Assembly: GCA_030445745.1 (NCBI GenBank)
Contig: JASUTE010000003.1
Location: 78,725-142,724, forward strand
DNA length: 64,000 bases
Origin: Candidatus Cloacimonadota bacterium
GTDB taxonomy: Bacteria; Cloacimonadota; Cloacimonadia; Cloacimonadales; TCS61
Direction of reading: 5' to 3'
The notes under the pieces were generated by a model. That model had not been told where the DNA came from. It made no database searches and worked only from the letters and a program-made list of their open reading frames with translations. This document shows, in pieces, positions 1-64,000 of this stretch. Within the stretch, counting starts at the first letter, position 1; every line of letters starts with the position of its first letter. The translations under genes were made by a program, and so were the position numbers.

Positions 1-416
1 ATTTCTTCGGAAATAGTGAACAACAGCTCGATCGGTGGTAATTTCTCGCCACTTTGCTGCAACTCTTTTATGGCACTTATCACCTGGGCTATGCCAGATT
101 TATCATCTGCACCCAAAACTGTTGTACCATCACTGGTAATGCGATCTTCCTTTAGCTGGGGTTTTACTCCTGTACCAGGCACAACTGTGTCTAGATGCGA
201 ACAAAACAAAATAGGACTTTGGCAAGTATCACCATCAAAATAAGCATATAGATTGCCAATTTCTCCACCAGTTTTACTATGAGCATCATCAAATTCTACT
301 CTAGCCCCCATCTCTTCCAAATCTGTTTGCAGTTTCAAAGCTATCTGCTTTTCTTGTTTCGATTCACTATCAATCTTCACCAATTCCATAAAATAATCTA
401 CGATTGATTCTTGCAT
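1..416 (-). CDS. Peptidase T-like M20/M25/M40 family metallopeptidase (partial, runs off window start)
   Basis: Not in ORF track. Manual translation from ATG at 416 (RBS AAGAGG upstream): MQESIVDYFMELVKIDSESKQE...SHLDTV...LGADDKSG...LFTISEE, which carries M20 metal-binding motifs. Confidence 0.88.
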   Translation of the reverse strand, partial: MQESIVDYFMELVKIDSESKQEKQIALKLQTDLEEMGARVEFDDAHSKTGGEIGNLYAYFDGDTCQSPILFCSHLDTVVPGTGVKPQLKEDRITSDGTTVLGADDKSGIAQVISAIKELQQSGEKLPPIELLFTISEE

Positions 417-718
417 AATACCTCTTGCTTCTAATTTTTTTGGAAATTTGAATTTCTTGCTGGTTTCTGTCAATATTAAAAACAATAAATGGCATACCTC
501 GAAATTTTTTTTAATCTGCTTTTATCGGAGTAGGCATATTAACCAAGATAAGGGAGAAAATATATGGACAAATTCTATTCCACTTTATAAAAAGTGAATA
601 AGCTAAACAAGTTGTGTAAAACAAAAATTGGTTGTTTTAGCAGCAAAAATACCTTAAATTGTTTGCTGATTAGGTTGTAACTTTTTTAATTGAATAAATT
701 AACAAAACAGGAGGCAGA

Positions 719-2911
719 GTGGCAAATTTAATAATCGTTTCGAACAGGTTACCGGTAAAATTACAAAAAAAAGATAATACAATTAAATATGAAATGAGCA
801 CTGGAGGTTTAGCCACTGGCTTGAAATCATTTTATAAAAGTTACAATGGTTTTTGGATTGGTTGGCCTGGGATAGCTAGCAAAGAAATTTCAGATAAGAA
901 AGATGAAATTAAAAATACTCTGAATGAAGAATACAACTGTGAGCCAGTTTTTTTGAATCAGCAAGAGATAGATCACTACTATTTGGGTTATAGCAACAGG
1001 GCGATGTGGCCTCTGTGCCATTATTTTACCCAATTTGTTACCCACGACCTTGAAAATTGGCAAATCTATAAAAAAGTAAATCAGAAATTTGCCGAAAAGG
1101 TAGCTGCAATAGCTAAAGAAGATGATATTGTCTGGGTGCACGACTATCATCTGATGTTACTACCTAAAATGTTGCGACAGAAGCTAAAAAATATTCGTAT
1201 TGGTTATTTTCATCACATTCCATTTCCCTCCTACGAGATTTTTAGATTATTACCCTCCCGAAAGCAGATTTTGGAAGGTTTACTGGGAGCAGATCTTATA
1301 GGATTTCATACCTACGATTATCTGCGACATTTTCTGAGTAGTGTCCAACGATTACTTGGTTATAACAGTAATTTGGGGAAAATTGAATTGAATGAACGAC
1401 TGGTGAAGGTAGATTCTTTTCCTATGGGTATAGATTTTGTCAAATTTTCGCAAGCTGCAGAAAACTCTGAAGTACAAAACAAAATTAAAACTCTGAAAAA
1501 TAAATTGGAAGGACACCAAGTAGTGCTTTCTATCGATAGAATGGATTATACCAAAGGAATTTTACAGCGCTTGCAAGCCTATAGCAATTTTCTTAGGAAA
1601 TATCCGCAATATACCGGCAAGCTCAAATTTATTGTGGTAACTGTTCCCTCGCGTGAAGAAGTAGAACAGTACCATCAGCTAAAAAACAGTATAGAACGTT
1701 TAGTAAGCGAAATAAACGGAGAGTTTGGTATTTTAGGTTGGATGCCGATTTGGTATTTACACAAGGCATTTGATTTTAAAGATCTGGTCGCTCTCTACAA
1801 TGTTTCCGATATTTATGTAGTAACACCGCTGCGTGATGGTATGAATTTGATGGCTAAAGAGTATTTAGCTGCCCGCAACGATAAAAAAGGACTTCTAATT
1901 CTAAGTGAAATGGCTGGAGCTGCTAATGAATTGGGAGAAACCATAATTGTTAATCCTAACAATATTGAAGAGCTGGTAGAAGCAATAAGAGAAGCTGTTA
2001 GTGCACCAGACGAAGAAAAAATACGACGTAATGAAATTATGCGAGAGAGATTAGCCAGATACGATGTGCAAAGATGGGCAGAGGATTTTGTCCAGAAATT
2101 ACTAAAAATGAAAGAACTACAGAAGATGCGACATGCCAATATTTTGAATAAAGCACGAATAGAAAAAATAAGGGAATCCTTCCACAATGCTCAGCAGCGG
2201 CTGCTATTAATCGATTGGGACGGTACTTTGTTACCAATCTCAGAAAATAAGAATAAAATGCAGCCTACTGCAAAAATTAAACATATTTTGCGGAAGTTGA
2301 ACCAAAATAGTAAAAATAAATTAGTAATTTTTAGTCAGGCAGAAAAAGAGATTATGCAGACCTGGTTTAGCGATTTAGAAATCGATATGGTAGCGGCAAA
2401 CGGGGAGTTTGTAAATCTGGCAGGCAGATGGCAACAATTTGATATCTTTGAAAACGACTGGAAGGATGACTTGCGTACAATTTTTCAAGTTTTCGTCGAT
2501 AGAACTCCCGGCTCGTTTTTTAAAGAAAACAAGTACTCCCTTATTTGGAACTACAGCAAAGCTGCTTTCGATTTGGGTGAAATGAGAGCACGCGAGTTAG
2601 TGAATGAGCTGATTAGCGTAACGGCAAATATGGAATTGCAAATCTTGGAGCATGAAAAAGAAATAGAGTTGCGTGCCGGCGGGTTAAGTAAAGAACATGC
2701 CTCTCTTCGCTGGCTTACTTCCAATCAATGGGATTTTGTGCTGGTGATTTCTGATGGTTTGACTGGAGAAAGGATGTTTGAGCATCTTCCCCAAAATTCC
2801 TATACAATTAGTGTAGGAAAACCGCAAAATAAAACCGATTTTTTTGTAAAAAAACAAGAAGTTATCCTCGAATTTTTGGAATATTTAAGTGAGGAGCAAA
2901 ATGAGAATTAA
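719..2911 (+). CDS. otsA: Trehalose-6-phosphate synthase (GT20) fused to a degenerate HAD trehalose-phosphatase-like domain
   Basis: VSNRLP, GGLATGL, WVHDYHL, FHHIPFPS, DRMDYTKG and RDGMNLMAKEY GT20 motifs; C-terminal DWDGTL; GTG start with GGAGG RBS. Confidence 0.92.
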   Translation: MANLIIVSNRLPVKLQKKDNTIKYEMSTGGLATGLKSFYKSYNGFWIGWPGIASKEISDKKDEIKNTLNEEYNCEPVFLNQQEIDHYYLGYSNRAMWPLCHYFTQFVTHDLENWQIYKKVNQKFAEKVAAIAKEDDIVWVHDYHLMLLPKMLRQKLKNIRIGYFHHIPFPSYEIFRLLPSRKQILEGLLGADLIGFHTYDYLRHFLSSVQRLLGYNSNLGKIELNERLVKVDSFPMGIDFVKFSQAAENSEVQNKIKTLKNKLEGHQVVLSIDRMDYTKGILQRLQAYSNFLRKYPQYTGKLKFIVVTVPSREEVEQYHQLKNSIERLVSEINGEFGILGWMPIWYLHKAFDFKDLVALYNVSDIYVVTPLRDGMNLMAKEYLAARNDKKGLLILSEMAGAANELGETIIVNPNNIEELVEAIREAVSAPDEEKIRRNEIMRERLARYDVQRWAEDFVQKLLKMKELQKMRHANILNKARIEKIRESFHNAQQRLLLIDWDGTLLPISENKNKMQPTAKIKHILRKLNQNSKNKLVIFSQAEKEIMQTWFSDLEIDMVAANGEFVNLAGRWQQFDIFENDWKDDLRTIFQVFVDRTPGSFFKENKYSLIWNYSKAAFDLGEMRARELVNELISVTANMELQILEHEKEIELRAGGLSKEHASLRWLTSNQWDFVLVISDGLTGERMFEHLPQNSYTISVGKPQNKTDFFVKKQEVILEFLEYLSEEQNEN

Positions 2912-4097
2912 AACAATTAAAGATTTCTACAATTTTATCTTTGAAACCCGAGATTTTAAAAGAAAACTTCTGAGAAAAAAATTAAATGCTGAAAAAATAA
3001 AAAAATCTGAGATAAAAAAATTGGAAAAATATGTGGTGAAATTGCTGAAAATTCCTCTTGGAGCAGGTAATCATGTTTTGGAATATGCAGAGGGCAAGAA
3101 AACTAATTTGGATCTGTTCTATGAGATAGATGAATTGACCAAAGATGTGATTTTTTTATCTGAAACCGAGAAAAATTTCATGGATTATCTGAATAAAATG
3201 AATGAAGACTTTGAAAATGACGTAGAAACTGGTTTGGAATTTATATCAAAATCAGACATTACAACTTTTATTTCCGATCGTGATGGAACGATTAATAACT
3301 ATTGTGGTCGCTACAACTCTTCTATTCAATCGATCTACAATGCTAGTTATCTTATCGATATTGCCAAAATTTTGGAAAAACCAGTAATTCTTACTTCCGC
3401 ACCACTGCAAAATACTGGGTTCTTAGATATGAACATAATGCCACCTAATTTTTTTGTAATTGCTGGTTCTAAAGGCAGAGAATTTACTTGGAAAAATCAA
3501 TTTTACAAGATGCATTTGGATGAACAACAACAACAAAAATTAAATATTCTGAACCAGAAATTACAAGACTTAATAAATAAGCCCTACTACGAAGTTTTCG
3601 CACTTATCGGTTCGGGGTTACAGTTTAAATTTGGTGAAACAACAATAGCGCGTCAAGATGTTTACAACTCGATTCCACAACAGGATTCCCAAAACTTTTT
3701 GCAAAAAGTAGAAGAAATTGTTCGCAATATCGATCCTAAACAAGAATATTTTTCCATAATCGATACGGGCAAAGATATTGAAATAATTTTACATAAAAAA
3801 GATGCTGGAGTTTCTTCAGAATTCAGCAAGGGTGATGGAATCGAGTTTATTTCTAAAAAAATTGGCTTAAACTTAACAGAAGCAGATAATCTGATATGTG
3901 GCGATACTGCTTCCGACCTGGCTATGCTGGAGTATGCTGAAAAGGTTACTCCAAATAATTATTCTATCTTTGTAACTCAAGATGAAAAATTGAAAGAGAA
4001 AGTTGGGAAATTTGCAAGCAAAAATCTATTTGTAAGTTCACCCGATGCATTAGTAACTATTTTACATAAATACGCTTTGGAAAGGAGTACTAACTGA
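2901..4097 (+). CDS. Trehalose-6-phosphate phosphatase, nematode GOB-1-like HAD family with N-terminal helical domain
   Basis: SDRDGTINNYCGRY, LTSAPL, AGSKGREF, SKGDG and CGDTASDLAM motifs; start moved to ATG 2901 behind GAGGAG RBS; overlaps otsA stop. Confidence 0.78.
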   Translation: MRIKTIKDFYNFIFETRDFKRKLLRKKLNAEKIKKSEIKKLEKYVVKLLKIPLGAGNHVLEYAEGKKTNLDLFYEIDELTKDVIFLSETEKNFMDYLNKMNEDFENDVETGLEFISKSDITTFISDRDGTINNYCGRYNSSIQSIYNASYLIDIAKILEKPVILTSAPLQNTGFLDMNIMPPNFFVIAGSKGREFTWKNQFYKMHLDEQQQQKLNILNQKLQDLINKPYYEVFALIGSGLQFKFGETTIARQDVYNSIPQQDSQNFLQKVEEIVRNIDPKQEYFSIIDTGKDIEIILHKKDAGVSSEFSKGDGIEFISKKIGLNLTEADNLICGDTASDLAMLEYAEKVTPNNYSIFVTQDEKLKEKVGKFASKNLFVSSPDALVTILHKYALERSTN

Positions 4098-7000
4098 TGA
4101 ATTTCAAAGGAGCTATTTTCGATTTAGATGGTGTGATTACCAAAACAGCTAAACAGCATTTTAAAGCTTGGAAAAAGACATTTGATGAATTTTTGGAAAA
4201 ACTGGGAAAAAATGGGGAATTTACTTACGAAGATGATTATCTACCTTATGTGGATGGTAAACCGCGCTATCAGGGGGTGAAATCTTTCTTAGAATCCCGT
4301 GATATCGATTTGCCTTTCGGTTCACCAAAAGATAAAGCTGGTAGCAAAACCATTTGTGCTGTTGGCAATAGGAAAAATGACCTATTTCGCCAAATAATAG
4401 CAGAAGAGGGAGTTGATATCTATCAGAGTACTGTGGATTTCATAACAAAATTAAAAGAAAATGGTGTAAAAGTAGGAGTAGCTTCTTCCAGCAAAAATTG
4501 TAGTTTTGTATTGGAAAAAGCAGGTATTTTACATTTATTCAACACAGTTGTAAATGGGTTAGTTTCCAAAGAATTGGGTTTGCAGGGAAAACCAAACCCC
4601 GATATTTTTACTGTAGCAGCAGAAAATATCGGAGTAAAGCCATACGATAGTTTTATGGTAGAAGATGCTATTTCTGGTGTACAGGCAGGTAAAAATGGCA
4701 ATTTTGGTTTGGTGATAGGTGTAGCTCGCCAATCAGATGCTCAGGAATTGCAGGCAGAAGGAGCTGATATTGTGGTAAGCGATATTGGTGAACTTAGCTT
4801 AGAAATGATTGAAAACTGGTTTGATAAAGGGTTACAGGACGATAGTTGGAATCTTACCTATCGTAAATTTGAACCAGACCAGGAAAAGCTGCGGGAATCG
4901 CTTACAACTGTAGGAAATGGATATTTTGGAACCCGCGGTTGTTTTGTTAGCAGTCAAGCTGATGAAGTTCTGCATTACCCAGGAACTTACATAGCTGGAG
5001 TTTACAACAAACTTACTAGCAAAGTTTATAAGAAAAATGTGGTTAACAACGATTTTGTTAATTGCCCTAATTGGCAGCTTATTAAAATAAAAATTGGTGA
5101 TGATTTTATTGAGCCTCTGCAACAGAATATATTGAATTATGAGCATAACTTGAATATGAAGGATGGATTAGTTACTCGAAAAGTTGTTTTTGAAGATAAA
5201 AAACAGCGTCGTACTAAAATTGAGACAACCAGATTTGCCGCTTTGAAAGACTACCATTATGGCGGGCTGGAATTTAAAATTACACCGTTAAACTATTCTG
5301 AAACAATTAAATTATACTCCACCTTAGATGGCGATATTATAAATTTTGGTGTCCCCAGATATCGCGATCTTAATTCACGCCATCTTTCCCCTATTACCGT
5401 GGGAAAAGAGAAAGAGAAGATCTATTTAAAAGTGAAAACTGTTACTTCGGAAGTTAAGATCTTTATGGAAGCACAACATCAGTTGTATTGGAATGACAAA
5501 AGTTTTGCTGCTGAAAGTGAATTGGAAACCGGCTCTGGTATTGTTTCCGATATTTATACAATAGAAGCTGTAGAAGGAAGCTGCTACCAGATGGATAAAT
5601 TAGTTGGTATTTATACTTCCAAGGATAAAGATATTGATGATTTGAATGATACTTTCAAGAAAAAATTAGCAAAAACCAGAAGCTTCAATAAAATTAAAAA
5701 AACTCATATAAAAAAGTGGCATCAACTGTGGCAATATTCCGACTATAAAATAACTGGAGATCGTTTTACCCAGAAAGCTGTTAGGTTACATATCTACCAC
5801 CTCTATTCAACAGCTAATATCAACAACCAAAACATTGATGCGGGAATGCCCGCTCGCGGATTACACGGTGAGGCATATCGCGGACATATTTTTTGGGATG
5901 AGCTGTTTATCTATCCTTTCTATAATATTCATTGCCCTCAGATTACTCGTGCCCTGCTGATGTATCGTTATAAACATTTAGATGCTGCTAGACAATATGC
6001 CAAGGAAAATGGCTACAAAGGTGCTATGTTTCCATGGCAAACAGCCGATGATGGCAAGGAAGAGACTCAAGAAGTACACTACAATCCAATGTCGGGAAGC
6101 TGGGATCCAGATTACAGCCGTCTGCAACGTCATGTTTCCATAGCAGTAGCTTACAATGTTTGGGAATATTTCTATCTTACCCATGATTTGGAATTTCTTA
6201 TCTACTATGGTTTGGAAATAATGTTGGAAGTTGCCAGGTTTTGGGCTAGTATTGCCAAATTCGACCAAAAAGATGGTAGATATCATATAAATGGTGTGAT
6301 GGGCCCCGATGAATTTCACGAAAAATATCCTGGTGCCAAGCAGGGAGGCTTACAAGACAATGCCTACACCAACATCATGGTCAGCTGGCTTTTGCATAAA
6401 ACTATAGAAACTTATCAGCATCGCGACGAGGAAGTAAGAAAAGCTATCGCTGCCAAAATAGACCTAAAAGAGAGTGAAATTGAAAAGTGGCAGGATATTG
6501 TGAAGAAAATTAACATAGAGTTTTCTGACAACATAATCTCACAATTCAAAGGATATATGAATTTAAATGAATTAGATTGGCAGCATTACAAGAATAAATA
6601 CAAAGATATTCATCGTTTGGACAGAATTCTGAAATCGGAAGGAGATTCTCCAGATAAATACAAAGTAGCAAAACAGGCAGACGTAATGATGACTTTTTAT
6701 ATGCTATCCCCGTCTCAGGTGAAAAATATTCTGGAGATGATGGGTTACAAAGTAGGTAAAGCGCAAAAATTATTAAAGGATAATTATGAATATTACCAAA
6801 AGCGCACTTCCCATGGTTCCACACTAAGTCTTGTAGTACATTCAGCTATTCTAACCTACGTGAAAGAGCATAAAAAACAGATGTGGGAATGGTTCCATAG
6901 AGCAATGCAGAGTGATATTTATGACATTCAAGGTGGTACAACTCAGGAGGGAATTCACACTGGGGTTATGGCCGGCTCTTTAGATATTATCTTCAAGAGT

Positions 7001-7240
7001 TTTGCCGGTATCAATATCTTCCGAGACCATCTACATATTCAGCCTTTTTTACCAAAACATTGGCAGAAACTGGAATTTATGATGTATTACAAACAGAATT
7101 GGCTTAATCTGAAAATTACTCAGCAGGAAATAGAGATTTCAATTAATAAATTTGGAGAAAAAATCTATTTCGAAGTAGAAAACCAAACATATGAATTCAA
7201 AAATAAGAAAAAAATTCAGATCAAATACAAGGCGACCTAA
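4097..7240 (+). CDS. Beta-phosphoglucomutase-family HAD domain fused to GH65 glycoside phosphorylase (trehalose/trehalose-6-P phosphorylase-like)
   Basis: N-terminal FDLDGVIT, GKPNPDIF and VEDAISGV; GH65 motifs GNGYFGTRG, ARGLHGEAYRGHIFWDE, GPDEFHE, KQAD and HGSTLS. Confidence 0.9.
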   Translation: MNFKGAIFDLDGVITKTAKQHFKAWKKTFDEFLEKLGKNGEFTYEDDYLPYVDGKPRYQGVKSFLESRDIDLPFGSPKDKAGSKTICAVGNRKNDLFRQIIAEEGVDIYQSTVDFITKLKENGVKVGVASSSKNCSFVLEKAGILHLFNTVVNGLVSKELGLQGKPNPDIFTVAAENIGVKPYDSFMVEDAISGVQAGKNGNFGLVIGVARQSDAQELQAEGADIVVSDIGELSLEMIENWFDKGLQDDSWNLTYRKFEPDQEKLRESLTTVGNGYFGTRGCFVSSQADEVLHYPGTYIAGVYNKLTSKVYKKNVVNNDFVNCPNWQLIKIKIGDDFIEPLQQNILNYEHNLNMKDGLVTRKVVFEDKKQRRTKIETTRFAALKDYHYGGLEFKITPLNYSETIKLYSTLDGDIINFGVPRYRDLNSRHLSPITVGKEKEKIYLKVKTVTSEVKIFMEAQHQLYWNDKSFAAESELETGSGIVSDIYTIEAVEGSCYQMDKLVGIYTSKDKDIDDLNDTFKKKLAKTRSFNKIKKTHIKKWHQLWQYSDYKITGDRFTQKAVRLHIYHLYSTANINNQNIDAGMPARGLHGEAYRGHIFWDELFIYPFYNIHCPQITRALLMYRYKHLDAARQYAKENGYKGAMFPWQTADDGKEETQEVHYNPMSGSWDPDYSRLQRHVSIAVAYNVWEYFYLTHDLEFLIYYGLEIMLEVARFWASIAKFDQKDGRYHINGVMGPDEFHEKYPGAKQGGLQDNAYTNIMVSWLLHKTIETYQHRDEEVRKAIAAKIDLKESEIEKWQDIVKKINIEFSDNIISQFKGYMNLNELDWQHYKNKYKDIHRLDRILKSEGDSPDKYKVAKQADVMMTFYMLSPSQVKNILEMMGYKVGKAQKLLKDNYEYYQKRTSHGSTLSLVVHSAILTYVKEHKKQMWEWFHRAMQSDIYDIQGGTTQEGIHTGVMAGSLDIIFKSFAGINIFRDHLHIQPFLPKHWQKLEFMMYYKQNWLNLKITQQEIEISINKFGEKIYFEVENQTYEFKNKKKIQIKYKAT

Positions 7241-7270
7241 TTTCACTCCGCTCTTTTTGATTTTTTAGTT

Positions 7271-7299
7271 TTGACAAAAAATTACGCAGTAACTAGTTT
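7271..7299 (+). promoter_or_regulatory. Putative sigma70 promoter for pspC-like operon
   Basis: TTGACA-17 nt-TAGTTT upstream of ATG 7346. Confidence 0.5.
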
Positions 7300-7345
7300 A
7301 GTAATTAGTGTATTGAAGAAGAAGTTTAATAAACAGGGAGGTTTT

Positions 7346-7771
7346 ATGAAGAAGTTACATCTTTCCCAAAAAAATCGCGTTATTGCAGGCGTGTGCGGAG
7401 GTTTAGCAGAATCTTTAGGTATAGATGCTAATATCGTTAGAGCAATTTTTGGTTTATCTGTATTTTTTGGTGGTGCTGGGTTATTCCTCTATTTAGTACT
7501 TATGATAATTTTACCTAAAGATACAAATTACGAGGAAAAGGAGATCATTGATGTAGAGGTTAAGAATAAGTCGGGTAAAATCTATCGCAGTTGGGACAAC
7601 AAGATGATAGCTGGTGTTTGTGCTGGGTTAGCCCGCTATCTAAGCTGGGATGTTAGTTTAGTGCGAATAATTTTTGTTCTGTTATTCTTAAGCGGTGGTA
7701 TAGGCGCTATACTCTATTTAATTTTCTGGTTACTATTCCCTTTAGAAGGAGTAGAGGGTGAAGAGGAGTAA
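7346..7771 (+). CDS. Tandem PspC-domain membrane protein
   Basis: Two IAGVC(G/A)GLA...VR.IF...LYL repeats; start at 7346 behind GGAGG RBS. Confidence 0.88.
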   Translation: MKKLHLSQKNRVIAGVCGGLAESLGIDANIVRAIFGLSVFFGGAGLFLYLVLMIILPKDTNYEEKEIIDVEVKNKSGKIYRSWDNKMIAGVCAGLARYLSWDVSLVRIIFVLLFLSGGIGAILYLIFWLLFPLEGVEGEEE

Positions 7772-8855
7772 AGTATATTTTGTCTCATCGCGTATTTTGA
7801 ACAAAAAGGGGTTGCTGCAGAAATTTTCTGATTTGTTGAAATATTTGCAATTGGATTTTATTAAGCAAGACGATAATGTATTGGTAAAAACACATTTTGG
7901 AGAAGAGGGTAATCATACCTATATCTCACCAATTTTTTTAAGAAAATTAACTGATTACATCAAATCGAAACAGGCACATCCCTTTTTGGGAGACACAAAC
8001 ACATTGTACAAAGGAGATCGCAAGCAGGGAGTTACGCATTTGGAATTAGCCTTACGTCACGGGTTTTCCTATGCTACTTTAAATGCACCATTGGTTATTT
8101 TAGATGGAATTGGCAGTCGCCATTTTAAAGAAATTAAGATAAACGGTAAACACTTTGAAAAAGTGCAGTTAGCTGGTAACTATTTTAGTGCAGATGCAGC
8201 TGTGGTAGTTTCCCATGTAAAAGGGCATGTCTTAACCGCTATGGGAGCTGCCATTAAAAATATTTCTATGGGTTTAGGAACTAGAACTCAGAAACAACGT
8301 ATGCACGGTGATATCAAACCTCAAATTAACCATAAAAAGTGTATTCTATGCCAAAATTGTGTTCGAGTATGTCCCGAAAATGCCATTTCTATTAAAAATA
8401 AGAAAATAGAGATCAACCTGGAGAAATGTGTTGGCTGTGCGGAATGTATCACAATGTGTCCAACTGGAGCTTTAAAAATTCTGTGGAACGAAAAACCACA
8501 GAATACTGCTGAGAAAATGGCTGAAACGGCACTGGCAGCAGTGAAACAAAAAGCCGGAAAAATTTTTTTCTTTAACTTCCTTATCAATATAACTCCAGAT
8601 TGCGACTGTTTAGGCTGGTCAGATAACGCTTTGGTAAATGATATTGGAATTTTAGCATCGCACGATCCGCTGGCTATAGACAAGGCTAGTGTAGATCTCG
8701 TGAATAAGCAACACGCTCTGCCAAATTCGCGAGCTGAAAATACAAAAGGTGATATTCTGGGAAAACAAGATCTGGATCTGGAAGATATGTTTGAATATTG
8801 CCAGAAAATTGGCTTAGGTAACAAAGAATACGAACTGATAGACTTGGGATGGTAA
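7758..8855 (+). CDS. DUF362-domain 4Fe-4S ferredoxin-containing protein
   Basis: KTHFGEEGN, DTNTLY, SHVKGH and PDCDC motifs; two CxxCxxCxxxCP motifs. Confidence 0.88.
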   Translation: MKRSKVYFVSSRILNKKGLLQKFSDLLKYLQLDFIKQDDNVLVKTHFGEEGNHTYISPIFLRKLTDYIKSKQAHPFLGDTNTLYKGDRKQGVTHLELALRHGFSYATLNAPLVILDGIGSRHFKEIKINGKHFEKVQLAGNYFSADAAVVVSHVKGHVLTAMGAAIKNISMGLGTRTQKQRMHGDIKPQINHKKCILCQNCVRVCPENAISIKNKKIEINLEKCVGCAECITMCPTGALKILWNEKPQNTAEKMAETALAAVKQKAGKIFFFNFLINITPDCDCLGWSDNALVNDIGILASHDPLAIDKASVDLVNKQHALPNSRAENTKGDILGKQDLDLEDMFEYCQKIGLGNKEYELIDLGW

Positions 8856-9317
8856 ATGACAATTTTAGCAACTTTGTGCTACTTGCAAAAAAATGGACGT
8901 ACCCTGATGCTTTTTCGAAATAAAAAAGAGAATGATATACATCAAGGCAAATACAACGGGCTGGGAGGAAAATTCGAATCTGGCGAATCCCCAGAAGAAT
9001 GTGCTCGACGTGAAATAAAAGAAGAGAGCGGGTTAACTGCTCAAGTGCTAAATTTAAAAGGAGTTATCTGCTTTCCTAATTTCGATGGTAGCAACGATTG
9101 GTATGTATTTGTATTTTGTGTTCCAAAGTTCAAAGGTAAATTGATAGAATCGCCAGAGGGTAAACTGGAATGGATCGATAACAGTAAATTAAATAAAATT
9201 CCTTTATGGAAAGGTGACTATATTTTTATACCCTGGTTGGGAAAAAATAATTTTTTTTCTGCTAAATTTTGCTACGAAAAAGGGGAATTGAAGTCGCATA
9301 CAGTTGAATTCTATTAA
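8856..9317 (+). CDS. Nudix 8-oxo-dGTP diphosphatase (MutX/MTH1-like)
   Basis: NGLGGKFESGESPEECARREIKEESGL Nudix box; EGKLEW; LWKGD. Confidence 0.88.
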   Translation: MTILATLCYLQKNGRTLMLFRNKKENDIHQGKYNGLGGKFESGESPEECARREIKEESGLTAQVLNLKGVICFPNFDGSNDWYVFVFCVPKFKGKLIESPEGKLEWIDNSKLNKIPLWKGDYIFIPWLGKNNFFSAKFCYEKGELKSHTVEFY

Positions 9318-12300
9318 TGAAAAAACTCTTTATAATATCTTTTACAACTCTGTGTGTATATTTAGCAGCATACAATTTCTATTCTCCGGTATGGCGCTGG
9401 CAAAATATCAATACAGCTGAATCACCAATAAAATTTTCGCAGCAGAGAATAATAGATAACTCTATACATGTTTGGCAAGATAGTACCCTTATTAGTTCTG
9501 AATTTTATGAAGTCGATACTGAAGCTGGGGAAATATCTTTTCAACAGGATATTGGTTTCGTGCGATTAGAGTATGCTATTTATCCACAGGAATTGTTGCA
9601 GGAATATGCGGTTTACAAATCACAACCTATCACAAATAATAAAAAAATCCAAATCAAAAAGCCTTTTTTAGAAGAAATATACGATGATACTCAGCTCAAT
9701 ATTACCGGTAACAAGACTTTTAAGATCTCAGTTGCCAACAACCAAGATTTTACTCTCGATCAATCCCTTTTCCTTAAAATAGATGGTAAACTAGGAGAAA
9801 ATCTATTTATAACGGCACAGCTCACCGACAGTCAATCGCCTATAACACCAGAGGGTGACACTCGCGAAATTAGTAATTTGGATAAAGTTTATCTACGTTT
9901 GTATGGCCAAAAATATGGAATTTCTTTTGGCGATTTGGAAGCCAGTTTTCATAATACTCATTTTATTAATTTCCAAACAAGATTTGAAGGCTTAAAAGCG
10001 GAATGGCTAGGGAAAAATAAAGCTATGGCAGCTTTAGCTGTTTCCAAAGGCAAGCAGACAACCAATACTTTTAATGGAATTGAAGGGAAACAGGGACCTT
10101 ACTACCTTTCTGCTAAAAATATGAATGGCGTGCAAGTGGTATCTGGCTCTGAAAATGTATTTTTAAATGGAAAGCAAATGCAACGGGGTTCCGATTATAC
10201 TATCGATTATGCTGAAGGTAGTATCACTTTTACCAATCAGCATTTTATTAATTCCAACTCTTTCATCCAAGTAGATTTCCAATATTCCGATGAAGAATAC
10301 AGACAGAATATGTATCTGGCAGCTACAGAACTGGACACCTCTACTTTGGGTATTTCGGAGAGATTAAAACTTAATTCTCATATCATTATTCAGAATGATG
10401 ACAAAGATAATCCACTGCAGCAGAGTTTTACCGAAAGTGATAAAGAAGCTTTGCAAGCAGCAGGCGATGACGAAGTTTGGGTTAGCGGAGTAACACAGGT
10501 AGAACCGGGTACAGGTTTGTATATTCAGGTTCAGCAGGAAGACGAAGTTTATTACCAATATGTAGGTAGCGAAGGCGAAGGAGATTTCAATATCCATTTC
10601 AGTTATGTGGGAAGTGGCGGCGATTATGAGCCAGCAGATGAAGGCTATGTTTATGTAGGAGAGAATCAGGGAACATACCTGCCTATCAAACAACTTGTGC
10701 CGCCCCAGTTTCAAGCTAACTACGATTTTGCTTTGTCATATCAGCACAATTGGTGGCAACTAAATATGGAATCGCTGCTTTCCAATTTTGATAAGAATAC
10801 TTTTTCTGAAGTAGACGATGGAGATAATTTTGGGTTAGCCACCTATACAGACTTGCAAATTTTGCCAAATTGGGATAAACTAAATCCCCATTTAACTCTC
10901 GCTTTCAGAAGAACAGAAGATAACTTAGAGACTTTTGCTCCTCTTACTTCTGCCATACAAAATTATCAATTAAATTCACTGCCAGATTCTCTGACTGTGA
11001 ATGAATATGAGCTGGATCTACAAGCAGATATACTGAATCAATTGCAGCCTGCCATAAATTTACAATACAAAGATGCGCAAAAAGTAACACAAAAGTATGT
11101 GAACTCAAAGCTAAGTAGCAGGCAAAGATTCTATTTACCAAAATTGGAGTATGATTTTTTAACCTGGCAACAACATTACAAAGATAACAACCTGAATATT
11201 AGCGGAGCGAACCAGATAGAACTTTTACAGCACAATATAAAAACTACTTACGACTGGGAAAAGATAGTTTGGAACGCAGGTTATTTTTACAAGAAAAAAA
11301 CAAATGATAGCGCTAGCCTTGAATACAACGGAGAAAAACAGAACAATTGGAATAGCAGAATTTCTTATACTGATGATAATAAATTTTCAGTCAGTGTCCA
11401 TTGGACTAAAGAAACCACCGATTCTTTGAATACAGTTTGGAAAAATAAGTTACAAGCTAATACTTATGGTTTTCAAACATTTTGGAATACGCAATCTCAT
11501 CAAATAAATATTGATTTAGCGCGTAGAGACACTCACAAGGACACTTATGACATGGCCGAAATCCGCCTTTCCAATTCACTTTGGAATGATGCGCTAGCTT
11601 CCAATATGGACTACTCACTGCAAAATGTAGAGTTTTATCCCAAACAGCGAGAATTGGTATATGTTGGTGAAGAATATGGACTTTACGACAGCACTGGCAC
11701 TTATGCTGAGGATGGTGAATATATTTGGGAAATTACTGAAGTAGATTACGATAATCCACAACTTTCCATAGAAGTTAATGCCAATTTCAACTTATATTTG
11801 AAACCGGCTAAAGTAACCAATAGTTTTTGGCGTCGCTTTGAAGCTGAGACAAATCTTTTGGTATCAGAAAATTCCAAAAGTACTCATAAAACTTCTGTTT
11901 ATTTGTTGCAACCTGAATATTTAATGCAACCCAATTCAACCCTGTATGGTAAAACTAATTTCTACCAAACTGTATGGCTCGATATTTGGCACCGCAAATT
12001 AACTGGCAAAATAGCTTATCAGCATCAAAAAAGTTTAGATAACCGTTATCAGAACCGGGAAGAATCTTTGCTTTCGGAGTGGGAAACTAGTTTGCGCTCA
12101 CGCTTCATAAGCGGACATGATATCGAGCTTTCCTATTTTAAAAGCAAGGAAGAAGATTCCTATTACAATTCCGATATCTCGGCACATTCATTAAACTTGG
12201 ATATTCGCAGCAAACTACGCACTCAATTTATTTTGAATACAGCGATTAACTACGATAGAGAAGCAGGAGAAAATAGATTAGAGGATGAGGACTATACTCT

Positions 12301-12574
12301 GAAAAGTTGGGATGTAAGTGAAAATATAACATATTTCGGTAACCAAAAGTACCGTTTTGTAGCCCGCCTCTCGTATAGGAGGAATTGGCGAGATGGTTCT
12401 AGTTTTCTTGGTTATTTACCCGAAAAGCGGGAAGGAGACATTTGGAAATGGAAGGCAAGCTGGAACTATCAGATAAACAGCTACACTTCTACAAATTTGG
12501 AATATACTGGTGAAAGTTTCCCTAACCAAAAAGATAAACATGAACTGCAGGTAGAACTGAAAGCTGAATTTTAA
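9317..12574 (+). CDS. Large exported outer-membrane beta-barrel protein, hypothetical (SprA-like elements)
   Basis: Signal peptide; amphipathic beta-strand pattern; C-terminal ELKAEF with terminal Phe. Confidence 0.6.
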   Translation: MKKLFIISFTTLCVYLAAYNFYSPVWRWQNINTAESPIKFSQQRIIDNSIHVWQDSTLISSEFYEVDTEAGEISFQQDIGFVRLEYAIYPQELLQEYAVYKSQPITNNKKIQIKKPFLEEIYDDTQLNITGNKTFKISVANNQDFTLDQSLFLKIDGKLGENLFITAQLTDSQSPITPEGDTREISNLDKVYLRLYGQKYGISFGDLEASFHNTHFINFQTRFEGLKAEWLGKNKAMAALAVSKGKQTTNTFNGIEGKQGPYYLSAKNMNGVQVVSGSENVFLNGKQMQRGSDYTIDYAEGSITFTNQHFINSNSFIQVDFQYSDEEYRQNMYLAATELDTSTLGISERLKLNSHIIIQNDDKDNPLQQSFTESDKEALQAAGDDEVWVSGVTQVEPGTGLYIQVQQEDEVYYQYVGSEGEGDFNIHFSYVGSGGDYEPADEGYVYVGENQGTYLPIKQLVPPQFQANYDFALSYQHNWWQLNMESLLSNFDKNTFSEVDDGDNFGLATYTDLQILPNWDKLNPHLTLAFRRTEDNLETFAPLTSAIQNYQLNSLPDSLTVNEYELDLQADILNQLQPAINLQYKDAQKVTQKYVNSKLSSRQRFYLPKLEYDFLTWQQHYKDNNLNISGANQIELLQHNIKTTYDWEKIVWNAGYFYKKKTNDSASLEYNGEKQNNWNSRISYTDDNKFSVSVHWTKETTDSLNTVWKNKLQANTYGFQTFWNTQSHQINIDLARRDTHKDTYDMAEIRLSNSLWNDALASNMDYSLQNVEFYPKQRELVYVGEEYGLYDSTGTYAEDGEYIWEITEVDYDNPQLSIEVNANFNLYLKPAKVTNSFWRRFEAETNLLVSENSKSTHKTSVYLLQPEYLMQPNSTLYGKTNFYQTVWLDIWHRKLTGKIAYQHQKSLDNRYQNREESLLSEWETSLRSRFISGHDIELSYFKSKEEDSYYNSDISAHSLNLDIRSKLRTQFILNTAINYDREAGENRLEDEDYTLKSWDVSENITYFGNQKYRFVARLSYRRNWRDGSSFLGYLPEKREGDIWKWKASWNYQINSYTSTNLEYTGESFPNQKDKHELQVELKAEF

Positions 12575-12625
12575 AAAATTACTTGCCTTTAGAATTTAAA
12601 ATGTAATCTTAGTACAATTATTGGA

Positions 12626-13231
12626 ATGGGAGAAATTATGCTGGAAAATATCGAAAATTCATTGAACAACGCTTATAAATGTGTAAAACAATTTATCAAT
12701 GAAGAAAGCAACCTGATAAAAATTGAGCAGATCAGTACCAAAATTGCTGCTGCTTTCCAAAATAAGAATAAAGTTCTTATCTGTGGAAATGGCGGTAGTG
12801 CTGCCGATGCTATCCATTTTGCCGAAGAATTTACTGGCCGCTTTCAACAAGATAGGAAAGCATTGCCCGTTATTCCGCTTACAGATGCAGCCCACATTAC
12901 CTGTGTTGGCAACGACTACGGTTTCGACGAGATCTTTGCCCGCGGAGTGCAAGCTTATGGCATCCCTGGAGATGTTTTTATCGGAATTTCTACCAGCGGA
13001 AATTCACAAAATGTATCCAAAGCATTGCAAACTGCTAAAGAAGATGGGCTTTTAACCATAACTTTTTTAGGAAAAACCGGTGGCCAGATGAAAGGAAAAG
13101 CAGATCTGGAAATCGTTTTTCCTGGTGCAGATACAGCTCGCATCCAGGAATTGCAGATGCTAGCATTGCATATTATTATCGAGAGTGTGGAACATCTTCT
13201 TTTCCCACAAAATTACCAAAAGCAAACATGA
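12626..13231 (+). CDS. gmhA: Phosphoheptose isomerase
   Basis: [23 protein letters not shown] and TARIQE motifs; start may be ATG 12638. Confidence 0.93.
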
Positions 13232-13665
13232 AAATAGTACTACAACGAGTAAAAGAAGCTACTGTAAAAGTAGATGGTGAGCTGATTTCAGAAATCGGGC
13301 CAGGATTGCTGTTATTTTTGGGTGTGGGAAAAGAAGATGGTTTCACACAGCTAGAATGGTTGGCCAAAAAAGTGATTGGCCTGCGTATTTTTGAAGATCA
13401 GCATGGCAAAATGAACCTTTCTGTGCAGGATATTGGTGGACAGATCTTGCTGGTTTCACAATTTACTTTGTATGCTGATTGCCGCAAGGGTCACCGCCCT
13501 GGCTTCGCTAATGCTGCTGCGCCACCACTGGCAGAAGAACTTTACCATGAATTTGCCGCCAAATTGGAGGAGTTGGGAAATAAACCTAAACTGGGTAAGT
13601 TTGCTGCTGATATGAAAATAGAACTGACAAATGATGGCCCGGTAACCATAATTTTGGAAAGATAA
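13228..13665 (+). CDS. dtd: D-aminoacyl-tRNA deacylase
   Basis: QRV, SQFTL and NDGPVT motifs. Confidence 0.96.
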
Positions 13666-13668
13666 CTT

Positions 13669-14274
13669 ATGCAGATAGAAAATATTATCTTTGATTTGGG
13701 GAATGTGCTTATTGATGTTGATTTTGAGGTTTTTTATCAGAAATTGGGCTATGTTCCCAGTCAAATTGACCTAAAAAAAGCTAAAAAGGTGATAAAACAT
13801 TTTGAAGCGGGCAAAATTTCGGTAGAAGATTTTATTTATGAATTGAATAAAAAATGGAATCTGCAAGTTTCTGTAAGTAATTTCAAAAAAATCTGGACAA
13901 ATCTATTTAGTGCCAATCAGCAGATGATAGCCTTAGCAGAAGAGCTAAGCCAAAAATATCCGGTTTATATTCTGTCCAATACAGACGAGATTCATTTTCC
14001 ATATATTTGGAATAATTTTCCTGAACTTCATTTTTTCCAGGATAGATTATTGCTTTCCTACAAGCTGGGAATAGTAAAACCAAATCCGCAGATCTACCAA
14101 ATTGCTTGCCAAAAGTTTAACCTAATTCCCGAATCGACAATTTTTATTGATGATAAAGCTGAAAATATAGAAGCTGCCCGCAAATTTGGTTTTAATGGTA
14201 TAGTTCACAAAAACTACAAGCAAACTAAACAAGAATTGGATAAATTATTAAAGAAGAGAGAGGATTTACAATGA
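13669..14274 (+). CDS. HAD-IA family phosphatase (YihX-like)
   Basis: FDLGNVL, LSNT, KPNPQIY and FIDD motifs. Confidence 0.85.
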   Translation: MQIENIIFDLGNVLIDVDFEVFYQKLGYVPSQIDLKKAKKVIKHFEAGKISVEDFIYELNKKWNLQVSVSNFKKIWTNLFSANQQMIALAEELSQKYPVYILSNTDEIHFPYIWNNFPELHFFQDRLLLSYKLGIVKPNPQIYQIACQKFNLIPESTIFIDDKAENIEAARKFGFNGIVHKNYKQTKQELDKLLKKREDLQ

Positions 14275-15098
14275 AAAGAATTGCAATAGCTTTGTTTTTG
14301 CTAATTCTGCTGGCTGCCTGCACAAACCAGGAAGCAGGACAGCAAAATGGCTGGGGCGAGGAATTTTGGCAAGATAGCACTTTTGTGCAAACCCGCGTGG
14401 ATGCCAGCAACTTAGATAAAGGCTTAATCCGAGCCAATATTTCTGGTAAATGGCAGTTGTATGAAATTACCAATCTACCAGAGGAATTTTTAGAATGGAG
14501 TTTAGGTAAGCGCCAGCAAACTTTGGAAAATATTAGGAAGGGCAAGCTGCCTTCCTTGGCTGGGCCACACAATGGTATTGTGGCTACCTATGGCTATCAG
14601 CGGGCAGATTCCCAATTCAAGCTGAATAATGCTGTAAAAGGAATGGGATATCTTCCTAAACCAGAAAAAATGGCAGAAGTGATAGAACTTTTAGAAACCA
14701 CTATTGATGATGAGATGCCAGCTAAATTGGATATTTTAAAAGAGCTCTACCAGCAAGGTGACGAAACTTGGGATACTACCAAACAAGTTTCTTTGGAGCT
14801 GTATTCTACTCCTACCCGAGGAACCCAAACTTTCCTGAACCAGATGGCAAATCCTGTATCTGTTATTGTATTTATGGATATTCCTACTTTTAAATTGAAA
14901 ACAATAAGCTACTTACTGCACCCGGAAAATAGTAATCTAACCGAATATGAAAATAATGTGGTTAAATTTGTGAATTTGATGCATAGTTATTTCCATGGCA
15001 AGTTCGACAAAATATTCCCAGCAGTTGTTTATAACGTGGTGGAAGTTTACAATAGTTCGCCTGGCACTAAAGAGGGAAGAGGTACAAAAATAGAATAA
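14271..15098 (+). CDS. Hypothetical lipoprotein, possible FMN-binding split-barrel-like fold
   Basis: Lipobox LLAAC; C-terminal half resembles the pyridoxamine-oxidase-like split-barrel pattern (T.TF.N..NP...IVF). Confidence 0.5.
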   Translation: MKRIAIALFLLILLAACTNQEAGQQNGWGEEFWQDSTFVQTRVDASNLDKGLIRANISGKWQLYEITNLPEEFLEWSLGKRQQTLENIRKGKLPSLAGPHNGIVATYGYQRADSQFKLNNAVKGMGYLPKPEKMAEVIELLETTIDDEMPAKLDILKELYQQGDETWDTTKQVSLELYSTPTRGTQTFLNQMANPVSVIVFMDIPTFKLKTISYLLHPENSNLTEYENNVVKFVNLMHSYFHGKFDKIFPAVVYNVVEVYNSSPGTKEGRGTKIE

Positions 15099-15111
15099 TC
15101 TTCTAGGAAAT

Positions 15112-15146
15112 AAAAAAGCCCTCCGAAGTTTCGGAAGGCATTTTTT
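15112..15146. terminator. Bidirectional intrinsic terminator
   Basis: A6-GCC(C)TCCGAA-GT-TTCGGA(A)GGC-ATTTTTT between convergent genes. Confidence 0.85.
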
Positions 15147-15160
15147 ATGCTTGTAAGCTA

Positions 15161-17875
15161 TTATTCTTGTTCTTCTATTGCTGCCTGAGCAGCTGCTAAA
15201 CGGGCAATTGGCACACGATAGGGTGAACAGCTTACATAATTCATCCCTACTCTGTGACAGAATTTTACCGAGCTAGGTTCGCCACCGTGTTCACCACAGA
15301 TACCAACTTTAAGTTCTGGGTTAGTACTGCGGCCCTTTGCTGTACCCATTTCAACCAGTTGTCCTACACCAGTTTGGTCAAGAACCTGGAATGGATCAAC
15401 TTTTAGGAGGCCTTTTTCCAGATAGATAGGCAAGAATTTGCCTACATCATCGCGGCTGTAGCCAAAGGTCATCTGGGTAAGGTCGTTGGTTCCGAAACTG
15501 AAGAAATCGGCAACTTCGCCTATTTTATCGGCAGTTAAAGCTGCACGAGGAATTTCTATCATGGTTCCTACCAGATAATCGACTTTTTCGCCAGTTTCAT
15601 CGAATACTTTCTGTGCTGTTTCGTTAATAATTTCAGCCTGCATCTTGAATTCTTCTACTGTGCCAATAAGTGGTACCATGATTTCGGGCCGAGCATCGTG
15701 GCCAGCTTTTTTGGCATTTATCGCTGCTTCGATTATAGCGCGTACCTGCATTTCGGTGATTTCGGGATAGGTGTTTCCTAAACGGCAGCCACGATGGCCT
15801 AACATTGGGTTAACTTCATGCAGAGAATCAACTTTTGCTTTGATTTTTTCTACATCTACACCAAGTTCTTTAGCCATTTCCTGCTGATTTTTTTCTTCAT
15901 TGGGAACAAATTCGTGCAAGGGTGGGTCAAGTAAACGAATAGTAACGCCGTATCCACTCATAGCTTCGAATATACCTTCAAAGTCTTCTCTTTGGAAGGG
16001 CAGAAGTTTTTCTAAAGCTTTTCTGCGGCCTGCTTCATCATCTGCCAATATCATTTCGCGCATAGCTTTAATTCTACTACCTTCAAAGAACATATGTTCT
16101 GTACGAGTGAGGCCGATTCCTTTGGCACCAAATTTACGAGCAACTTGGGAATCGTGGGGAGTATCGGCATTGGTGCGTACATACATCTTGGTATATTTTT
16201 CGCATAACTCCATAAGTTGACCAAAGTAACCAGATAATTCCGGATCTTTAGTTTCAACTTCTCCTTTATAAACTTCGCCTGTAGTACCATTCAAAGAGAT
16301 CCAGTCTCCTTCGTGTAATTCTTTTCCATCAACAGTCATAACGCGTGTGCGATAATTTATTTTAATATGACCAGCACCTGAAACACAGCATTTACCCATA
16401 CCACGGGCAACCACAGCAGCGTGCGAAGTCATGCCACCACGAGCTGTTAGAATACCATTGGCCAGATTCATCCCTTCCAAATCTTCGGGGGAAGTTTCTA
16501 TACGGACCAAGATAGAGTTATCGAATTTACCAGCTTCATCGGCAAAGAATACTACTTGGCCAGTTGCTGCCCCGGGAGAGGCTGGTAAACCTTTGGTAAT
16601 TACTTCAGCACTTTTCAGAGCTTTATCTTCAAAAATAGGGTGTAGAAGTTCATCCAATTTATTTGGTTCTACTCTTTTCACAGCCGTTTTTTCATCGATC
16701 ATGCCCTCTTCAAGCATTTCCATAGCCATGCGTACCATGGCAGCACCAGTACGTTTACCAGTTCTGGTTTGCAGCAACCACAGTTTACCTTCCTGAATGG
16801 TGAATTCCAAATCTTGCATATCTTTGTAATGTTCTTCCAATTTTTGTTGGATGTCATCCAATTCTTTGTATATTTCGGGCATTGCTTCTTCCAATGAAGG
16901 ATATTTTTCTTTTCTTTCTTCTTCGGAAATACCTTGAAGTTTTGCCCAGCGTTTCGAACCCTCTTTGGTGATCTGTTGTGGAGTTCTAATTCCAGCAACA
17001 ACATCTTCACCCTGAGCATTGATAAGGTATTCACCATTGAAGATATTTTCTCCAGTTGCAGCATCGCGAGTGAAAGCTACACCGGTAGCAGATTTATCAC
17101 CCATATTTCCATAAACCATTGCCTGTACATTTACAGCTGTGCCCCAATCGTGGGGAATTTTGTTGATTTTGCGATAGTATTGAGCGCGCGGATTGTTCCA
17201 GCTTCCAAACACAGCAAAAATTGCTTTCCAAAGTTGTTCCCATGGATCTTCTGGGAATTCTTGATTGGTATTGTCTTTGATAGCTTTTTTAAAGCGAATT
17301 ACCAGTTCTTGCAAATCTTTTGTATCCAACTCGATATCGTTTTCTACACCTTTTTTTTCTTTTATATCTTCAATAATTTTTTCAAAAGGATCGATATCTT
17401 CTTTGGAGCTGGGTTTAAGTCCTAAAACCACATCCCCGTACATTTGCACAAAGCGGCGGTAGGAATCCCAGGCAAAACGTTCATTATTAGATTTTTTTGC
17501 CAGTCCTTCTACAGCTTGGTCATTCAAACCTAAGTTCAATACTGTATCCATCATACCTGGCATAGATACACGCGCACCGGAACGGACAGAAACCAAACAG
17601 GGGTTTTCACGATCGCCAAATTTAGCGCCCATCAGCTTTTCGATGTTGCGAATACCTGCCTCAACTTCATCTTTAAGCAATGCTCTGATTTTTTCTTCAC
17701 CTAATTCATTGTATTCAATGCAGGCATCTGTAGTGATGGTGAAACCAGGAGGAACAGGTACACCAACCAAGTTCATCTCCGCTAGGTTAGCTCCCTTACC
17801 ACCTAAAAGGTTTTTCATCTCTGTTTTACCTTCAGCTTTGCCATCGCCGAATAAATATACACGTTTTTTACTCAT
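15161..17875 (-). CDS. ppdK: Pyruvate, phosphate dikinase
   Basis: GGKGANLAEM, VSVRSGA, GGMTSHAAVVARG (phospho-His), EVNPMLGHRGCR and GICGEHGG motifs. Confidence 0.98.
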   Translation of the reverse strand: MSKKRVYLFGDGKAEGKTEMKNLLGGKGANLAEMNLVGVPVPPGFTITTDACIEYNELGEEKIRALLKDEVEAGIRNIEKLMGAKFGDRENPCLVSVRSGARVSMPGMMDTVLNLGLNDQAVEGLAKKSNNERFAWDSYRRFVQMYGDVVLGLKPSSKEDIDPFEKIIEDIKEKKGVENDIELDTKDLQELVIRFKKAIKDNTNQEFPEDPWEQLWKAIFAVFGSWNNPRAQYYRKINKIPHDWGTAVNVQAMVYGNMGDKSATGVAFTRDAATGENIFNGEYLINAQGEDVVAGIRTPQQITKEGSKRWAKLQGISEEERKEKYPSLEEAMPEIYKELDDIQQKLEEHYKDMQDLEFTIQEGKLWLLQTRTGKRTGAAMVRMAMEMLEEGMIDEKTAVKRVEPNKLDELLHPIFEDKALKSAEVITKGLPASPGAATGQVVFFADEAGKFDNSILVRIETSPEDLEGMNLANGILTARGGMTSHAAVVARGMGKCCVSGAGHIKINYRTRVMTVDGKELHEGDWISLNGTTGEVYKGEVETKDPELSGYFGQLMELCEKYTKMYVRTNADTPHDSQVARKFGAKGIGLTRTEHMFFEGSRIKAMREMILADDEAGRRKALEKLLPFQREDFEGIFEAMSGYGVTIRLLDPPLHEFVPNEEKNQQEMAKELGVDVEKIKAKVDSLHEVNPMLGHRGCRLGNTYPEITEMQVRAIIEAAINAKKAGHDARPEIMVPLIGTVEEFKMQAEIINETAQKVFDETGEKVDYLVGTMIEIPRAALTADKIGEVADFFSFGTNDLTQMTFGYSRDDVGKFLPIYLEKGLLKVDPFQVLDQTGVGQLVEMGTAKGRSTNPELKVGICGEHGGEPSSVKFCHRVGMNYVSCSPYRVPIARLAAAQAAIEEQE

Positions 17876-18097
17876 CTTCTCTCCTTAATTCTTTTAATTA
17901 TAACTAGTTACAACTATTCTCATTGAAATCCTACTTCTTGAATTAATCTTATACATCTGCTATTCTGTCAATCAAAAATCTAAATGACTTTCCTTTTTTA
18001 ACAAATTATTTTTATTTTCTTCGTTAATGGGAATTAGAAAAAAATGGACAAATAAACAATATTTTAAGATCTTACTCTCAGTTAGAAAGGAATTTTT

Positions 18098-19351
18098 ATG
18101 AGTATTTTAATTAAAAATGCAAAATTGAATGAGATTGAGCAAGATATTTTTATTCAAGGAAAATATATAAAAAAGATAGCACCTAACATAGATTGGGAGG
18201 CAGATACTATAATAGACGGGACTGGCATGGCTGCTTTGCCTTCTTTGATGAATGGACATTCCCATGCTGCTATGAATTTGTTGCGAGGTTATGCCGATGA
18301 TATGGCCCTGATGGATTGGTTGCAGAATAAAATTTGGCCTTTGGAAGCCAAGCTGACTGAAAATGATGTTTATTGGGGTAGTAAACTAGCTTTTTTGGAA
18401 ATGATAAAAAGTGGAACAACATTTTTCAATGATATGTACTGGCACTTTCATGGTACAGCCAGAGCTGCAGAAGAGATGGGACTGCGCGGAGTGGTAGCGG
18501 CAGCTCTGATAGACAATTTTCAAAAGAAAGATATGCAAGCTGCCAAAATATTAGTGCAAAAATTACTGGAAGAAAGCGGAAAATATAGCAGCAGAATTCA
18601 ATATGCGGTTGCTCCTCATGCTATTTACACAGTTTCCAAAGATACATTAATTTGGCTGCGCGATTTTGCCAAAGAACATAATTTACTTATTCATACCCAC
18701 CTATCCGAGACCCAAAACGAAGTAGAGCAAAGTCTGCAAAAATTTGGTAAAAGACCAGTGGAATATTTACACGACTTAGGTCTTTTAGGCCCTAATTTAG
18801 TTGTAGCACATGCTATTTGGTTAGATGAACGAGAATTGGAGTTATTAGCAGAAAATAATGTTAAGATAGTCCATACCCCAGCTTCTAATATGAAACTTTG
18901 CTCTGGCATTATGCCACTTCCTAAGATATTGGAAATGAATATTTTAACCTGTTTGGGCACTGATGGCACTAGTTCCAATAATAATTTGGATATTATCGAA
19001 GAGATGAAAATAGCTTCTTTACTGCACAAGGTAAATAGCCGTGACCCACAGCAGGCCAATGCTCAGCAGGTTTTTCAGTTGGCTACCTTGAATGCAGCTA
19101 AAATTTTTGCTATACCAGCTGGTGAAATCGCTGTAGGCAAGTTAGCTGACCTTATTCTGGTCAATTTGGATGCTGTAAGCCTGGTTCCAGGTTTTAATTT
19201 GATCTCGGATATAGTTTATTCAGCAAATGGCAGTTGTGTGGATACGACTATATGCGATGGCAAAGTTTTAATGCAAAATCGGCATGTGGAAGGAGAAGAA
19301 GAGATAATAGCCAATGCCAGAAAAGTTGCAAACGATCTGGTAAAACGATAA
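18098..19351 (+). CDS. mtaD: 5'-methylthioadenosine/S-adenosylhomocysteine (5'-deoxyadenosine) deaminase, amidohydrolase superfamily
   Basis: HSHAAM, WLQNKIWPLE, GTTFFNDMY, PHAIYT, HLSET, SNMKL and GTDG..SNN motifs. Confidence 0.85.
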   Translation: MSILIKNAKLNEIEQDIFIQGKYIKKIAPNIDWEADTIIDGTGMAALPSLMNGHSHAAMNLLRGYADDMALMDWLQNKIWPLEAKLTENDVYWGSKLAFLEMIKSGTTFFNDMYWHFHGTARAAEEMGLRGVVAAALIDNFQKKDMQAAKILVQKLLEESGKYSSRIQYAVAPHAIYTVSKDTLIWLRDFAKEHNLLIHTHLSETQNEVEQSLQKFGKRPVEYLHDLGLLGPNLVVAHAIWLDERELELLAENNVKIVHTPASNMKLCSGIMPLPKILEMNILTCLGTDGTSSNNNLDIIEEMKIASLLHKVNSRDPQQANAQQVFQLATLNAAKIFAIPAGEIAVGKLADLILVNLDAVSLVPGFNLISDIVYSANGSCVDTTICDGKVLMQNRHVEGEEEIIANARKVANDLVKR

Positions 19352-19427
19352 ATATTCTCCAGAAAATTAGACTCATTCACTAAAAATTTCCAGTATATGC
19401 TTGTTGCTGGTGTTTCGCTTTTGATCT

Positions 19428-20000
19428 CTACCCTTTATCAATAATATCTAAAATTTGTTTGCCAGCACTATTCATGTTAGCTGCCATAGAAATAAAACCA
19501 TGCTGTTTGATAAGCAAAATATCATAGTTAGCACAGATCTTTAGTACTTCTTTAATTTGGGCATAGGAACCATAGGGCTGTTTTTTTGCAGTTATAGGAA
19601 TATTGTATTGGGAAATTAGTTTGGAATTCAGCAGGTTATGTCCATGGAAAATAGCATTTACCTTTGGCCGTTTGGTGTAAAGCGCATAGTGCAAAATAGC
19701 TTCGGAAGAGGGCTGCTGCTTGCCTTCCACAAATACAGTGTTTCCTTTGATTTTTTTTACTAAAACCAGTTGGGAAGCAGAGATATTTTGCAGATTGGCA
19801 CCTGTGGCTGTGATTATGAAGCCATTTGAGCAGCGGAAACTAAGGTTACCACCAAAACCGCCACCGGGTAGAGCTGGTGAAAGCCCCTTTTGGGCAAAGA
19901 TACTACACCATTTTTTTAATTCCGAGATTTGCGAATGCTGCACTGGTTGCTGGCTAAGAAAATTAGTAGTAAATTTGGTGCCAATGTATTTTTCGCTCAT
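19428..20000 (-). CDS. Class II aldolase/adducin family protein
   Basis: GNLSFR, ITATG, PSSE..LH, AIFHGH and QHG zinc-site motifs; ATGA coupling to mtnA. Confidence 0.82.
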   Translation of the reverse strand: MSEKYIGTKFTTNFLSQQPVQHSQISELKKWCSIFAQKGLSPALPGGGFGGNLSFRCSNGFIITATGANLQNISASQLVLVKKIKGNTVFVEGKQQPSSEAILHYALYTKRPKVNAIFHGHNLLNSKLISQYNIPITAKKQPYGSYAQIKEVLKICANYDILLIKQHGFISMAANMNSAGKQILDIIDKG

Positions 20001-21013
20001 TTTTGCAAATGCCTTATCTGCTCTGGTCTAAAGATGCCCTTATCGGTGATAATGCCAGTTATGTAGCGGGCGGGTGTTATATCGAAAGCTGGATTTTGAA
20101 TTGGCGAATTGGGGTTGGCAATAAGTTTATCTTCAATATAACTTATTTCTTCATCAGCTCGCTGTTCAATGGGAATTTTAGCACCGCTAGCACAGCTAAA
20201 GTCGATGGTAGAAAGCGGAGCAGCAATGTAGAAGGGAATATTGTTTGCTTTGGCAACAACTGCTTTTTCGTAGGTGCCTATTTTGTTGGCCACATCGCCG
20301 TTAAGGGCAACTCTGTCGGCGCCGGTTATTACCATATCTACCTGACCGGTTTGCATAAAATAGCCAGCAGCATTATCGGCAATAATGGCATGAGGAATAC
20401 CTTCCTGTTCTAACTCGAAAGCTGTAAGCCGGCTGCCCTGCAAGCGCGGGCGGGTTTCATCGACGTAAACGAAGATGTTTCTGTGTTTGCTGAAACGAAT
20501 AGGCGCCAGCGCTGTGCCAAAGTCCACTGTGGCCAAAGCACCAGCATTGCAGTGGGTTAAAATTTGAAAGTTGGGCTGTATGAGCTCTGCGCCCAGCTTG
20601 CCTATCTGGCGGCAAGCTTGCACATTACTATCGGCAAAAGCCTGGGCTGCCTGCAATGCTGTGGCAGCAGAGTCAGCTGGGCTCTGCGCAATAGCTGCTT
20701 CCACCTGGTTTAGCGCATAACTAAGATCGAAAGCGGTGGGACGTGTGGCTAACAGGGTTTCTTTACTTTTTTTTATAAATTCAGCAAAATTTTTAGCTGG
20801 AGCTAGCCTGGCTGCCAGAGCTAAACCAAAACCACCGGTAGCACCAATTGCCGGCGCTCCGCGTACTTGCATTTGCAGTATAGCCTGGGCCACCTGCTCT
20901 ACGGTGGTTAACTGCAGAACTTTGAAATTAAAGGGTAAACTGGTTTGGTCGATTATATTTATGGCACCATCTTGCCACCACACTGTGCGATATTGTAGGT
21001 CTGCTATTTGCAT
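19997..21013 (-). CDS. mtnA: S-methyl-5-thioribose-1-phosphate isomerase
   Basis: VRGAPAIG, TRPTA, THCNAG.LAT, ETRP.LQG, GADR, NKIGTY and NPAFDITP motifs; start at ATG 21013 behind GGAGG. Confidence 0.95.
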   Translation of the reverse strand: MQIADLQYRTVWWQDGAINIIDQTSLPFNFKVLQLTTVEQVAQAILQMQVRGAPAIGATGGFGLALAARLAPAKNFAEFIKKSKETLLATRPTAFDLSYALNQVEAAIAQSPADSAATALQAAQAFADSNVQACRQIGKLGAELIQPNFQILTHCNAGALATVDFGTALAPIRFSKHRNIFVYVDETRPRLQGSRLTAFELEQEGIPHAIIADNAAGYFMQTGQVDMVITGADRVALNGDVANKIGTYEKAVVAKANNIPFYIAAPLSTIDFSCASGAKIPIEQRADEEISYIEDKLIANPNSPIQNPAFDITPARYITGIITDKGIFRPEQIRHLQK

Positions 21014-21035
21014 TTTTCCTCCAAATTTATTTTTT

Positions 21036-21188
21036 AAATTATTTATTAAACTTATGAATGTCAATGTAAATTTTATAAGTAAATTCAATTTTTCAAAATA
21101 AATATTAAACTTTTACCAATGTAATATCACCCCATCACGCCCGAAATACATTTTTCATTTGACAGATAAACTCTAATTTAGCTATTTT
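21036..21188. promoter_or_regulatory. Putative divergent sigma70 promoters (mtnA and amidohydrolase)
   Basis: TTGACA on minus strand at 21064-21059 with TAATTT 17 nt downstream; TTGACA on plus strand at 21159-21164 with TATTTT 18 nt downstream. Confidence 0.4.
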
Positions 21189-21194
21189 TGTTTT

Positions 21195-21935
21195 ATGAAA
21201 TTTAAATTCGATTATTCCCAGCCTTTGGTAGCAGCCAGCATTCACAGTGGGCACAAGCTTACCAAAAAGCTGCAGCGCAAAATAAACGTAAGTGATCAGC
21301 AACGTTTTGCTGAAGAAGATCCATTTACGGAGCTTCTTACCGCAAGTTTTGGGAATAGCATACAGGTAGTAACCAGCCGCTTTGTGGCAGATGTGAACCG
21401 CCGTCCGCACCGCTTTATTTACCAAAAGCCGGAAGATGCTTGGGGTTTAGCGGTGCTGCAGCAGCCGCTGAATAGCTCCGAGCTGGTTCAAGCTGCTGGT
21501 TTCTACCACAGATTCTACCATAAGGTGGAACATTACATTAACCGGCTGCTGCTAAAATTCCCTGTGCTGTTTGTCTACGATTTCCATAGTTTTAATGCCA
21601 GAACTGAAAATGGTTACCCCGACATAATGGTTGGGCGCAGCAACTTGCAGCCCCGATTCTACCCTATTGCTACCAAGCTGCAACAGCACTATCAAGCTGG
21701 CTATAACAATAGTAAACAGGTAATTTTGGACGGCTTCTACCCCGGGGGCTATTTTCCCCGCTGGTTGCATCACACTTTTCCCAATCGAGTTATCTGCATC
21801 GCTATGGAATTTAACAAAAATCTGTTCATGACCTCGCCGACCGGAACCTTGAAACAAGCCGAATTTAATAAACTAAAACAACTGGTAGAGACTTCTAAAC
21901 CAATTATTTTAGATTATCTAAATGAAATATCTTAG
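21195..21935 (+). CDS. N-formylglutamate amidohydrolase family protein
   Basis: IHSGH, EEDPFT, SRFVADVNR, YDFHSF and AMEF motifs. Confidence 0.82.
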   Translation: MKFKFDYSQPLVAASIHSGHKLTKKLQRKINVSDQQRFAEEDPFTELLTASFGNSIQVVTSRFVADVNRRPHRFIYQKPEDAWGLAVLQQPLNSSELVQAAGFYHRFYHKVEHYINRLLLKFPVLFVYDFHSFNARTENGYPDIMVGRSNLQPRFYPIATKLQQHYQAGYNNSKQVILDGFYPGGYFPRWLHHTFPNRVICIAMEFNKNLFMTSPTGTLKQAEFNKLKQLVETSKPIILDYLNEIS

Positions 21936-22371
21936 CAGTTTTACCTCACCGCTAGGTCACCTCTCGCTAGTAGCTAAAGATGATATTTTGGTTGAACTGA
22001 GATTTGCGTCCGCTTCCCAATCACTGAAAAATCCACTATTAAAAGAAGCAGAAAAACAGCTGCAAGCCTATTTTAAAGGTAAAATTCGCAAATTTGACCT
22101 TCCTTATAAAATTAATGGCAGTGATTTCCAAAAACAGGTGCTGACAGCTGCTTCCCAAATAGAATATGGCCACACCATTAGCTATGGCGAATTGGCTAAA
22201 AAAATAGGAAAACCCAACAGCGCCCAAGCAGTGGGCCAGGCTTTGGCTAGCAACTCGTTACCAATTATTATTCCCTGCCACAGAATTATAGCAAAAAATG
22301 GATTGGGCGGATATAATGGTAGCTTGTGGCGCAAAAGCTTCCTACTAAATTTTGAAAAAATTAACAGCTAG
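21922..22371 (+). CDS. ogt: Methylated-DNA-[protein]-cysteine S-methyltransferase
   Basis: SPLG, YG.TISYG.LA, IPCHRI active site and LGGY. Confidence 0.93.
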   Translation: MKYLSSFTSPLGHLSLVAKDDILVELRFASASQSLKNPLLKEAEKQLQAYFKGKIRKFDLPYKINGSDFQKQVLTAASQIEYGHTISYGELAKKIGKPNSAQAVGQALASNSLPIIIPCHRIIAKNGLGGYNGSLWRKSFLLNFEKINS

Positions 22372-22560
22372 CAAAGGATCTCTGTCATTATGCATATGCA
22401 GGCATAATGTGGTGAAAAAGACCTGAATTTGTTTTTTTGCTGAATAATCCCATATTCTACGATCTTAGCGATAAAGAAGCTGAATATGTAAATGAAAAGA
22501 GCAGCCAGCAAACTCTAGCCAGTAAGAGTTTCTGGTAACCAAAGAATCACTTTCAACTGC

Positions 22561-22791
22561 ATCTACTTACGTGGTATTAGCGTGAAGATAGAAGGCGATT
22601 TAGATCTGGAAATCCTGATGGGCAAAAGCAAATACTATCGCGCTGGTTTCCAAGGAATAAAAGTGATAACCACTATTGAAGCCGATATGAGCAAGGAAGA
22701 AAAGGAAAAATTCGTAAATGAAATAGACGAACGTTGCCCTATTGCCGATAATATCGCTGGCATCACCCCCATCGAATTTGTAGTAAAATAA
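22561..22791 (+). pseudogene. 5'-truncated OsmC/Ohr family peroxiredoxin remnant
   Basis: IYLRGISVKIEGDLD...RAGFQGI...RCPIADNI matches the OsmC C-terminal half; the N-terminal half with the first catalytic Cys is absent and there is an in-frame stop at 22516. Confidence 0.7.
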
Positions 22792-22831
22792 ACTAAATTA
22801 TTCAAACCAGCTTTGCCAGTCAGAACAGGTT

Positions 22832-23368
22832 TTACTTTTGCATTATCTTCACATTCTCTTCTCCGTCTGTGCTCTCAAAAGCAACTTTTATAACTTCCGA
22901 TTGCGAAGTAGGAACTTCTCTGCCCACAAAATCTGCTTTCACTGGCATCTCGTGGTGTCCACGGTCTATTAGCACACCCAATTGAATCTTTTGTGGTCTG
23001 CCAAAAGAAAGTAACCCGTCTATAGCAGCACGTACCGTTCTACCAGTATAAAGTACATCATCTATCAGCACTATGATAGAATTTTTGATATCAAAATTAA
23101 TGATCGTATCTTTGTGAACAGGACTTTCAGCGATCTGGGAAAGATCATCGCGGTACAGAGTAATATCCAAAATTCCTACTTCCACCTCTTCCCCTTCAAT
23201 TTGCTTCAGGTATTGGGCTATTTTTTGGGCCATTGGCACTCCGCGGCTGCGAATTCCCACTAAATAAACATTATCCAGTCCGGAATTTTTCTCCAAGATC
23301 TCTAGTGCCATGCGCTGCAAACTGCGCTCCATATCTGGTTTGTTCATTATTACAGATTTTGTTTTCAT
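22832..23368 (-). CDS. pyrR: Pyrimidine operon regulator / uracil phosphoribosyltransferase
   Basis: GIRSRG, LDITLYRDD, DDVLYTGRTVRAA and DRGH.E.P motifs. Confidence 0.95.
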   Translation of the reverse strand: MKTKSVIMNKPDMERSLQRMALEILEKNSGLDNVYLVGIRSRGVPMAQKIAQYLKQIEGEEVEVGILDITLYRDDLSQIAESPVHKDTIINFDIKNSIIVLIDDVLYTGRTVRAAIDGLLSFGRPQKIQLGVLIDRGHHEMPVKADFVGREVPTSQSEVIKVAFESTDGEENVKIMQK

Positions 23369-25164
23369 TTTAAATTCTCCTTTATTAATTTGGCTGTTTT
23401 CTCACCAATTCCTTTTGTCTTCATCAATTCTTTTACATCAGCTTTTTTTATATTTTCTATAGACCCAAATTCTTTCAATAAAATGAATTTAGTATGTTCA
23501 CCTACACCCTTAATTTGGTCTAACTGGCTGGTGAGTGTGCGCGTTTTGCGTCTTTTCCTATGAAAAGTAATAGCAAAGCGATGCGCTTCATCGCGAATAT
23601 GAACCAAAAGCCGCAATGCCGCTGAATTCCGTGGTAATATTATGGAATCTTTCTGGCCTGGTACAAATACTTCTTCGATACGTTTTGCCAGCGAAATAAG
23701 CTCAACCTGCCAATTTTGAGCTTTCACCACTTTATAGGCAGAACTAAGCTGGCCTTTACCACCATCAATAACGATGAGATCTGGCCTATCAGCTTCTTCC
23801 AACTTATTAAAATAGCGCTGTAGGGTTTCTATCATGGAAGCAAAATCGTCTTGTCCCTGCACTGTTTTCATAATAAAATGTCGATAATTTTTCTTTTTGG
23901 GTTTGCCATTTTGAAAGTACACAACGGAGGACACCGTATCGCTACCCTGAATAGTGGAAATATCCACACAGATCATTTTGCGGGGCAATTTAGAAAGCTG
24001 CAGTTTGTCTTTCAGCTCTTTCACTGGGAAAATAGTACGATTGCTTTTACGCAAATGTTTCAACTTCTGTTCTTCCACATAGTTAAAAGCGTTTTCGCGC
24101 GCTATTTTCAATATCAAACGGTTTTCGCCCCGTTGGGGCACATGCAATTTTTTACGCAAGATCTCATTCAGATCGGCAAAATTATGTGGTTCAACCTGCA
24201 CAATGATTTGATACGGCAAATTATCCAGTTTTTCAGCATAATACTGGGTTAAAAATGCTTCCATTATTTCCGGCAAACCACTATCTTTTATATTATCTAG
24301 CGGATAGATCTGTTTATTCAGAAGCTTTCCACCCAAAATTTTCAAAATAGCCACAGCAGCTTTGTTTTCTTCTTTGTAAAGACCTATTACATCGCGGTCT
24401 TTCAGGTCGGAAAAGAAAAGACTGGAGGAACGATTTAATTTTTGAATATTGGAAATTTTATCACGCACTTCAGCTGCTTTTTCATATTGGTAGGAAGCAG
24501 CAAGCTCTTGCATTTGCTGCTTAAGATCTTCTATAACTTCCTGATTTTTCCCTTTGAGGAATCTAATAGCATTATTCACCACCTGACGGTATTCTTTTTT
24601 GCTTATTTTGCCTATGCAGGGCGCTGGGCATAACCCCATCTGATAGTTCATACAAGCTCTTTTGTAAAGCTTACCACCAGCTACGATCTCTCTTTTGCAG
24701 GTACGCAAGGCAAAGATCCATTCCATAGTACGCAGAGTTCTATTCAAAGCTCTACCGTCTGTGTATGGTCCAAAATAACGGCTACCATCTTTCACCAATC
24801 GCCTGGTTTTTATTATTCGCGGGAAATCCTCATTTGTAGTTACTTTGATGAACGGATATTGTTTATCGTCACGTAGATAGATATTGTAGCGTGGTTTGTA
24901 TTTTTTTATCAGGTTGTTTTCCAAAACCAAAGCACTCTGTTCAGAACTGGTGATAATGTAGTCCAGATCGGTTATATTTTTCACCAACTTGCTAGTTTTT
25001 CTATCCAAATTACCAGTGGTAAAGTAACTTCTTACCCTATTTTTTAGCACTTTTGCCTTACCCACATAAATTACTTTATCTTGGGAATTCTTCATCAGAT
25101 AAACACCCGGTTTAGCGGGCAATAATGCCAGTTTTTGTTTTATTTTCTCAGAATTTTCTGCCAT
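23365..25164 (-). CDS. uvrC: Excinuclease ABC subunit C
   Basis: GIY-YIG PGVY..YVGKA, DISTIQG, DGGKGQ, RDEAHRFA and HhH motifs. Confidence 0.97.
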   Translation of the reverse strand: MAENSEKIKQKLALLPAKPGVYLMKNSQDKVIYVGKAKVLKNRVRSYFTTGNLDRKTSKLVKNITDLDYIITSSEQSALVLENNLIKKYKPRYNIYLRDDKQYPFIKVTTNEDFPRIIKTRRLVKDGSRYFGPYTDGRALNRTLRTMEWIFALRTCKREIVAGGKLYKRACMNYQMGLCPAPCIGKISKKEYRQVVNNAIRFLKGKNQEVIEDLKQQMQELAASYQYEKAAEVRDKISNIQKLNRSSSLFFSDLKDRDVIGLYKEENKAAVAILKILGGKLLNKQIYPLDNIKDSGLPEIMEAFLTQYYAEKLDNLPYQIIVQVEPHNFADLNEILRKKLHVPQRGENRLILKIARENAFNYVEEQKLKHLRKSNRTIFPVKELKDKLQLSKLPRKMICVDISTIQGSDTVSSVVYFQNGKPKKKNYRHFIMKTVQGQDDFASMIETLQRYFNKLEEADRPDLIVIDGGKGQLSSAYKVVKAQNWQVELISLAKRIEEVFVPGQKDSIILPRNSAALRLLVHIRDEAHRFAITFHRKRRKTRTLTSQLDQIKGVGEHTKFILLKEFGSIENIKKADVKELMKTKGIGEKTAKLIKENLK

Positions 25165-26705
25165 ATTCGTTTTATTATAATATCTCCATGTTCAATTTTT
25201 AAAATATTTATACCTGCTACCAGAATTAGCAGGCTCATTATTCCCAAAATGGCAATTTTAAGCAGTGCCTGCCAGAAACTGGCTGCCAGGTAGTAGTAAT
25301 TTGCCAAACTAAGGAATACAAATATAAATAGTGATATTAGCAAAATCTTTGCAATAGATTTTTTCATAGATGGAATACGTATTTGTGGTATTTTTTTTCT
25401 TAAAAACATGAGCAGTACACCAAATTGAATAAGAGCAGAAACCGAAGTAGCCAGAGCCAGGCCAGCGTGTTGCAAAAATTTCATAAAAATTATGTTCAAA
25501 CTGATGTTTATAACCACTATAAAAGCTGAAATTTTTACAGGAGTTTTGGTATCTTTGTTGGCATAGTAGATAGGAATAATAAGCCGATTAAGCCCGTAAA
25601 AAACCAGACCAAGTGAATAAAAAACCAGAGCTGCATTAGTCATGTCTAAAGAATGTTGTCCAAAAGCACCTCGCATAAAAATAACTCGGATAATATCTTT
25701 CCCTAAACCAGCCAAAATTGCTGTTACAGGTAACATTATCAAACTAAGCGAAATTATCGAAAATCGTAGCTCATCGGCTAGGGTTTCCCATTTTTTTTGA
25801 GCAAAATAGCGGGAAAAGGCTGGCAGGGCCACCACACCAGCGGTAATTCCAAATATCCCCAGCGGTAACTGCATAAGCCTATTACCATAGTTCAACGCAG
25901 CTATACTTCCTGTAGCCAAAGTAGAAGCTAAAATTAAATCCACTGCCAAATTCACCTGGCGAATTGCCAAACCCCAAACTCCTGGTAAAAAACGCTGCCA
26001 AACAGCTTTTAAGCCACCTGCTGCTAAGCTGAAATTCAATCTGAAACGATATCCCAACCTTTTCAACAGTGGAAAATTAACAATTGTTTGTAACACTCCA
26101 CCAATTACCACACCATAAGACCACACAGTAACTTGCTGCTCAACAGTCTGTGCATCTTTCAGAAGAATATATAGCGCCAGGCTGCCCACCATTCCTATAT
26201 TTAAAAAGGCAGAAGTTAACCCAGGCAAAAAGAAGTAATCATGCGAATTCAAAATAGCAATAAGGGTAGAAGATAAACCGATGAGAAAGAGATAGGGAAA
26301 CATAATGCGAGTGAGCTTTAAAGTAAGTAAATAAGTTTGTTCCCCGAAACCGGGAGCTAAAACTCGAACTATTAGGGGTGCCAGCAAAATTCCCAAGCCA
26401 GATAAAATTAGCAAAGCTAAAGAGAGCAGTGAAAGCACGTTTATGGCAAAGTTAACTTGATATTTGCGGCCTTTTTTTATGCCTACTTCGTTGTAGATAG
26501 GTACAAAAGCTGCCGAAAGCGCACCTTCGCCAAAAAGTTTACGTAATAAATTGGGAATTTGATATGCTACCTGGAAAGCATCTGCTACATAGGAAGTACC
26601 GAAAAAGCTGGTCATAACTATGTCGCGCACTAAACCCAATATACGGCTTATGAACACAGCTAAAGACATCGATCCAGCATTTTTGGCTAATTTTCTTTTA
26701 CTCAT
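25140..26705 (-). CDS. murJ: Lipid II flippase MurJ/MviN
   Basis: SRILGLVRD, PNLLRKLFGEGALSAAFVP and RLMQLPLG motifs. Confidence 0.96.
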   Translation of the reverse strand: MSKRKLAKNAGSMSLAVFISRILGLVRDIVMTSFFGTSYVADAFQVAYQIPNLLRKLFGEGALSAAFVPIYNEVGIKKGRKYQVNFAINVLSLLSLALLILSGLGILLAPLIVRVLAPGFGEQTYLLTLKLTRIMFPYLFLIGLSSTLIAILNSHDYFFLPGLTSAFLNIGMVGSLALYILLKDAQTVEQQVTVWSYGVVIGGVLQTIVNFPLLKRLGYRFRLNFSLAAGGLKAVWQRFLPGVWGLAIRQVNLAVDLILASTLATGSIAALNYGNRLMQLPLGIFGITAGVVALPAFSRYFAQKKWETLADELRFSIISLSLIMLPVTAILAGLGKDIIRVIFMRGAFGQHSLDMTNAALVFYSLGLVFYGLNRLIIPIYYANKDTKTPVKISAFIVVINISLNIIFMKFLQHAGLALATSVSALIQFGVLLMFLRKKIPQIRIPSMKKSIAKILLISLFIFVFLSLANYYYLAASFWQALLKIAILGIMSLLILVAGINILKIEHGDIIIKRIWQKILRK

Positions 26706-26881
26706 AAAGTCTATCTATTCACTTTTCGGATTTGCAAACTACAGATTACGTGACTAAAAAACTTTTTTATTAAATTCGTTTCTCTCTGTCTAACCTTGCA
26801 CTAGTTTCCCAAATTTGAGTATTAAGCCATCATAGAGATTTTCACATATTTATAGTGAACCAGAGAGCTCAAGCAGATTCT

Positions 26882-27433
26882 CTAACAATCCGTTATTTTT
26901 TCTAAAAGCTTTTTCAAGGTGTTATCTTGCATAACATTTTCAGCTGATTTGTAAAACTTACCCATATCTTTTCCAGTGAGTTTACTGTACATCTTTGCCT
27001 GAAAAGCCATTTCCAGTTTATCAAGCTGCTTCACAAAGCAGCCTTCGGCTGTTCTGCCTTCCTCGAAATCCAGCCATAGATTCAACCAATATTCGGAATT
27101 TTCCAATTGGGAGAAGATTTTTTCCACTGCTTTTGTTTCCAAATGGTTTTTTTCTTTTTCAGAAATTCCATCGTGCGGTGTTATATCTCCGGTAATAACT
27201 TCTCCGGTTTCGTGCAAAATAGCCATTTCCAAAACACGTTGTTTGTTTAGATGAGCGGGGCATAAAAACAAGGCCAAAACAGCTGTGCCAAAGCTGTGAT
27301 CGGCTACACTTTCGCAAATATTCGCGTCTATTCCACTTTTTAACCACCCCTGGCGCAACAGAGATTTTAATTCCACCAAATCCCAATAGATTTGCAAACT
27401 TCCTTCAAGATGGTGGTCATAGCGTTTTTTCAT
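26882..27433 (-). CDS. HD-domain 5'-deoxynucleotidase-like protein (YfbR/HDDC2 family)
   Basis: LK..RQGW, ESVADHS, LHETGE..GDITP and DKLE motifs. Confidence 0.82.
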   Translation of the reverse strand: MKKRYDHHLEGSLQIYWDLVELKSLLRQGWLKSGIDANICESVADHSFGTAVLALFLCPAHLNKQRVLEMAILHETGEVITGDITPHDGISEKEKNHLETKAVEKIFSQLENSEYWLNLWLDFEEGRTAEGCFVKQLDKLEMAFQAKMYSKLTGKDMGKFYKSAENVMQDNTLKKLLEKITDC

Positions 27434-27435
27434 TC

Positions 27436-28554
27436 CTAATGACCAAATCTGATATTCATATTATTGTTGTTAGGTGTTTTGGGCTTGGTTAAGGAAATTG
27501 TATCGCCTAAACTAACTCCTTCAATAACTTCTACCTGCTGAAAATCGTTGATACCAGTTTTAACAAATTTAGGGCCAGCAATGGTGTCGTTTTTTACTTG
27601 GTAAACTATATCTTCGCCATCTTGATCGCTAAAAATTGCACGAATCGGTACAACTAGAATATCTTGCTTTTCTTCGCCAATTATGCTGATGTTAGCGGTC
27701 ATACCGGGTTTAAGTTTTTCATCCACGTCCAATATCTCAATTTCCACAGGAAATACTTTAACGTTGTTGTATTCCACTGCCATTGCGGCTATTTTAGTAA
27801 TTTTCCCATTATATTGGGAATAGGGATAAGCATCTACTCTTATCTCAACCTTTTGAGCATCTTCTATCTTGGAAATATCGACTTCATTGATGCGAGTGGT
27901 TACTATCATTCTCTCTAAATCGGCTAAAGTCATTATTACAGTACCAGCATTGTAAGAACCAGTGCTTGATACGACCATTTCACCCTCTTCAACCTGCTTC
28001 TGGATAACAGTTCCTGAGGCTGGTGAAACTAGTTTAGAAACATTATCTATAGTTTCTATCTCTTGGATTAATTCAGATTGACGCAAAGCATTTTGATAAT
28101 CTAATTTAGCTTCTATTAAATTATCTTGGGCATTATCTAATTCATCTTTGGAAACATAATTCTTTTTATACAGTTTTTCTACTTTCTGCAATTCTTCTCT
28201 AGCATTCTCCAATCTAATTTCCGAAAGTTTCAGATTAGTATTGATTCGGGCAATCTCTTCTGCCTGGTTGTAATCTGGTTCCACATCGGCTATTATGTCT
28301 CCTTTTTGAACATAATCACCTTCTTCTACATAAAATTTGAGGATCTTACCAGATATTTTAGATTTAATTTCAACTTGTTTAATAGGTTCTATCTCGCCTG
28401 TTTCTTCCAGTTTAATAGTTATATCACCTTTGCCAACTTTGTATGTCTGAATTTTCATTTTTACAGTAGATTCAGCGGTATTGTCTTTTGAAAATATAGC
28501 AATTAAAACTATAATTACTATGATAACTGCTATAATAATTGCAAATTTTTTCAT
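27436..28554 (-). CDS. MacA-like periplasmic adaptor (membrane fusion protein)
   Basis: N-terminal TM helix, lipoyl-like VEEGD.V.KG, coiled-coil hairpin and LKPGMTA. Confidence 0.9.
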   Translation of the reverse strand: MKKFAIIIAVIIVIIVLIAIFSKDNTAESTVKMKIQTYKVGKGDITIKLEETGEIEPIKQVEIKSKISGKILKFYVEEGDYVQKGDIIADVEPDYNQAEEIARINTNLKLSEIRLENAREELQKVEKLYKKNYVSKDELDNAQDNLIEAKLDYQNALRQSELIQEIETIDNVSKLVSPASGTVIQKQVEEGEMVVSSTGSYNAGTVIMTLADLERMIVTTRINEVDISKIEDAQKVEIRVDAYPYSQYNGKITKIAAMAVEYNNVKVFPVEIEILDVDEKLKPGMTANISIIGEEKQDILVVPIRAIFSDQDGEDIVYQVKNDTIAGPKFVKTGINDFQQVEVIEGVSLGDTISLTKPKTPNNNNMNIRFGH

Positions 28555-28562
28555 CTTCTCTC

Positions 28563-29738
28563 CTACTTATACTCCACAGCTTCTATTATTATTTCTTTAT
28601 TTATTCCATCTCTTATTATCTGCAAAACTATACTTTCGCCTACCGTAATATCGGCAACAGCTAACTGCGCCGATTCTACATCAGTAACCTTGTATTCGTT
28701 TATTGCTACTATTATATCGCCTTTTTGCAAGCCTGCTTTAGCTGCAGGAGTATTTTTGTCAATGGAAGTAACAATAATTCCCTCATCAGTGGAAAGACCA
28801 TAATACTCCGCCAGGGCTGGATTTAGATCTTGAACTCCGAAATCTAGCCATATTTGCCTGATTTCACCATATTTAATCAACTCGCGGGAGCGTTTTTTTA
28901 CCCTATTTATTGGAATTGCGAAACCTAAACCGATATTTCCACCCGATTCAGATAGAATAAAGGCGTTCAAACCAATAACTTCGCCATAAATATTTACTAG
29001 TGGACCTCCGCTATTCCCCGGATTAATAGCTGCATCAGTTTGAATCATTTTCCGATAGATCTTGCCGTTTCTATCCTGGGCAAAATCACGGTTCACAGCC
29101 GAAATTACTCCCACCGAAACACTTGGTTTGCTATCTTTTATCAGAAATCCGTAAGGGTTACCCACAGCTATCACCCATTCACCAATAATTAGGTCATCTG
29201 AATTCCCCAGTTTGGCTACTGGTAAGTCCTTTCCTTCAATCTTCAAAACAGCAATATCGTAAATACTGTCTGTTCCAATAAGCTCGGCTTCAAACTGGCG
29301 ATTATCTTCCAAAATAACCTTGATTTTAGTAGCTCCTTCTACCACGTGCGCATTGGTAAGAATATAACCTTCTTTGCTAAAAATAACGCCTGAACCAATA
29401 CTTTTAATATTCTGCGGTATTTCATCATAAAAACCAAAGAAAAAACTCAATCGCCGGCGTACATAGCGGGTTTTAATTACATTCACACTTACCACAGTTG
29501 GCTCTACTTTTTCTACAGCTCTGGTGATAGCTGTTCGGCGTGTTACTTCCAATACCTGTAAATCTTCCTGTTTGTAACTTGGCTGAACTGCGCTTTCTGA
29601 CTTTGCTACAGCCTCTTCTTCCATCTCCTGCTGTAATTCTTGGGGTAATTCCCGCGGTTCTGGTTCTTTATAATGCTGATATAAGATTATAGCAACTAAA
29701 ACCAAAAATATTATTAAAATTACATTGTTGCGTCGCAT
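28563..29738 (-). CDS. HtrA/DegS-like trypsin serine protease with one PDZ domain
   Basis: GSGVI, TNAHVV, DIAVL and TDAAINPGNSGGPL motifs; C-terminal PDZ. Confidence 0.93.
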   Translation of the reverse strand: MRRNNVILIIFLVLVAIILYQHYKEPEPRELPQELQQEMEEEAVAKSESAVQPSYKQEDLQVLEVTRRTAITRAVEKVEPTVVSVNVIKTRYVRRRLSFFFGFYDEIPQNIKSIGSGVIFSKEGYILTNAHVVEGATKIKVILEDNRQFEAELIGTDSIYDIAVLKIEGKDLPVAKLGNSDDLIIGEWVIAVGNPYGFLIKDSKPSVSVGVISAVNRDFAQDRNGKIYRKMIQTDAAINPGNSGGPLVNIYGEVIGLNAFILSESGGNIGLGFAIPINRVKKRSRELIKYGEIRQIWLDFGVQDLNPALAEYYGLSTDEGIIVTSIDKNTPAAKAGLQKGDIIVAINEYKVTDVESAQLAVADITVGESIVLQIIRDGINKEIIIEAVEYK

Positions 29739-29746
29739 TTAAGCTC

Positions 29747-30976
29747 CTACCATCTACCTAATATTTTTTGTGAAAGTAGCAAATTCCGTTCTTCTTGTTT
29801 GCGGAATAGTTGATAATAATTTTTGTTATAATTTAGCTGGGCATTTAAGTAATCCAGTCTGCTTTTATCTAAGTCCAACAAGTTAATCAAGCCCAACTTG
29901 AATTGCTCTTCAGCTTTTTCCAAATTTTTGCGTGCCAAAGTTATTTTTTTCTCGTAAAGTTTTACAGATTTTTCCAAAGTAGCTATATCGCTGTTTAAAT
30001 TCTCCAATTCTGTTTGATATTTCTTCTGGGTGCGATCTAAAGCTATCTGCTGTATTTTTAAATTACGTTTTTGCTGTCCATGATTTTCGTATTTATGGAA
30101 AAGGTCGAATAAAGAATAGCTAAAAGAAAGAGATAGCGTAGTAGAATCTTCATAATCATCCCAATCGTTATAATCTGCAATAGTGGGTTTATCGTAATTG
30201 TAGCTGTAGCCCAGAGAAAAGGAGGGTAGGAAGTTAAGTTTTTGTTCAAATAGGCTTAATTTAGTGCTTTTAATATTGTTTTGCTGTCTGGTAATCTCCA
30301 AATTGGTTTTGAAATCCTCTACCAACTTGTATTCGGGCATATCTGGTTCTTTAAGTTCCCAACCATCATCTTCAATGTTCAAATAATTAAACAGTTCTTT
30401 TCTACTTGTTTTCAAGCTATTCTTCGCTTCTAACACAGCAATTTCGTAATCAATTAAATCTATTTCACTTTGTTGCAACTCTAATTCAGATTTTTTACCT
30501 ACTTCGTACATGATTTCTATCTGGTTTTTTATTTTTTTTTGCAGCTCAATATTTTTTTGTTGTATTTGCAAAGCTTTCTTGCTTTCCAAAATAGTTAGGT
30601 AGTAAGAAACTATGTTATAAGCAATCTGTTTGCGAGTATCTTGCCAGGTATATTCCGCATTTTCTTTGTTCAATAGACCTCTACGAATATTAAAATAGGT
30701 AGGTTCATTTAAATAAATACTCTTAGAAATACTAAAACCAGCACTTTTAGTCCAGGCGTTGTTATCGTATCTATTATTGGAAGCATTCAAATTAGCTGAT
30801 GGCAAAATTTCCCAGTAATTATTACGTAAACTGGATTTAGCATTCTGCAATTCCTGTTGCTGAGAAAGAATTTGGTGGGAATTTTGCATTCCTATCTCTA
30901 TCATATCTGGCAAATTGTACTCTTTCGCAAAAAGCAAAACTGGCATAATTACCATCATCAGTAAAATTTTCTTCAT
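29747..30976 (-). CDS. TolC family outer membrane efflux protein
   Basis: Signal peptide; two OEP repeats (ILPS.., FLPS..; YEVG / FKLG). Confidence 0.85.
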   Translation of the reverse strand: MKKILLMMVIMPVLLFAKEYNLPDMIEIGMQNSHQILSQQQELQNAKSSLRNNYWEILPSANLNASNNRYDNNAWTKSAGFSISKSIYLNEPTYFNIRRGLLNKENAEYTWQDTRKQIAYNIVSYYLTILESKKALQIQQKNIELQKKIKNQIEIMYEVGKKSELELQQSEIDLIDYEIAVLEAKNSLKTSRKELFNYLNIEDDGWELKEPDMPEYKLVEDFKTNLEITRQQNNIKSTKLSLFEQKLNFLPSFSLGYSYNYDKPTIADYNDWDDYEDSTTLSLSFSYSLFDLFHKYENHGQQKRNLKIQQIALDRTQKKYQTELENLNSDIATLEKSVKLYEKKITLARKNLEKAEEQFKLGLINLLDLDKSRLDYLNAQLNYNKNYYQLFRKQEERNLLLSQKILGRW

Positions 30977-30986
30977 TCAGGTCTCC

Positions 30987-31568
30987 TTATTTTGGTATTA
31001 TTAAGAAAAATATCATATTTGCAATTCCGATTAAGAAATAGAAGGAAAGCACTACTATAAGCATATATTTGTAAACATATTTATTAAAATATTCCTCTAA
31101 AATCTCTAAACTTATTTTTTCGTCTAAGAGGGCAATATAGTGTTTTACGTTCAATTTTTGTAGTAAGAAGGGCACAAAACTACGCAGAAAACCACGCGTA
31201 ATTTCAAAAACCAGCAATGCAACGCTGTGACGCAATTTTGTTTTAATAAAGGAAGGCAGAAATTTTATTTCTTCCAAAGAAGCTAATTGCTGCCATGCTT
31301 TTTCGTAGATCTGATCTTCCCAATCGCTTATCATATTGTTTTGAGAATAGTTTTGGCAGGCAGTTAAGTAATCGTGCAGAGATACTTCTATCTTTTCCAT
31401 TAGTATATTTCTGTATTTAGGTACCAGACCTGGAGTTAGAGGAATTTGTTTTTTAAACCAGAACTTTGGTTGGCGAGGACGAAATAAAATAAATTTAATA
31501 ATACAAACAAGGCAATAAGCCAAGACTACATTAAAAACTATAAATAATAAAGATTTTAGAAAAGTCAT
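30987..31568 (-). CDS. DUF445-like membrane protein
   Basis: LFRP..P....IPLTPGLVP motif and terminal TM helices. Confidence 0.6.
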
Positions 31569-31768
31569 ATTTTGCCTCTATTATAAAGTTCTACGAAATA
31601 GCTTATAGAGCGATCGTATGTTTTTTCGGCTTCTGGTGGGAAATAACAGGCCGGCAATTCTCTTCGCTGCCAGTGCGAACGAATACATTCACAGCACACT
31701 CCCTGGCGTGAACAAGGATAGGAGCAATTACACTCCTGTAAATTCAATTCTTTATTATTGCAATTCAT
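31565..31768 (-). CDS. Small Cys-rich protein (DUF6485-like)
   Basis: [18 protein letters not shown]....LPACYF....E.TYDRS pattern; GGAG RBS. Confidence 0.75.
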
Positions 31769-31780
31769 AAAATCTCCTTT

Positions 31781-32752
31781 TTATTCGGTGTAAAAAAACT
31801 TCTGCAGCCATTGCAAGGTATACTGCATGTCATCTGGCAATTTTGTTTCCAAATGCAAGTTTTTTTTGGTAATAGGATGCCTGAATTGTAGTTTAAATGC
31901 ATGTAAAGCCTGTCTTTGCAAATGGTTGGCTAAAAGATATTTTGCCTTCTTTTTTAAATTCTCGGGCAGATAGGTTAGCGTTCTTTTCAGGCTAGAGTAA
32001 ACAGGATCGCCCAAAATGGGGCAGTTTATGTGCGAAAAATGGACACGTATCTGGTGAGTTCGTCCTGTTTCCAATTCTATTTCCAAGTAGGAAAAAAAAT
32101 CATACTTTTTCAGAACTTTATAGTGTGTTATTGCCTGACGACCAGTGTTGCTAACCGTCATTTTAGTACGATTGGTTTTGCTTCTATTTAATTTAGTGCT
32201 AATCGTACCAGCATCGCTAGTGGGAATACCCACCGAAATAGCGCGGTATGTCTTTTTTATTTTCTTTTCTTGGAATAGTTGGGAAAGGAGCGCCTGGGTT
32301 TTATCATCTTTGGCTACTATTAGCAAGCCAGTTGTGTCCTTATCCAATCGATGTACTATTCCGGGACGTAGATCTTCATAACCGCTAGCTAGCTCATCTT
32401 TAAAGTGATACACAAGACCATTCACAATGGTACCAGCGGGATTGCCTGCCCCGGGATGCACAACAATACCAGCAGGCTTGTTGATTACCGCCAGATATTC
32501 ATCTTCATAAACAAATTCCAGTGGGATTCGTTGCGGTTGCACTTTATTTGGATTCTGAGCTGGAATCTCTATCTCTATCTCATCTTCTGGATTCAATTTA
32601 TAGCTCTTTTTCACTTTTTGTCCATTCACACAAATCTTACCTGTGGCAATTAGTTTATCTATAAAACTACGAGAATAGAGCTCTTTTATCTGGGCTTCTG
32701 CCAAATATTTATCAATTCTACTCTGAACTTTTTTCCGATACTTTATCTTCAT
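31781..32752 (-). CDS. rluD: RluA/RluD family 23S rRNA pseudouridine synthase
   Basis: N-terminal S4 domain; NKPAG, RPGIVHRLDKDTTG and TGRTHQIRVH motifs. Confidence 0.9.
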   Translation of the reverse strand: MKIKYRKKVQSRIDKYLAEAQIKELYSRSFIDKLIATGKICVNGQKVKKSYKLNPEDEIEIEIPAQNPNKVQPQRIPLEFVYEDEYLAVINKPAGIVVHPGAGNPAGTIVNGLVYHFKDELASGYEDLRPGIVHRLDKDTTGLLIVAKDDKTQALLSQLFQEKKIKKTYRAISVGIPTSDAGTISTKLNRSKTNRTKMTVSNTGRQAITHYKVLKKYDFFSYLEIELETGRTHQIRVHFSHINCPILGDPVYSSLKRTLTYLPENLKKKAKYLLANHLQRQALHAFKLQFRHPITKKNLHLETKLPDDMQYTLQWLQKFFYTE

Positions 32753-33509
32753 CCTTCTGCTTTTTCTGTTTTTTCTCTATTTGAATATTTCTAACACTTA
32801 TCACAGCACCAGTTGCTTTTCCTTCATCATCTCTTACAATTGCACTGTCTAAGGTAACATGTCTTTTCAAATCTGCTATGAAAAACTGCACCGGATCTTG
32901 TTTAGATTTTTTATCTAAAACTGTAATTACATATTTTTTTAAATTTTTTTCCAAAACTGGGGGAAGATTAGAATCTACCAAATTGGATTTTTCGACAATA
33001 CTGGGAAATACTTGAGCACATAGTTCGTTCATATAAACGATATTTCCTTTTAAATCAAGAATCATAATACCTTCCTGGGCTAGTTTCAAAAGAGCATTGA
33101 TGCGGTTATGATGCTCTACAATTTTGGCTTTTTTCAATTTATCGAACCTATACACAGCCTGCAACATTTTCTGGATAGAGAGAAATATGCTATAAATTTC
33201 TTTATCTGTGTGTTTTTTGAAATATTCCATATCTATTTCTAAGTTGTAGCGTCCTTTAGCTATCTCGTTTAGCACATTATGTATTTCGGAAAAGGATTTA
33301 CGCATAAAAACTGGGATATAGAAAAACAGGACAACTAAAAGCAAAAATTGCAAAAAAATAGCGATGAGAACGATATTTTGAACATTCTTCACTAGGTCAT
33401 CATTCTGTATTCCTCCCACCAAATTCAAAACTACTAAGCCCTGGATGAGTGTAATGAGAAATACCAAGAGTATTATTAGCCTAATTTTACCGGTAAAAGT
33501 TTGTTTCAT
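32718..33509 (-). CDS. Two-TM HAMP-like/PAS domain protein with no output domain
   Basis: Two TM helices, HAMP-like helix pair, and PAS pattern EGIMILD..GNIVYMN...G..TGAV. Confidence 0.65.
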   Translation of the reverse strand: MKQTFTGKIRLIILLVFLITLIQGLVVLNLVGGIQNDDLVKNVQNIVLIAIFLQFLLLVVLFFYIPVFMRKSFSEIHNVLNEIAKGRYNLEIDMEYFKKHTDKEIYSIFLSIQKMLQAVYRFDKLKKAKIVEHHNRINALLKLAQEGIMILDLKGNIVYMNELCAQVFPSIVEKSNLVDSNLPPVLEKNLKKYVITVLDKKSKQDPVQFFIADLKRHVTLDSAIVRDDEGKATGAVISVRNIQIEKKQKKQKDEDKVSEKSSE

Positions 33510-33510
33510 G

Positions 33511-34212
33511 CTATGCCTTCCCTTCTGTTTCTTTAATTAGTTTGTTAATCCTATTTTTAGGACCGATAAGGACTAATATATCACCTTCATTTACTCTGTC
33601 GTTAGCACCAGGCATATCATTTATCTTGTTTTCTACTTCGTTTTCACCCTCTTCGGTCACTGTTTCTGCTTTATATTTTATAGCCACCACATTCACACCT
33701 TTTTTAGTAGGAAGAGCTAATTCTTGCAAGGTTTTGCCTACCCATTCTTCAGGGACCACCATATCGATGATGACATGACCGCTGGAAAGATCGATATATT
33801 CCAATATATTGCTAGAAATAAGCGAATTAGCCAGTTGTGTACCTATCTGTTCTTCAGGAAAAATAATATTCTGGATGCCCAATAACCGTAAAATGCGAGC
33901 ATGGACTTTGCTGTCTACTTTGGCGTAAATATTGCTTATACCAAGTTTTTTCAAGATAACACTGGTAAGAACACTAACTTCGATATTATTACCAATTGCC
34001 AAAACAACAGCATCCATATCTTGGATGCCGTGCTGTCGTAGTGCTGTTTCATCTGTACTATTAAGGTGAATAGGTGAACTAACCAGCCCAGTTACTTCTT
34101 CTATCAGCTTTTCGTCATTATCAATAGCAATTACCTCTGCACCATTTTCATAAAGCGTGGTTGCTACGGTTTTTCCAAACTTTCCTAATCCTATGACTGC
34201 AAAACGTGCCAT
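33511..34212 (-). CDS. ktrA: Ktr/Trk potassium uptake RCK regulatory subunit
   Basis: FAVIGLGKFG Rossmann motif, IFPEE and RCK_C domain; start at ATG 34212 behind GGAG. Confidence 0.9.
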   Translation of the reverse strand: MARFAVIGLGKFGKTVATTLYENGAEVIAIDNDEKLIEEVTGLVSSPIHLNSTDETALRQHGIQDMDAVVLAIGNNIEVSVLTSVILKKLGISNIYAKVDSKVHARILRLLGIQNIIFPEEQIGTQLANSLISSNILEYIDLSSGHVIIDMVVPEEWVGKTLQELALPTKKGVNVVAIKYKAETVTEEGENEVENKINDMPGANDRVNEGDILVLIGPKNRINKLIKETEGKA

Positions 34213-34225
34213 AAAATCTCCTTTT

Positions 34226-34375
34226 TTATCCAATCCCGATTTTTTCTTCTATATAATGGGAATCAACTTTAGCTTTAGTTTCCGAAATAGCGAATATTAA
34301 AGTTAAGTAAAGAATTGCTGCTAGAGTAAGTAATAAAAAAATAGCATTCTCTATTTTTTCAAATATTTGTTTCAT
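34226..34375 (-). pseudogene. 49-codon ORF, apparently an internally deleted ktrB/trkH (N-terminus joined in frame to C-terminus)
   Basis: Manual translation MKQIFEKIENAIFLLLTLAAILYLTLIFAISETKAKVDSHYIEEKIGIG*; second half matches the KtrB C-terminal tail pattern; ATGA-coupled to adk and directly upstream of ktrA. Confidence 0.72.
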
Positions 34376-35016
34376 TTTTTAATTTCTTCTATAACATTTT
34401 TGTGTATAACTTCTAACGGTCTATCAGCATCCAAATCCACAAAGCGGCATTTTTCTTTTAAAATTGGTATCACTTTTTTGGTAGTTTTATGAAACTCTTC
34501 TATCCTTTTTTCTATAGCTTCTTTCTTATCATCATCTCGTTGTACTAATTCCCCTCCACATAAATCACAAATTCCATCTTGTTTGGGCGGATTGAAAAGC
34601 AGATTATAATCTTTATGACAACTACTACAATGCCGGCGTGCTTGAATTCTGGTAATAGCAACACTTTTGGGTAATTTCAGGTTAAAGCAAATATCAATTG
34701 TAAATTTATCCAGTAAAAAATAAGCTTGTTTTTCAGTTCTTGGAAAACCATCTAAAATGAAACCCCGAGTAGCATTTTGCAAGGCAGGTTCAATCATCTT
34801 AAAAACAAATTCATCAGGAACCAACTTCCCTTTGTTGATAAAATCCTCTGCTTGCTTTCCTAATTTTGTCTGTTTCGCTATATGCTCACGAAATTTTTCG
34901 CCCACGTTGATATGAGGCCAACCAAACTTTTCGCTAAGCAGCTTCGCTTGGGTGCCTTTGCCACTTCCCTGAACTCCTAAAAAGATTACATTCATGTCAA
35001 ACATCCCTATTTGCAT
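34372..35016 (-). CDS. adk: Adenylate kinase with zinc LID
   Basis: GVQGSGKGTQ, GKLVPD, LDGFPRT and CxxC...CxxC; start may be ATG 34995. Confidence 0.95.
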   Translation of the reverse strand: MQIGMFDMNVIFLGVQGSGKGTQAKLLSEKFGWPHINVGEKFREHIAKQTKLGKQAEDFINKGKLVPDEFVFKMIEPALQNATRGFILDGFPRTEKQAYFLLDKFTIDICFNLKLPKSVAITRIQARRHCSSCHKDYNLLFNPPKQDGICDLCGGELVQRDDDKKEAIEKRIEEFHKTTKKVIPILKEKCRFVDLDADRPLEVIHKNVIEEIKK

Positions 35017-35205
35017 ATTTTATGTAAAATCTATTCTAGTCACTTTTATCGTCAAGTTTTACCTTCTTTTTAACAAATGTTTTGTAAAATAATCTGCCAA
35101 CTTTTAGTTATTAAATTATTTTAGGTTGGAAGTTTGTATTTTATTTCTTGACTTTACCAAGCTAATTCACAAATTTTCTCAAAACGATAATTTGGGAGAT
35201 AGACG

Positions 35206-37782
35206 ATGAACTTAAAACCGCAACCTTTTGTAAACAAAAGAGATAATTCCATAATAGCATTTTTAATCTTTGTGGGAACACTGGTGGTGTATTGGCTCAC
35301 TCTGGCGCGCTCTCTTTCTTTTTGGGATGCTGGAGAATATATCACTTGTAGCAGTATTTTAGGTATACCGCACCCGCCTGGAAACCCTTTTTACATTCTA
35401 CTAGGTCGCTTTTCCACCATCTTGGGATTAGGAGTACCGCATGCTCAGGCAGTCAATTTCCTTTCCGCTGTGCTGGCTTCTTTAGCAGTTATGTTTACCT
35501 ACCTGTTTACTGTAAAGCTCATCTCGATGTGGCTGCAAAACCCCAAACAAGCGTATAAGGCATATTTAGGTGGTTTTCTGGCAGCCTTTTACACAGCTTT
35601 TTCCTATACATTTTGGACAAATGCAATAGAAGCAGAAGTTTACTCTGGACTAGCATTTATTATTAATCTTATAGTCTGGTTAACCCTGGTGTGGGTGGAA
35701 AAATCTCGCGATTTTTCTCATCAAAATATCCTTCTGCTCATTATCTACGTATTCTTTTTAGGGTTTGGAATTCACCAAACTTCCTTACAAATTGCTCCAG
35801 CTATCCTTTTCATAGTTGTATACCCTCTGCTACGAGATAACATCGGATCCAAAGAGTTTTGGAGTCGTTTAATCATCTACCTTATCTCCCTAATTGGCAT
35901 CTACCTTATTTTTAATGCTGTTGGCAAACAACTCCAAATTCCAGCTCTTTCCAAGTATATGTTTGCTTTAGGCTCGGTTGCGCTTATGTACTATCATCTA
36001 AAGGAAAAATTTCAAAAGAAAATCTGGCTTTTAGGTATTTTATTTATTCTGGTTGGACTAAGCAGCCACATTTATCTGTTAGTTCGCTCTGAACTGCAAC
36101 CATTTATAAATGAAGGCAATCCTCATAATATTCCTATGTTTATAGAATATGTGCTTAGAAAACAATATGGCTCTACCAGCATGTTTGTACGCCGTGCCTC
36201 TTTTATCTATCAGCTAAAAGACCAATTTTTAAAATATTTTAGCTGGCAATTTTTCAATACTGAGGTTATAGCCTATTTCTTGCAAATTCCGCAACGATTT
36301 GTACAGTTTTTAGCTAATCTGATAGTTACTCTGCTAGGAATTGGCGGAGCTTATTATCACTATAAAAAAAACAAACATTCCTTTGCCTATATGTTAGCTC
36401 TATTTCTTATGGCTTCCATTGCAATGGTATTTGTTCTCAACCTTTCCGATGCCGAGGTAAGAGAACGTGATTATTTCTTTGTCACAGCTTACAACTTCTG
36501 GGCAGTTTGGTTAGCTATTGGTTCTTTGGCAATAGTGAATTTCTTCCGCAAAAATAAAAAGATCTTCGGCTATTTAGCTATTATTTTAGTTATCATGCTT
36601 CCTACCATAAATCTGTTTTCCCAATATAAAATCCACGATCGTTCTGAAGAATATATAGCTTTAGATTATGGCCAAAATATTCTAAACAGTGTGGAAAAGA
36701 ACGCGATAATTTTTACAAATGGCGATAACGACACCTTCCCAGCCTGGTATGCACAAGCTGTATTCGATCCCAAAGCTACTGAATATATTCCGGAAACAGA
36801 CAATGAATATCACCCAGATAAGCAGGCACAAGAAGCTATCTCTACTGCTATGGCTTATAAAAATGAACAATGTAAGGGAATTAGAAAAGATGTAACTATA
36901 GCTAATTTGAGCCTTCTTAATACCGGCTGGTATATAAAGCAACTACGCGATTTGGAAGGTGTGATGTTCGTATTAAGAAACCGCTCTGGTAAACCACTTC
37001 CTATTGAAAAACAAAATGAATATATCGAAGGTTGCGAAACTATGCGCAGCTCTCCGCTCTCTCCTAAAATAGTGCCCCAAGATATCAGTCTACCTGTTTC
37101 TACCGATTTCCCTGATAAATCTTTTGTTGTTAACTTCCCTAAAGATAAAATATTATACACAAAAGACTTGGCAGTGTTACAGATAATTAAAGATAATTAT
37201 GGCAAACGACCCATTTATTTTGCCGTAACAGTAGGAGATGTGGTTGGTTTCGATAAATATCTGAAAAATGAAGGTATGGTGGATAGATTGGTAACCGAAA
37301 AAGCTGAATATAACTACGATATAGATAGAATCACCACCAACATCGATTCTGTTTATTCCTACCGCGGTATTTTTGATGAGACAGTTTACAAGGATAGAAA
37401 TATGTCCCGTCTGTTGAATAACTACGGTGCTTCTTTTATGCGTGCTTCTCAATACTACCATCAACACGACGATTATGAAAATGCCATAAAATATATGAGA
37501 CGTGGCATGGATTTTATTCAGCAACAACAAAGATTTAATTCCAGTTTAGCTAGGCTTTATTTGGAATACAGCTACCAGCTAATAGAAAAAGACAGTACCA
37601 AAGCTGCTTTCGATAAATTGGAAACAGCGGTAGAGTTAGATCCAAGTAATCAATATCTGCCAGGAATAATTTCCGAATATGCTCGGATAACAAATGATTT
37701 TGAACGTGCTAAGCAAATATTGGAGAAAACCAATCTGGATTCTAGCTTAAAGAAAAACTTTTTTGAAAGATTAAAACCATAA
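35206..37782 (+). CDS. DUF2723 membrane protein (TMEM260-like GT-C glycosyltransferase) with C-terminal TPR-like helices
   Basis: FWDAGEY, HPPGNP, EAEVY, RERDYF, GDNDTFP and NLSLLNT.WY motifs; many TM helices. Confidence 0.87.
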   Translation: MNLKPQPFVNKRDNSIIAFLIFVGTLVVYWLTLARSLSFWDAGEYITCSSILGIPHPPGNPFYILLGRFSTILGLGVPHAQAVNFLSAVLASLAVMFTYLFTVKLISMWLQNPKQAYKAYLGGFLAAFYTAFSYTFWTNAIEAEVYSGLAFIINLIVWLTLVWVEKSRDFSHQNILLLIIYVFFLGFGIHQTSLQIAPAILFIVVYPLLRDNIGSKEFWSRLIIYLISLIGIYLIFNAVGKQLQIPALSKYMFALGSVALMYYHLKEKFQKKIWLLGILFILVGLSSHIYLLVRSELQPFINEGNPHNIPMFIEYVLRKQYGSTSMFVRRASFIYQLKDQFLKYFSWQFFNTEVIAYFLQIPQRFVQFLANLIVTLLGIGGAYYHYKKNKHSFAYMLALFLMASIAMVFVLNLSDAEVRERDYFFVTAYNFWAVWLAIGSLAIVNFFRKNKKIFGYLAIILVIMLPTINLFSQYKIHDRSEEYIALDYGQNILNSVEKNAIIFTNGDNDTFPAWYAQAVFDPKATEYIPETDNEYHPDKQAQEAISTAMAYKNEQCKGIRKDVTIANLSLLNTGWYIKQLRDLEGVMFVLRNRSGKPLPIEKQNEYIEGCETMRSSPLSPKIVPQDISLPVSTDFPDKSFVVNFPKDKILYTKDLAVLQIIKDNYGKRPIYFAVTVGDVVGFDKYLKNEGMVDRLVTEKAEYNYDIDRITTNIDSVYSYRGIFDETVYKDRNMSRLLNNYGASFMRASQYYHQHDDYENAIKYMRRGMDFIQQQQRFNSSLARLYLEYSYQLIEKDSTKAAFDKLETAVELDPSNQYLPGIISEYARITNDFERAKQILEKTNLDSSLKKNFFERLKP

Positions 37783-40607
37783 TGAAAGAAGAAATTTATA
37801 TAAAGGGAGCGCAGGCTCATAATCTGAAAAATTTAGAATTACGCCTGCCACGGAATAAATTAATTGTTTTTACAGGTGTTTCTGGCTCCGGAAAATCCTC
37901 TTTAGCTTTCGATACTCTATACGCCGAAGGTCAGCGCCGATACGTGGAATCGCTTTCAGCTTACGCGCGCCAATTCTTGGGACAAATGGAAAAACCCAAA
38001 TTAGACTACATCGAAGGACTCTCGCCAGCTATTTCCATAGAGCAAAAAGCAGCTAGTAAAAATCCACGTTCTACCGTGGGAACTGTTACCGAGATATACG
38101 ACTATTTACGAATTTTATTTGCCAGAGTAGGAACACAATACTGCTATAATTGCGGAGATAAAGTGGGCTCGCAAACTGTTGACGAATTGGTCGATCATAT
38201 TATGCAGAATCCCCAAGGTACTAGAATACAAATTTTAGCACCTATCGTTCAAAATAGAAAAGGAGAACACAAAGAAGAACTTGAAGAAGCCCGCCGTGAA
38301 GGATTTGTACGTGTAAAGATAAATGGAAAAATGCGTGATCTTTCCGAAGATATTCAGTTAGATAAAAAAAGTAAACACAATATCGACATCATTGTGGACA
38401 GGTTGGTGGTAAAAGAAAATATCCGCTCTCGTATGATAGATTCTGTAGAAACTGCACTCAAGCTTACCGATGGCTTTCTACGAGTTGATTATGTAGATGA
38501 AGATAGGCAGGAAATCCTATCTGAATCCAATTCCTGTGCTCGCTGCGGTATAGGCTACCCAGAGCTTACGCCACAACATTTTTCCTTTAATAGCCCTATA
38601 GGAATGTGCCCCGAATGTAATGGATTGGGCACCAAAATGGAGTTTGATCCCGACCTTATTGTTCCCGATAAATCCAAATCTATCTTAGAAGGTGCTGTAG
38701 CCAACTGGGGAGATTTGAATAAGAAAAAACGCAGCTGGACTCTGCAAACTCTGCGTGCTTTGAGTAAAAACTTCAAATTTTCTTTAGAAACGCCTTGGGA
38801 AGACCTTCCAACTAAAATTCAGGAGATGCTACTTTATGGTTCGCGCAATAAGCGTTTTAATTTAAAATGGCGCACTGGCAGTGGCTATGGAAGCTATTCT
38901 ACCCGCTGGGCAGGAATTATTCCTACCTTAAAACGCAGAATGGCGCAAACCAGGTCGAAATATATGCGCCAATACTATATGAAATTTATTAGTGATAAGC
39001 CTTGCCCCTATTGTGAAGGCAAAAAACTGCGCCAGGAAAGTCTGGCTGTACGCATAGCTGGAAAAAATATTCATGATATTACTACTCTATCAATATCAAA
39101 TGCAAAACAATTTTTCGAAAATTTAAATTTGGAAGGTAATCAGAAACTAATAGCTCAAGAAGTTCTAAAAGAGATCATCAATCGTTTAAACTTCTTAATA
39201 AATGTAGGGTTACATTATTTAACCTTAAACCGCAAAGCGCCAACTCTCTCCAGTGGTGAATCGCAACGTATTCGCTTGGCCTCGCAAATAGGAAGTAGCT
39301 TGGTGGGTGTGATGTATATTTTAGATGAGCCCAGTATTGGCCTGCATCAACGTGACAACAGAAGGTTAATAAACATGCTGCAGCATTTGCGTGATTTGGG
39401 TAACACGATTTTGGTTGTGGAACACGATGAAGAGATGATACGTACTGCCGATCAAATATTGGATTTTGGCCCCAGGGCAGGTGTTCATGGAGGTGAAATA
39501 GTTTTTCAGGGTAATGTGAAACAAATTGTTAATGCCGAAAGATCGCTTACTGGTAAATATCTCGCTTCCAAATTAAAAATAAATCTGCCAGATAAAAGAC
39601 GAAACCCCGATTTTAGAAAAATTATTGTAAAGAAAGCCGCACAAAACAATCTAAAAAATATCGATGTAACTATTCCTGTTGGTGTTTTCACCTGTGTAAC
39701 TGGCGTATCTGGTTCTGGAAAGAGTTCCTTGATCAATCAGATCTTGTATCCGGCTTTAGCTAACATTGTGAATAAAGCTTCAAAACCAGAGGGTAAATAT
39801 GCTGGTATAACTGGACAAAAGTACATTAACAAGGTTATCGATATCGACCAACAGCCAATTGGGCGCACTCCACGCTCTAATCCAGCCACTTATATAAAGC
39901 TTTTCGATCCTATTAGGAAACTATTTGCCGAGCTTCCTGCTTCCAAAATAAGAGGTTACCAGCCAGGTAGATTTTCTTTCAATGTTAAGGGAGGTCGGTG
40001 TGAAGCCTGTCAAGGTGCCGGGGTTAAACAGATTGAGATGCATTTTTTACCCGATATTTTTGTGACCTGCGAAGTTTGCAAAGGTAAACGCTACAATCAC
40101 GAAACTTTAGCTGTAAAATACAAAAATAAAGATATTTCCGAGATCTTGGATATGGATGTACAAGAAGCGATGGAACTTTTTCAAAACGTTCCCAAGATTG
40201 CCAAAAAATTACAGACCCTGATTGATGTTGGGCTGGAATACATTAAGTTAGGCCAGCCTTCCACCACCCTTTCTGGTGGTGAGGCTCAGCGGGTGAAATT
40301 GGCACGAGAACTAAGTAAAACTAGTACCGGTTCTACGCTTTATATTTTAGATGAACCCACTACTGGCCTACATTTTCATGATATAAAAAAACTTCTGCAA
40401 GTATTGCAAAGGCTGGTTTCAATGGGAAATTCAGTGATTGTTATCGAACACAATTTGGATGTTATTAAATGTGCCGATTATATTATCGACCTAGGGCCGG
40501 AAGGCGGTGATGAAGGCGGTAGAATAGTTGCTACTGGAACCCCAGAAGAAATTGCAGCTAATAAGGCTTCCTATACTGGCAAATATTTAAAGCCTTATCT
40601 TAAATAA
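37782..40607 (+). CDS. uvrA: Excinuclease ABC subunit A
   Basis: Two GVSGSGKSS Walker A motifs, zinc fingers, LSGGEAQR and GRTPRSNPATY. Confidence 0.98.
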   Translation: MKEEIYIKGAQAHNLKNLELRLPRNKLIVFTGVSGSGKSSLAFDTLYAEGQRRYVESLSAYARQFLGQMEKPKLDYIEGLSPAISIEQKAASKNPRSTVGTVTEIYDYLRILFARVGTQYCYNCGDKVGSQTVDELVDHIMQNPQGTRIQILAPIVQNRKGEHKEELEEARREGFVRVKINGKMRDLSEDIQLDKKSKHNIDIIVDRLVVKENIRSRMIDSVETALKLTDGFLRVDYVDEDRQEILSESNSCARCGIGYPELTPQHFSFNSPIGMCPECNGLGTKMEFDPDLIVPDKSKSILEGAVANWGDLNKKKRSWTLQTLRALSKNFKFSLETPWEDLPTKIQEMLLYGSRNKRFNLKWRTGSGYGSYSTRWAGIIPTLKRRMAQTRSKYMRQYYMKFISDKPCPYCEGKKLRQESLAVRIAGKNIHDITTLSISNAKQFFENLNLEGNQKLIAQEVLKEIINRLNFLINVGLHYLTLNRKAPTLSSGESQRIRLASQIGSSLVGVMYILDEPSIGLHQRDNRRLINMLQHLRDLGNTILVVEHDEEMIRTADQILDFGPRAGVHGGEIVFQGNVKQIVNAERSLTGKYLASKLKINLPDKRRNPDFRKIIVKKAAQNNLKNIDVTIPVGVFTCVTGVSGSGKSSLINQILYPALANIVNKASKPEGKYAGITGQKYINKVIDIDQQPIGRTPRSNPATYIKLFDPIRKLFAELPASKIRGYQPGRFSFNVKGGRCEACQGAGVKQIEMHFLPDIFVTCEVCKGKRYNHETLAVKYKNKDISEILDMDVQEAMELFQNVPKIAKKLQTLIDVGLEYIKLGQPSTTLSGGEAQRVKLARELSKTSTGSTLYILDEPTTGLHFHDIKKLLQVLQRLVSMGNSVIVIEHNLDVIKCADYIIDLGPEGGDEGGRIVATGTPEEIAANKASYTGKYLKPYLK

Positions 40608-40613
40608 GGAGTA

Positions 40614-41405
40614 GTGATGGATTTGAAAACTAAAATATTGGAATTTTGGCAAAAAGAAGATTTTAGCACTACTGACAGAGAGCTATTTGATGAATTTTTA
40701 GCATCTTTGGAAAATGGAACTATTCGAGCAGCGGAAAAAATAGATGGCAGTTGGCAAGTGAACAGTTGGGTGAAAAAAGGAATCTTAACTGGTTTTAAAA
40801 TTGGGAAAAATATCGAAATTGGTAAATATTTTCGCGATAAAGACACCTATCCCATTCAAAATTTGCAATTTCGTGATGATGTTCGCTTAGTACCAGGTGG
40901 TTCAGCTGTTCGCCGCGGTAGTTTCATAGGAAAAAATGTGATCTTGATGCCACCTGTTTATGTGAATACAGGCGCTTATGTGGATTCTGGTTCCATGCTC
41001 GATTCCCATGCGTTGGTTGGTAGTTGCGCCCAGGTTGGAAAAAATGTTCACCTCTCCGCTGCCGCTCAGTTGGGAGGAGTGTTGGAACCCATTTCCGCTA
41101 AACCTGTTATAATAGAAGATAACGTATTCATCGGTGGGAATTGTGGTATCTACGAAGGAGTAGAAGTACACGAATATGCTGTGCTTGCAGCCGGGGTTAT
41201 TATTACTGCTTCTACTAAAATTTATGATTCTACTAAAAAAGAATTTCTACCTCAGAATGGCTATGTACCGGCAAAAGCTGTTGTAGTACCCGGAAGTCGG
41301 CCTCTGCATGGTCATAACGGATTTTCTACCTATTGTCCCATAATAATAAAATATCGAGATGAAAAAACAAGCAGTTCTGTTGCTTTAGAAAATTCTTTAA
41401 GATGA
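40614..41405 (+). CDS. dapD: 2,3,4,5-tetrahydropyridine-2,6-dicarboxylate N-succinyltransferase
   Basis: [30 protein letters not shown] and VVVPG motifs; start may be ATG 40617. Confidence 0.92.
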
Positions 41406-42502
41406 TTGCGGAACGGTTAAGAGGACAAAAAAAGTCGATAATTCGCCAAATTGTTGATTCTGCGCCACAAAATTCCATCAATTTAGGGTTGGGTGAATTA
41501 ACAATTTCAACATTTTCAAAAAAAAATAGAGAAATTTACAAAAAATTGCAAAATGAAACAGCTATATACACTCCCAATGCGGGATTACCAGAGCTCATCC
41601 TTCAGATTAAAAAATATTATAACGCACCTCAGGCTTATGTTTGTGTAACTAATGGTGCTGAAGAAGCAATCTTTGCCACTCTTTTTTCCATATTAAACGC
41701 TGAAGATGAGTTGTTGGTCGCCAACCCTGATTATCCGGCTTATGCTAATATTGCTAAGCTTTTAAACGTGAAATGCAAAAGTTTTGATAGAAACCCGCAA
41801 AACAATTTTCAGTTAGAGAAAAAATCGCTGCAAGAATCAATTACACCAAACACTAAAGCTATTATCATCAGCAATCCTTCCAACCCTCTTTCTATTACTT
41901 ATACTTCCGATGAACTTGATTTTATTATTAAGTTAGCGCACGAGCATAATATAGTGCTGATCATTGACGAAATATATAAAGACTTGTTATTTTCTGGTTC
42001 TGGTAGTACTGCTTTTGGAAAAAATATGAATATAGTGGTCGTTTCTGGTTTATCGAAATCTTATCAACTAACAGGTTGGCGTTTAGGCTGGGTTATTACT
42101 CAGCAAGAAGAATTGGCCCAGGCAATAACGATATCTCATCAGTATATAAGCACTTGCGCTGGTTATTTTGCGCAAAGAATAGCTACTGAAATATTGCAAC
42201 AACATCAACAAAATTCTTTAAAAACATTAAAAGAAAAATTGCTGGCAAATAGAGATTTAGCCAGTAATTTAATAAAAAATAACACAAATTGGAAGATACT
42301 CCTCAGTCAAGCTGCACCCTATCTTTTTGTAAATATCGAATCTAATAGCTTAGAATTTAGCAAACAAAAAGCTGCAGAAGGAGTGATAGTGATTCCTGGA
42401 GTAGCTTTTGGTAAAAATGGTGCAGGTTGGATAAGAATAAACTATGCTATAGAAAAATCGCAATTAATAAAAGGAATAGAGCTTTTATCAAATTTTTCTT
42501 AA
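41402..42502 (+). CDS. PLP-dependent aminotransferase class I/II (possibly DapC-like)
   Basis: NPSNP, DEIY and [15 protein letters not shown] motifs; translationally coupled to dapD. Confidence 0.85.
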
Positions 42503-42512
42503 TATTTTTGCT

Positions 42513-42529
42513 TTGGAATGCATATTGCA
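42513..42529 (+). promoter_or_regulatory. Putative sigma54 (-24/-12) promoter
   Basis: TTGGAATGCATATTGCA, GG-N10-GC spacing, about 40 nt upstream of ATG 42567. Confidence 0.65.
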
Positions 42530-42566
42530 TTATATTTTATATAATTTATGAGAGAGGGGAAAATAG

Positions 42567-44201
42567 ATGAAACGTTTATTAATTTTAATGTTTATTTTTT
42601 TGATCTTTACAGCCTGTGAAAATAAGGATGAAGCAGAAGAACCAAACTCTATGGCAGACCTTAGTGTTAGTCCCGATTTTGCATTCAACACAACCAAAAT
42701 TGTTGAATTAAATTTAACCTCGCGCGATGCTAGCGGTAATCTGCAGCCAAATGTACCTTTTTCTATATTCAAAAAAGATCCTGCCACCGCTAGCGGTAGC
42801 AGAGTGCTACGTTCAGCAACCAATGACTTCGGTAATTTTGAAAATACCATAAAGTTACCAGCCTACTACAATAAAATCTATATTCGGCCAGCTGCAAGTG
42901 AAGTCCAAGAATTAGCAATAAATCACTTATCTAGCGAAAATGCCAAAATTGATGCTGATTTTATCTATTCGCCTAATAAGTTAAAGTACAATAAGAACTT
43001 AGATAGCTTCGAACCAGTTACTGCTTCCGATAATGGCTTTGTTTTTACTTTGCAAAATATTGTAGCTGATTATGAAAATAGCACAGCAACCATAACAATT
43101 TCCATAACAAACAACAATAATAAAAAGTTTAAAGATGCTTATTTTACAATACCCTCGAGTGTATTAGCTACGGAAATTGAACCTAACAACACAAATTATG
43201 AATCTCCAGCTGGTATGACTTATTGGGTACAATATCCCGTGAATCATTGGATAATGGGTAATAGCATTGCGTATTATGGAAATAATGGTTTCAAAAATGG
43301 GGAAACAGATTATTATTACATCACACTTCCTTTAGAAGTTTTTGAATTTTGGAATTCTATGGAAATGTATGCTACAGCTACAGGAAATACTTCTGGCCAG
43401 GTAACCCTTGATTTTTCCTATACACCAGAGTTTAGTATGACAGAATACTATCCAGCTGAAAATGAATTTGGTACATTAGCCTATGAAGACTATTGGCCAC
43501 AGCAGGGTGATTATGATATGAACGATCTGGTAATAGATTACAATATGAGTCTTGAGAAATCTTATGTTGGTGATTTGGAAACGATATTTGCCCAATTCAA
43601 CATTAGAGCCATAGGAGCAAGTTATACAATAGGTTTTGGCTTTCAGCTTCCCGATTTTATCCAGGTAAATGGTAATGTGACCTCCACTAGCGGCTTAGCT
43701 TATGTAGAAGCAGATAATCGTACCATAGTGCTATTCGATGATGCCCGTGATATAGTTACTGAAAATTCCGATCAGTTTATAAATACCGACCCTGCTCTAC
43801 CCTACATCGAAACCAGCGTTATGACCATATCTATTCCTGTGGTAAGCTCCGATAATAATACCGATGAAGATTGGTTTTTGCCACCCTACAACCCATTTAT
43901 CTTCGTTAACGAGCGTGCCAAAGAAATTCATTTGGCAAACTTTCCACCAACAAACCAGGCAGATCTTACATTATTCAATACACAAGATGATGCTTCCGAT
44001 CCTGTTTCCGATTATTACTATAGAACAGCAGCAAATCTACCTTGGGCATTTCATATAGCAGAATCCTCCTTATACCCTATCGAGAAAATCCAAATTATTC
44101 AAGCTTTCCCTGAATTTTACCAATGGGCAGAATCGGAAGGTAACCAAGCTACCGACTGGTATACCTTTCCCGATGAAAACTTAATATACCCAGTACCTTA
44201 A
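42567..44201 (+). CDS. LruC/DUF4842-domain lipoprotein (paralog 1)
   Basis: Lipobox FTAC; AYEDYWP.QGDYDMNDLVIDY, RAIGAS, YNPFIF, EIHL and LPWA motifs. Confidence 0.85.
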   Translation: MKRLLILMFIFLIFTACENKDEAEEPNSMADLSVSPDFAFNTTKIVELNLTSRDASGNLQPNVPFSIFKKDPATASGSRVLRSATNDFGNFENTIKLPAYYNKIYIRPAASEVQELAINHLSSENAKIDADFIYSPNKLKYNKNLDSFEPVTASDNGFVFTLQNIVADYENSTATITISITNNNNKKFKDAYFTIPSSVLATEIEPNNTNYESPAGMTYWVQYPVNHWIMGNSIAYYGNNGFKNGETDYYYITLPLEVFEFWNSMEMYATATGNTSGQVTLDFSYTPEFSMTEYYPAENEFGTLAYEDYWPQQGDYDMNDLVIDYNMSLEKSYVGDLETIFAQFNIRAIGASYTIGFGFQLPDFIQVNGNVTSTSGLAYVEADNRTIVLFDDARDIVTENSDQFINTDPALPYIETSVMTISIPVVSSDNNTDEDWFLPPYNPFIFVNERAKEIHLANFPPTNQADLTLFNTQDDASDPVSDYYYRTAANLPWAFHIAESSLYPIEKIQIIQAFPEFYQWAESEGNQATDWYTFPDENLIYPVP

Positions 44202-44222
44202 ATGCACTCTATTTTTTCTTTT

Positions 44223-44253
44223 AAGGGTAATTTGAAAAAATTACCCTTTTTTT
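44223..44253 (+). terminator. Intrinsic terminator
   Basis: AAGGGTAATTT-GAAA-AAATTACCCTT followed by a T tract. Confidence 0.85.
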
Positions 44254-44524
44254 ATTATAATCGGACATCCCCATTCCCTTATTCCAATTTTTATTAAATC
44301 CCTCTGTAGTAGCTTGATAACAAGTTTTGTTGAAATAAATTTAGCTAGTAGATTAATAGCTAAAAACTTCAATTGCCCATTTGCGGTCGGCTCTAACTAC
44401 CTGTAAAAAATATTATTAGTTGACATTTTAAATAAAAAAAACTTTCTTTTATCAATAGTGGGCATGAAGATAAAAAAATGTTAGTTCTTTTTCCAGATTT
44501 TTTCAATCTGACGTATTTTTTGCT

Positions 44525-44541
44525 TTGGTATAAATAATGCA
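44525..44541 (+). promoter_or_regulatory. Putative sigma54 (-24/-12) promoter
   Basis: TTGGTATAAATAATGCA, GG-N10-GC spacing, about 40 nt upstream of ATG 44581; same 5' flank (TTTTTGCTTTGG) as the site at 42513. Confidence 0.6.
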
Positions 44542-44580
44542 TTTTATTCTTAAGATGTTAGGAATATGTAGGAGGTCATA

Positions 44581-46242
44581 ATGAAAAAAGCTATTGGTTT
44601 ATTTTTATTTGTATTACTTATAGTTGTTGGCTGCGATAATACAGAGGAAGACAACTATCCTACTAACATGCAAGGGCTGAATGTTAGTCCCGATTTCGAT
44701 TTTAATACAACCATGCAAGTAAGTGTGAAGTTAACCTCGCAGAATGCAAACGGAGAGGTAATTCCTAATGCACCTTTTTCTTTGTACAAAGAAAATCCAG
44801 CTTATTTGGAAGATAAACGCATTATTCGTGCATCCACGAATAACGAAGGTGATTTTGAAGATATAATAGTGCTTCCTAATTATTACAGAAAATTATATAT
44901 ACAGTCGGGAATAGGAGAGATACAAGAACTTTATTTGAATATTATTGGAACAGAAGAAGCAGAAATAAACGCTTTTTTCACCTACGATCCTACTGATATT
45001 AAAGGCTTAAGTAAATTTAAAATATCTGACAAATTTGAATCTGTAACTGCTTCCGATAATGGGTTTGATATAACTTTGCATACAATCTTTTCTAGCACTT
45101 TTAATGCTACTTTTGTTTTTTCTGTTACCAACAACCATCCTTTTGGATTAGATACTGTTAAATTTGGTCTACCAGCTAATTCCGAAGCTAGCTATCCCAC
45201 CGATGGCGAAACTTATACTTCACCAACCGAACTTTATACTTACAACATAGAAAACCCAACCGATAATCCTTTCCGGGCCATAGCCTTCGAAACTATTGGA
45301 GAAGGATATAAAAATGGAGATTCCGATTTCTTTATCTACACAGTTAATCTGGCTTATTTATCTTCTTGGGATAATGTTCAAGTATTTGCAAAAGCAGGTA
45401 CTCAAACGGGTCAAGTTACCCTAAATTTCGATTACAATTTCAATTGGTGGTTTAGTTGTCAGATAAGTTATCCCAGTGAAACTGAATATGCTACCCTTGC
45501 TTTTGAAGATTACTGGCCACTGGAAGGTGATTATGATATGAACGATTTGGTAATAGATTATAACTTCACCGTAAAATATAAAGATGACACTCTTATTAAA
45601 GAAATCATATTAGCCAAGTTTCATTTGCGGGCTATTGGAGCTTCCTATCATTTAGGTTTTGGATTCCAGCTTCCTGAAAATTTAGAAGTGAATGGAGATA
45701 TTACCTCTACAAATGGTTTAGCTTATGTGGAAGCAGATAACCGAACTATAATTTTATTCGATGATGCCCGCGATGTTATTCCTGATAATCCGGGACAGTT
45801 CATAAATACCGACCCTACTTTGCCCTATACTCCCACTTTTGTAATTGGCCTTGCCATTCCAGTGGAAGATAATTGGTGGGAAATAGTGCAGATGGGTCCT
45901 TGGAATTGTCCACCTTACAATCCATTTATTTTTGTTGGTCAGCGTTCACACGAAATTCATCTTGCTAATTACCCACCCACTCTTCAAGCTGATTTTGAAC
46001 TTTTTGGAACAGATAATGATGCTTCTGACCCAGAATCAGATGTCTATTATAGAACTACAGAAAATCTTCCCTGGGCTTTTAATATAGGAGAAAGCACCGT
46101 TTACCCCATAGAAAAAACTGCTATTATTCAAGCTTTTAATTATTTTGCTGCCTGGGCAAACAGCGATGGTAACAATTATCAGGATTGGTATAAAGATGAA
46201 CCAGGCTATCGCAATAATGATTTGATCTATCAAGAACCATAA
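44581..46242 (+). CDS. LruC/DUF4842-domain lipoprotein (paralog 2)
   Basis: Lipobox VVGC; AFEDYWPLEGDYDMNDLVIDY, YNPFIF, EIHL and LPWA motifs; GGAGG RBS. Confidence 0.85.
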   Translation: MKKAIGLFLFVLLIVVGCDNTEEDNYPTNMQGLNVSPDFDFNTTMQVSVKLTSQNANGEVIPNAPFSLYKENPAYLEDKRIIRASTNNEGDFEDIIVLPNYYRKLYIQSGIGEIQELYLNIIGTEEAEINAFFTYDPTDIKGLSKFKISDKFESVTASDNGFDITLHTIFSSTFNATFVFSVTNNHPFGLDTVKFGLPANSEASYPTDGETYTSPTELYTYNIENPTDNPFRAIAFETIGEGYKNGDSDFFIYTVNLAYLSSWDNVQVFAKAGTQTGQVTLNFDYNFNWWFSCQISYPSETEYATLAFEDYWPLEGDYDMNDLVIDYNFTVKYKDDTLIKEIILAKFHLRAIGASYHLGFGFQLPENLEVNGDITSTNGLAYVEADNRTIILFDDARDVIPDNPGQFINTDPTLPYTPTFVIGLAIPVEDNWWEIVQMGPWNCPPYNPFIFVGQRSHEIHLANYPPTLQADFELFGTDNDASDPESDVYYRTTENLPWAFNIGESTVYPIEKTAIIQAFNYFAAWANSDGNNYQDWYKDEPGYRNNDLIYQEP

Positions 46243-46261
46243 AATCCCATAATACCTAAAT

Positions 46262-46302
46262 AAAAACGGACAATTTCATATGAAATTGCCCGTTTTCTTT
46301 TT
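46262..46302. terminator. Intrinsic terminator (likely bidirectional)
   Basis: AAAAACGGACAATTTCA / TGAAATTGCCCGTTTT inverted repeat followed by a T tract. Confidence 0.8.
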
Positions 46303-46453
46303 ACCGATAATATTTTCAACTCATATAATGTAATTTTTTCTGAACTATCTCGCTACATTAGTAGTTAAAAATCTGGGTGCAATAGATACTGATTATAATG
46401 AAAATTTCATTTATACTAGTGAAATTAGATAAACTATAAAAATTATTTAAGCC

Positions 46454-47707
46454 TTATTCCAAATAATAAATTGCTTTAATAGGATCTATCTTTGATGCTT
46501 TAATTGAAGGATACAAACCAGAAACTATACCAATGAACAAGGCAAATCCGATACCAATCAAAACTCCCTCTAAGGGAAGTGGAAAACTGGTTTGGAGGGC
46601 AGCAGAAACAGCTTGAACCAAAAATACAGAAATCACTATGCCTATAATAGCTCCAATTAGTGAAAGTATAATAGATTCAAAAATGAAATAGAGAAAAATA
46701 TCTTTATTGGTAGCGCCAATACTTTTACGAATTCCAATTTCGGTCATACGCTCGTTGATGGAAATAAGTAGAGTGCTGAACAGGCCAATTCCTCCTACGA
46801 TAAGCGAGATGGAAGCAATAGCAACCAATGTAATATTCCATTTCTGCATCATCTCATTCATTTCTTGCGTAATTTGCAGAGCTAAACTAGCCAAATCTCC
46901 AAACGAGAAATCATGAGCCATCCTGTGCCGCATCAATAATATTTGTCGGGCTTTTGTCTTAAGCTCATCATAGCTGGCTTCATCCAAGGCTTGTATATAG
47001 ATCTGGTCGATCTGTTGATTGGCGCGCAGATACCTAGCAGCTGTACTTAAAGGTATGTAAACAGCTTGTAAATCCCAGCGCCTTGACCAATTATTAAAAT
47101 TTACCCCGCCTTGGTTCAAAGGATCTTCATCTAAAATACCCACAATCTCGTAACGTTGCTCGCCAATGGTTATATATTCTCCTAATAATTTACGGGCACT
47201 ATATAAATATCTACTTATGAAATTAGGGCCTAAAATACATACTTTTCTAGCAGTTAGTAGTTCATGTTTATCAAAATAACGCCCTTTAGCAATTGGATAG
47301 GTTTGAACCTGGAAAAAATCATTTGTTGTCCCCTTAAGCTGCACCCTACCTTTTTCTTTCTTCCAAATAAAATTATTCCAACCTTCCACAGTACCATATA
47401 TGTATTTGTAATTTAATGAATCTGCTAAAGTATTAAAATCATCCATGTCCAAGGGTCGAGGAGTTCTTTTCATATAAAGAGAATTATCTTCTTTTTCTTG
47501 CTGCATATCAGTGCTGATAGTTACTGAATTGTTCCAACCAAGTTGATTCATACGGTCGTTAATTAAATTTTTTATACCATAAACAGAAGCAAACATAGTA
47601 ACAACAGCTAAAACACCAATAATAATTCCCAATAAAGTTAGGAAGGAACGCATCTTATGCGAAAAAATATTAACTATACTGCTTACGATGCTATCTTTTA
47701 GCTGCAT
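46454..47707 (-). CDS. MacB/FtsX-like ABC transporter permease
   Basis: RSFLTLLGIIIGV, periplasmic domain, ISLIVGGIG, ERMTEIGIRKSIGA and YPSIKASKIDPI motifs. Confidence 0.92.
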   Translation of the reverse strand: MQLKDSIVSSIVNIFSHKMRSFLTLLGIIIGVLAVVTMFASVYGIKNLINDRMNQLGWNNSVTISTDMQQEKEDNSLYMKRTPRPLDMDDFNTLADSLNYKYIYGTVEGWNNFIWKKEKGRVQLKGTTNDFFQVQTYPIAKGRYFDKHELLTARKVCILGPNFISRYLYSARKLLGEYITIGEQRYEIVGILDEDPLNQGGVNFNNWSRRWDLQAVYIPLSTAARYLRANQQIDQIYIQALDEASYDELKTKARQILLMRHRMAHDFSFGDLASLALQITQEMNEMMQKWNITLVAIASISLIVGGIGLFSTLLISINERMTEIGIRKSIGATNKDIFLYFIFESIILSLIGAIIGIVISVFLVQAVSAALQTSFPLPLEGVLIGIGFALFIGIVSGLYPSIKASKIDPIKAIYYLE

Positions 47708-49990
47708 TTATTTTTCCCGTTTTCTCTTTTTCTTTTTAGGAGCTTCTTTTATTATTTCAAAACATTCTTGCAAGCTTAATTTGGCCGGGTCTTTATCTTT
47801 AGGAATTTTGTAATTCTTCTTTTTGTAGGAAATATAAGGCCCATATCTACCGTTCATCACAACCAAATTGGGTTCATTAGAAAATTCTTGAATTACTTGT
47901 TTCTGCTTAGCTTTTAATTTATCGTCTATAAGTGCTTTTGCCTGCTCCAAATCTATTTCAGTAGGGTCTTCATCTTTTATAGAAACAAATAAATTCCCTT
48001 TTTTCACGTAAGGACCATATTTTCCTATCCCCACAGTTACTTCTTCGCCCTTGTATTCTCCCAGATGACGTGGGAATTGAAACTGTTTCAAAGCTTCTTT
48101 CAGAGTTATGGAATGCAGTGATTGCCCCTTGTTTAAGCTGGCAAAGCGCGGTGGCTTTTCTTCCTCAGCATCACCTAACTGCAGCATCGGTCCGTAGCGG
48201 CCAATTTTAGCATAAATATTTCTGCCTGTTTTAGGATCTTGTCCCAAGAGTCGTTCTCCAGTAAACTTTTTAGTAGAATTATCTGTCTTTTGAACCTGCT
48301 CAATGAAAGGCTGGTAAAACTCTTTGATCATCTGGTGCCATTCCATTTTACCTTTGGCAATTTCATCGAACTCTTTTTCTATTTCAGCTGTAAAATTATA
48401 ATCAACATATTTTTCAAAATATTTAGTTAGAAAATCGTTAACCACAATGCCAATATCGGTGGGATATAGTTTCCCTTTCTCTTTGCCATACAGCTCTTTT
48501 ACTGTATTTTCAGAAATATCATTATCGCGCAGCAGAAAAACTTTCACCAATCTTTGCTTACCTTCGATATTACCTTTTTCTATGTATCCTCGCTTTTGAA
48601 TGGTGGAAATAGTAGGAGCATAGGTAGAAGGTCGGCCAATCCCCAGTTCTTCCATTTTTTTTACCAAACTGGCTTCCGAATAACGCAAAGGAGCTTTAGT
48701 AAATTTTTCCTTCGCTGTCATTTGTTGCAGATCTAAGTTTTCTCCCACCTCTACTTTAGGCAAAATTGTATCTACAGCAGTTCGATCTAAAACTTTTAGA
48801 AATCCATCGAATTTAATTACCTCTCCTTTGGCTTTAAGCTGTTCTTCACGATTGGAAATACCAATCTTTACCGTGGTCTTCTCTAACTTTGCTGCTGCCA
48901 TTTGTGAGGCAATTGTACGTTTCCAAATAAGTTTGTATAAACTATTCTGCGCTGAAGTTCCCTCGATCTCGTTCCTGTTTAGATATGTTGGTCTAATAGC
49001 TTCGTGAGCTTCTTGAGCACCTTTAGCTTTGCTCTTAAATTGGCGGGTATGCACATATTTTTTCCCGAACTGCTTCTCGATTTCCTTCTTCGCCATTCCC
49101 AATGCTAATTTAGAAAGATTTACTGAATCTGTTCTCATATAGGTTATCAAACCAGATTCATATAACTGCTGCGCAATTATCATAGTTTTGGAAACGGAAA
49201 AACCTAGTTTATAGCTGGCTTCTTGCTGCAAAGTGGAAGTTGTATAAGGCGGTGGCGGATTTTTGCGTCCCGGTTTGGTTTCTATATCTACTATCGAAAA
49301 TTTCGCTTGCTGACAAGCTTGCAAAAATTTATTTGCATCATTGTATTTCGAAATATTTTTACTGAGTTCAGTCTGTAATTTTTCTTTTCCCTCAGTCAAA
49401 AAATCTGCAGTTATTTTATAAGAAGCGCGCGGTTTGAAATTTTTTATCTCATTTTCTCGCTCGACTATCAACCGAACTGCCACCGATTGCACACGACCAG
49501 CTGAAAGTGCTGGTTTTACTTTTTTCCAAAGCAGCGGCGAAAGTTTAAACCCTACCAAACGGTCTAAAACCCGGCGTGCCTGTTGGGCATCGACCAAATT
49601 TTTATCGATCCCGCGGGGATTTTCGATAGCTGCTTTAATAGCTGTTTTAGTGATCTCGTGAAACACGATGCGCTTAGTTTTCTCTTCATCCAACTTTAAT
49701 GATTTCACCAAATGCCAGGCAATTGCCTCTCCTTCGCGGTCTTCATCAGAAGCAAGCCAAACAGTAGTGGCCTTTTCTGCATCTTTTTTTAGTTTGGAAA
49801 CCACCTTTTTCTTCTCAGCTGGAATAATATATTTAGGTTGGAAATTTTTCTCTACAACTACTCCCAACTCTTTCTTGGGAAGATCGCGAATATGCCCCAT
49901 CGAAGCTTCAATTTTGTAATCTTTGCCCAGAAATTTGCTAATAGTTTTTGCTTTCGCTGGCGATTCCACAATTACCAATTCTTTACCCAT
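47708..49990 (-). CDS. topA: DNA topoisomerase I with Topo_C repeats
   Basis: IVESPAKAKTI, DEDREGE, SAGRVQS, ITYMRTDS and GRYGP repeats. Confidence 0.97.
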   Translation of the reverse strand: MGKELVIVESPAKAKTISKFLGKDYKIEASMGHIRDLPKKELGVVVEKNFQPKYIIPAEKKKVVSKLKKDAEKATTVWLASDEDREGEAIAWHLVKSLKLDEEKTKRIVFHEITKTAIKAAIENPRGIDKNLVDAQQARRVLDRLVGFKLSPLLWKKVKPALSAGRVQSVAVRLIVERENEIKNFKPRASYKITADFLTEGKEKLQTELSKNISKYNDANKFLQACQQAKFSIVDIETKPGRKNPPPPYTTSTLQQEASYKLGFSVSKTMIIAQQLYESGLITYMRTDSVNLSKLALGMAKKEIEKQFGKKYVHTRQFKSKAKGAQEAHEAIRPTYLNRNEIEGTSAQNSLYKLIWKRTIASQMAAAKLEKTTVKIGISNREEQLKAKGEVIKFDGFLKVLDRTAVDTILPKVEVGENLDLQQMTAKEKFTKAPLRYSEASLVKKMEELGIGRPSTYAPTISTIQKRGYIEKGNIEGKQRLVKVFLLRDNDISENTVKELYGKEKGKLYPTDIGIVVNDFLTKYFEKYVDYNFTAEIEKEFDEIAKGKMEWHQMIKEFYQPFIEQVQKTDNSTKKFTGERLLGQDPKTGRNIYAKIGRYGPMLQLGDAEEEKPPRFASLNKGQSLHSITLKEALKQFQFPRHLGEYKGEEVTVGIGKYGPYVKKGNLFVSIKDEDPTEIDLEQAKALIDDKLKAKQKQVIQEFSNEPNLVVMNGRYGPYISYKKKNYKIPKDKDPAKLSLQECFEIIKEAPKKKKRKREK

Positions 49991-49992
49991 AA

Positions 49993-50418
49993 TTAATTTA
50001 CCTCATTTCCAAAATCAAACTCATGATCCGACAATATTAGCAAATCAAGAATATCTTTAACTGAAACACTGCGCTGTCCGGAAAATATAATGAAATTCAA
50101 TATCTCATCCACCATCTGTCTGGTAACGCGTTGCTTCACAAAATTACCCACCTGCAAAGCTATAATTATTATTCGTTCCATAGTTTCATCATCTATCGAC
50201 CCCATCTGTAACAGGTCAATAAGATAGCCAAAAGCTTCCGGAGTAAGCACTTCTTTTTCTTCCGAAGACATTACCCGGTTGTACTTTGGTTGCTCAAATT
50301 CTATCATAGTCTTCATAAATTCTTTATATTCACTTTCGGAAATTCCCATTTTATCCAAAACCTTTTTATCAGGTTTTTTGTCCAGAATCATTTCCAAAAA
50401 AGATTTTTCTTTTATCAT
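49993..50418 (-). CDS. Smg/DUF494-like protein
   Basis: RV.S.EE...L..EA.GYL..L...G.I.....ERII pattern; typical position upstream of topA. Confidence 0.65.
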   Translation of the reverse strand: MIKEKSFLEMILDKKPDKKVLDKMGISESEYKEFMKTMIEFEQPKYNRVMSSEEKEVLTPEAFGYLIDLLQMGSIDDETMERIIIIALQVGNFVKQRVTRQMVDEILNFIIFSGQRSVSVKDILDLLILSDHEFDFGNEVN

Positions 50419-50426
50419 AAATACCT

Positions 50427-53400
50427 CTATCTATTTGTCTGTGGTCTACCGCAGCATTTTTTATATTTTTTCCCACTACCGCAAGGGCAAGGATCATTTC
50501 TTCCCACCTTATGTTCCACTGTGCGTGGTTTTCTAACAGGTTTTTGCTGTTTTTCCTGTTGCTTTGGTTGAGAAGCTCCACCGCTAGCCGCTTTGGCAAA
50601 TGCCGAAACCTCGGAATGATTTAAATTGGCATGGCGCAAATATTCTTGAATATTATCTGGTGTAATAATATAAGCTGTAAATACCTTTTTAGTAACTTCT
50701 TTATTTATTTTTGCTACCAATTCCTGGAAAAGGTTGAAAGACTCTTTTTTGTACTCTATTAGCGGGTCTTTTTGACCGTACGCACGCAGTCCTATTCCTT
50801 CTTTCATCAAATCCATCTCACGCAGATGTTCACGCCAGTTTTCATCGACCACCGAAAGCAAAGCCCGTCTTTCCAATTCGCGCATCTGCTCGGAACCCAT
50901 CTCGTTTTCCCGCTGCTGATAGGCAGCTAAAACTTTCTCTTCCACTACATCTTGTAAGGCGGCCAGATCTTTGCGTCCTGTTTCCAGTTCGGAAGGTTCA
51001 AGCTGTACGTTTAAATTATTCTTTAGCCAACTGCAAATATGCTCCAAATTCCAATCTTCTTCATAAACCAAATTACCGTAGATATCCTCAATAGTCATCG
51101 CCAAGGTATCTTTAACCATATCTAGGATTTCCAGATTCAGGTTATACCCCTTCAGCACATTCCTTCTGTATTGATAGATAACCTCACGCTGTTGGTTCAT
51201 TACTTCGTCATATTTAATTAGTTGTTTCCTAATTTCAAAGTTATAATTTTCCACTCGCTTTTGAGCTCTGCTAACTGCTTTTGTCATCCAGGGATGGGTA
51301 ATAGCTTCACCCTGCTGTAAGCCCATTTTCATCATCATTGGAGCAATTCTTTCAGAACCGAACAAACGCATCAGGTCATCTTCCAAAGAAAGATAGAACC
51401 GTGAACTTCCCGGATCACCCTGGCGTCCACTACGTCCGCGTAGCTGTCTGTCTATACGTCTACTTTCGTGTCTTTCGGTACCTACTACATGCAATCCATC
51501 TAAAGGAAGACCAAAAGGATATTCTTCCGTAGGTTTGGCATCTATATCCCGATATTCCTCTTTAGGCTTAGTTACCACACCTTTACCCAGTTTTATGTCA
51601 GTACCGCGACCAGCCATGTTGGTAGCAATGGTAACAGCTCCTGGTTGACCAGCATTTTTCACAATCTCAGCTTCCTGCTCATGATGTTTGGCATTCAAAA
51701 TATTATGTTTTATCCCGCGCCGGCGTAATAGCCTGCCTAAAGTTTCGGAAACTTCCACAGAAATAGTACCAACTAAAACTGGTTTTTGTAGTTTATGCCA
51801 ATATTCTATTTCATCTATAATCGCTTTATATTTTTTATTCTTAGAAATGTAGATCATGTCGTTGTGATCCTGACGAGTTATGGGTTCATTGGTAGGAATA
51901 ACCACCGTTGGCAGCTTATAGATCTCTAAAAACTCGCTTTCTTCGGTAACAGCTGTACCAGTCATACCTGCCAGTTTATCGTACATTCTAAAATAATTTT
52001 GCAAAGTAATTGTAGCAAAAGTTTGAGAAGCTTCTTCTATTTTCACACTCTCTTTTGCTTCTAAAGCTTGGTGTAAACCATCACTAAATCTACGGCCAGG
52101 CATCATACGACCGGTAAATTTATCCACTATAATCACTTTATTATCGGTAACCACATAATCAACATCTTTCTGAAACAGCATATAACTCTTTAAAAGCTGC
52201 TTGATATTGTGCAATTTCTCATTTTTATCTAAGAATTTTTGAGTAATCTCATCTTTCACTTTTTGTTTTTTATCATAAGGCAATCCTTCGTCTTTGTCTA
52301 TTTTTTCCAAAGCTTCATCAAGGCTCTCCATTACGAATAGATCTGGTTCCTTTTGGGAAACCATGTTATTTCCCTTTTCGGAAAGTTCTACACTATTGTT
52401 GCGCTCATCTACGGAAAAAAATAGTTCTTCGTCGATTGTATACATCTTTTTATCGCGCATTATAGTGCCTTCGTAGTCGGTAACTAGTTTTTTTAGTTCA
52501 CCCTCTTTCATCAATTTAAGAAATTGCTTATTACGTGGAGCAGCCCGTTTCACTAACAGCAACAAACGTCCTAGTTCCTCAAAATCGGCTTCTTCACTAT
52601 TCACCAAAGTTTTAATTTGGGCTAAATATCGCTTCACTAACTGATTTTGGGCAAAAACCAATTTACTAATAACCGGTTTTAATTCCTTGTAGAAATTCTT
52701 GCTCTCTGCTACTGGTCCGCTTATAATTAAAGGTGTTCTAGCTTCATCTATCAGTACACTATCCACCTCATCCACAATTGCATACTGCAGATCTCGCTGG
52801 ACCAAATCATCTATGGAAGAAGCCATGTTATCGCGCAGGTAATCGAACCCAAATTCACTGTTAGTTCCATAAGTTACATCTAGCTCATAAGCAGCTCTCT
52901 TAGCTTTATTATCCATGCCACCGATATTGCAACCTACAGTTAAACCATGGAATTCAAATATGGGGGCCATCCATTCGGAATCTCGCTGAGCCAAATAATC
53001 ATTAACTGTTATCAGGTGAACGCCTTTTCCTAATAAAGCATTTAGGAAAAGCGGTAGTGTTGCTACCAGAGTTTTTCCCTCACCTGTTGCCATCTCGGCT
53101 ATTTTCCCTTCGTGTAAAACTATTGCCCCCATCAGTTGAACATCAAAAGGGACCATATTCCAAGTTTCAGGGTTACCACGCACTTCGTATTCATAACCCA
53201 AAAGGCGACGACAGGTATCTTTCACAATTGCATACACTTCTGGTAAATAACCATCTAAAATATCTTGTTTCAGCTGTTTTAAATTTTCAGCTTTTTTATC
53301 TATTATATTACCAATATTATTTTTCTTGTTTTCATCTGCTTCCTGGCGATATTCTTCGCGCAGTTCTTCCAATTCATCTTCAATGGGTTGCAACTGAGAT

Positions 53401-53564
53401 CTGATATCTTTTTTTATAACTTTTACCCTATCTCGTAGTTCATTATCACTCAAATTTTCCATTTCAGAAAATCTGGAGTTGATATCATCCAAAATAGGCT
53501 GCAAGCGCTTCATTTCACGCTGATGCCGATCTCCAAATAAATTATTTAATAGTTTTTGTAACAT
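50427..53564 (-). CDS. secA: Preprotein translocase ATPase SecA
   Basis: EMATGEGKT, DEVDS, ATNMAGRGTDI, RRIDRQLRGRSGRQGDPG and SEC-C GRNDPCPCGSGKKYKKCC motifs. Confidence 0.98.
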   Translation of the reverse strand: MLQKLLNNLFGDRHQREMKRLQPILDDINSRFSEMENLSDNELRDRVKVIKKDIRSQLQPIEDELEELREEYRQEADENKKNNIGNIIDKKAENLKQLKQDILDGYLPEVYAIVKDTCRRLLGYEYEVRGNPETWNMVPFDVQLMGAIVLHEGKIAEMATGEGKTLVATLPLFLNALLGKGVHLITVNDYLAQRDSEWMAPIFEFHGLTVGCNIGGMDNKAKRAAYELDVTYGTNSEFGFDYLRDNMASSIDDLVQRDLQYAIVDEVDSVLIDEARTPLIISGPVAESKNFYKELKPVISKLVFAQNQLVKRYLAQIKTLVNSEEADFEELGRLLLLVKRAAPRNKQFLKLMKEGELKKLVTDYEGTIMRDKKMYTIDEELFFSVDERNNSVELSEKGNNMVSQKEPDLFVMESLDEALEKIDKDEGLPYDKKQKVKDEITQKFLDKNEKLHNIKQLLKSYMLFQKDVDYVVTDNKVIIVDKFTGRMMPGRRFSDGLHQALEAKESVKIEEASQTFATITLQNYFRMYDKLAGMTGTAVTEESEFLEIYKLPTVVIPTNEPITRQDHNDMIYISKNKKYKAIIDEIEYWHKLQKPVLVGTISVEVSETLGRLLRRRGIKHNILNAKHHEQEAEIVKNAGQPGAVTIATNMAGRGTDIKLGKGVVTKPKEEYRDIDAKPTEEYPFGLPLDGLHVVGTERHESRRIDRQLRGRSGRQGDPGSSRFYLSLEDDLMRLFGSERIAPMMMKMGLQQGEAITHPWMTKAVSRAQKRVENYNFEIRKQLIKYDEVMNQQREVIYQYRRNVLKGYNLNLEILDMVKDTLAMTIEDIYGNLVYEEDWNLEHICSWLKNNLNVQLEPSELETGRKDLAALQDVVEEKVLAAYQQRENEMGSEQMRELERRALLSVVDENWREHLREMDLMKEGIGLRAYGQKDPLIEYKKESFNLFQELVAKINKEVTKKVFTAYIITPDNIQEYLRHANLNHSEVSAFAKAASGGASQPKQQEKQQKPVRKPRTVEHKVGRNDPCPCGSGKKYKKCCGRPQTNR

Positions 53565-53703
53565 AAATTCTCCCGCTGAATTTTAGAAGTTTTGCTAAAA
53601 TTTTGGTCAATCCTTTCTTAACAACTTAGCTTGTCAAACTTTTAGTTTTACACTTGACTTTCTAATTAATAATAAACTTTTTGATAGCAAATGCAAATAG
53701 AAT

Positions 53704-55602
53704 ATGGAGTTTTTGATGAGTATGAGAAAATTAGAACAAAACGACTTAAATGAAATACATGCTTTAAGTCAAAAAGCACGTGCAGCAATTTTGAAAATGA
53801 CCACTTTAGCAGCATCTGGTCACCCAGGTGGTTCCATGTCCACCATCGATTATTTACTAACAGTGTTACACATGGCCAATATCGACCCAAGCCAACCACG
53901 CAAGGAAGATAGAGATCTGATACTTTTCAGTCATGGACATGTTTCCCCAGCTGCCTATGCTGCTTTGGGAATTATGGGTTATTTCGATTTGGATAAAGCA
54001 ATTGCGCAATTTCGCATGACTGGATCTATTTTTGAAGGACATGTGGAACCTGGTGTTCCAGGTATCGAATGGGCTAGTGGTAATTTGGGGCAAGGCCTTT
54101 CTGCTGCTTGCGGGTTTGCCTTAGCCAGCCGCATTCAGAAAATCGAGCGTAACATTTTTGTTCTTATGGGCGATGGCGAACAGCAAAAAGGCCAACTAAG
54201 CGAAGCCCGCCGATTTGCTGTAAAATACAATTTGAACAACATAATAGGTTTCATAGATTACAACAAACTGCAAATTAGTGGCAACATAGAGCGAATAATG
54301 CCTCAAAATATCAAAGCCGAATATGAAGCTGATGATTGGTATGTGCTAGAAATAGATGGTCATGATCTGCAACAAATTCATAAAGCCATATTGGAAGCTG
54401 ACGCAGCTGCAAGGCCTACTGTTATTTTAGCTAGAACCAAAATGGGCAAAGGTGTCTCTTTTATGGAAAACAAAGCTCAATATCATGGTGCAGCCTTAAC
54501 CGAAGAGCAACTAACCCAAGCTTTGCATGAGCTGGGATTCGAAAATGATTTGAATAAATACAAACAGCTGCGTACCATAGCTGAACTGGAAAAACCGAGC
54601 ACTTATCCGCAGCCAAAGTTCAATTTTGATACTGGAAAACCCTTCCAATATGATGAAAAAATAGATAACCGCTCTGCCTGGGGCAATGCCATAGCCGATA
54701 TCGCCAAGCTCAACCCCAATTCCAACCTGGCTGTACTCGATAACGACTTGCAGGGAAGTTTGAAAACAAAAAAATTTGAAGCAGAAATGCCTCAGAACTT
54801 TTTTGAATGTGGAATTATGGAACATCACACTGCTACCATGGCCGGAGCTATGAGCAAAGCAGGTATTCAAACATTTTTTCCCGGTTTTGGTGTATTTGCT
54901 ATCGACGAAACCTACAACATGCACCGCCTGAATGATATTAATCATACAAATTTAAAAATCGTAACTACTCATGTAGGCTTAGATGTAGGTGAAGACGGCA
55001 AAACTCACCAATGCATTGATTATTTAGGAGTGATGAAAAATCTTTTCCACTTTCATATTATCATACCAGCTGATGCTAACCAAACCGACCATATCGTGCG
55101 CTATGTAGCCAACCAAAAGGGAAATTATCTGATATCCATGGGACGCTCCAAATATCCTCAGATAAAAAATGCTGCAGGTGAAATTTACTACAACCAAGAT
55201 TATAAATTTGAATATGGCAAAGCTGACCAGCTGCGAGAAGGTCAACAAGCTGCTATTTTAGTTATGGGAACCATGACAACTCGTGCCCTGCAAGTAGCAG
55301 ATAAACTTAGAGAAGATGGCATAGAACTGCAAGTATGGCACATCTCAGCTCCAATTCATTTGGACGAAGCAGCCCTAAAAACAGCAGCAGCTACCGGCAC
55401 TATTTTCACTTACGAAGACCATAATGTGAATACTGGCTTGGGAAATTGTGTAGCAGACAAATTGGTACAGATGAACCTGCAGTGTAAATTATTTAAATTT
55501 GGCGTAGAAGATTACTCATTTTCAGGAAAATCAGCAGAAGTTTTTCAAAAATGTGGGTTAGACACAGATTCCGTCTACCAAAAAATTAAAGAATTGATGT
55601 AA
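53704..55602 (+). CDS. tkt: Transketolase (single chain)
   Basis: SGHPGGS, GNLGQG, GDGE..G TPP motif, EDGKTHQ and YEDH; start may be ATG 53716. Confidence 0.9.
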   Translation: MEFLMSMRKLEQNDLNEIHALSQKARAAILKMTTLAASGHPGGSMSTIDYLLTVLHMANIDPSQPRKEDRDLILFSHGHVSPAAYAALGIMGYFDLDKAIAQFRMTGSIFEGHVEPGVPGIEWASGNLGQGLSAACGFALASRIQKIERNIFVLMGDGEQQKGQLSEARRFAVKYNLNNIIGFIDYNKLQISGNIERIMPQNIKAEYEADDWYVLEIDGHDLQQIHKAILEADAAARPTVILARTKMGKGVSFMENKAQYHGAALTEEQLTQALHELGFENDLNKYKQLRTIAELEKPSTYPQPKFNFDTGKPFQYDEKIDNRSAWGNAIADIAKLNPNSNLAVLDNDLQGSLKTKKFEAEMPQNFFECGIMEHHTATMAGAMSKAGIQTFFPGFGVFAIDETYNMHRLNDINHTNLKIVTTHVGLDVGEDGKTHQCIDYLGVMKNLFHFHIIIPADANQTDHIVRYVANQKGNYLISMGRSKYPQIKNAAGEIYYNQDYKFEYGKADQLREGQQAAILVMGTMTTRALQVADKLREDGIELQVWHISAPIHLDEAALKTAAATGTIFTYEDHNVNTGLGNCVADKLVQMNLQCKLFKFGVEDYSFSGKSAEVFQKCGLDTDSVYQKIKELM

Positions 55603-55621
55603 CAACAAACAGCAGATAAAT

Positions 55622-55654
55622 AAAAAAGCCACTTTGCAAAAAGTGGCTTTTTTT
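55622..55654. terminator. Bidirectional intrinsic terminator
   Basis: AAAAAAGCCACTTT-GCAA-AAAGTGGCTTTTTTT between convergent genes. Confidence 0.9.
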
Positions 55655-55666
55655 AATCTTTTTATT

Positions 55667-56998
55667 TTATCCGCTAATAGCCAATTTTTTCACCAGCGCA
55701 GAAGCTGAGCCCACCGAACTGGTATTGAATTGGAAATTATCTGCTATCGCTTCTATGTCACTAAGCATTTGCAGGAAATTCCCAGAAACGGTAAATTGCT
55801 TCAGAGAAGTTTTCAGTTTACCGTTTTCATACAAAAAGCCTTCTGCTGACAGGGAAAAATCTCCAGAAACTGGATTAGCACCTGAATGTAAACCTTGTAG
55901 TGAAACAATTTTGATAACTTTATCGTGTTTGGCTAACAACTCTTTTTCCTTCATTTTCCCAGCTTCCAAATAGAAATTGGTAGGAGCAACAGTAAGTGAG
56001 CTTTTTATACCTCTGGCAGCATTACCAGTAGATTTTACACCATCTTTCTTAGCAGTAATTGTGTTGTGGAAATATGTTTTTAAAATCCCTTTATCTACCA
56101 ATTTTGTAGTTTGGGCAGGATAACCTTCACTATCGAAAGCTGTTGTGGCAAAACCACCCGGATAAAGCCCATCATCAATTATATTCACATTTTCGGCAGC
56201 GATTTTTTTATCCAATTTCCCTTTCAATAAAGAACGACCTTCGTGCACAGCTTTGGCACTAAAAACACCAGAAAATGTTTCCAATAAACTGCACATCATA
56301 TCGTTGCTAAATAACACAGCATACTCTCCACTTTTAGCCTCTACTCCGCCCAAAAGGTCAGTAGCTTTTTTCACTGCTGTTTGTCCTAATTTTTGAGCAT
56401 CGAATTGGCTAAAATCACGCCCTATGTGGTAGTCCATTCCCATGCGCTTATCATCATTAGCACTTACCAAAGCTGAAACAAAGCAGTAGGCTTGATTTTG
56501 CATATCTTCCTTGTTTAATCCCTTGCTATTGGCAATTTTAACAAAACTTTTGACACTTCCCATAACAGCATTGGGTACATTCATTATACGTTCATCAGCT
56601 TTTAGGGCATATTTTTCCATATCTTTAGCAAATTGCACTTTATCTTCCACAGAAACCTGCTCCAGTTTTTCCGAATAAACATCCGGCTTATTTTCCACTT
56701 CAGGATAATTTGCCATTTCTACATCTTCCACATCTTCCGATGCTTCAGCATTTTCTACAGCTTCATCAACCATGTTTTTAAGTGCTTGTGCTTCAATTTT
56801 TTCGCTGTAGGAATAACCTTGCTTGCCATCTTTTAGCACTCGTACACCAATTCCAGCAGAATTGGCATGATTGAAACCCTCGATTTCTTGCTGATTTATG
56901 CTAACTGTAAAAGCATTTCCTCCGGAATATAAAATCTCTATATCGTCTACTTTATCTTTGGCATAATCGAAAATTAATTTGAATTCTTGTTCGTACAT
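55667..56998 (-). CDS. pmbA: PmbA/TldE protein
   Basis: FDSEG, STGNAAR, NPVSGDFSL and VSGNF motifs; lacks HE.xH; follows tldD. Confidence 0.9.
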   Translation of the reverse strand: MYEQEFKLIFDYAKDKVDDIEILYSGGNAFTVSINQQEIEGFNHANSAGIGVRVLKDGKQGYSYSEKIEAQALKNMVDEAVENAEASEDVEDVEMANYPEVENKPDVYSEKLEQVSVEDKVQFAKDMEKYALKADERIMNVPNAVMGSVKSFVKIANSKGLNKEDMQNQAYCFVSALVSANDDKRMGMDYHIGRDFSQFDAQKLGQTAVKKATDLLGGVEAKSGEYAVLFSNDMMCSLLETFSGVFSAKAVHEGRSLLKGKLDKKIAAENVNIIDDGLYPGGFATTAFDSEGYPAQTTKLVDKGILKTYFHNTITAKKDGVKSTGNAARGIKSSLTVAPTNFYLEAGKMKEKELLAKHDKVIKIVSLQGLHSGANPVSGDFSLSAEGFLYENGKLKTSLKQFTVSGNFLQMLSDIEAIADNFQFNTSSVGSASALVKKLAISG

Positions 56999-57006
56999 CT
57001 TACCTC

Positions 57007-58389
57007 CTATTTCCTACCACCAACTACAATTTCATCGATAAGAATGGCAGCTTGGCCAACATTTGTAGGAACACTACCACTAACAGAACCGCACATACCT
57101 TGAGCCATTGCCAGGTTATCGGCTACTTTACTAATTTTTAAAAGTGCCTCAGCTCCATTACCTATTAGAGTAGCACCGCGAACAGGTTCAGCTATCTTTC
57201 CATTACGAATAAGATAACCTTCACTAACAGCGAAGTTGAAATTTCCCGTTCCTGGCATTACTGAACCTCCGCCCATTTTGGCAGCATAAATCCCATAATC
57301 TACATCAGCAATTAGATCTTTCAGTTTATGTTTTCCAGGTGCTATATAGGTATTTCTCATTCTAGAAGCAGGAGCAAAGCGATAAGATTGCCTTCTGCCA
57401 CTGCCTGTTCTTTTGTAACCGGTTTTCAAGGAGCCCATCTTGTCCACAATATAAGATTTCAAAATCCCATTTTCTATTAAAACTGTTTTCTGGGTTGGCA
57501 TACCTTCATCGTCAATGTTTTCGCTACCCCACTGGTTGGGAATAGTACCATCATCAATAGCCGTAACAACTGAATTAGCTATTTTTTCCCCCATCTTACC
57601 AGCAAACACAGAAGCATTTTTGGCAACAGAAGTAGTTTCTAAAGCATGACCGCAAGCTTCGTGAAAAATAACGCCACCAAAGCCATTATCGATTACTACT
57701 GGGAATTTACCACTAGGTGCGTAATCGGCATTAAGCATAGTTACAGCTATTTTTGCTGTTTTACTGCCAAGTTCTTCTGGATCTATATTTTGAAAGAATT
57801 CGTAACCAGCAAAACCTCCAGGCCCTTCAGTTCCAGTTTGAATCTCTTTACCATTGGAAGCTAAAGAGCTGGCATAAACTCTAGAATAATTACGGCTGTC
57901 TTCTGCCCATAAACCTTCACTATTAACAATTAGAACATCCTGCATCTTTTCGGTAAGACTAATATGCACCTGTACTATTTGGTCATTGTAATCTCGGGCA
58001 GCTTTATTAATTCTTTTGATAAAGTCGATCTTATCGGATTTAGCAACTGTATTATTGGGAATTTTTATTTCATGCTTGTTTTCAAATTCCAGTTTAGTGA
58101 AATCTTGTACTTTTACCTTACTTTTGCCTTTAGCTGCTTTGCTAACGGCAGCAGCAACTTTAAGGAGTGTAGCTTCACTAACATCGTTGGTAAAACCATA
58201 AATAGCTGTGTGACCATAAAAAACGCGGATTCCAGCGCCAAAATCGTTCCCAGCTAAACACTGTTTTGTTTTATTATCGTTAAAAGATATAAGAGAGTTA
58301 TAAGTATTTTCAACGAAAATTTCAGCAAACTCAGCTCCGTTGGAAAGCGCTTTATCCAAAACTCTTTCAGCAACTTGTTTAGTTATCAT
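57007..58389 (-). CDS. tldD: TldD metalloprotease
   Basis: HEACGHALE, DDEG, GSGRRQSY, RMRNT and terminal GMCG motifs. Confidence 0.93.
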   Translation of the reverse strand: MITKQVAERVLDKALSNGAEFAEIFVENTYNSLISFNDNKTKQCLAGNDFGAGIRVFYGHTAIYGFTNDVSEATLLKVAAAVSKAAKGKSKVKVQDFTKLEFENKHEIKIPNNTVAKSDKIDFIKRINKAARDYNDQIVQVHISLTEKMQDVLIVNSEGLWAEDSRNYSRVYASSLASNGKEIQTGTEGPGGFAGYEFFQNIDPEELGSKTAKIAVTMLNADYAPSGKFPVVIDNGFGGVIFHEACGHALETTSVAKNASVFAGKMGEKIANSVVTAIDDGTIPNQWGSENIDDEGMPTQKTVLIENGILKSYIVDKMGSLKTGYKRTGSGRRQSYRFAPASRMRNTYIAPGKHKLKDLIADVDYGIYAAKMGGGSVMPGTGNFNFAVSEGYLIRNGKIAEPVRGATLIGNGAEALLKISKVADNLAMAQGMCGSVSGSVPTNVGQAAILIDEIVVGGRK

Positions 58390-58541
58390 TTATCCTCCTG
58401 CAAAATTTTCTTTTATGTTTTTTATTACGAAACTGTTTTTCTGTCAAGCAGATTATAGTAAGGCAAGTCTATTTCACTACCTTATTTCGTTTGACAAAAT
58501 CAACATTGAATAGAGATTGGCAAAAAATAGGAAATAAGGAT

Positions 58542-59867
58542 ATGAGAAAAAATATAATAGCTATAGTCGGCCGTCCCAATGTGGGTAAATCAACAATATT
58601 CAATAGGTTATGTCATCGTCGTAGTGCTATAGTAGATTACGAAGAGGGTGTTACGCGCGATAGAAAGTACCAAGAAACAGAATGGCTGGGTCATTCCTTC
58701 ATTTTGGTCGATACGGGTGGAATTATACCTAAATCTAGTGGTAAGATCAATCAGGCTATTAAGTTTCAAGCCGGAATTGCTATTGAAGAAGCCGATTTCA
58801 TCTTATTTATTGTGGATACCAAAGTAGGTCTTACCGATATCGACATGCAAATTGGCAAAATATTATCCCAAAAGCGGGAGAAAGTTTTTCTTATAGCCAA
58901 TAAAACCGATAATGAAAAAGATGAATTGGAAATCTACGATTTCATGAAGCTGGGCTTTGGTGAACCTTTTCCTATGGCAGCTGCTAATGGTCGCAATGTG
59001 GCAAACTTCTTAGATGAATTAATAACACATATCGACAGAGTTCCTGCAGAAACCGAAGATGATGACATTAAAGTGGCTATTGTAGGCAAACCCAATGTTG
59101 GAAAATCTTCGCTGATAAATCGCATCTTTGGTAAAGAGATGAACATCGTTACCGATATTCCCGGCACAACTCGCGATTCCATCGATTCCAGCCTTCTCTA
59201 CAAAGAAAAAAAATTTACTTTTATCGATACAGCTGGATTACGAAAAAAAAAGAAGATAAAATATGGTGTAGAGTATTTCAGCAATATGCGCACAATCGAG
59301 AGTATAAACCGCAGCGATGTTGTACTCTTAATTATAGATGCCGACCAAGGTATCACCAATCAAGATCAAAAAATAGCTTCCTATGCTCAGCGCAATCACA
59401 AAGATATTTTGATTGTCTTTAATAAATGGGATTTAGTAGAAAAAAAAGAACAGAAAATGCGCGATTTTAAGCTGGATATTCGCTATCAACTCCCCTTTAT
59501 TGAATTCGCTCCTATCCTCTATATCTCAGCTCTTACCGGATTGCGGACAAATAAAATTTTAGACACAATTCTGCAGATTGAAGAGGAGAGTAAAAAACGA
59601 ATTCCCACTTCTAAATTAAATAAGTTTTTAGAAAAGATAACATCCAGGTTTCCTCCCTCTCACTCTAGTGGCACTCATGTAAAAATATATTACGGCACTC
59701 AAATTCAAACCCACCCACCTACATTTGTATTTTTCTGCAACAATGCTACGCTGCTAACCAAGCATTATAAGCGCTACATCCATAATCAGCTGCGAGAGGA
59801 ATTTAACTTTGCAGGAGCCTCAATTCGTCTATATTTTCGCAGTAGGGAACCACAACAATGGCAATAA
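58542..59867 (+). CDS. der: Ribosome biogenesis GTPase Der/EngA
   Basis: Two G(R/K)PNVGKS GTPase domains, DTGG/DTAG and PPTFV; start at ATG 58542 behind AAGGA. Confidence 0.97.
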   Translation: MRKNIIAIVGRPNVGKSTIFNRLCHRRSAIVDYEEGVTRDRKYQETEWLGHSFILVDTGGIIPKSSGKINQAIKFQAGIAIEEADFILFIVDTKVGLTDIDMQIGKILSQKREKVFLIANKTDNEKDELEIYDFMKLGFGEPFPMAAANGRNVANFLDELITHIDRVPAETEDDDIKVAIVGKPNVGKSSLINRIFGKEMNIVTDIPGTTRDSIDSSLLYKEKKFTFIDTAGLRKKKKIKYGVEYFSNMRTIESINRSDVVLLIIDADQGITNQDQKIASYAQRNHKDILIVFNKWDLVEKKEQKMRDFKLDIRYQLPFIEFAPILYISALTGLRTNKILDTILQIEEESKKRIPTSKLNKFLEKITSRFPPSHSSGTHVKIYYGTQIQTHPPTFVFFCNNATLLTKHYKRYIHNQLREEFNFAGASIRLYFRSREPQQWQ

Positions 59868-60469
59868 TATTTTTATTCATTGCAGCTTACCTAATTGGCA
59901 GCTTTCCTACCAGTTTTGTTATGGGAAAGTTAATACGTGGGCTAGATATTCGCCAATATGGCAGTGGTAACGTGGGTGCTACCAATGCGCTACGGGTTTT
60001 AGGTACAAAGATCGGATTGTTCACATTACTGGTAGATATTGGCAAAGGATTTTTAACCATATTTTTAGTTAGGAAATTACTTCCTGAAGCCAGTAATCTA
60101 TTTTTTATTGGTATTGGGCTAACTACGATCTTAGGTCATATTTTTTCCATATTTTTAAAATTTAAAGGCGGTAAGGGTGTAGCTACCTCAGCTGGAGTTT
60201 TTTTAGCGCTTACTCCCCTGGCACTTGCATTAGCTTTTGCAGTATTTGTTATAGTTGTAGCTATTACCCACTATGTTTCCTTAGGTTCCATTTTAGCTGC
60301 TATTACTTTGTTAGTAACAGAGCTGGTAATAAATCTAAAAAATTCGTTTTCCCAATTGGAATTACTGATTTTCGTGTTCATAGTTGCTCTGTTTATAATT
60401 ACGATGCATCGTAGCAATATAACGCGATTGTTAGCCGGAAATGAAAATAAATTGAGTTTCAAAAAATAG
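59858..60469 (+). CDS. plsY: Glycerol-3-phosphate acyltransferase
   Basis: GSGNVGATN, GH...FKGGKGVAT and HRSNI.RL motifs. Confidence 0.96.
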   Translation: MAIIFLFIAAYLIGSFPTSFVMGKLIRGLDIRQYGSGNVGATNALRVLGTKIGLFTLLVDIGKGFLTIFLVRKLLPEASNLFFIGIGLTTILGHIFSIFLKFKGGKGVATSAGVFLALTPLALALAFAVFVIVVAITHYVSLGSILAAITLLVTELVINLKNSFSQLELLIFVFIVALFIITMHRSNITRLLAGNENKLSFKK

Positions 60470-60484
60470 TGCAGGAGAAAAAAA

Positions 60485-61846
60485 GTGTGTGGAATTATTG
60501 GAATATTTGGTAATGAAAACGCTGCTGAATTGGCTACATTAGGTTTATTTGCCGAACAACATCGTGGACAAGAAAGCTGTGGAATGGCTGTTCACGACGG
60601 TCACAAATTTGTTTTGAGAAAAAAAATGGGATTGGTGAAAGAGGTATTTCGTCCCCAAAAAATAAAATTACTCCAAGGTAAAATAGCTATTGGTCATGTG
60701 CGTTATCCAACTTGCGGTAGTTCTTCTGAATATAATTCACAACCGCATATCGTGGAAACACTCTCAGGACCCTCCTATGCCTTAGCCAGCAATGGTGATA
60801 TTATTAATTACACTGAAATGCGCCAAAAACTGGAGAACAAGGGAATTTATTTTGCCAGTTACAACGATGGCGAACTATTATTGAAATATATTGTTTATCA
60901 AGTGGAAAAAAATGGAAAAAGCATTGTGGATGCTATTAAATTGGCCATGCAGAACATCAAAGGCGCTTTTTCCACTGTTTTAGGCACCCGAGATGGACTC
61001 TATGTTTTCCGCGATCCCTATGGTATAAGACCACTATCTTTGGGAAAACTTAAAGACGGTAGTATTGCGGTAGCTTCAGAATCTTGTGCGCTGGATATTT
61101 TGCATCCTGATAGCATTCGCGAGGTAGCGCCAGCAGAAATTGTGGAAATCACCAAACAAAAATTGCAATCACATCAGCTGCAAGCCAGCCACTACCGCAC
61201 TTCCAAACACAATAAGCATTGCATTTTCGAACATGTTTATTTTGCGCGCCCCGATAGCTTTGAATTTAACGAGAATGTATATCAGGTGCGTATGAATATT
61301 GGCTCTATTTTGGCTAAAAATGATGAGGCAGATTACGATATAGTGGTACCAGTACCAGACTCTGCCAACTTCATAGCTTTGGGCTTCGCTCGTCAAAAGA
61401 ACATTCCATATGAGATGGGACTCATTAGGAACCATTACGTAGGAAGGACTTTTATTAAACCTGAACAAACTATTCGAGATGAAAGCGTAAATCAGAAATT
61501 CAATCCACTTCCTAATATTTTTAAAGGGAAAAATATAGCATTAGTAGATGATTCTATTGTACGAGGCACAACTTTACGACAAATAGTGAAAATGGTGAGA
61601 AAAGCGGGCGCTAACCAGATTCACTTGCGGATAGGCTCGCCTATGGTCAAGTTTTCCTGTTTTTATGGTATTGACACACCCAGCCAAGATGAATTAATTG
61701 CTAATAATAAATCTTTGGAAGCAATTAGAGATTATCTGGGAGCCGATAGTGTGAAATATTTGCAAATTGAACAACTGCAACAAGCAGTAAAAAAACCGCA
61801 GGATTATTGCTATGCCTGCTTTAATGGGAAATATCCGGTAAAATGA
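60485..61846 (+). CDS. purF: Amidophosphoribosyltransferase
   Basis: N-terminal MCG, QHRGQE, CIFE..YFARPDS, VDDSIVRGTT and Fe-S Cys residues; GTG start. Confidence 0.95.
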   Translation: MCGIIGIFGNENAAELATLGLFAEQHRGQESCGMAVHDGHKFVLRKKMGLVKEVFRPQKIKLLQGKIAIGHVRYPTCGSSSEYNSQPHIVETLSGPSYALASNGDIINYTEMRQKLENKGIYFASYNDGELLLKYIVYQVEKNGKSIVDAIKLAMQNIKGAFSTVLGTRDGLYVFRDPYGIRPLSLGKLKDGSIAVASESCALDILHPDSIREVAPAEIVEITKQKLQSHQLQASHYRTSKHNKHCIFEHVYFARPDSFEFNENVYQVRMNIGSILAKNDEADYDIVVPVPDSANFIALGFARQKNIPYEMGLIRNHYVGRTFIKPEQTIRDESVNQKFNPLPNIFKGKNIALVDDSIVRGTTLRQIVKMVRKAGANQIHLRIGSPMVKFSCFYGIDTPSQDELIANNKSLEAIRDYLGADSVKYLQIEQLQQAVKKPQDYCYACFNGKYPVK

Positions 61847-62316
61847 TTGTAAAAAATTGGCAACATTTGGCTAACTTAGTAAAAAAAGCACAGCAGCAGA
61901 ATAAGAAAGTTGTTTTCACCAATGGTTGTTTCGATATTTTGCATGCTGGTCATGTGCAATTTTTGCAGGAAGCGAAAAATTTAGGTGATCTTTTACTGGT
62001 AGCAGTAAACTCCGATGCTTCTGTTAAACATTTAAAGGGAGATAAACGCCCTGTAGTTTCGGAAAACGAGCGCTGCCAGGTTTTGGATGCAATGAAAATG
62101 GTGGATTGGGTTACTGTATTTCAGCAAGATACTCCCTACCAATTGATAAAAACCATAAAACCAGATATTTTAGTAAAAGGTGGGGATTGGCAACCCAGCG
62201 AAATAGTAGGTGCCGATATTGTACAGCAAAATGGCGGCCAGGTAAAAAGCCTTAGCTTCAAGCAGGGAATTTCCACTTCTAAAATAATACAAAGGATTTT
62301 AAAAGCTTATGAATGA
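61843..62316 (+). CDS. hldC: D-glycero-beta-D-manno-heptose 1-phosphate adenylyltransferase (HldC/RfaE2)
   Basis: FTNGCFDILHAGH, NSDASV, LVKGGD and STS motifs. Confidence 0.9.
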   Translation: MIVKNWQHLANLVKKAQQQNKKVVFTNGCFDILHAGHVQFLQEAKNLGDLLLVAVNSDASVKHLKGDKRPVVSENERCQVLDAMKMVDWVTVFQQDTPYQLIKTIKPDILVKGGDWQPSEIVGADIVQQNGGQVKSLSFKQGISTSKIIQRILKAYE

Positions 62317-62725
62317 AGAAAATATAACTGATGTAGCAGTAGTTAAACAGGTAGATGGCGACAAAATAGTTCTGGAAATAGAGCAAACCGATTCCTGCAA
62401 TTCTTGCGCTATGCACGGTATTTGCCAGGCTGGCGATAAAAGAATTGTTTATAAGATAAAAACCGACCTAAAGCTGCAAACTGGCGATAGAGTAAAAATA
62501 TTTTTGGAACCGGGATTACGAGTTCTTTCCTCCTTCCTCATCTTCATCTTTCCTATATTAATAATGGTACTTTTTTACTTAGGTAGTAAACTTATTTTCT
62601 CAGCTTCCGAAAATATTGCTATTTTATTCTCAATCCTTAGTCTACTTTTTAGCGGTTTTGCAATTTACAAACTGGATAAAAAAATGGCGAATAGATTAAA
62701 ATTCAAGATAGTGGAGAAATTATGA
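62309..62725 (+). CDS. RseC/MucC family membrane protein
   Basis: CxxC...C motif, GDRV and two C-terminal TM helices. Confidence 0.8.
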   Translation: MNEENITDVAVVKQVDGDKIVLEIEQTDSCNSCAMHGICQAGDKRIVYKIKTDLKLQTGDRVKIFLEPGLRVLSSFLIFIFPILIMVLFYLGSKLIFSASENIAILFSILSLLFSGFAIYKLDKKMANRLKFKIVEKL

Positions 62726-63078
62726 AAATACATCTGCATGAAATGGTTTTCTATGGTTACCATGGGGTGCGCGACGAAGAACGCAAATTAGGCCAGCGTT
62801 TTATAGTAAATTTTTCTTTTGAAACAGATAGCAGCCACGATACAGAAATACAAAAATTGGAAGATACAGTAGATTACACAAAAGTTTATGCTATCATAAA
62901 AAATATTTTGGAAAATAAGAAGTTTAAGCTACTAGAAAAGTGTGCGAATACAATTTTAGATCGCATAATGGCTGATTTTCCGGAATTGATTAAAGCAAAT
63001 ATAAGAATAAAAAAACCCTCGGTAGCGATAAATGGAAGTTTAAATTCTGTGGAAGTGGAGATGGAAAGAACTCGTTGA
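62722..63078 (+). CDS. folB: Dihydroneopterin aldolase
   Basis: FYGYHGV..EE..LGQRF, TVDY, LLE and KP motifs. Confidence 0.95.
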   Translation: MKIHLHEMVFYGYHGVRDEERKLGQRFIVNFSFETDSSHDTEIQKLEDTVDYTKVYAIIKNILENKKFKLLEKCANTILDRIMADFPELIKANIRIKKPSVAINGSLNSVEVEMERTR

Positions 63079-63533
63079 TGCTGGTACTTTTAGGGTTGGG
63101 GTCAAATTTGGGAAACCGCAGAAGATACCTGCTTACTGCAATCGAAAAGCTGGCAAAACATGCAAAAATAAATGTTTTATCCACAAGCACAATAAGAGAA
63201 ACTGCAGCTTATGGCAAAACCGATCAACCAGATTTCCTAAATGCCGCAATAAAGATTGAAACCGAATTATCGGCACTAGAACTTCTAGAGCTCACTCAGA
63301 AAATTGAAATTCAATTAGGAAGAAAACGCACAGAACATTGGGGACCCCGCACCATCGATATCGACATTCTTTTTTTCGGAAACAAGGTAGTAGCTCTACC
63401 TCAACTGCAAATTCCTCATCCGGAAATTCCTAAAAGAAAATTTGTGTTAGAACCACTTAACGAGATATGTCCCAACTTTATCGATCCTATTTCCCAAAAG
63501 AAAATTAAAGATTTATATAAGGAGATTTTATGA
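63075..63533 (+). CDS. folK: 2-amino-4-hydroxy-6-hydroxymethyldihydropteridine pyrophosphokinase
   Basis: LGSNLG, FLNAA, WGPRTIDIDIL and PH motifs. Confidence 0.96.
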   Translation: MMLVLLGLGSNLGNRRRYLLTAIEKLAKHAKINVLSTSTIRETAAYGKTDQPDFLNAAIKIETELSALELLELTQKIEIQLGRKRTEHWGPRTIDIDILFFGNKVVALPQLQIPHPEIPKRKFVLEPLNEICPNFIDPISQKKIKDLYKEIL

Positions 63534-64000
63534 GAAAATTAGCAACTATCGTTTTAGCAGCTGGTAAGGGCACACGCATGAAATCAGATAAACCGAAAGT
63601 AATTTTTGAACTAGCAGGAAAACCTATGATAAACAGAGTTGTAGAAACCGCTCAGCAATTAAAAAGCGACATTATTACAATAGTTGTGGGTTATAAAAAA
63701 GAACAAGTAATTCAAACAGTGCCTATAGCAAAAAATATTGAATTTGTAGAACAAAAAGAGCAAACCGGCACTGGACACGCTGTGTTGGTCACTCAAAACA
63801 CTTTTAAAGATTTTCAAGGTGATGTATTCATCTTATGTGGAGATGTTCCGTTGCTGCGGTTGAAAACTTTGCAAAAGATGTTGGAAAAACATCGCCAAAA
63901 TAAAGCCGCTTGTACCGTTTTAACAGCAAAAATGACAGATCCAAAGCAATATGGCAGAATTGTAAGAAACCAGGGCGGCAATGTGCAAAAAATTGTTGAA
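63530..64000 (+). CDS. glmU: GlmU-type sugar-phosphate nucleotidyltransferase (partial, runs off window end)
   Basis: Manual translation from ATG 63530: MRKLATIVLAAGKGTRMKSDKPKV...GTGHAV...CGDVPLL...YGRIVR. Confidence 0.85.
   Translation, partial: MRKLATIVLAAGKGTRMKSDKPKVIFELAGKPMINRVVETAQQLKSDIITIVVGYKKEQVIQTVPIAKNIEFVEQKEQTGTGHAVLVTQNTFKDFQGDVFILCGDVPLLRLKTLQKMLEKHRQNKAACTVLTAKMTDPKQYGRIVRNQGGNVQKIVE

Follow-up and report, generated by a model that had tools for sequence, protein, structure and literature searches.

Why should an operon that encodes a trehalose 6-phosphate (T6P) synthase with a fused phosphatase domain also encode a phosphatase of another lineage and a phosphorylase, and in which direction would the phosphorylase work? 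The question is raised by three genes in the window (the whole 64,000-nt stretch analysed here, from a Candidatus Cloacimonadota bacterium), in which the original prediction saw a self-contained cycle of trehalose synthesis and recycling.

Gene layout and the fused OtsB domain

The three genes are indeed tightly packed on the same strand (Table 1); the first two share 11 nt (ATG at 2901; TAA at 2909–2911) and the last two a single nucleotide (TGATG at 4095–4099). Shine–Dalgarno-like sequences GAGGAG and AAGGAG stand ahead of genes 2 and 3, respectively. Since the GTG at 2889 given by the ORF finder precedes the ribosome-binding site, we set the start of gene 2 at the ATG. Presumably the genes are co-transcribed; promoter and terminator scans around the operon gave signals at or below chance, and RNA-labelled sequencing runs matched only scattered pieces of the contig, which do not demonstrate transcription. 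A contig from another run (possibly of the same source DNA) covers the whole stretch with two differences, none of them in the fused OtsB domain. The runs with matching pieces were mainly oil-field and subsurface metagenomes, from which the DNA analysed here may itself derive.

Table 1. Features of the trehalose locus (positions in the window)
Feature	Position	Strand	Basis
Shine–Dalgarno-like AGGAGG ahead of the gene 1 GTG	709..714	+	sequence
Gene 1, OtsA + eroded OtsB-type domain, 730 aa	719..2911	+	GTG start; PF00982 + PF02358
OtsA domain, residues 3–461	725..2101	+	GT20 profile, motifs, PDB matches
Fused OtsB-like domain, probably inactive	2159..2908	+	alignments to Candida, Aspergillus, Cryptococcus Tps2
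Gene 2, GOB-1-like HAD phosphatase, 398 aa	2901..4097	+	ATG start; T6PP_N + T6PP_C
Gene 3, beta-PGM-family HAD domain + GH65, 1047 aa	4097..7240	+	GH65 N/m/C domains
beta-PGM-family domain (D9, D11, S130, K165, E189, D190)	4106..4816	+	TIGR02009, motifs
GH65 domain (DQAQDE fingerprint; catalytic acid E739 in GPDE motif)	4844..7237	+	N/m/C Pfam domains

Profile and PDB matches bear out the identities proposed for the products (OtsA-OtsB, nematode-type TPP and beta-PGM-GH65). Gene 1 combines GT20 and Trehalose_PPase domains, scores above the TIGR02400 cut-off and has Tps1/OtsA structures as its PDB matches. It also passes the cut-off of PRK14501, the bifunctional OtsA-OtsB TPS/TPP family (909 bits against 634), and its GT20 half is intact: all the OtsA motifs were located (SNR, GG loop, HDYH, HIPFP, DRMDYTKG, PSR, DGMNL..KEY), with catalytic roles that we assume to be those of E. 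coli OtsA. The TPP half, however, departs from that family. Although DxD is retained, SGR has become SQA, EHG has become ANG, GDDxTDE reads SDGLTGE and the cap K/H/R residues are gone, so 6 of the 12 TPP catalytic or substrate positions remain, fewer than in an active OtsB. Judged by these positions, the domain is probably dead, in agreement with the earlier suggestion that it is non-catalytic.

That suggestion went further and likened the domain to fungal Tsl1/Tps3: the eroded OtsB would be retained as a regulatory or scaffolding subunit, with the three proteins forming a complex. The domain is full length and free of stop codons and frameshifts, and a similar erosion in the closest relatives (loci L004, L083 and L085) would fit such a role. 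In the fungal regulatory subunits Tsl1 and Tps3, both the TPS and the TPP half are inactive and the proteins bind catalytic subunits, whereas the TPS half of gene 1 is intact. Moreover, within Cloacimonadota erosion goes along with a second TPP, and the substitutions involved differ. In five genomes, where a classical, non-orthologous TPP occupies the slot of the GOB-1-like phosphatase, it occurred by D-to-N replacement; here it occurred by loss of the cap residues and of motif IV. All five Cloacimonadota genomes without a second TPP at the OtsA-OtsB locus keep 11–12 of the 12 positions, and in other genomes bearing the gene 2–gene 3 module described below 15 of 23 fused OtsB domains are essentially intact. 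The association of erosion with a second TPP points more to redundancy than to a regulatory subunit, and we consider a regulatory role or a three-protein complex improbable. A complex prediction for the phosphatase with GH65 residues 545–1047 scored 0.00, a model result that bears neither way on a complex.

Products of genes 2 and 3

Gene 2 has both the T6PP_N and T6PP_C Pfam domains above cut-off, and its best PDB match is the Brugia malayi TPP 4OFZ (E 3e-36), to which its AlphaFold model aligns with a TM score of 0.85, helical N-terminal bundle included. HAD motifs I–IV are intact (D126, D128, T165, K310, D335, D339). Three of five substrate residues are retained (Y134, Q241 and K243, equivalent to Brugia Y221, Q332 and K334); gene 2 differs from the nematode GOB-1/Brugia enzymes at Brugia D336 and R337, two of the five residues whose loss most lowers kcat, which are G245 and E246 here. 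All 120 homologues among the matches listed likewise have G and Q/E at these two positions. This replacement could mean that the phosphatase acts on some other sugar phosphate, the module then producing or processing a different alpha-glucoside. We find this very improbable: the top structural match of the phosphatase is an enzyme with proven TPP activity, the GH65 fingerprint (see below) is specific for T6P, and OtsA and TreS genes recur near the module among the best 80 of 444 loci. The prediction that the usual OtsB step is replaced by a different TPP lineage appears correct, the lineage being GOB-1-like.

In the available text of a 2014 paper, the N-terminal domain of nematode TPP is said to be limited to nematodes and Mycobacterium. 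We found 1101 relatives, mostly bacterial where named. In a quick tree built from 182 of the 218 domains, with alternate genome loci omitted (unrooted; many forks open), the nematode proteins form a separate clade; the tree gives neither the root of the family nor a donor or direction of transfer.

Gene 3 begins with a beta-PGM-family domain whose HAD-IA motifs (DxD, S, K, ED) are intact; it scores above the TIGR02009 cut-off and matches beta-PGM structures in PDB down to E 8e-51, and against the TIGR01990 equivalog it reaches 119.7 bits, below the cut-off of 189.4. The best PDB match of gene 3 is 9LB6. All three GH65 Pfam domains are complete, and E739 is invariant in 40/40 aligned homologues. 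At the positions equivalent to CsKP 64, 392, 394, 402, 416 and 585 (mapped via an alignment to 3WIQ), the GH65 domain reads D319-Q648-A650-Q658-D672-E848. This is the fingerprint type of T6P phosphorylases, a group with assayed members from Caldithrix abyssi and Ca. Kuenenia; it agrees at five of six positions with Caldithrix (DQGQDE, subgroup 22) and at none of six with trehalose phosphorylase (TRIGPP), and it is unlike those of kojibiose phosphorylase (EEAPxx) and maltose phosphorylases. By fingerprint, then, the GH65 of gene 3 is of the T6P-phosphorylase type and not a trehalose phosphorylase. In vitro, T6P phosphorylases convert beta-glucose-1-phosphate (beta-G1P) and glucose-6-phosphate (G6P) to T6P.

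Conservation of the module and sources of T6P

A search with two conserved motifs yielded 444 genome loci, the best 80 of which we surveyed (79 genomes, mostly MAGs; related genomes among them are not independent). Among these best 80 of 444 loci, the beta-PGM/GH65 gene lies directly downstream of the phosphatase gene in 58, while OtsA-OtsB lies directly upstream in 3, all from Cloacimonadota. The three-gene set, which the original prediction took as the conserved unit, did not hold up in this comparison; as far as gene neighbourhoods tell, the conserved unit is the phosphatase plus the beta-PGM-T6P phosphorylase, with OtsA optional. In the same survey, both phosphatase and GH65 are present in 77/79 genomes; where the locus lacks GH65, 19 of 21 genomes have a close GH65 (at least 40% identity) elsewhere, and all 51 complete GH65 sequences read DQ[ASC]QDE. 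Euglenozoan proteins carry GH65 and phosphatase in a single chain with motifs intact. Several protist fusions have degraded beta-PGM motifs, and in two the phosphatase is dead.

GT20 was found in 40 of the 79 genomes from the best 80 of 444 loci. In green sulfur bacteria (Chlorobiaceae genomes with completeness of at least 95%), phosphatase and close GH65 are each present in 83/83 genomes and GT20 in 0/83. PTS EIIC (PF02378) was detected in none of 40 genomes (the 39 without GT20 and the host; 7/14 in the control). Given the constant partnership of the phosphorylase with a T6P phosphatase, and no PTS, the synthetic direction is indicated.

Absence of GT20 does not prove that a T6P source is missing, because a T6P synthase outside GT20 exists, the GT4-family TPS of Sulfolobus (PMC7688234). 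All module genomes might thus have an unrecognised T6P source (a GT4-type synthase, a trehalose kinase or an unusual transporter); the module would then be a branch point at T6P, and its phosphorylase catabolic. In locus L290, a GT4-like gene does adjoin the second GH65 of Chlorobiaceae. Yet no such gene recurs in module neighbourhoods, and the partners to which the phosphatase is linked, by shared location, by fusion and by the classical TPP that can take its place, are the phosphorylase and mutase rather than a synthase; we give this explanation little credence.

In the host genome (99.3% complete) we found no second GH65, trehalase (GH37 or GH15-N), TreS, TreT or PTS EIIC, which leaves trehalose without a visible return route to T6P. 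With a GH65 of the T6P-phosphorylase type, the proposed self-contained cycle of synthesis and recycling is therefore unsupported. Neither GalU nor GlgC was detected in the host genome; an OtsA lacking its UDP-glucose donor was ruled out by the presence of a PF01704 UDP-glucose pyrophosphorylase, a possible supply.

A narrower reading for the host is that OtsA and the GOB-1-like phosphatase make trehalose, while the beta-PGM-phosphorylase is a valve returning excess toxic T6P to two hexose phosphates. This is the earlier recycling idea restricted to T6P. The intact OtsA motifs and the UDP-glucose source agree with it, as do the degradative role known for TrePP with beta-PGM (PMC12125463) and, from sources available in part, the toxicity of T6P build-up in nematodes and mycobacteria. 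We nevertheless think it unlikely. A valve leaves the module unexplained in 39 of the 79 genomes (best 80 of 444 loci) and in all 83 Chlorobiaceae, where GT20 is lacking; the missing return route from trehalose to T6P in the host also speaks against it, and an efficient phosphatase should hold T6P low, favouring synthesis. With OtsA present, as in the host, the phosphorylase could run in either direction.

Proposed route and known systems

We consider it likely that the conserved module of genes 2 and 3 makes the stress sugar trehalose from G6P without a nucleotide sugar, and that the upstream OtsA, its phosphatase domain probably dead, is a second source of T6P. From the observed gene order, domains, residues and co-occurrence we infer the activities and flux direction as follows. 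The beta-PGM domain would convert G6P to beta-G1P; the GH65 T6P phosphorylase, acting in the synthetic direction, would join beta-G1P and G6P to T6P with release of Pi; and the GOB-1-like phosphatase would dephosphorylate T6P irreversibly, pulling the chain forward. The net conversion would be 2 G6P to trehalose and 2 Pi. A thermodynamic sketch from assumed constants, which serves as a plausibility check only, puts 2 G6P <-> T6P + Pi near equilibrium. OtsA (UDP-glucose + G6P to T6P) would feed the same phosphatase, giving the operon two ways into T6P but a single phosphatase. We propose that the fused OtsB was redundant and free to decay because the GOB-1-like phosphatase served the OtsA product.

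Green sulfur bacteria accumulate trehalose, according to PMC7824335. TreS-Mak and GlgE are present in four single-contig Chlorobiaceae genomes, in which TreY, TreT and OtsB were not found; GlgC was above cut-off in 0/5 single-contig genomes. The common second GH65 of Chlorobiaceae is of the kojibiose-phosphorylase type in 7/9 sequences. Where maltokinase is expressed, flux through TreS consumes trehalose (PMC11046441, partial text).

Reviews count five trehalose synthesis routes and regard T6P phosphorylase as degradative. On balance we favour the view that the module adds to these five a natural trehalose pathway that is free of nucleotide sugars and is spread among anaerobic bacteria, in some archaea and in protists; that green sulfur bacteria have no other source of trehalose and thereby enter glycogen synthesis through it, via TreS-Mak-GlgE; and that the operon described here records a merger of pathways, OtsA having joined the module while its own phosphatase decayed. 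Running forward, the module would need only G6P, with no further UTP or ATP, an economy that would suit energy-poor anaerobes. It would also account for trehalose, and probably glycogen, in green sulfur bacteria without OtsA or GlgC, and would place the 'nematode-specific' phosphatase family in a large bacterial context.

The open full-text literature searched yielded no description of the module as a natural pathway, and the available text of PMC13597711, PMC13237430 and PMC9324843 does not describe it. Trehalose utilisation in L. lactis by TrePP (EC 2.4.1.216, GH65) shares the partner beta-PGM; the present module differs in that its beta-PGM is fused to GH65, T6P is not supplied by a PTS, and a T6P phosphatase consistently accompanies it. 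Absence of EIIC also separates the module from PTS-fed treB-trePP-pgmB operons. The same three activities occur in T6P cascades in vitro and in the engineered trehalose synthesis of L. lactis with trePP, pgmB and otsB (Carvalho et al. 2011, as given in part of PMC6942593); those systems are engineered and their otsB is classical.

Mycobacterial OtsB1 (Rv2006, 1327 aa) presumably unites a beta-PGM-like HAD domain, TPP and GH65 in one chain, an architecture similar to the module. Its TPP would be of the classical lineage. The function of OtsB1 is unknown according to the available part of PMC11046441; synthesis by the module, if it holds, suggests one for such three-domain proteins.

The three-gene cluster and its predicted specificities

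The three overlapping genes of the original prediction were recovered as same-strand ORFs with the named domains (see table), with identities taken from profile matches. Genes 1 and 2 overlap by 11 nt and genes 2 and 3 by 1 nt, and each of the three is preceded by a Shine-Dalgarno-like site; we infer co-transcription from the packing alone. Among solved structures, the best matches are fungal Tps1 (gene 1), the Brugia malayi trehalose-6-phosphate (T6P) phosphatase 4OFZ (gene 2) and GH65 entry 9LB6 (gene 3); the AlphaFold model of gene 2 (pLDDT 91) has a TM score of 0.85 against 4OFZ. The nearest named relatives are Cloacimonadota MAGs. The domains of the cluster are each single-copy in the host genome (99.3% complete), except for one distant HAD.

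Coordinates of the three-gene cluster and of other features of the host genome
Feature	Position	Strand	Description
Gene 1	719-2911	same as genes 2, 3	GT20 OtsA fused to OtsB-type domain; PRK14501 over cut-off
Gene 2	2901-4097	same as genes 1, 3	T6PP_N + T6PP_C
Gene 3	4097-7240	same as genes 1, 2	beta-PGM-family HAD fused to complete GH65
PspC gene	7346-7771		double PspC domain; downstream of cluster
DUF362 gene	7758-8855		DUF362/4Fe-4S; downstream of cluster
1085-aa protein	9317-12574		signal-peptide-like start; without Pfam match at E 1e-8
DUF4842 genes	42567-46242		two in tandem
PF01704 gene	G000:C33:102393-103613 (L335; genome of the window)		UDP-glucose pyrophosphorylase (eukaryote-type)

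A DUF362-like gene was also seen near the phosphatase and GH65 genes at loci L003, L050, L066 and L077.

All HAD motifs are kept in the gene 2 phosphatase, together with three of the five Brugia residues having the strongest effect on kcat (PMC4081830), so that specificity for T6P is likely but not certain. For GH65 enzymes, De Beul et al. (2021) defined six specificity positions (64, 392, 394, 402, 416 and 585, CsKP numbering); there, a Caldithrix enzyme with DQGQDE was predicted and then shown to form T6P from beta-G1P and glucose-6-phosphate (G6P), while trehalose phosphorylases have TRIGPP (PMC8537180). Mapped via the 3WIQ alignment, the window GH65 reads DQAQDE, from which its predicted substrate is T6P rather than trehalose. 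The host genome had no PTS EIIC, TreS, TreY, TreT, GlgE, GH37 trehalase or GH15 trehalase N-domain that we could find. With a T6P-type GH65, and with TreS, TreT, PTS EIIC and trehalases not found, the proposed return of trehalose to hexose phosphate has no visible route in this genome.

A phosphatase-GH65 module with and without OtsA

A scan of GTDB genomes gave 444 loci; the counts here cover the best 80 (79 genomes). beta-PGM/GH65 lies immediately downstream of the phosphatase at 58 of these 80, at 57 of the 74 loci that have 600 bp or more of downstream sequence and at 49 of the 62 metagenome loci with room. Among the 51 complete GH65 sequences, 48 have DQAQDE and the other three DQSQDE or DQCQDE. 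The 21 genomes lacking GH65 in the locus have a close GH65 elsewhere (19), a distant one only (1) or none (1); phosphatase and close GH65 occur together in 77/79 genomes. OtsA-OtsB is immediately upstream at 3/80 loci, all Cloacimonadota, and within 8 kb at 9/80. GT20 was present in 40 of the 79 genomes; no PTS EIIC was found in the other 39. Several spirochaete loci additionally contain TreS together with an alpha-amylase-like gene. In the spirochaete-type loci L010, L024, L027, L062, L102, L108 and L133, the region upstream of the phosphatase and beta-PGM-GH65 holds OtsA-OtsB and an alpha-amylase-like gene, in most cases with a TreS-Mak-sized gene as well.

The module without OtsA is best seen in Chlorobiaceae. 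All 83 genomes with completeness of at least 95% have the phosphatase and a close GH65, and GT20 was found in none of the 83 (GT20 control positive in 3/14). By listed coordinates the two genes are adjacent in the nine genomes with both matches on a large first contig, and for each gene the 30 loci fetched all have intact catalytic motifs. TreS-Mak adjoins GlgE in four such genomes; TreY, TreT, OtsB and GH37 were not found in these four, two of which have a GH15 trehalase N-domain match. GlgC over cut-off was absent from five Chlorobiaceae genomes. TreS uses up trehalose whenever maltokinase is expressed (PMC11046441), and trehalose accumulates in Prosthecochloris and Chlorobaculum (PMC7824335); thus Chlorobiaceae need a trehalose source. 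The phosphorylase run in reverse is the only candidate T6P-forming enzyme found there. T6P made instead by a GT4-type synthase, an enzyme present in Sulfolobus (PMC7688234), or by a trehalose kinase seems to us quite improbable.

The common second GH65 of Chlorobiaceae is of kojibiose-phosphorylase type in seven of nine fetched (L289-L295, EEAP motif; followed in L290 by a GT4-like gene), the other two being extra T6P-type copies. Twelve of the 83 genomes have an additional full-length GOB-1-like phosphatase located apart from GH65 (L224-L234, L236, L238, L298); the L298 copy lies after metal ABC-transporter-like genes.

Proposed route to trehalose

In the proposed route, beta-PGM would convert G6P to beta-G1P, GH65 would join beta-G1P and G6P into T6P with release of Pi, and the phosphatase would irreversibly yield trehalose and Pi. 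The first two steps together are roughly estimated to lie near equilibrium, which would leave the direction to be set by the phosphatase. T6P phosphorylases (TrePP) run synthetically in vitro (PMC11442529, PMC13121652), and a review lists the combination of trePP, pgmB and otsB among engineered trehalose syntheses in L. lactis (PMC6942593). Reviews give five trehalose synthesis routes and call TrePP degradative; no description of the natural module pathway was found in the full-text literature searched. The enzyme types are each known and the trio has already been engineered. OtsB1 presumably resembles the module proteins. Its function is described as not known (PMC11046441).

In the window, OtsA, using UDP-glucose from the PF01704 pyrophosphorylase, would be a further, driven source of T6P; there the phosphorylase could also serve as a valve, reversing at high T6P and Pi. 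GalU and GlgC were not found in this genome. PF01704 was seen in 9/12 Cloacimonadota tested vs 0/14 control genomes.

Erosion of the fused OtsB domain and other fusions

Compared with fungal Tps2 structures, the OtsB domain of gene 1 retains DxD, but the arginine of SGR, the histidine of EHG, the cap K/H/R and the second aspartate of motif IV are gone. It retains 6 of 12 catalytic or substrate positions of an intact homologue and is thus probably dead; the earlier interpretation is supported in this part, while its return path from trehalose is not. Among 177 Cloacimonadota genomes with completeness of at least 85%, GT20 occurs in 13 and the GOB-1-like phosphatase in three, whose fused OtsB keeps 6, 7 and 10 of the 12 positions. 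Five other GT20 genomes carry a D-to-N change at the OtsB nucleophile; all five encode a beta-PGM-classical-TPP fusion next to a GH65 of T6P-phosphorylase type, and this pair lies in the OtsA cluster in three genomes and elsewhere in two. The last five keep 11-12 positions, and no second-TPP/GH65 genes of that kind were found in their loci (three checked genome-wide). Since these genomes include kin and are not independent, we treat this as a pattern rather than a test. Relaxed selection beside a second phosphatase would be the simplest reading. Against a general rule of erosion, 15 of the 23 fused OtsB domains compared from other genomes with the module (a subset of the 40 GT20 matches; 20 from one fetch) appear intact, keeping DxD and at least 11/12 positions.

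Single-chain proteins of Diplonema and Flectonema combine GH65, bearing the T6P fingerprint, with a phosphatase whose motifs are intact; in Artemidia and a Euglena mutabilis cluster the fused phosphatase is dead. A Polyangiaceae MAG carries phosphatase-beta-PGM fusions, and in one dinoflagellate lineage there is a fusion with degenerate GH65. Unlike these GH65 fusions, nematode phosphatases are free or GT20-fused, and in a quick, unrooted tree they group as a separate clade. Proteins P0254, P0228, P0237, P0242, P0246, P0247 and P0251-P0253 form a clade of eukaryote-type proteins of 1000-1450 aa, in which a degenerate GH65-like region is followed by an intact phosphatase; one member is from the dinoflagellate Biecheleria.
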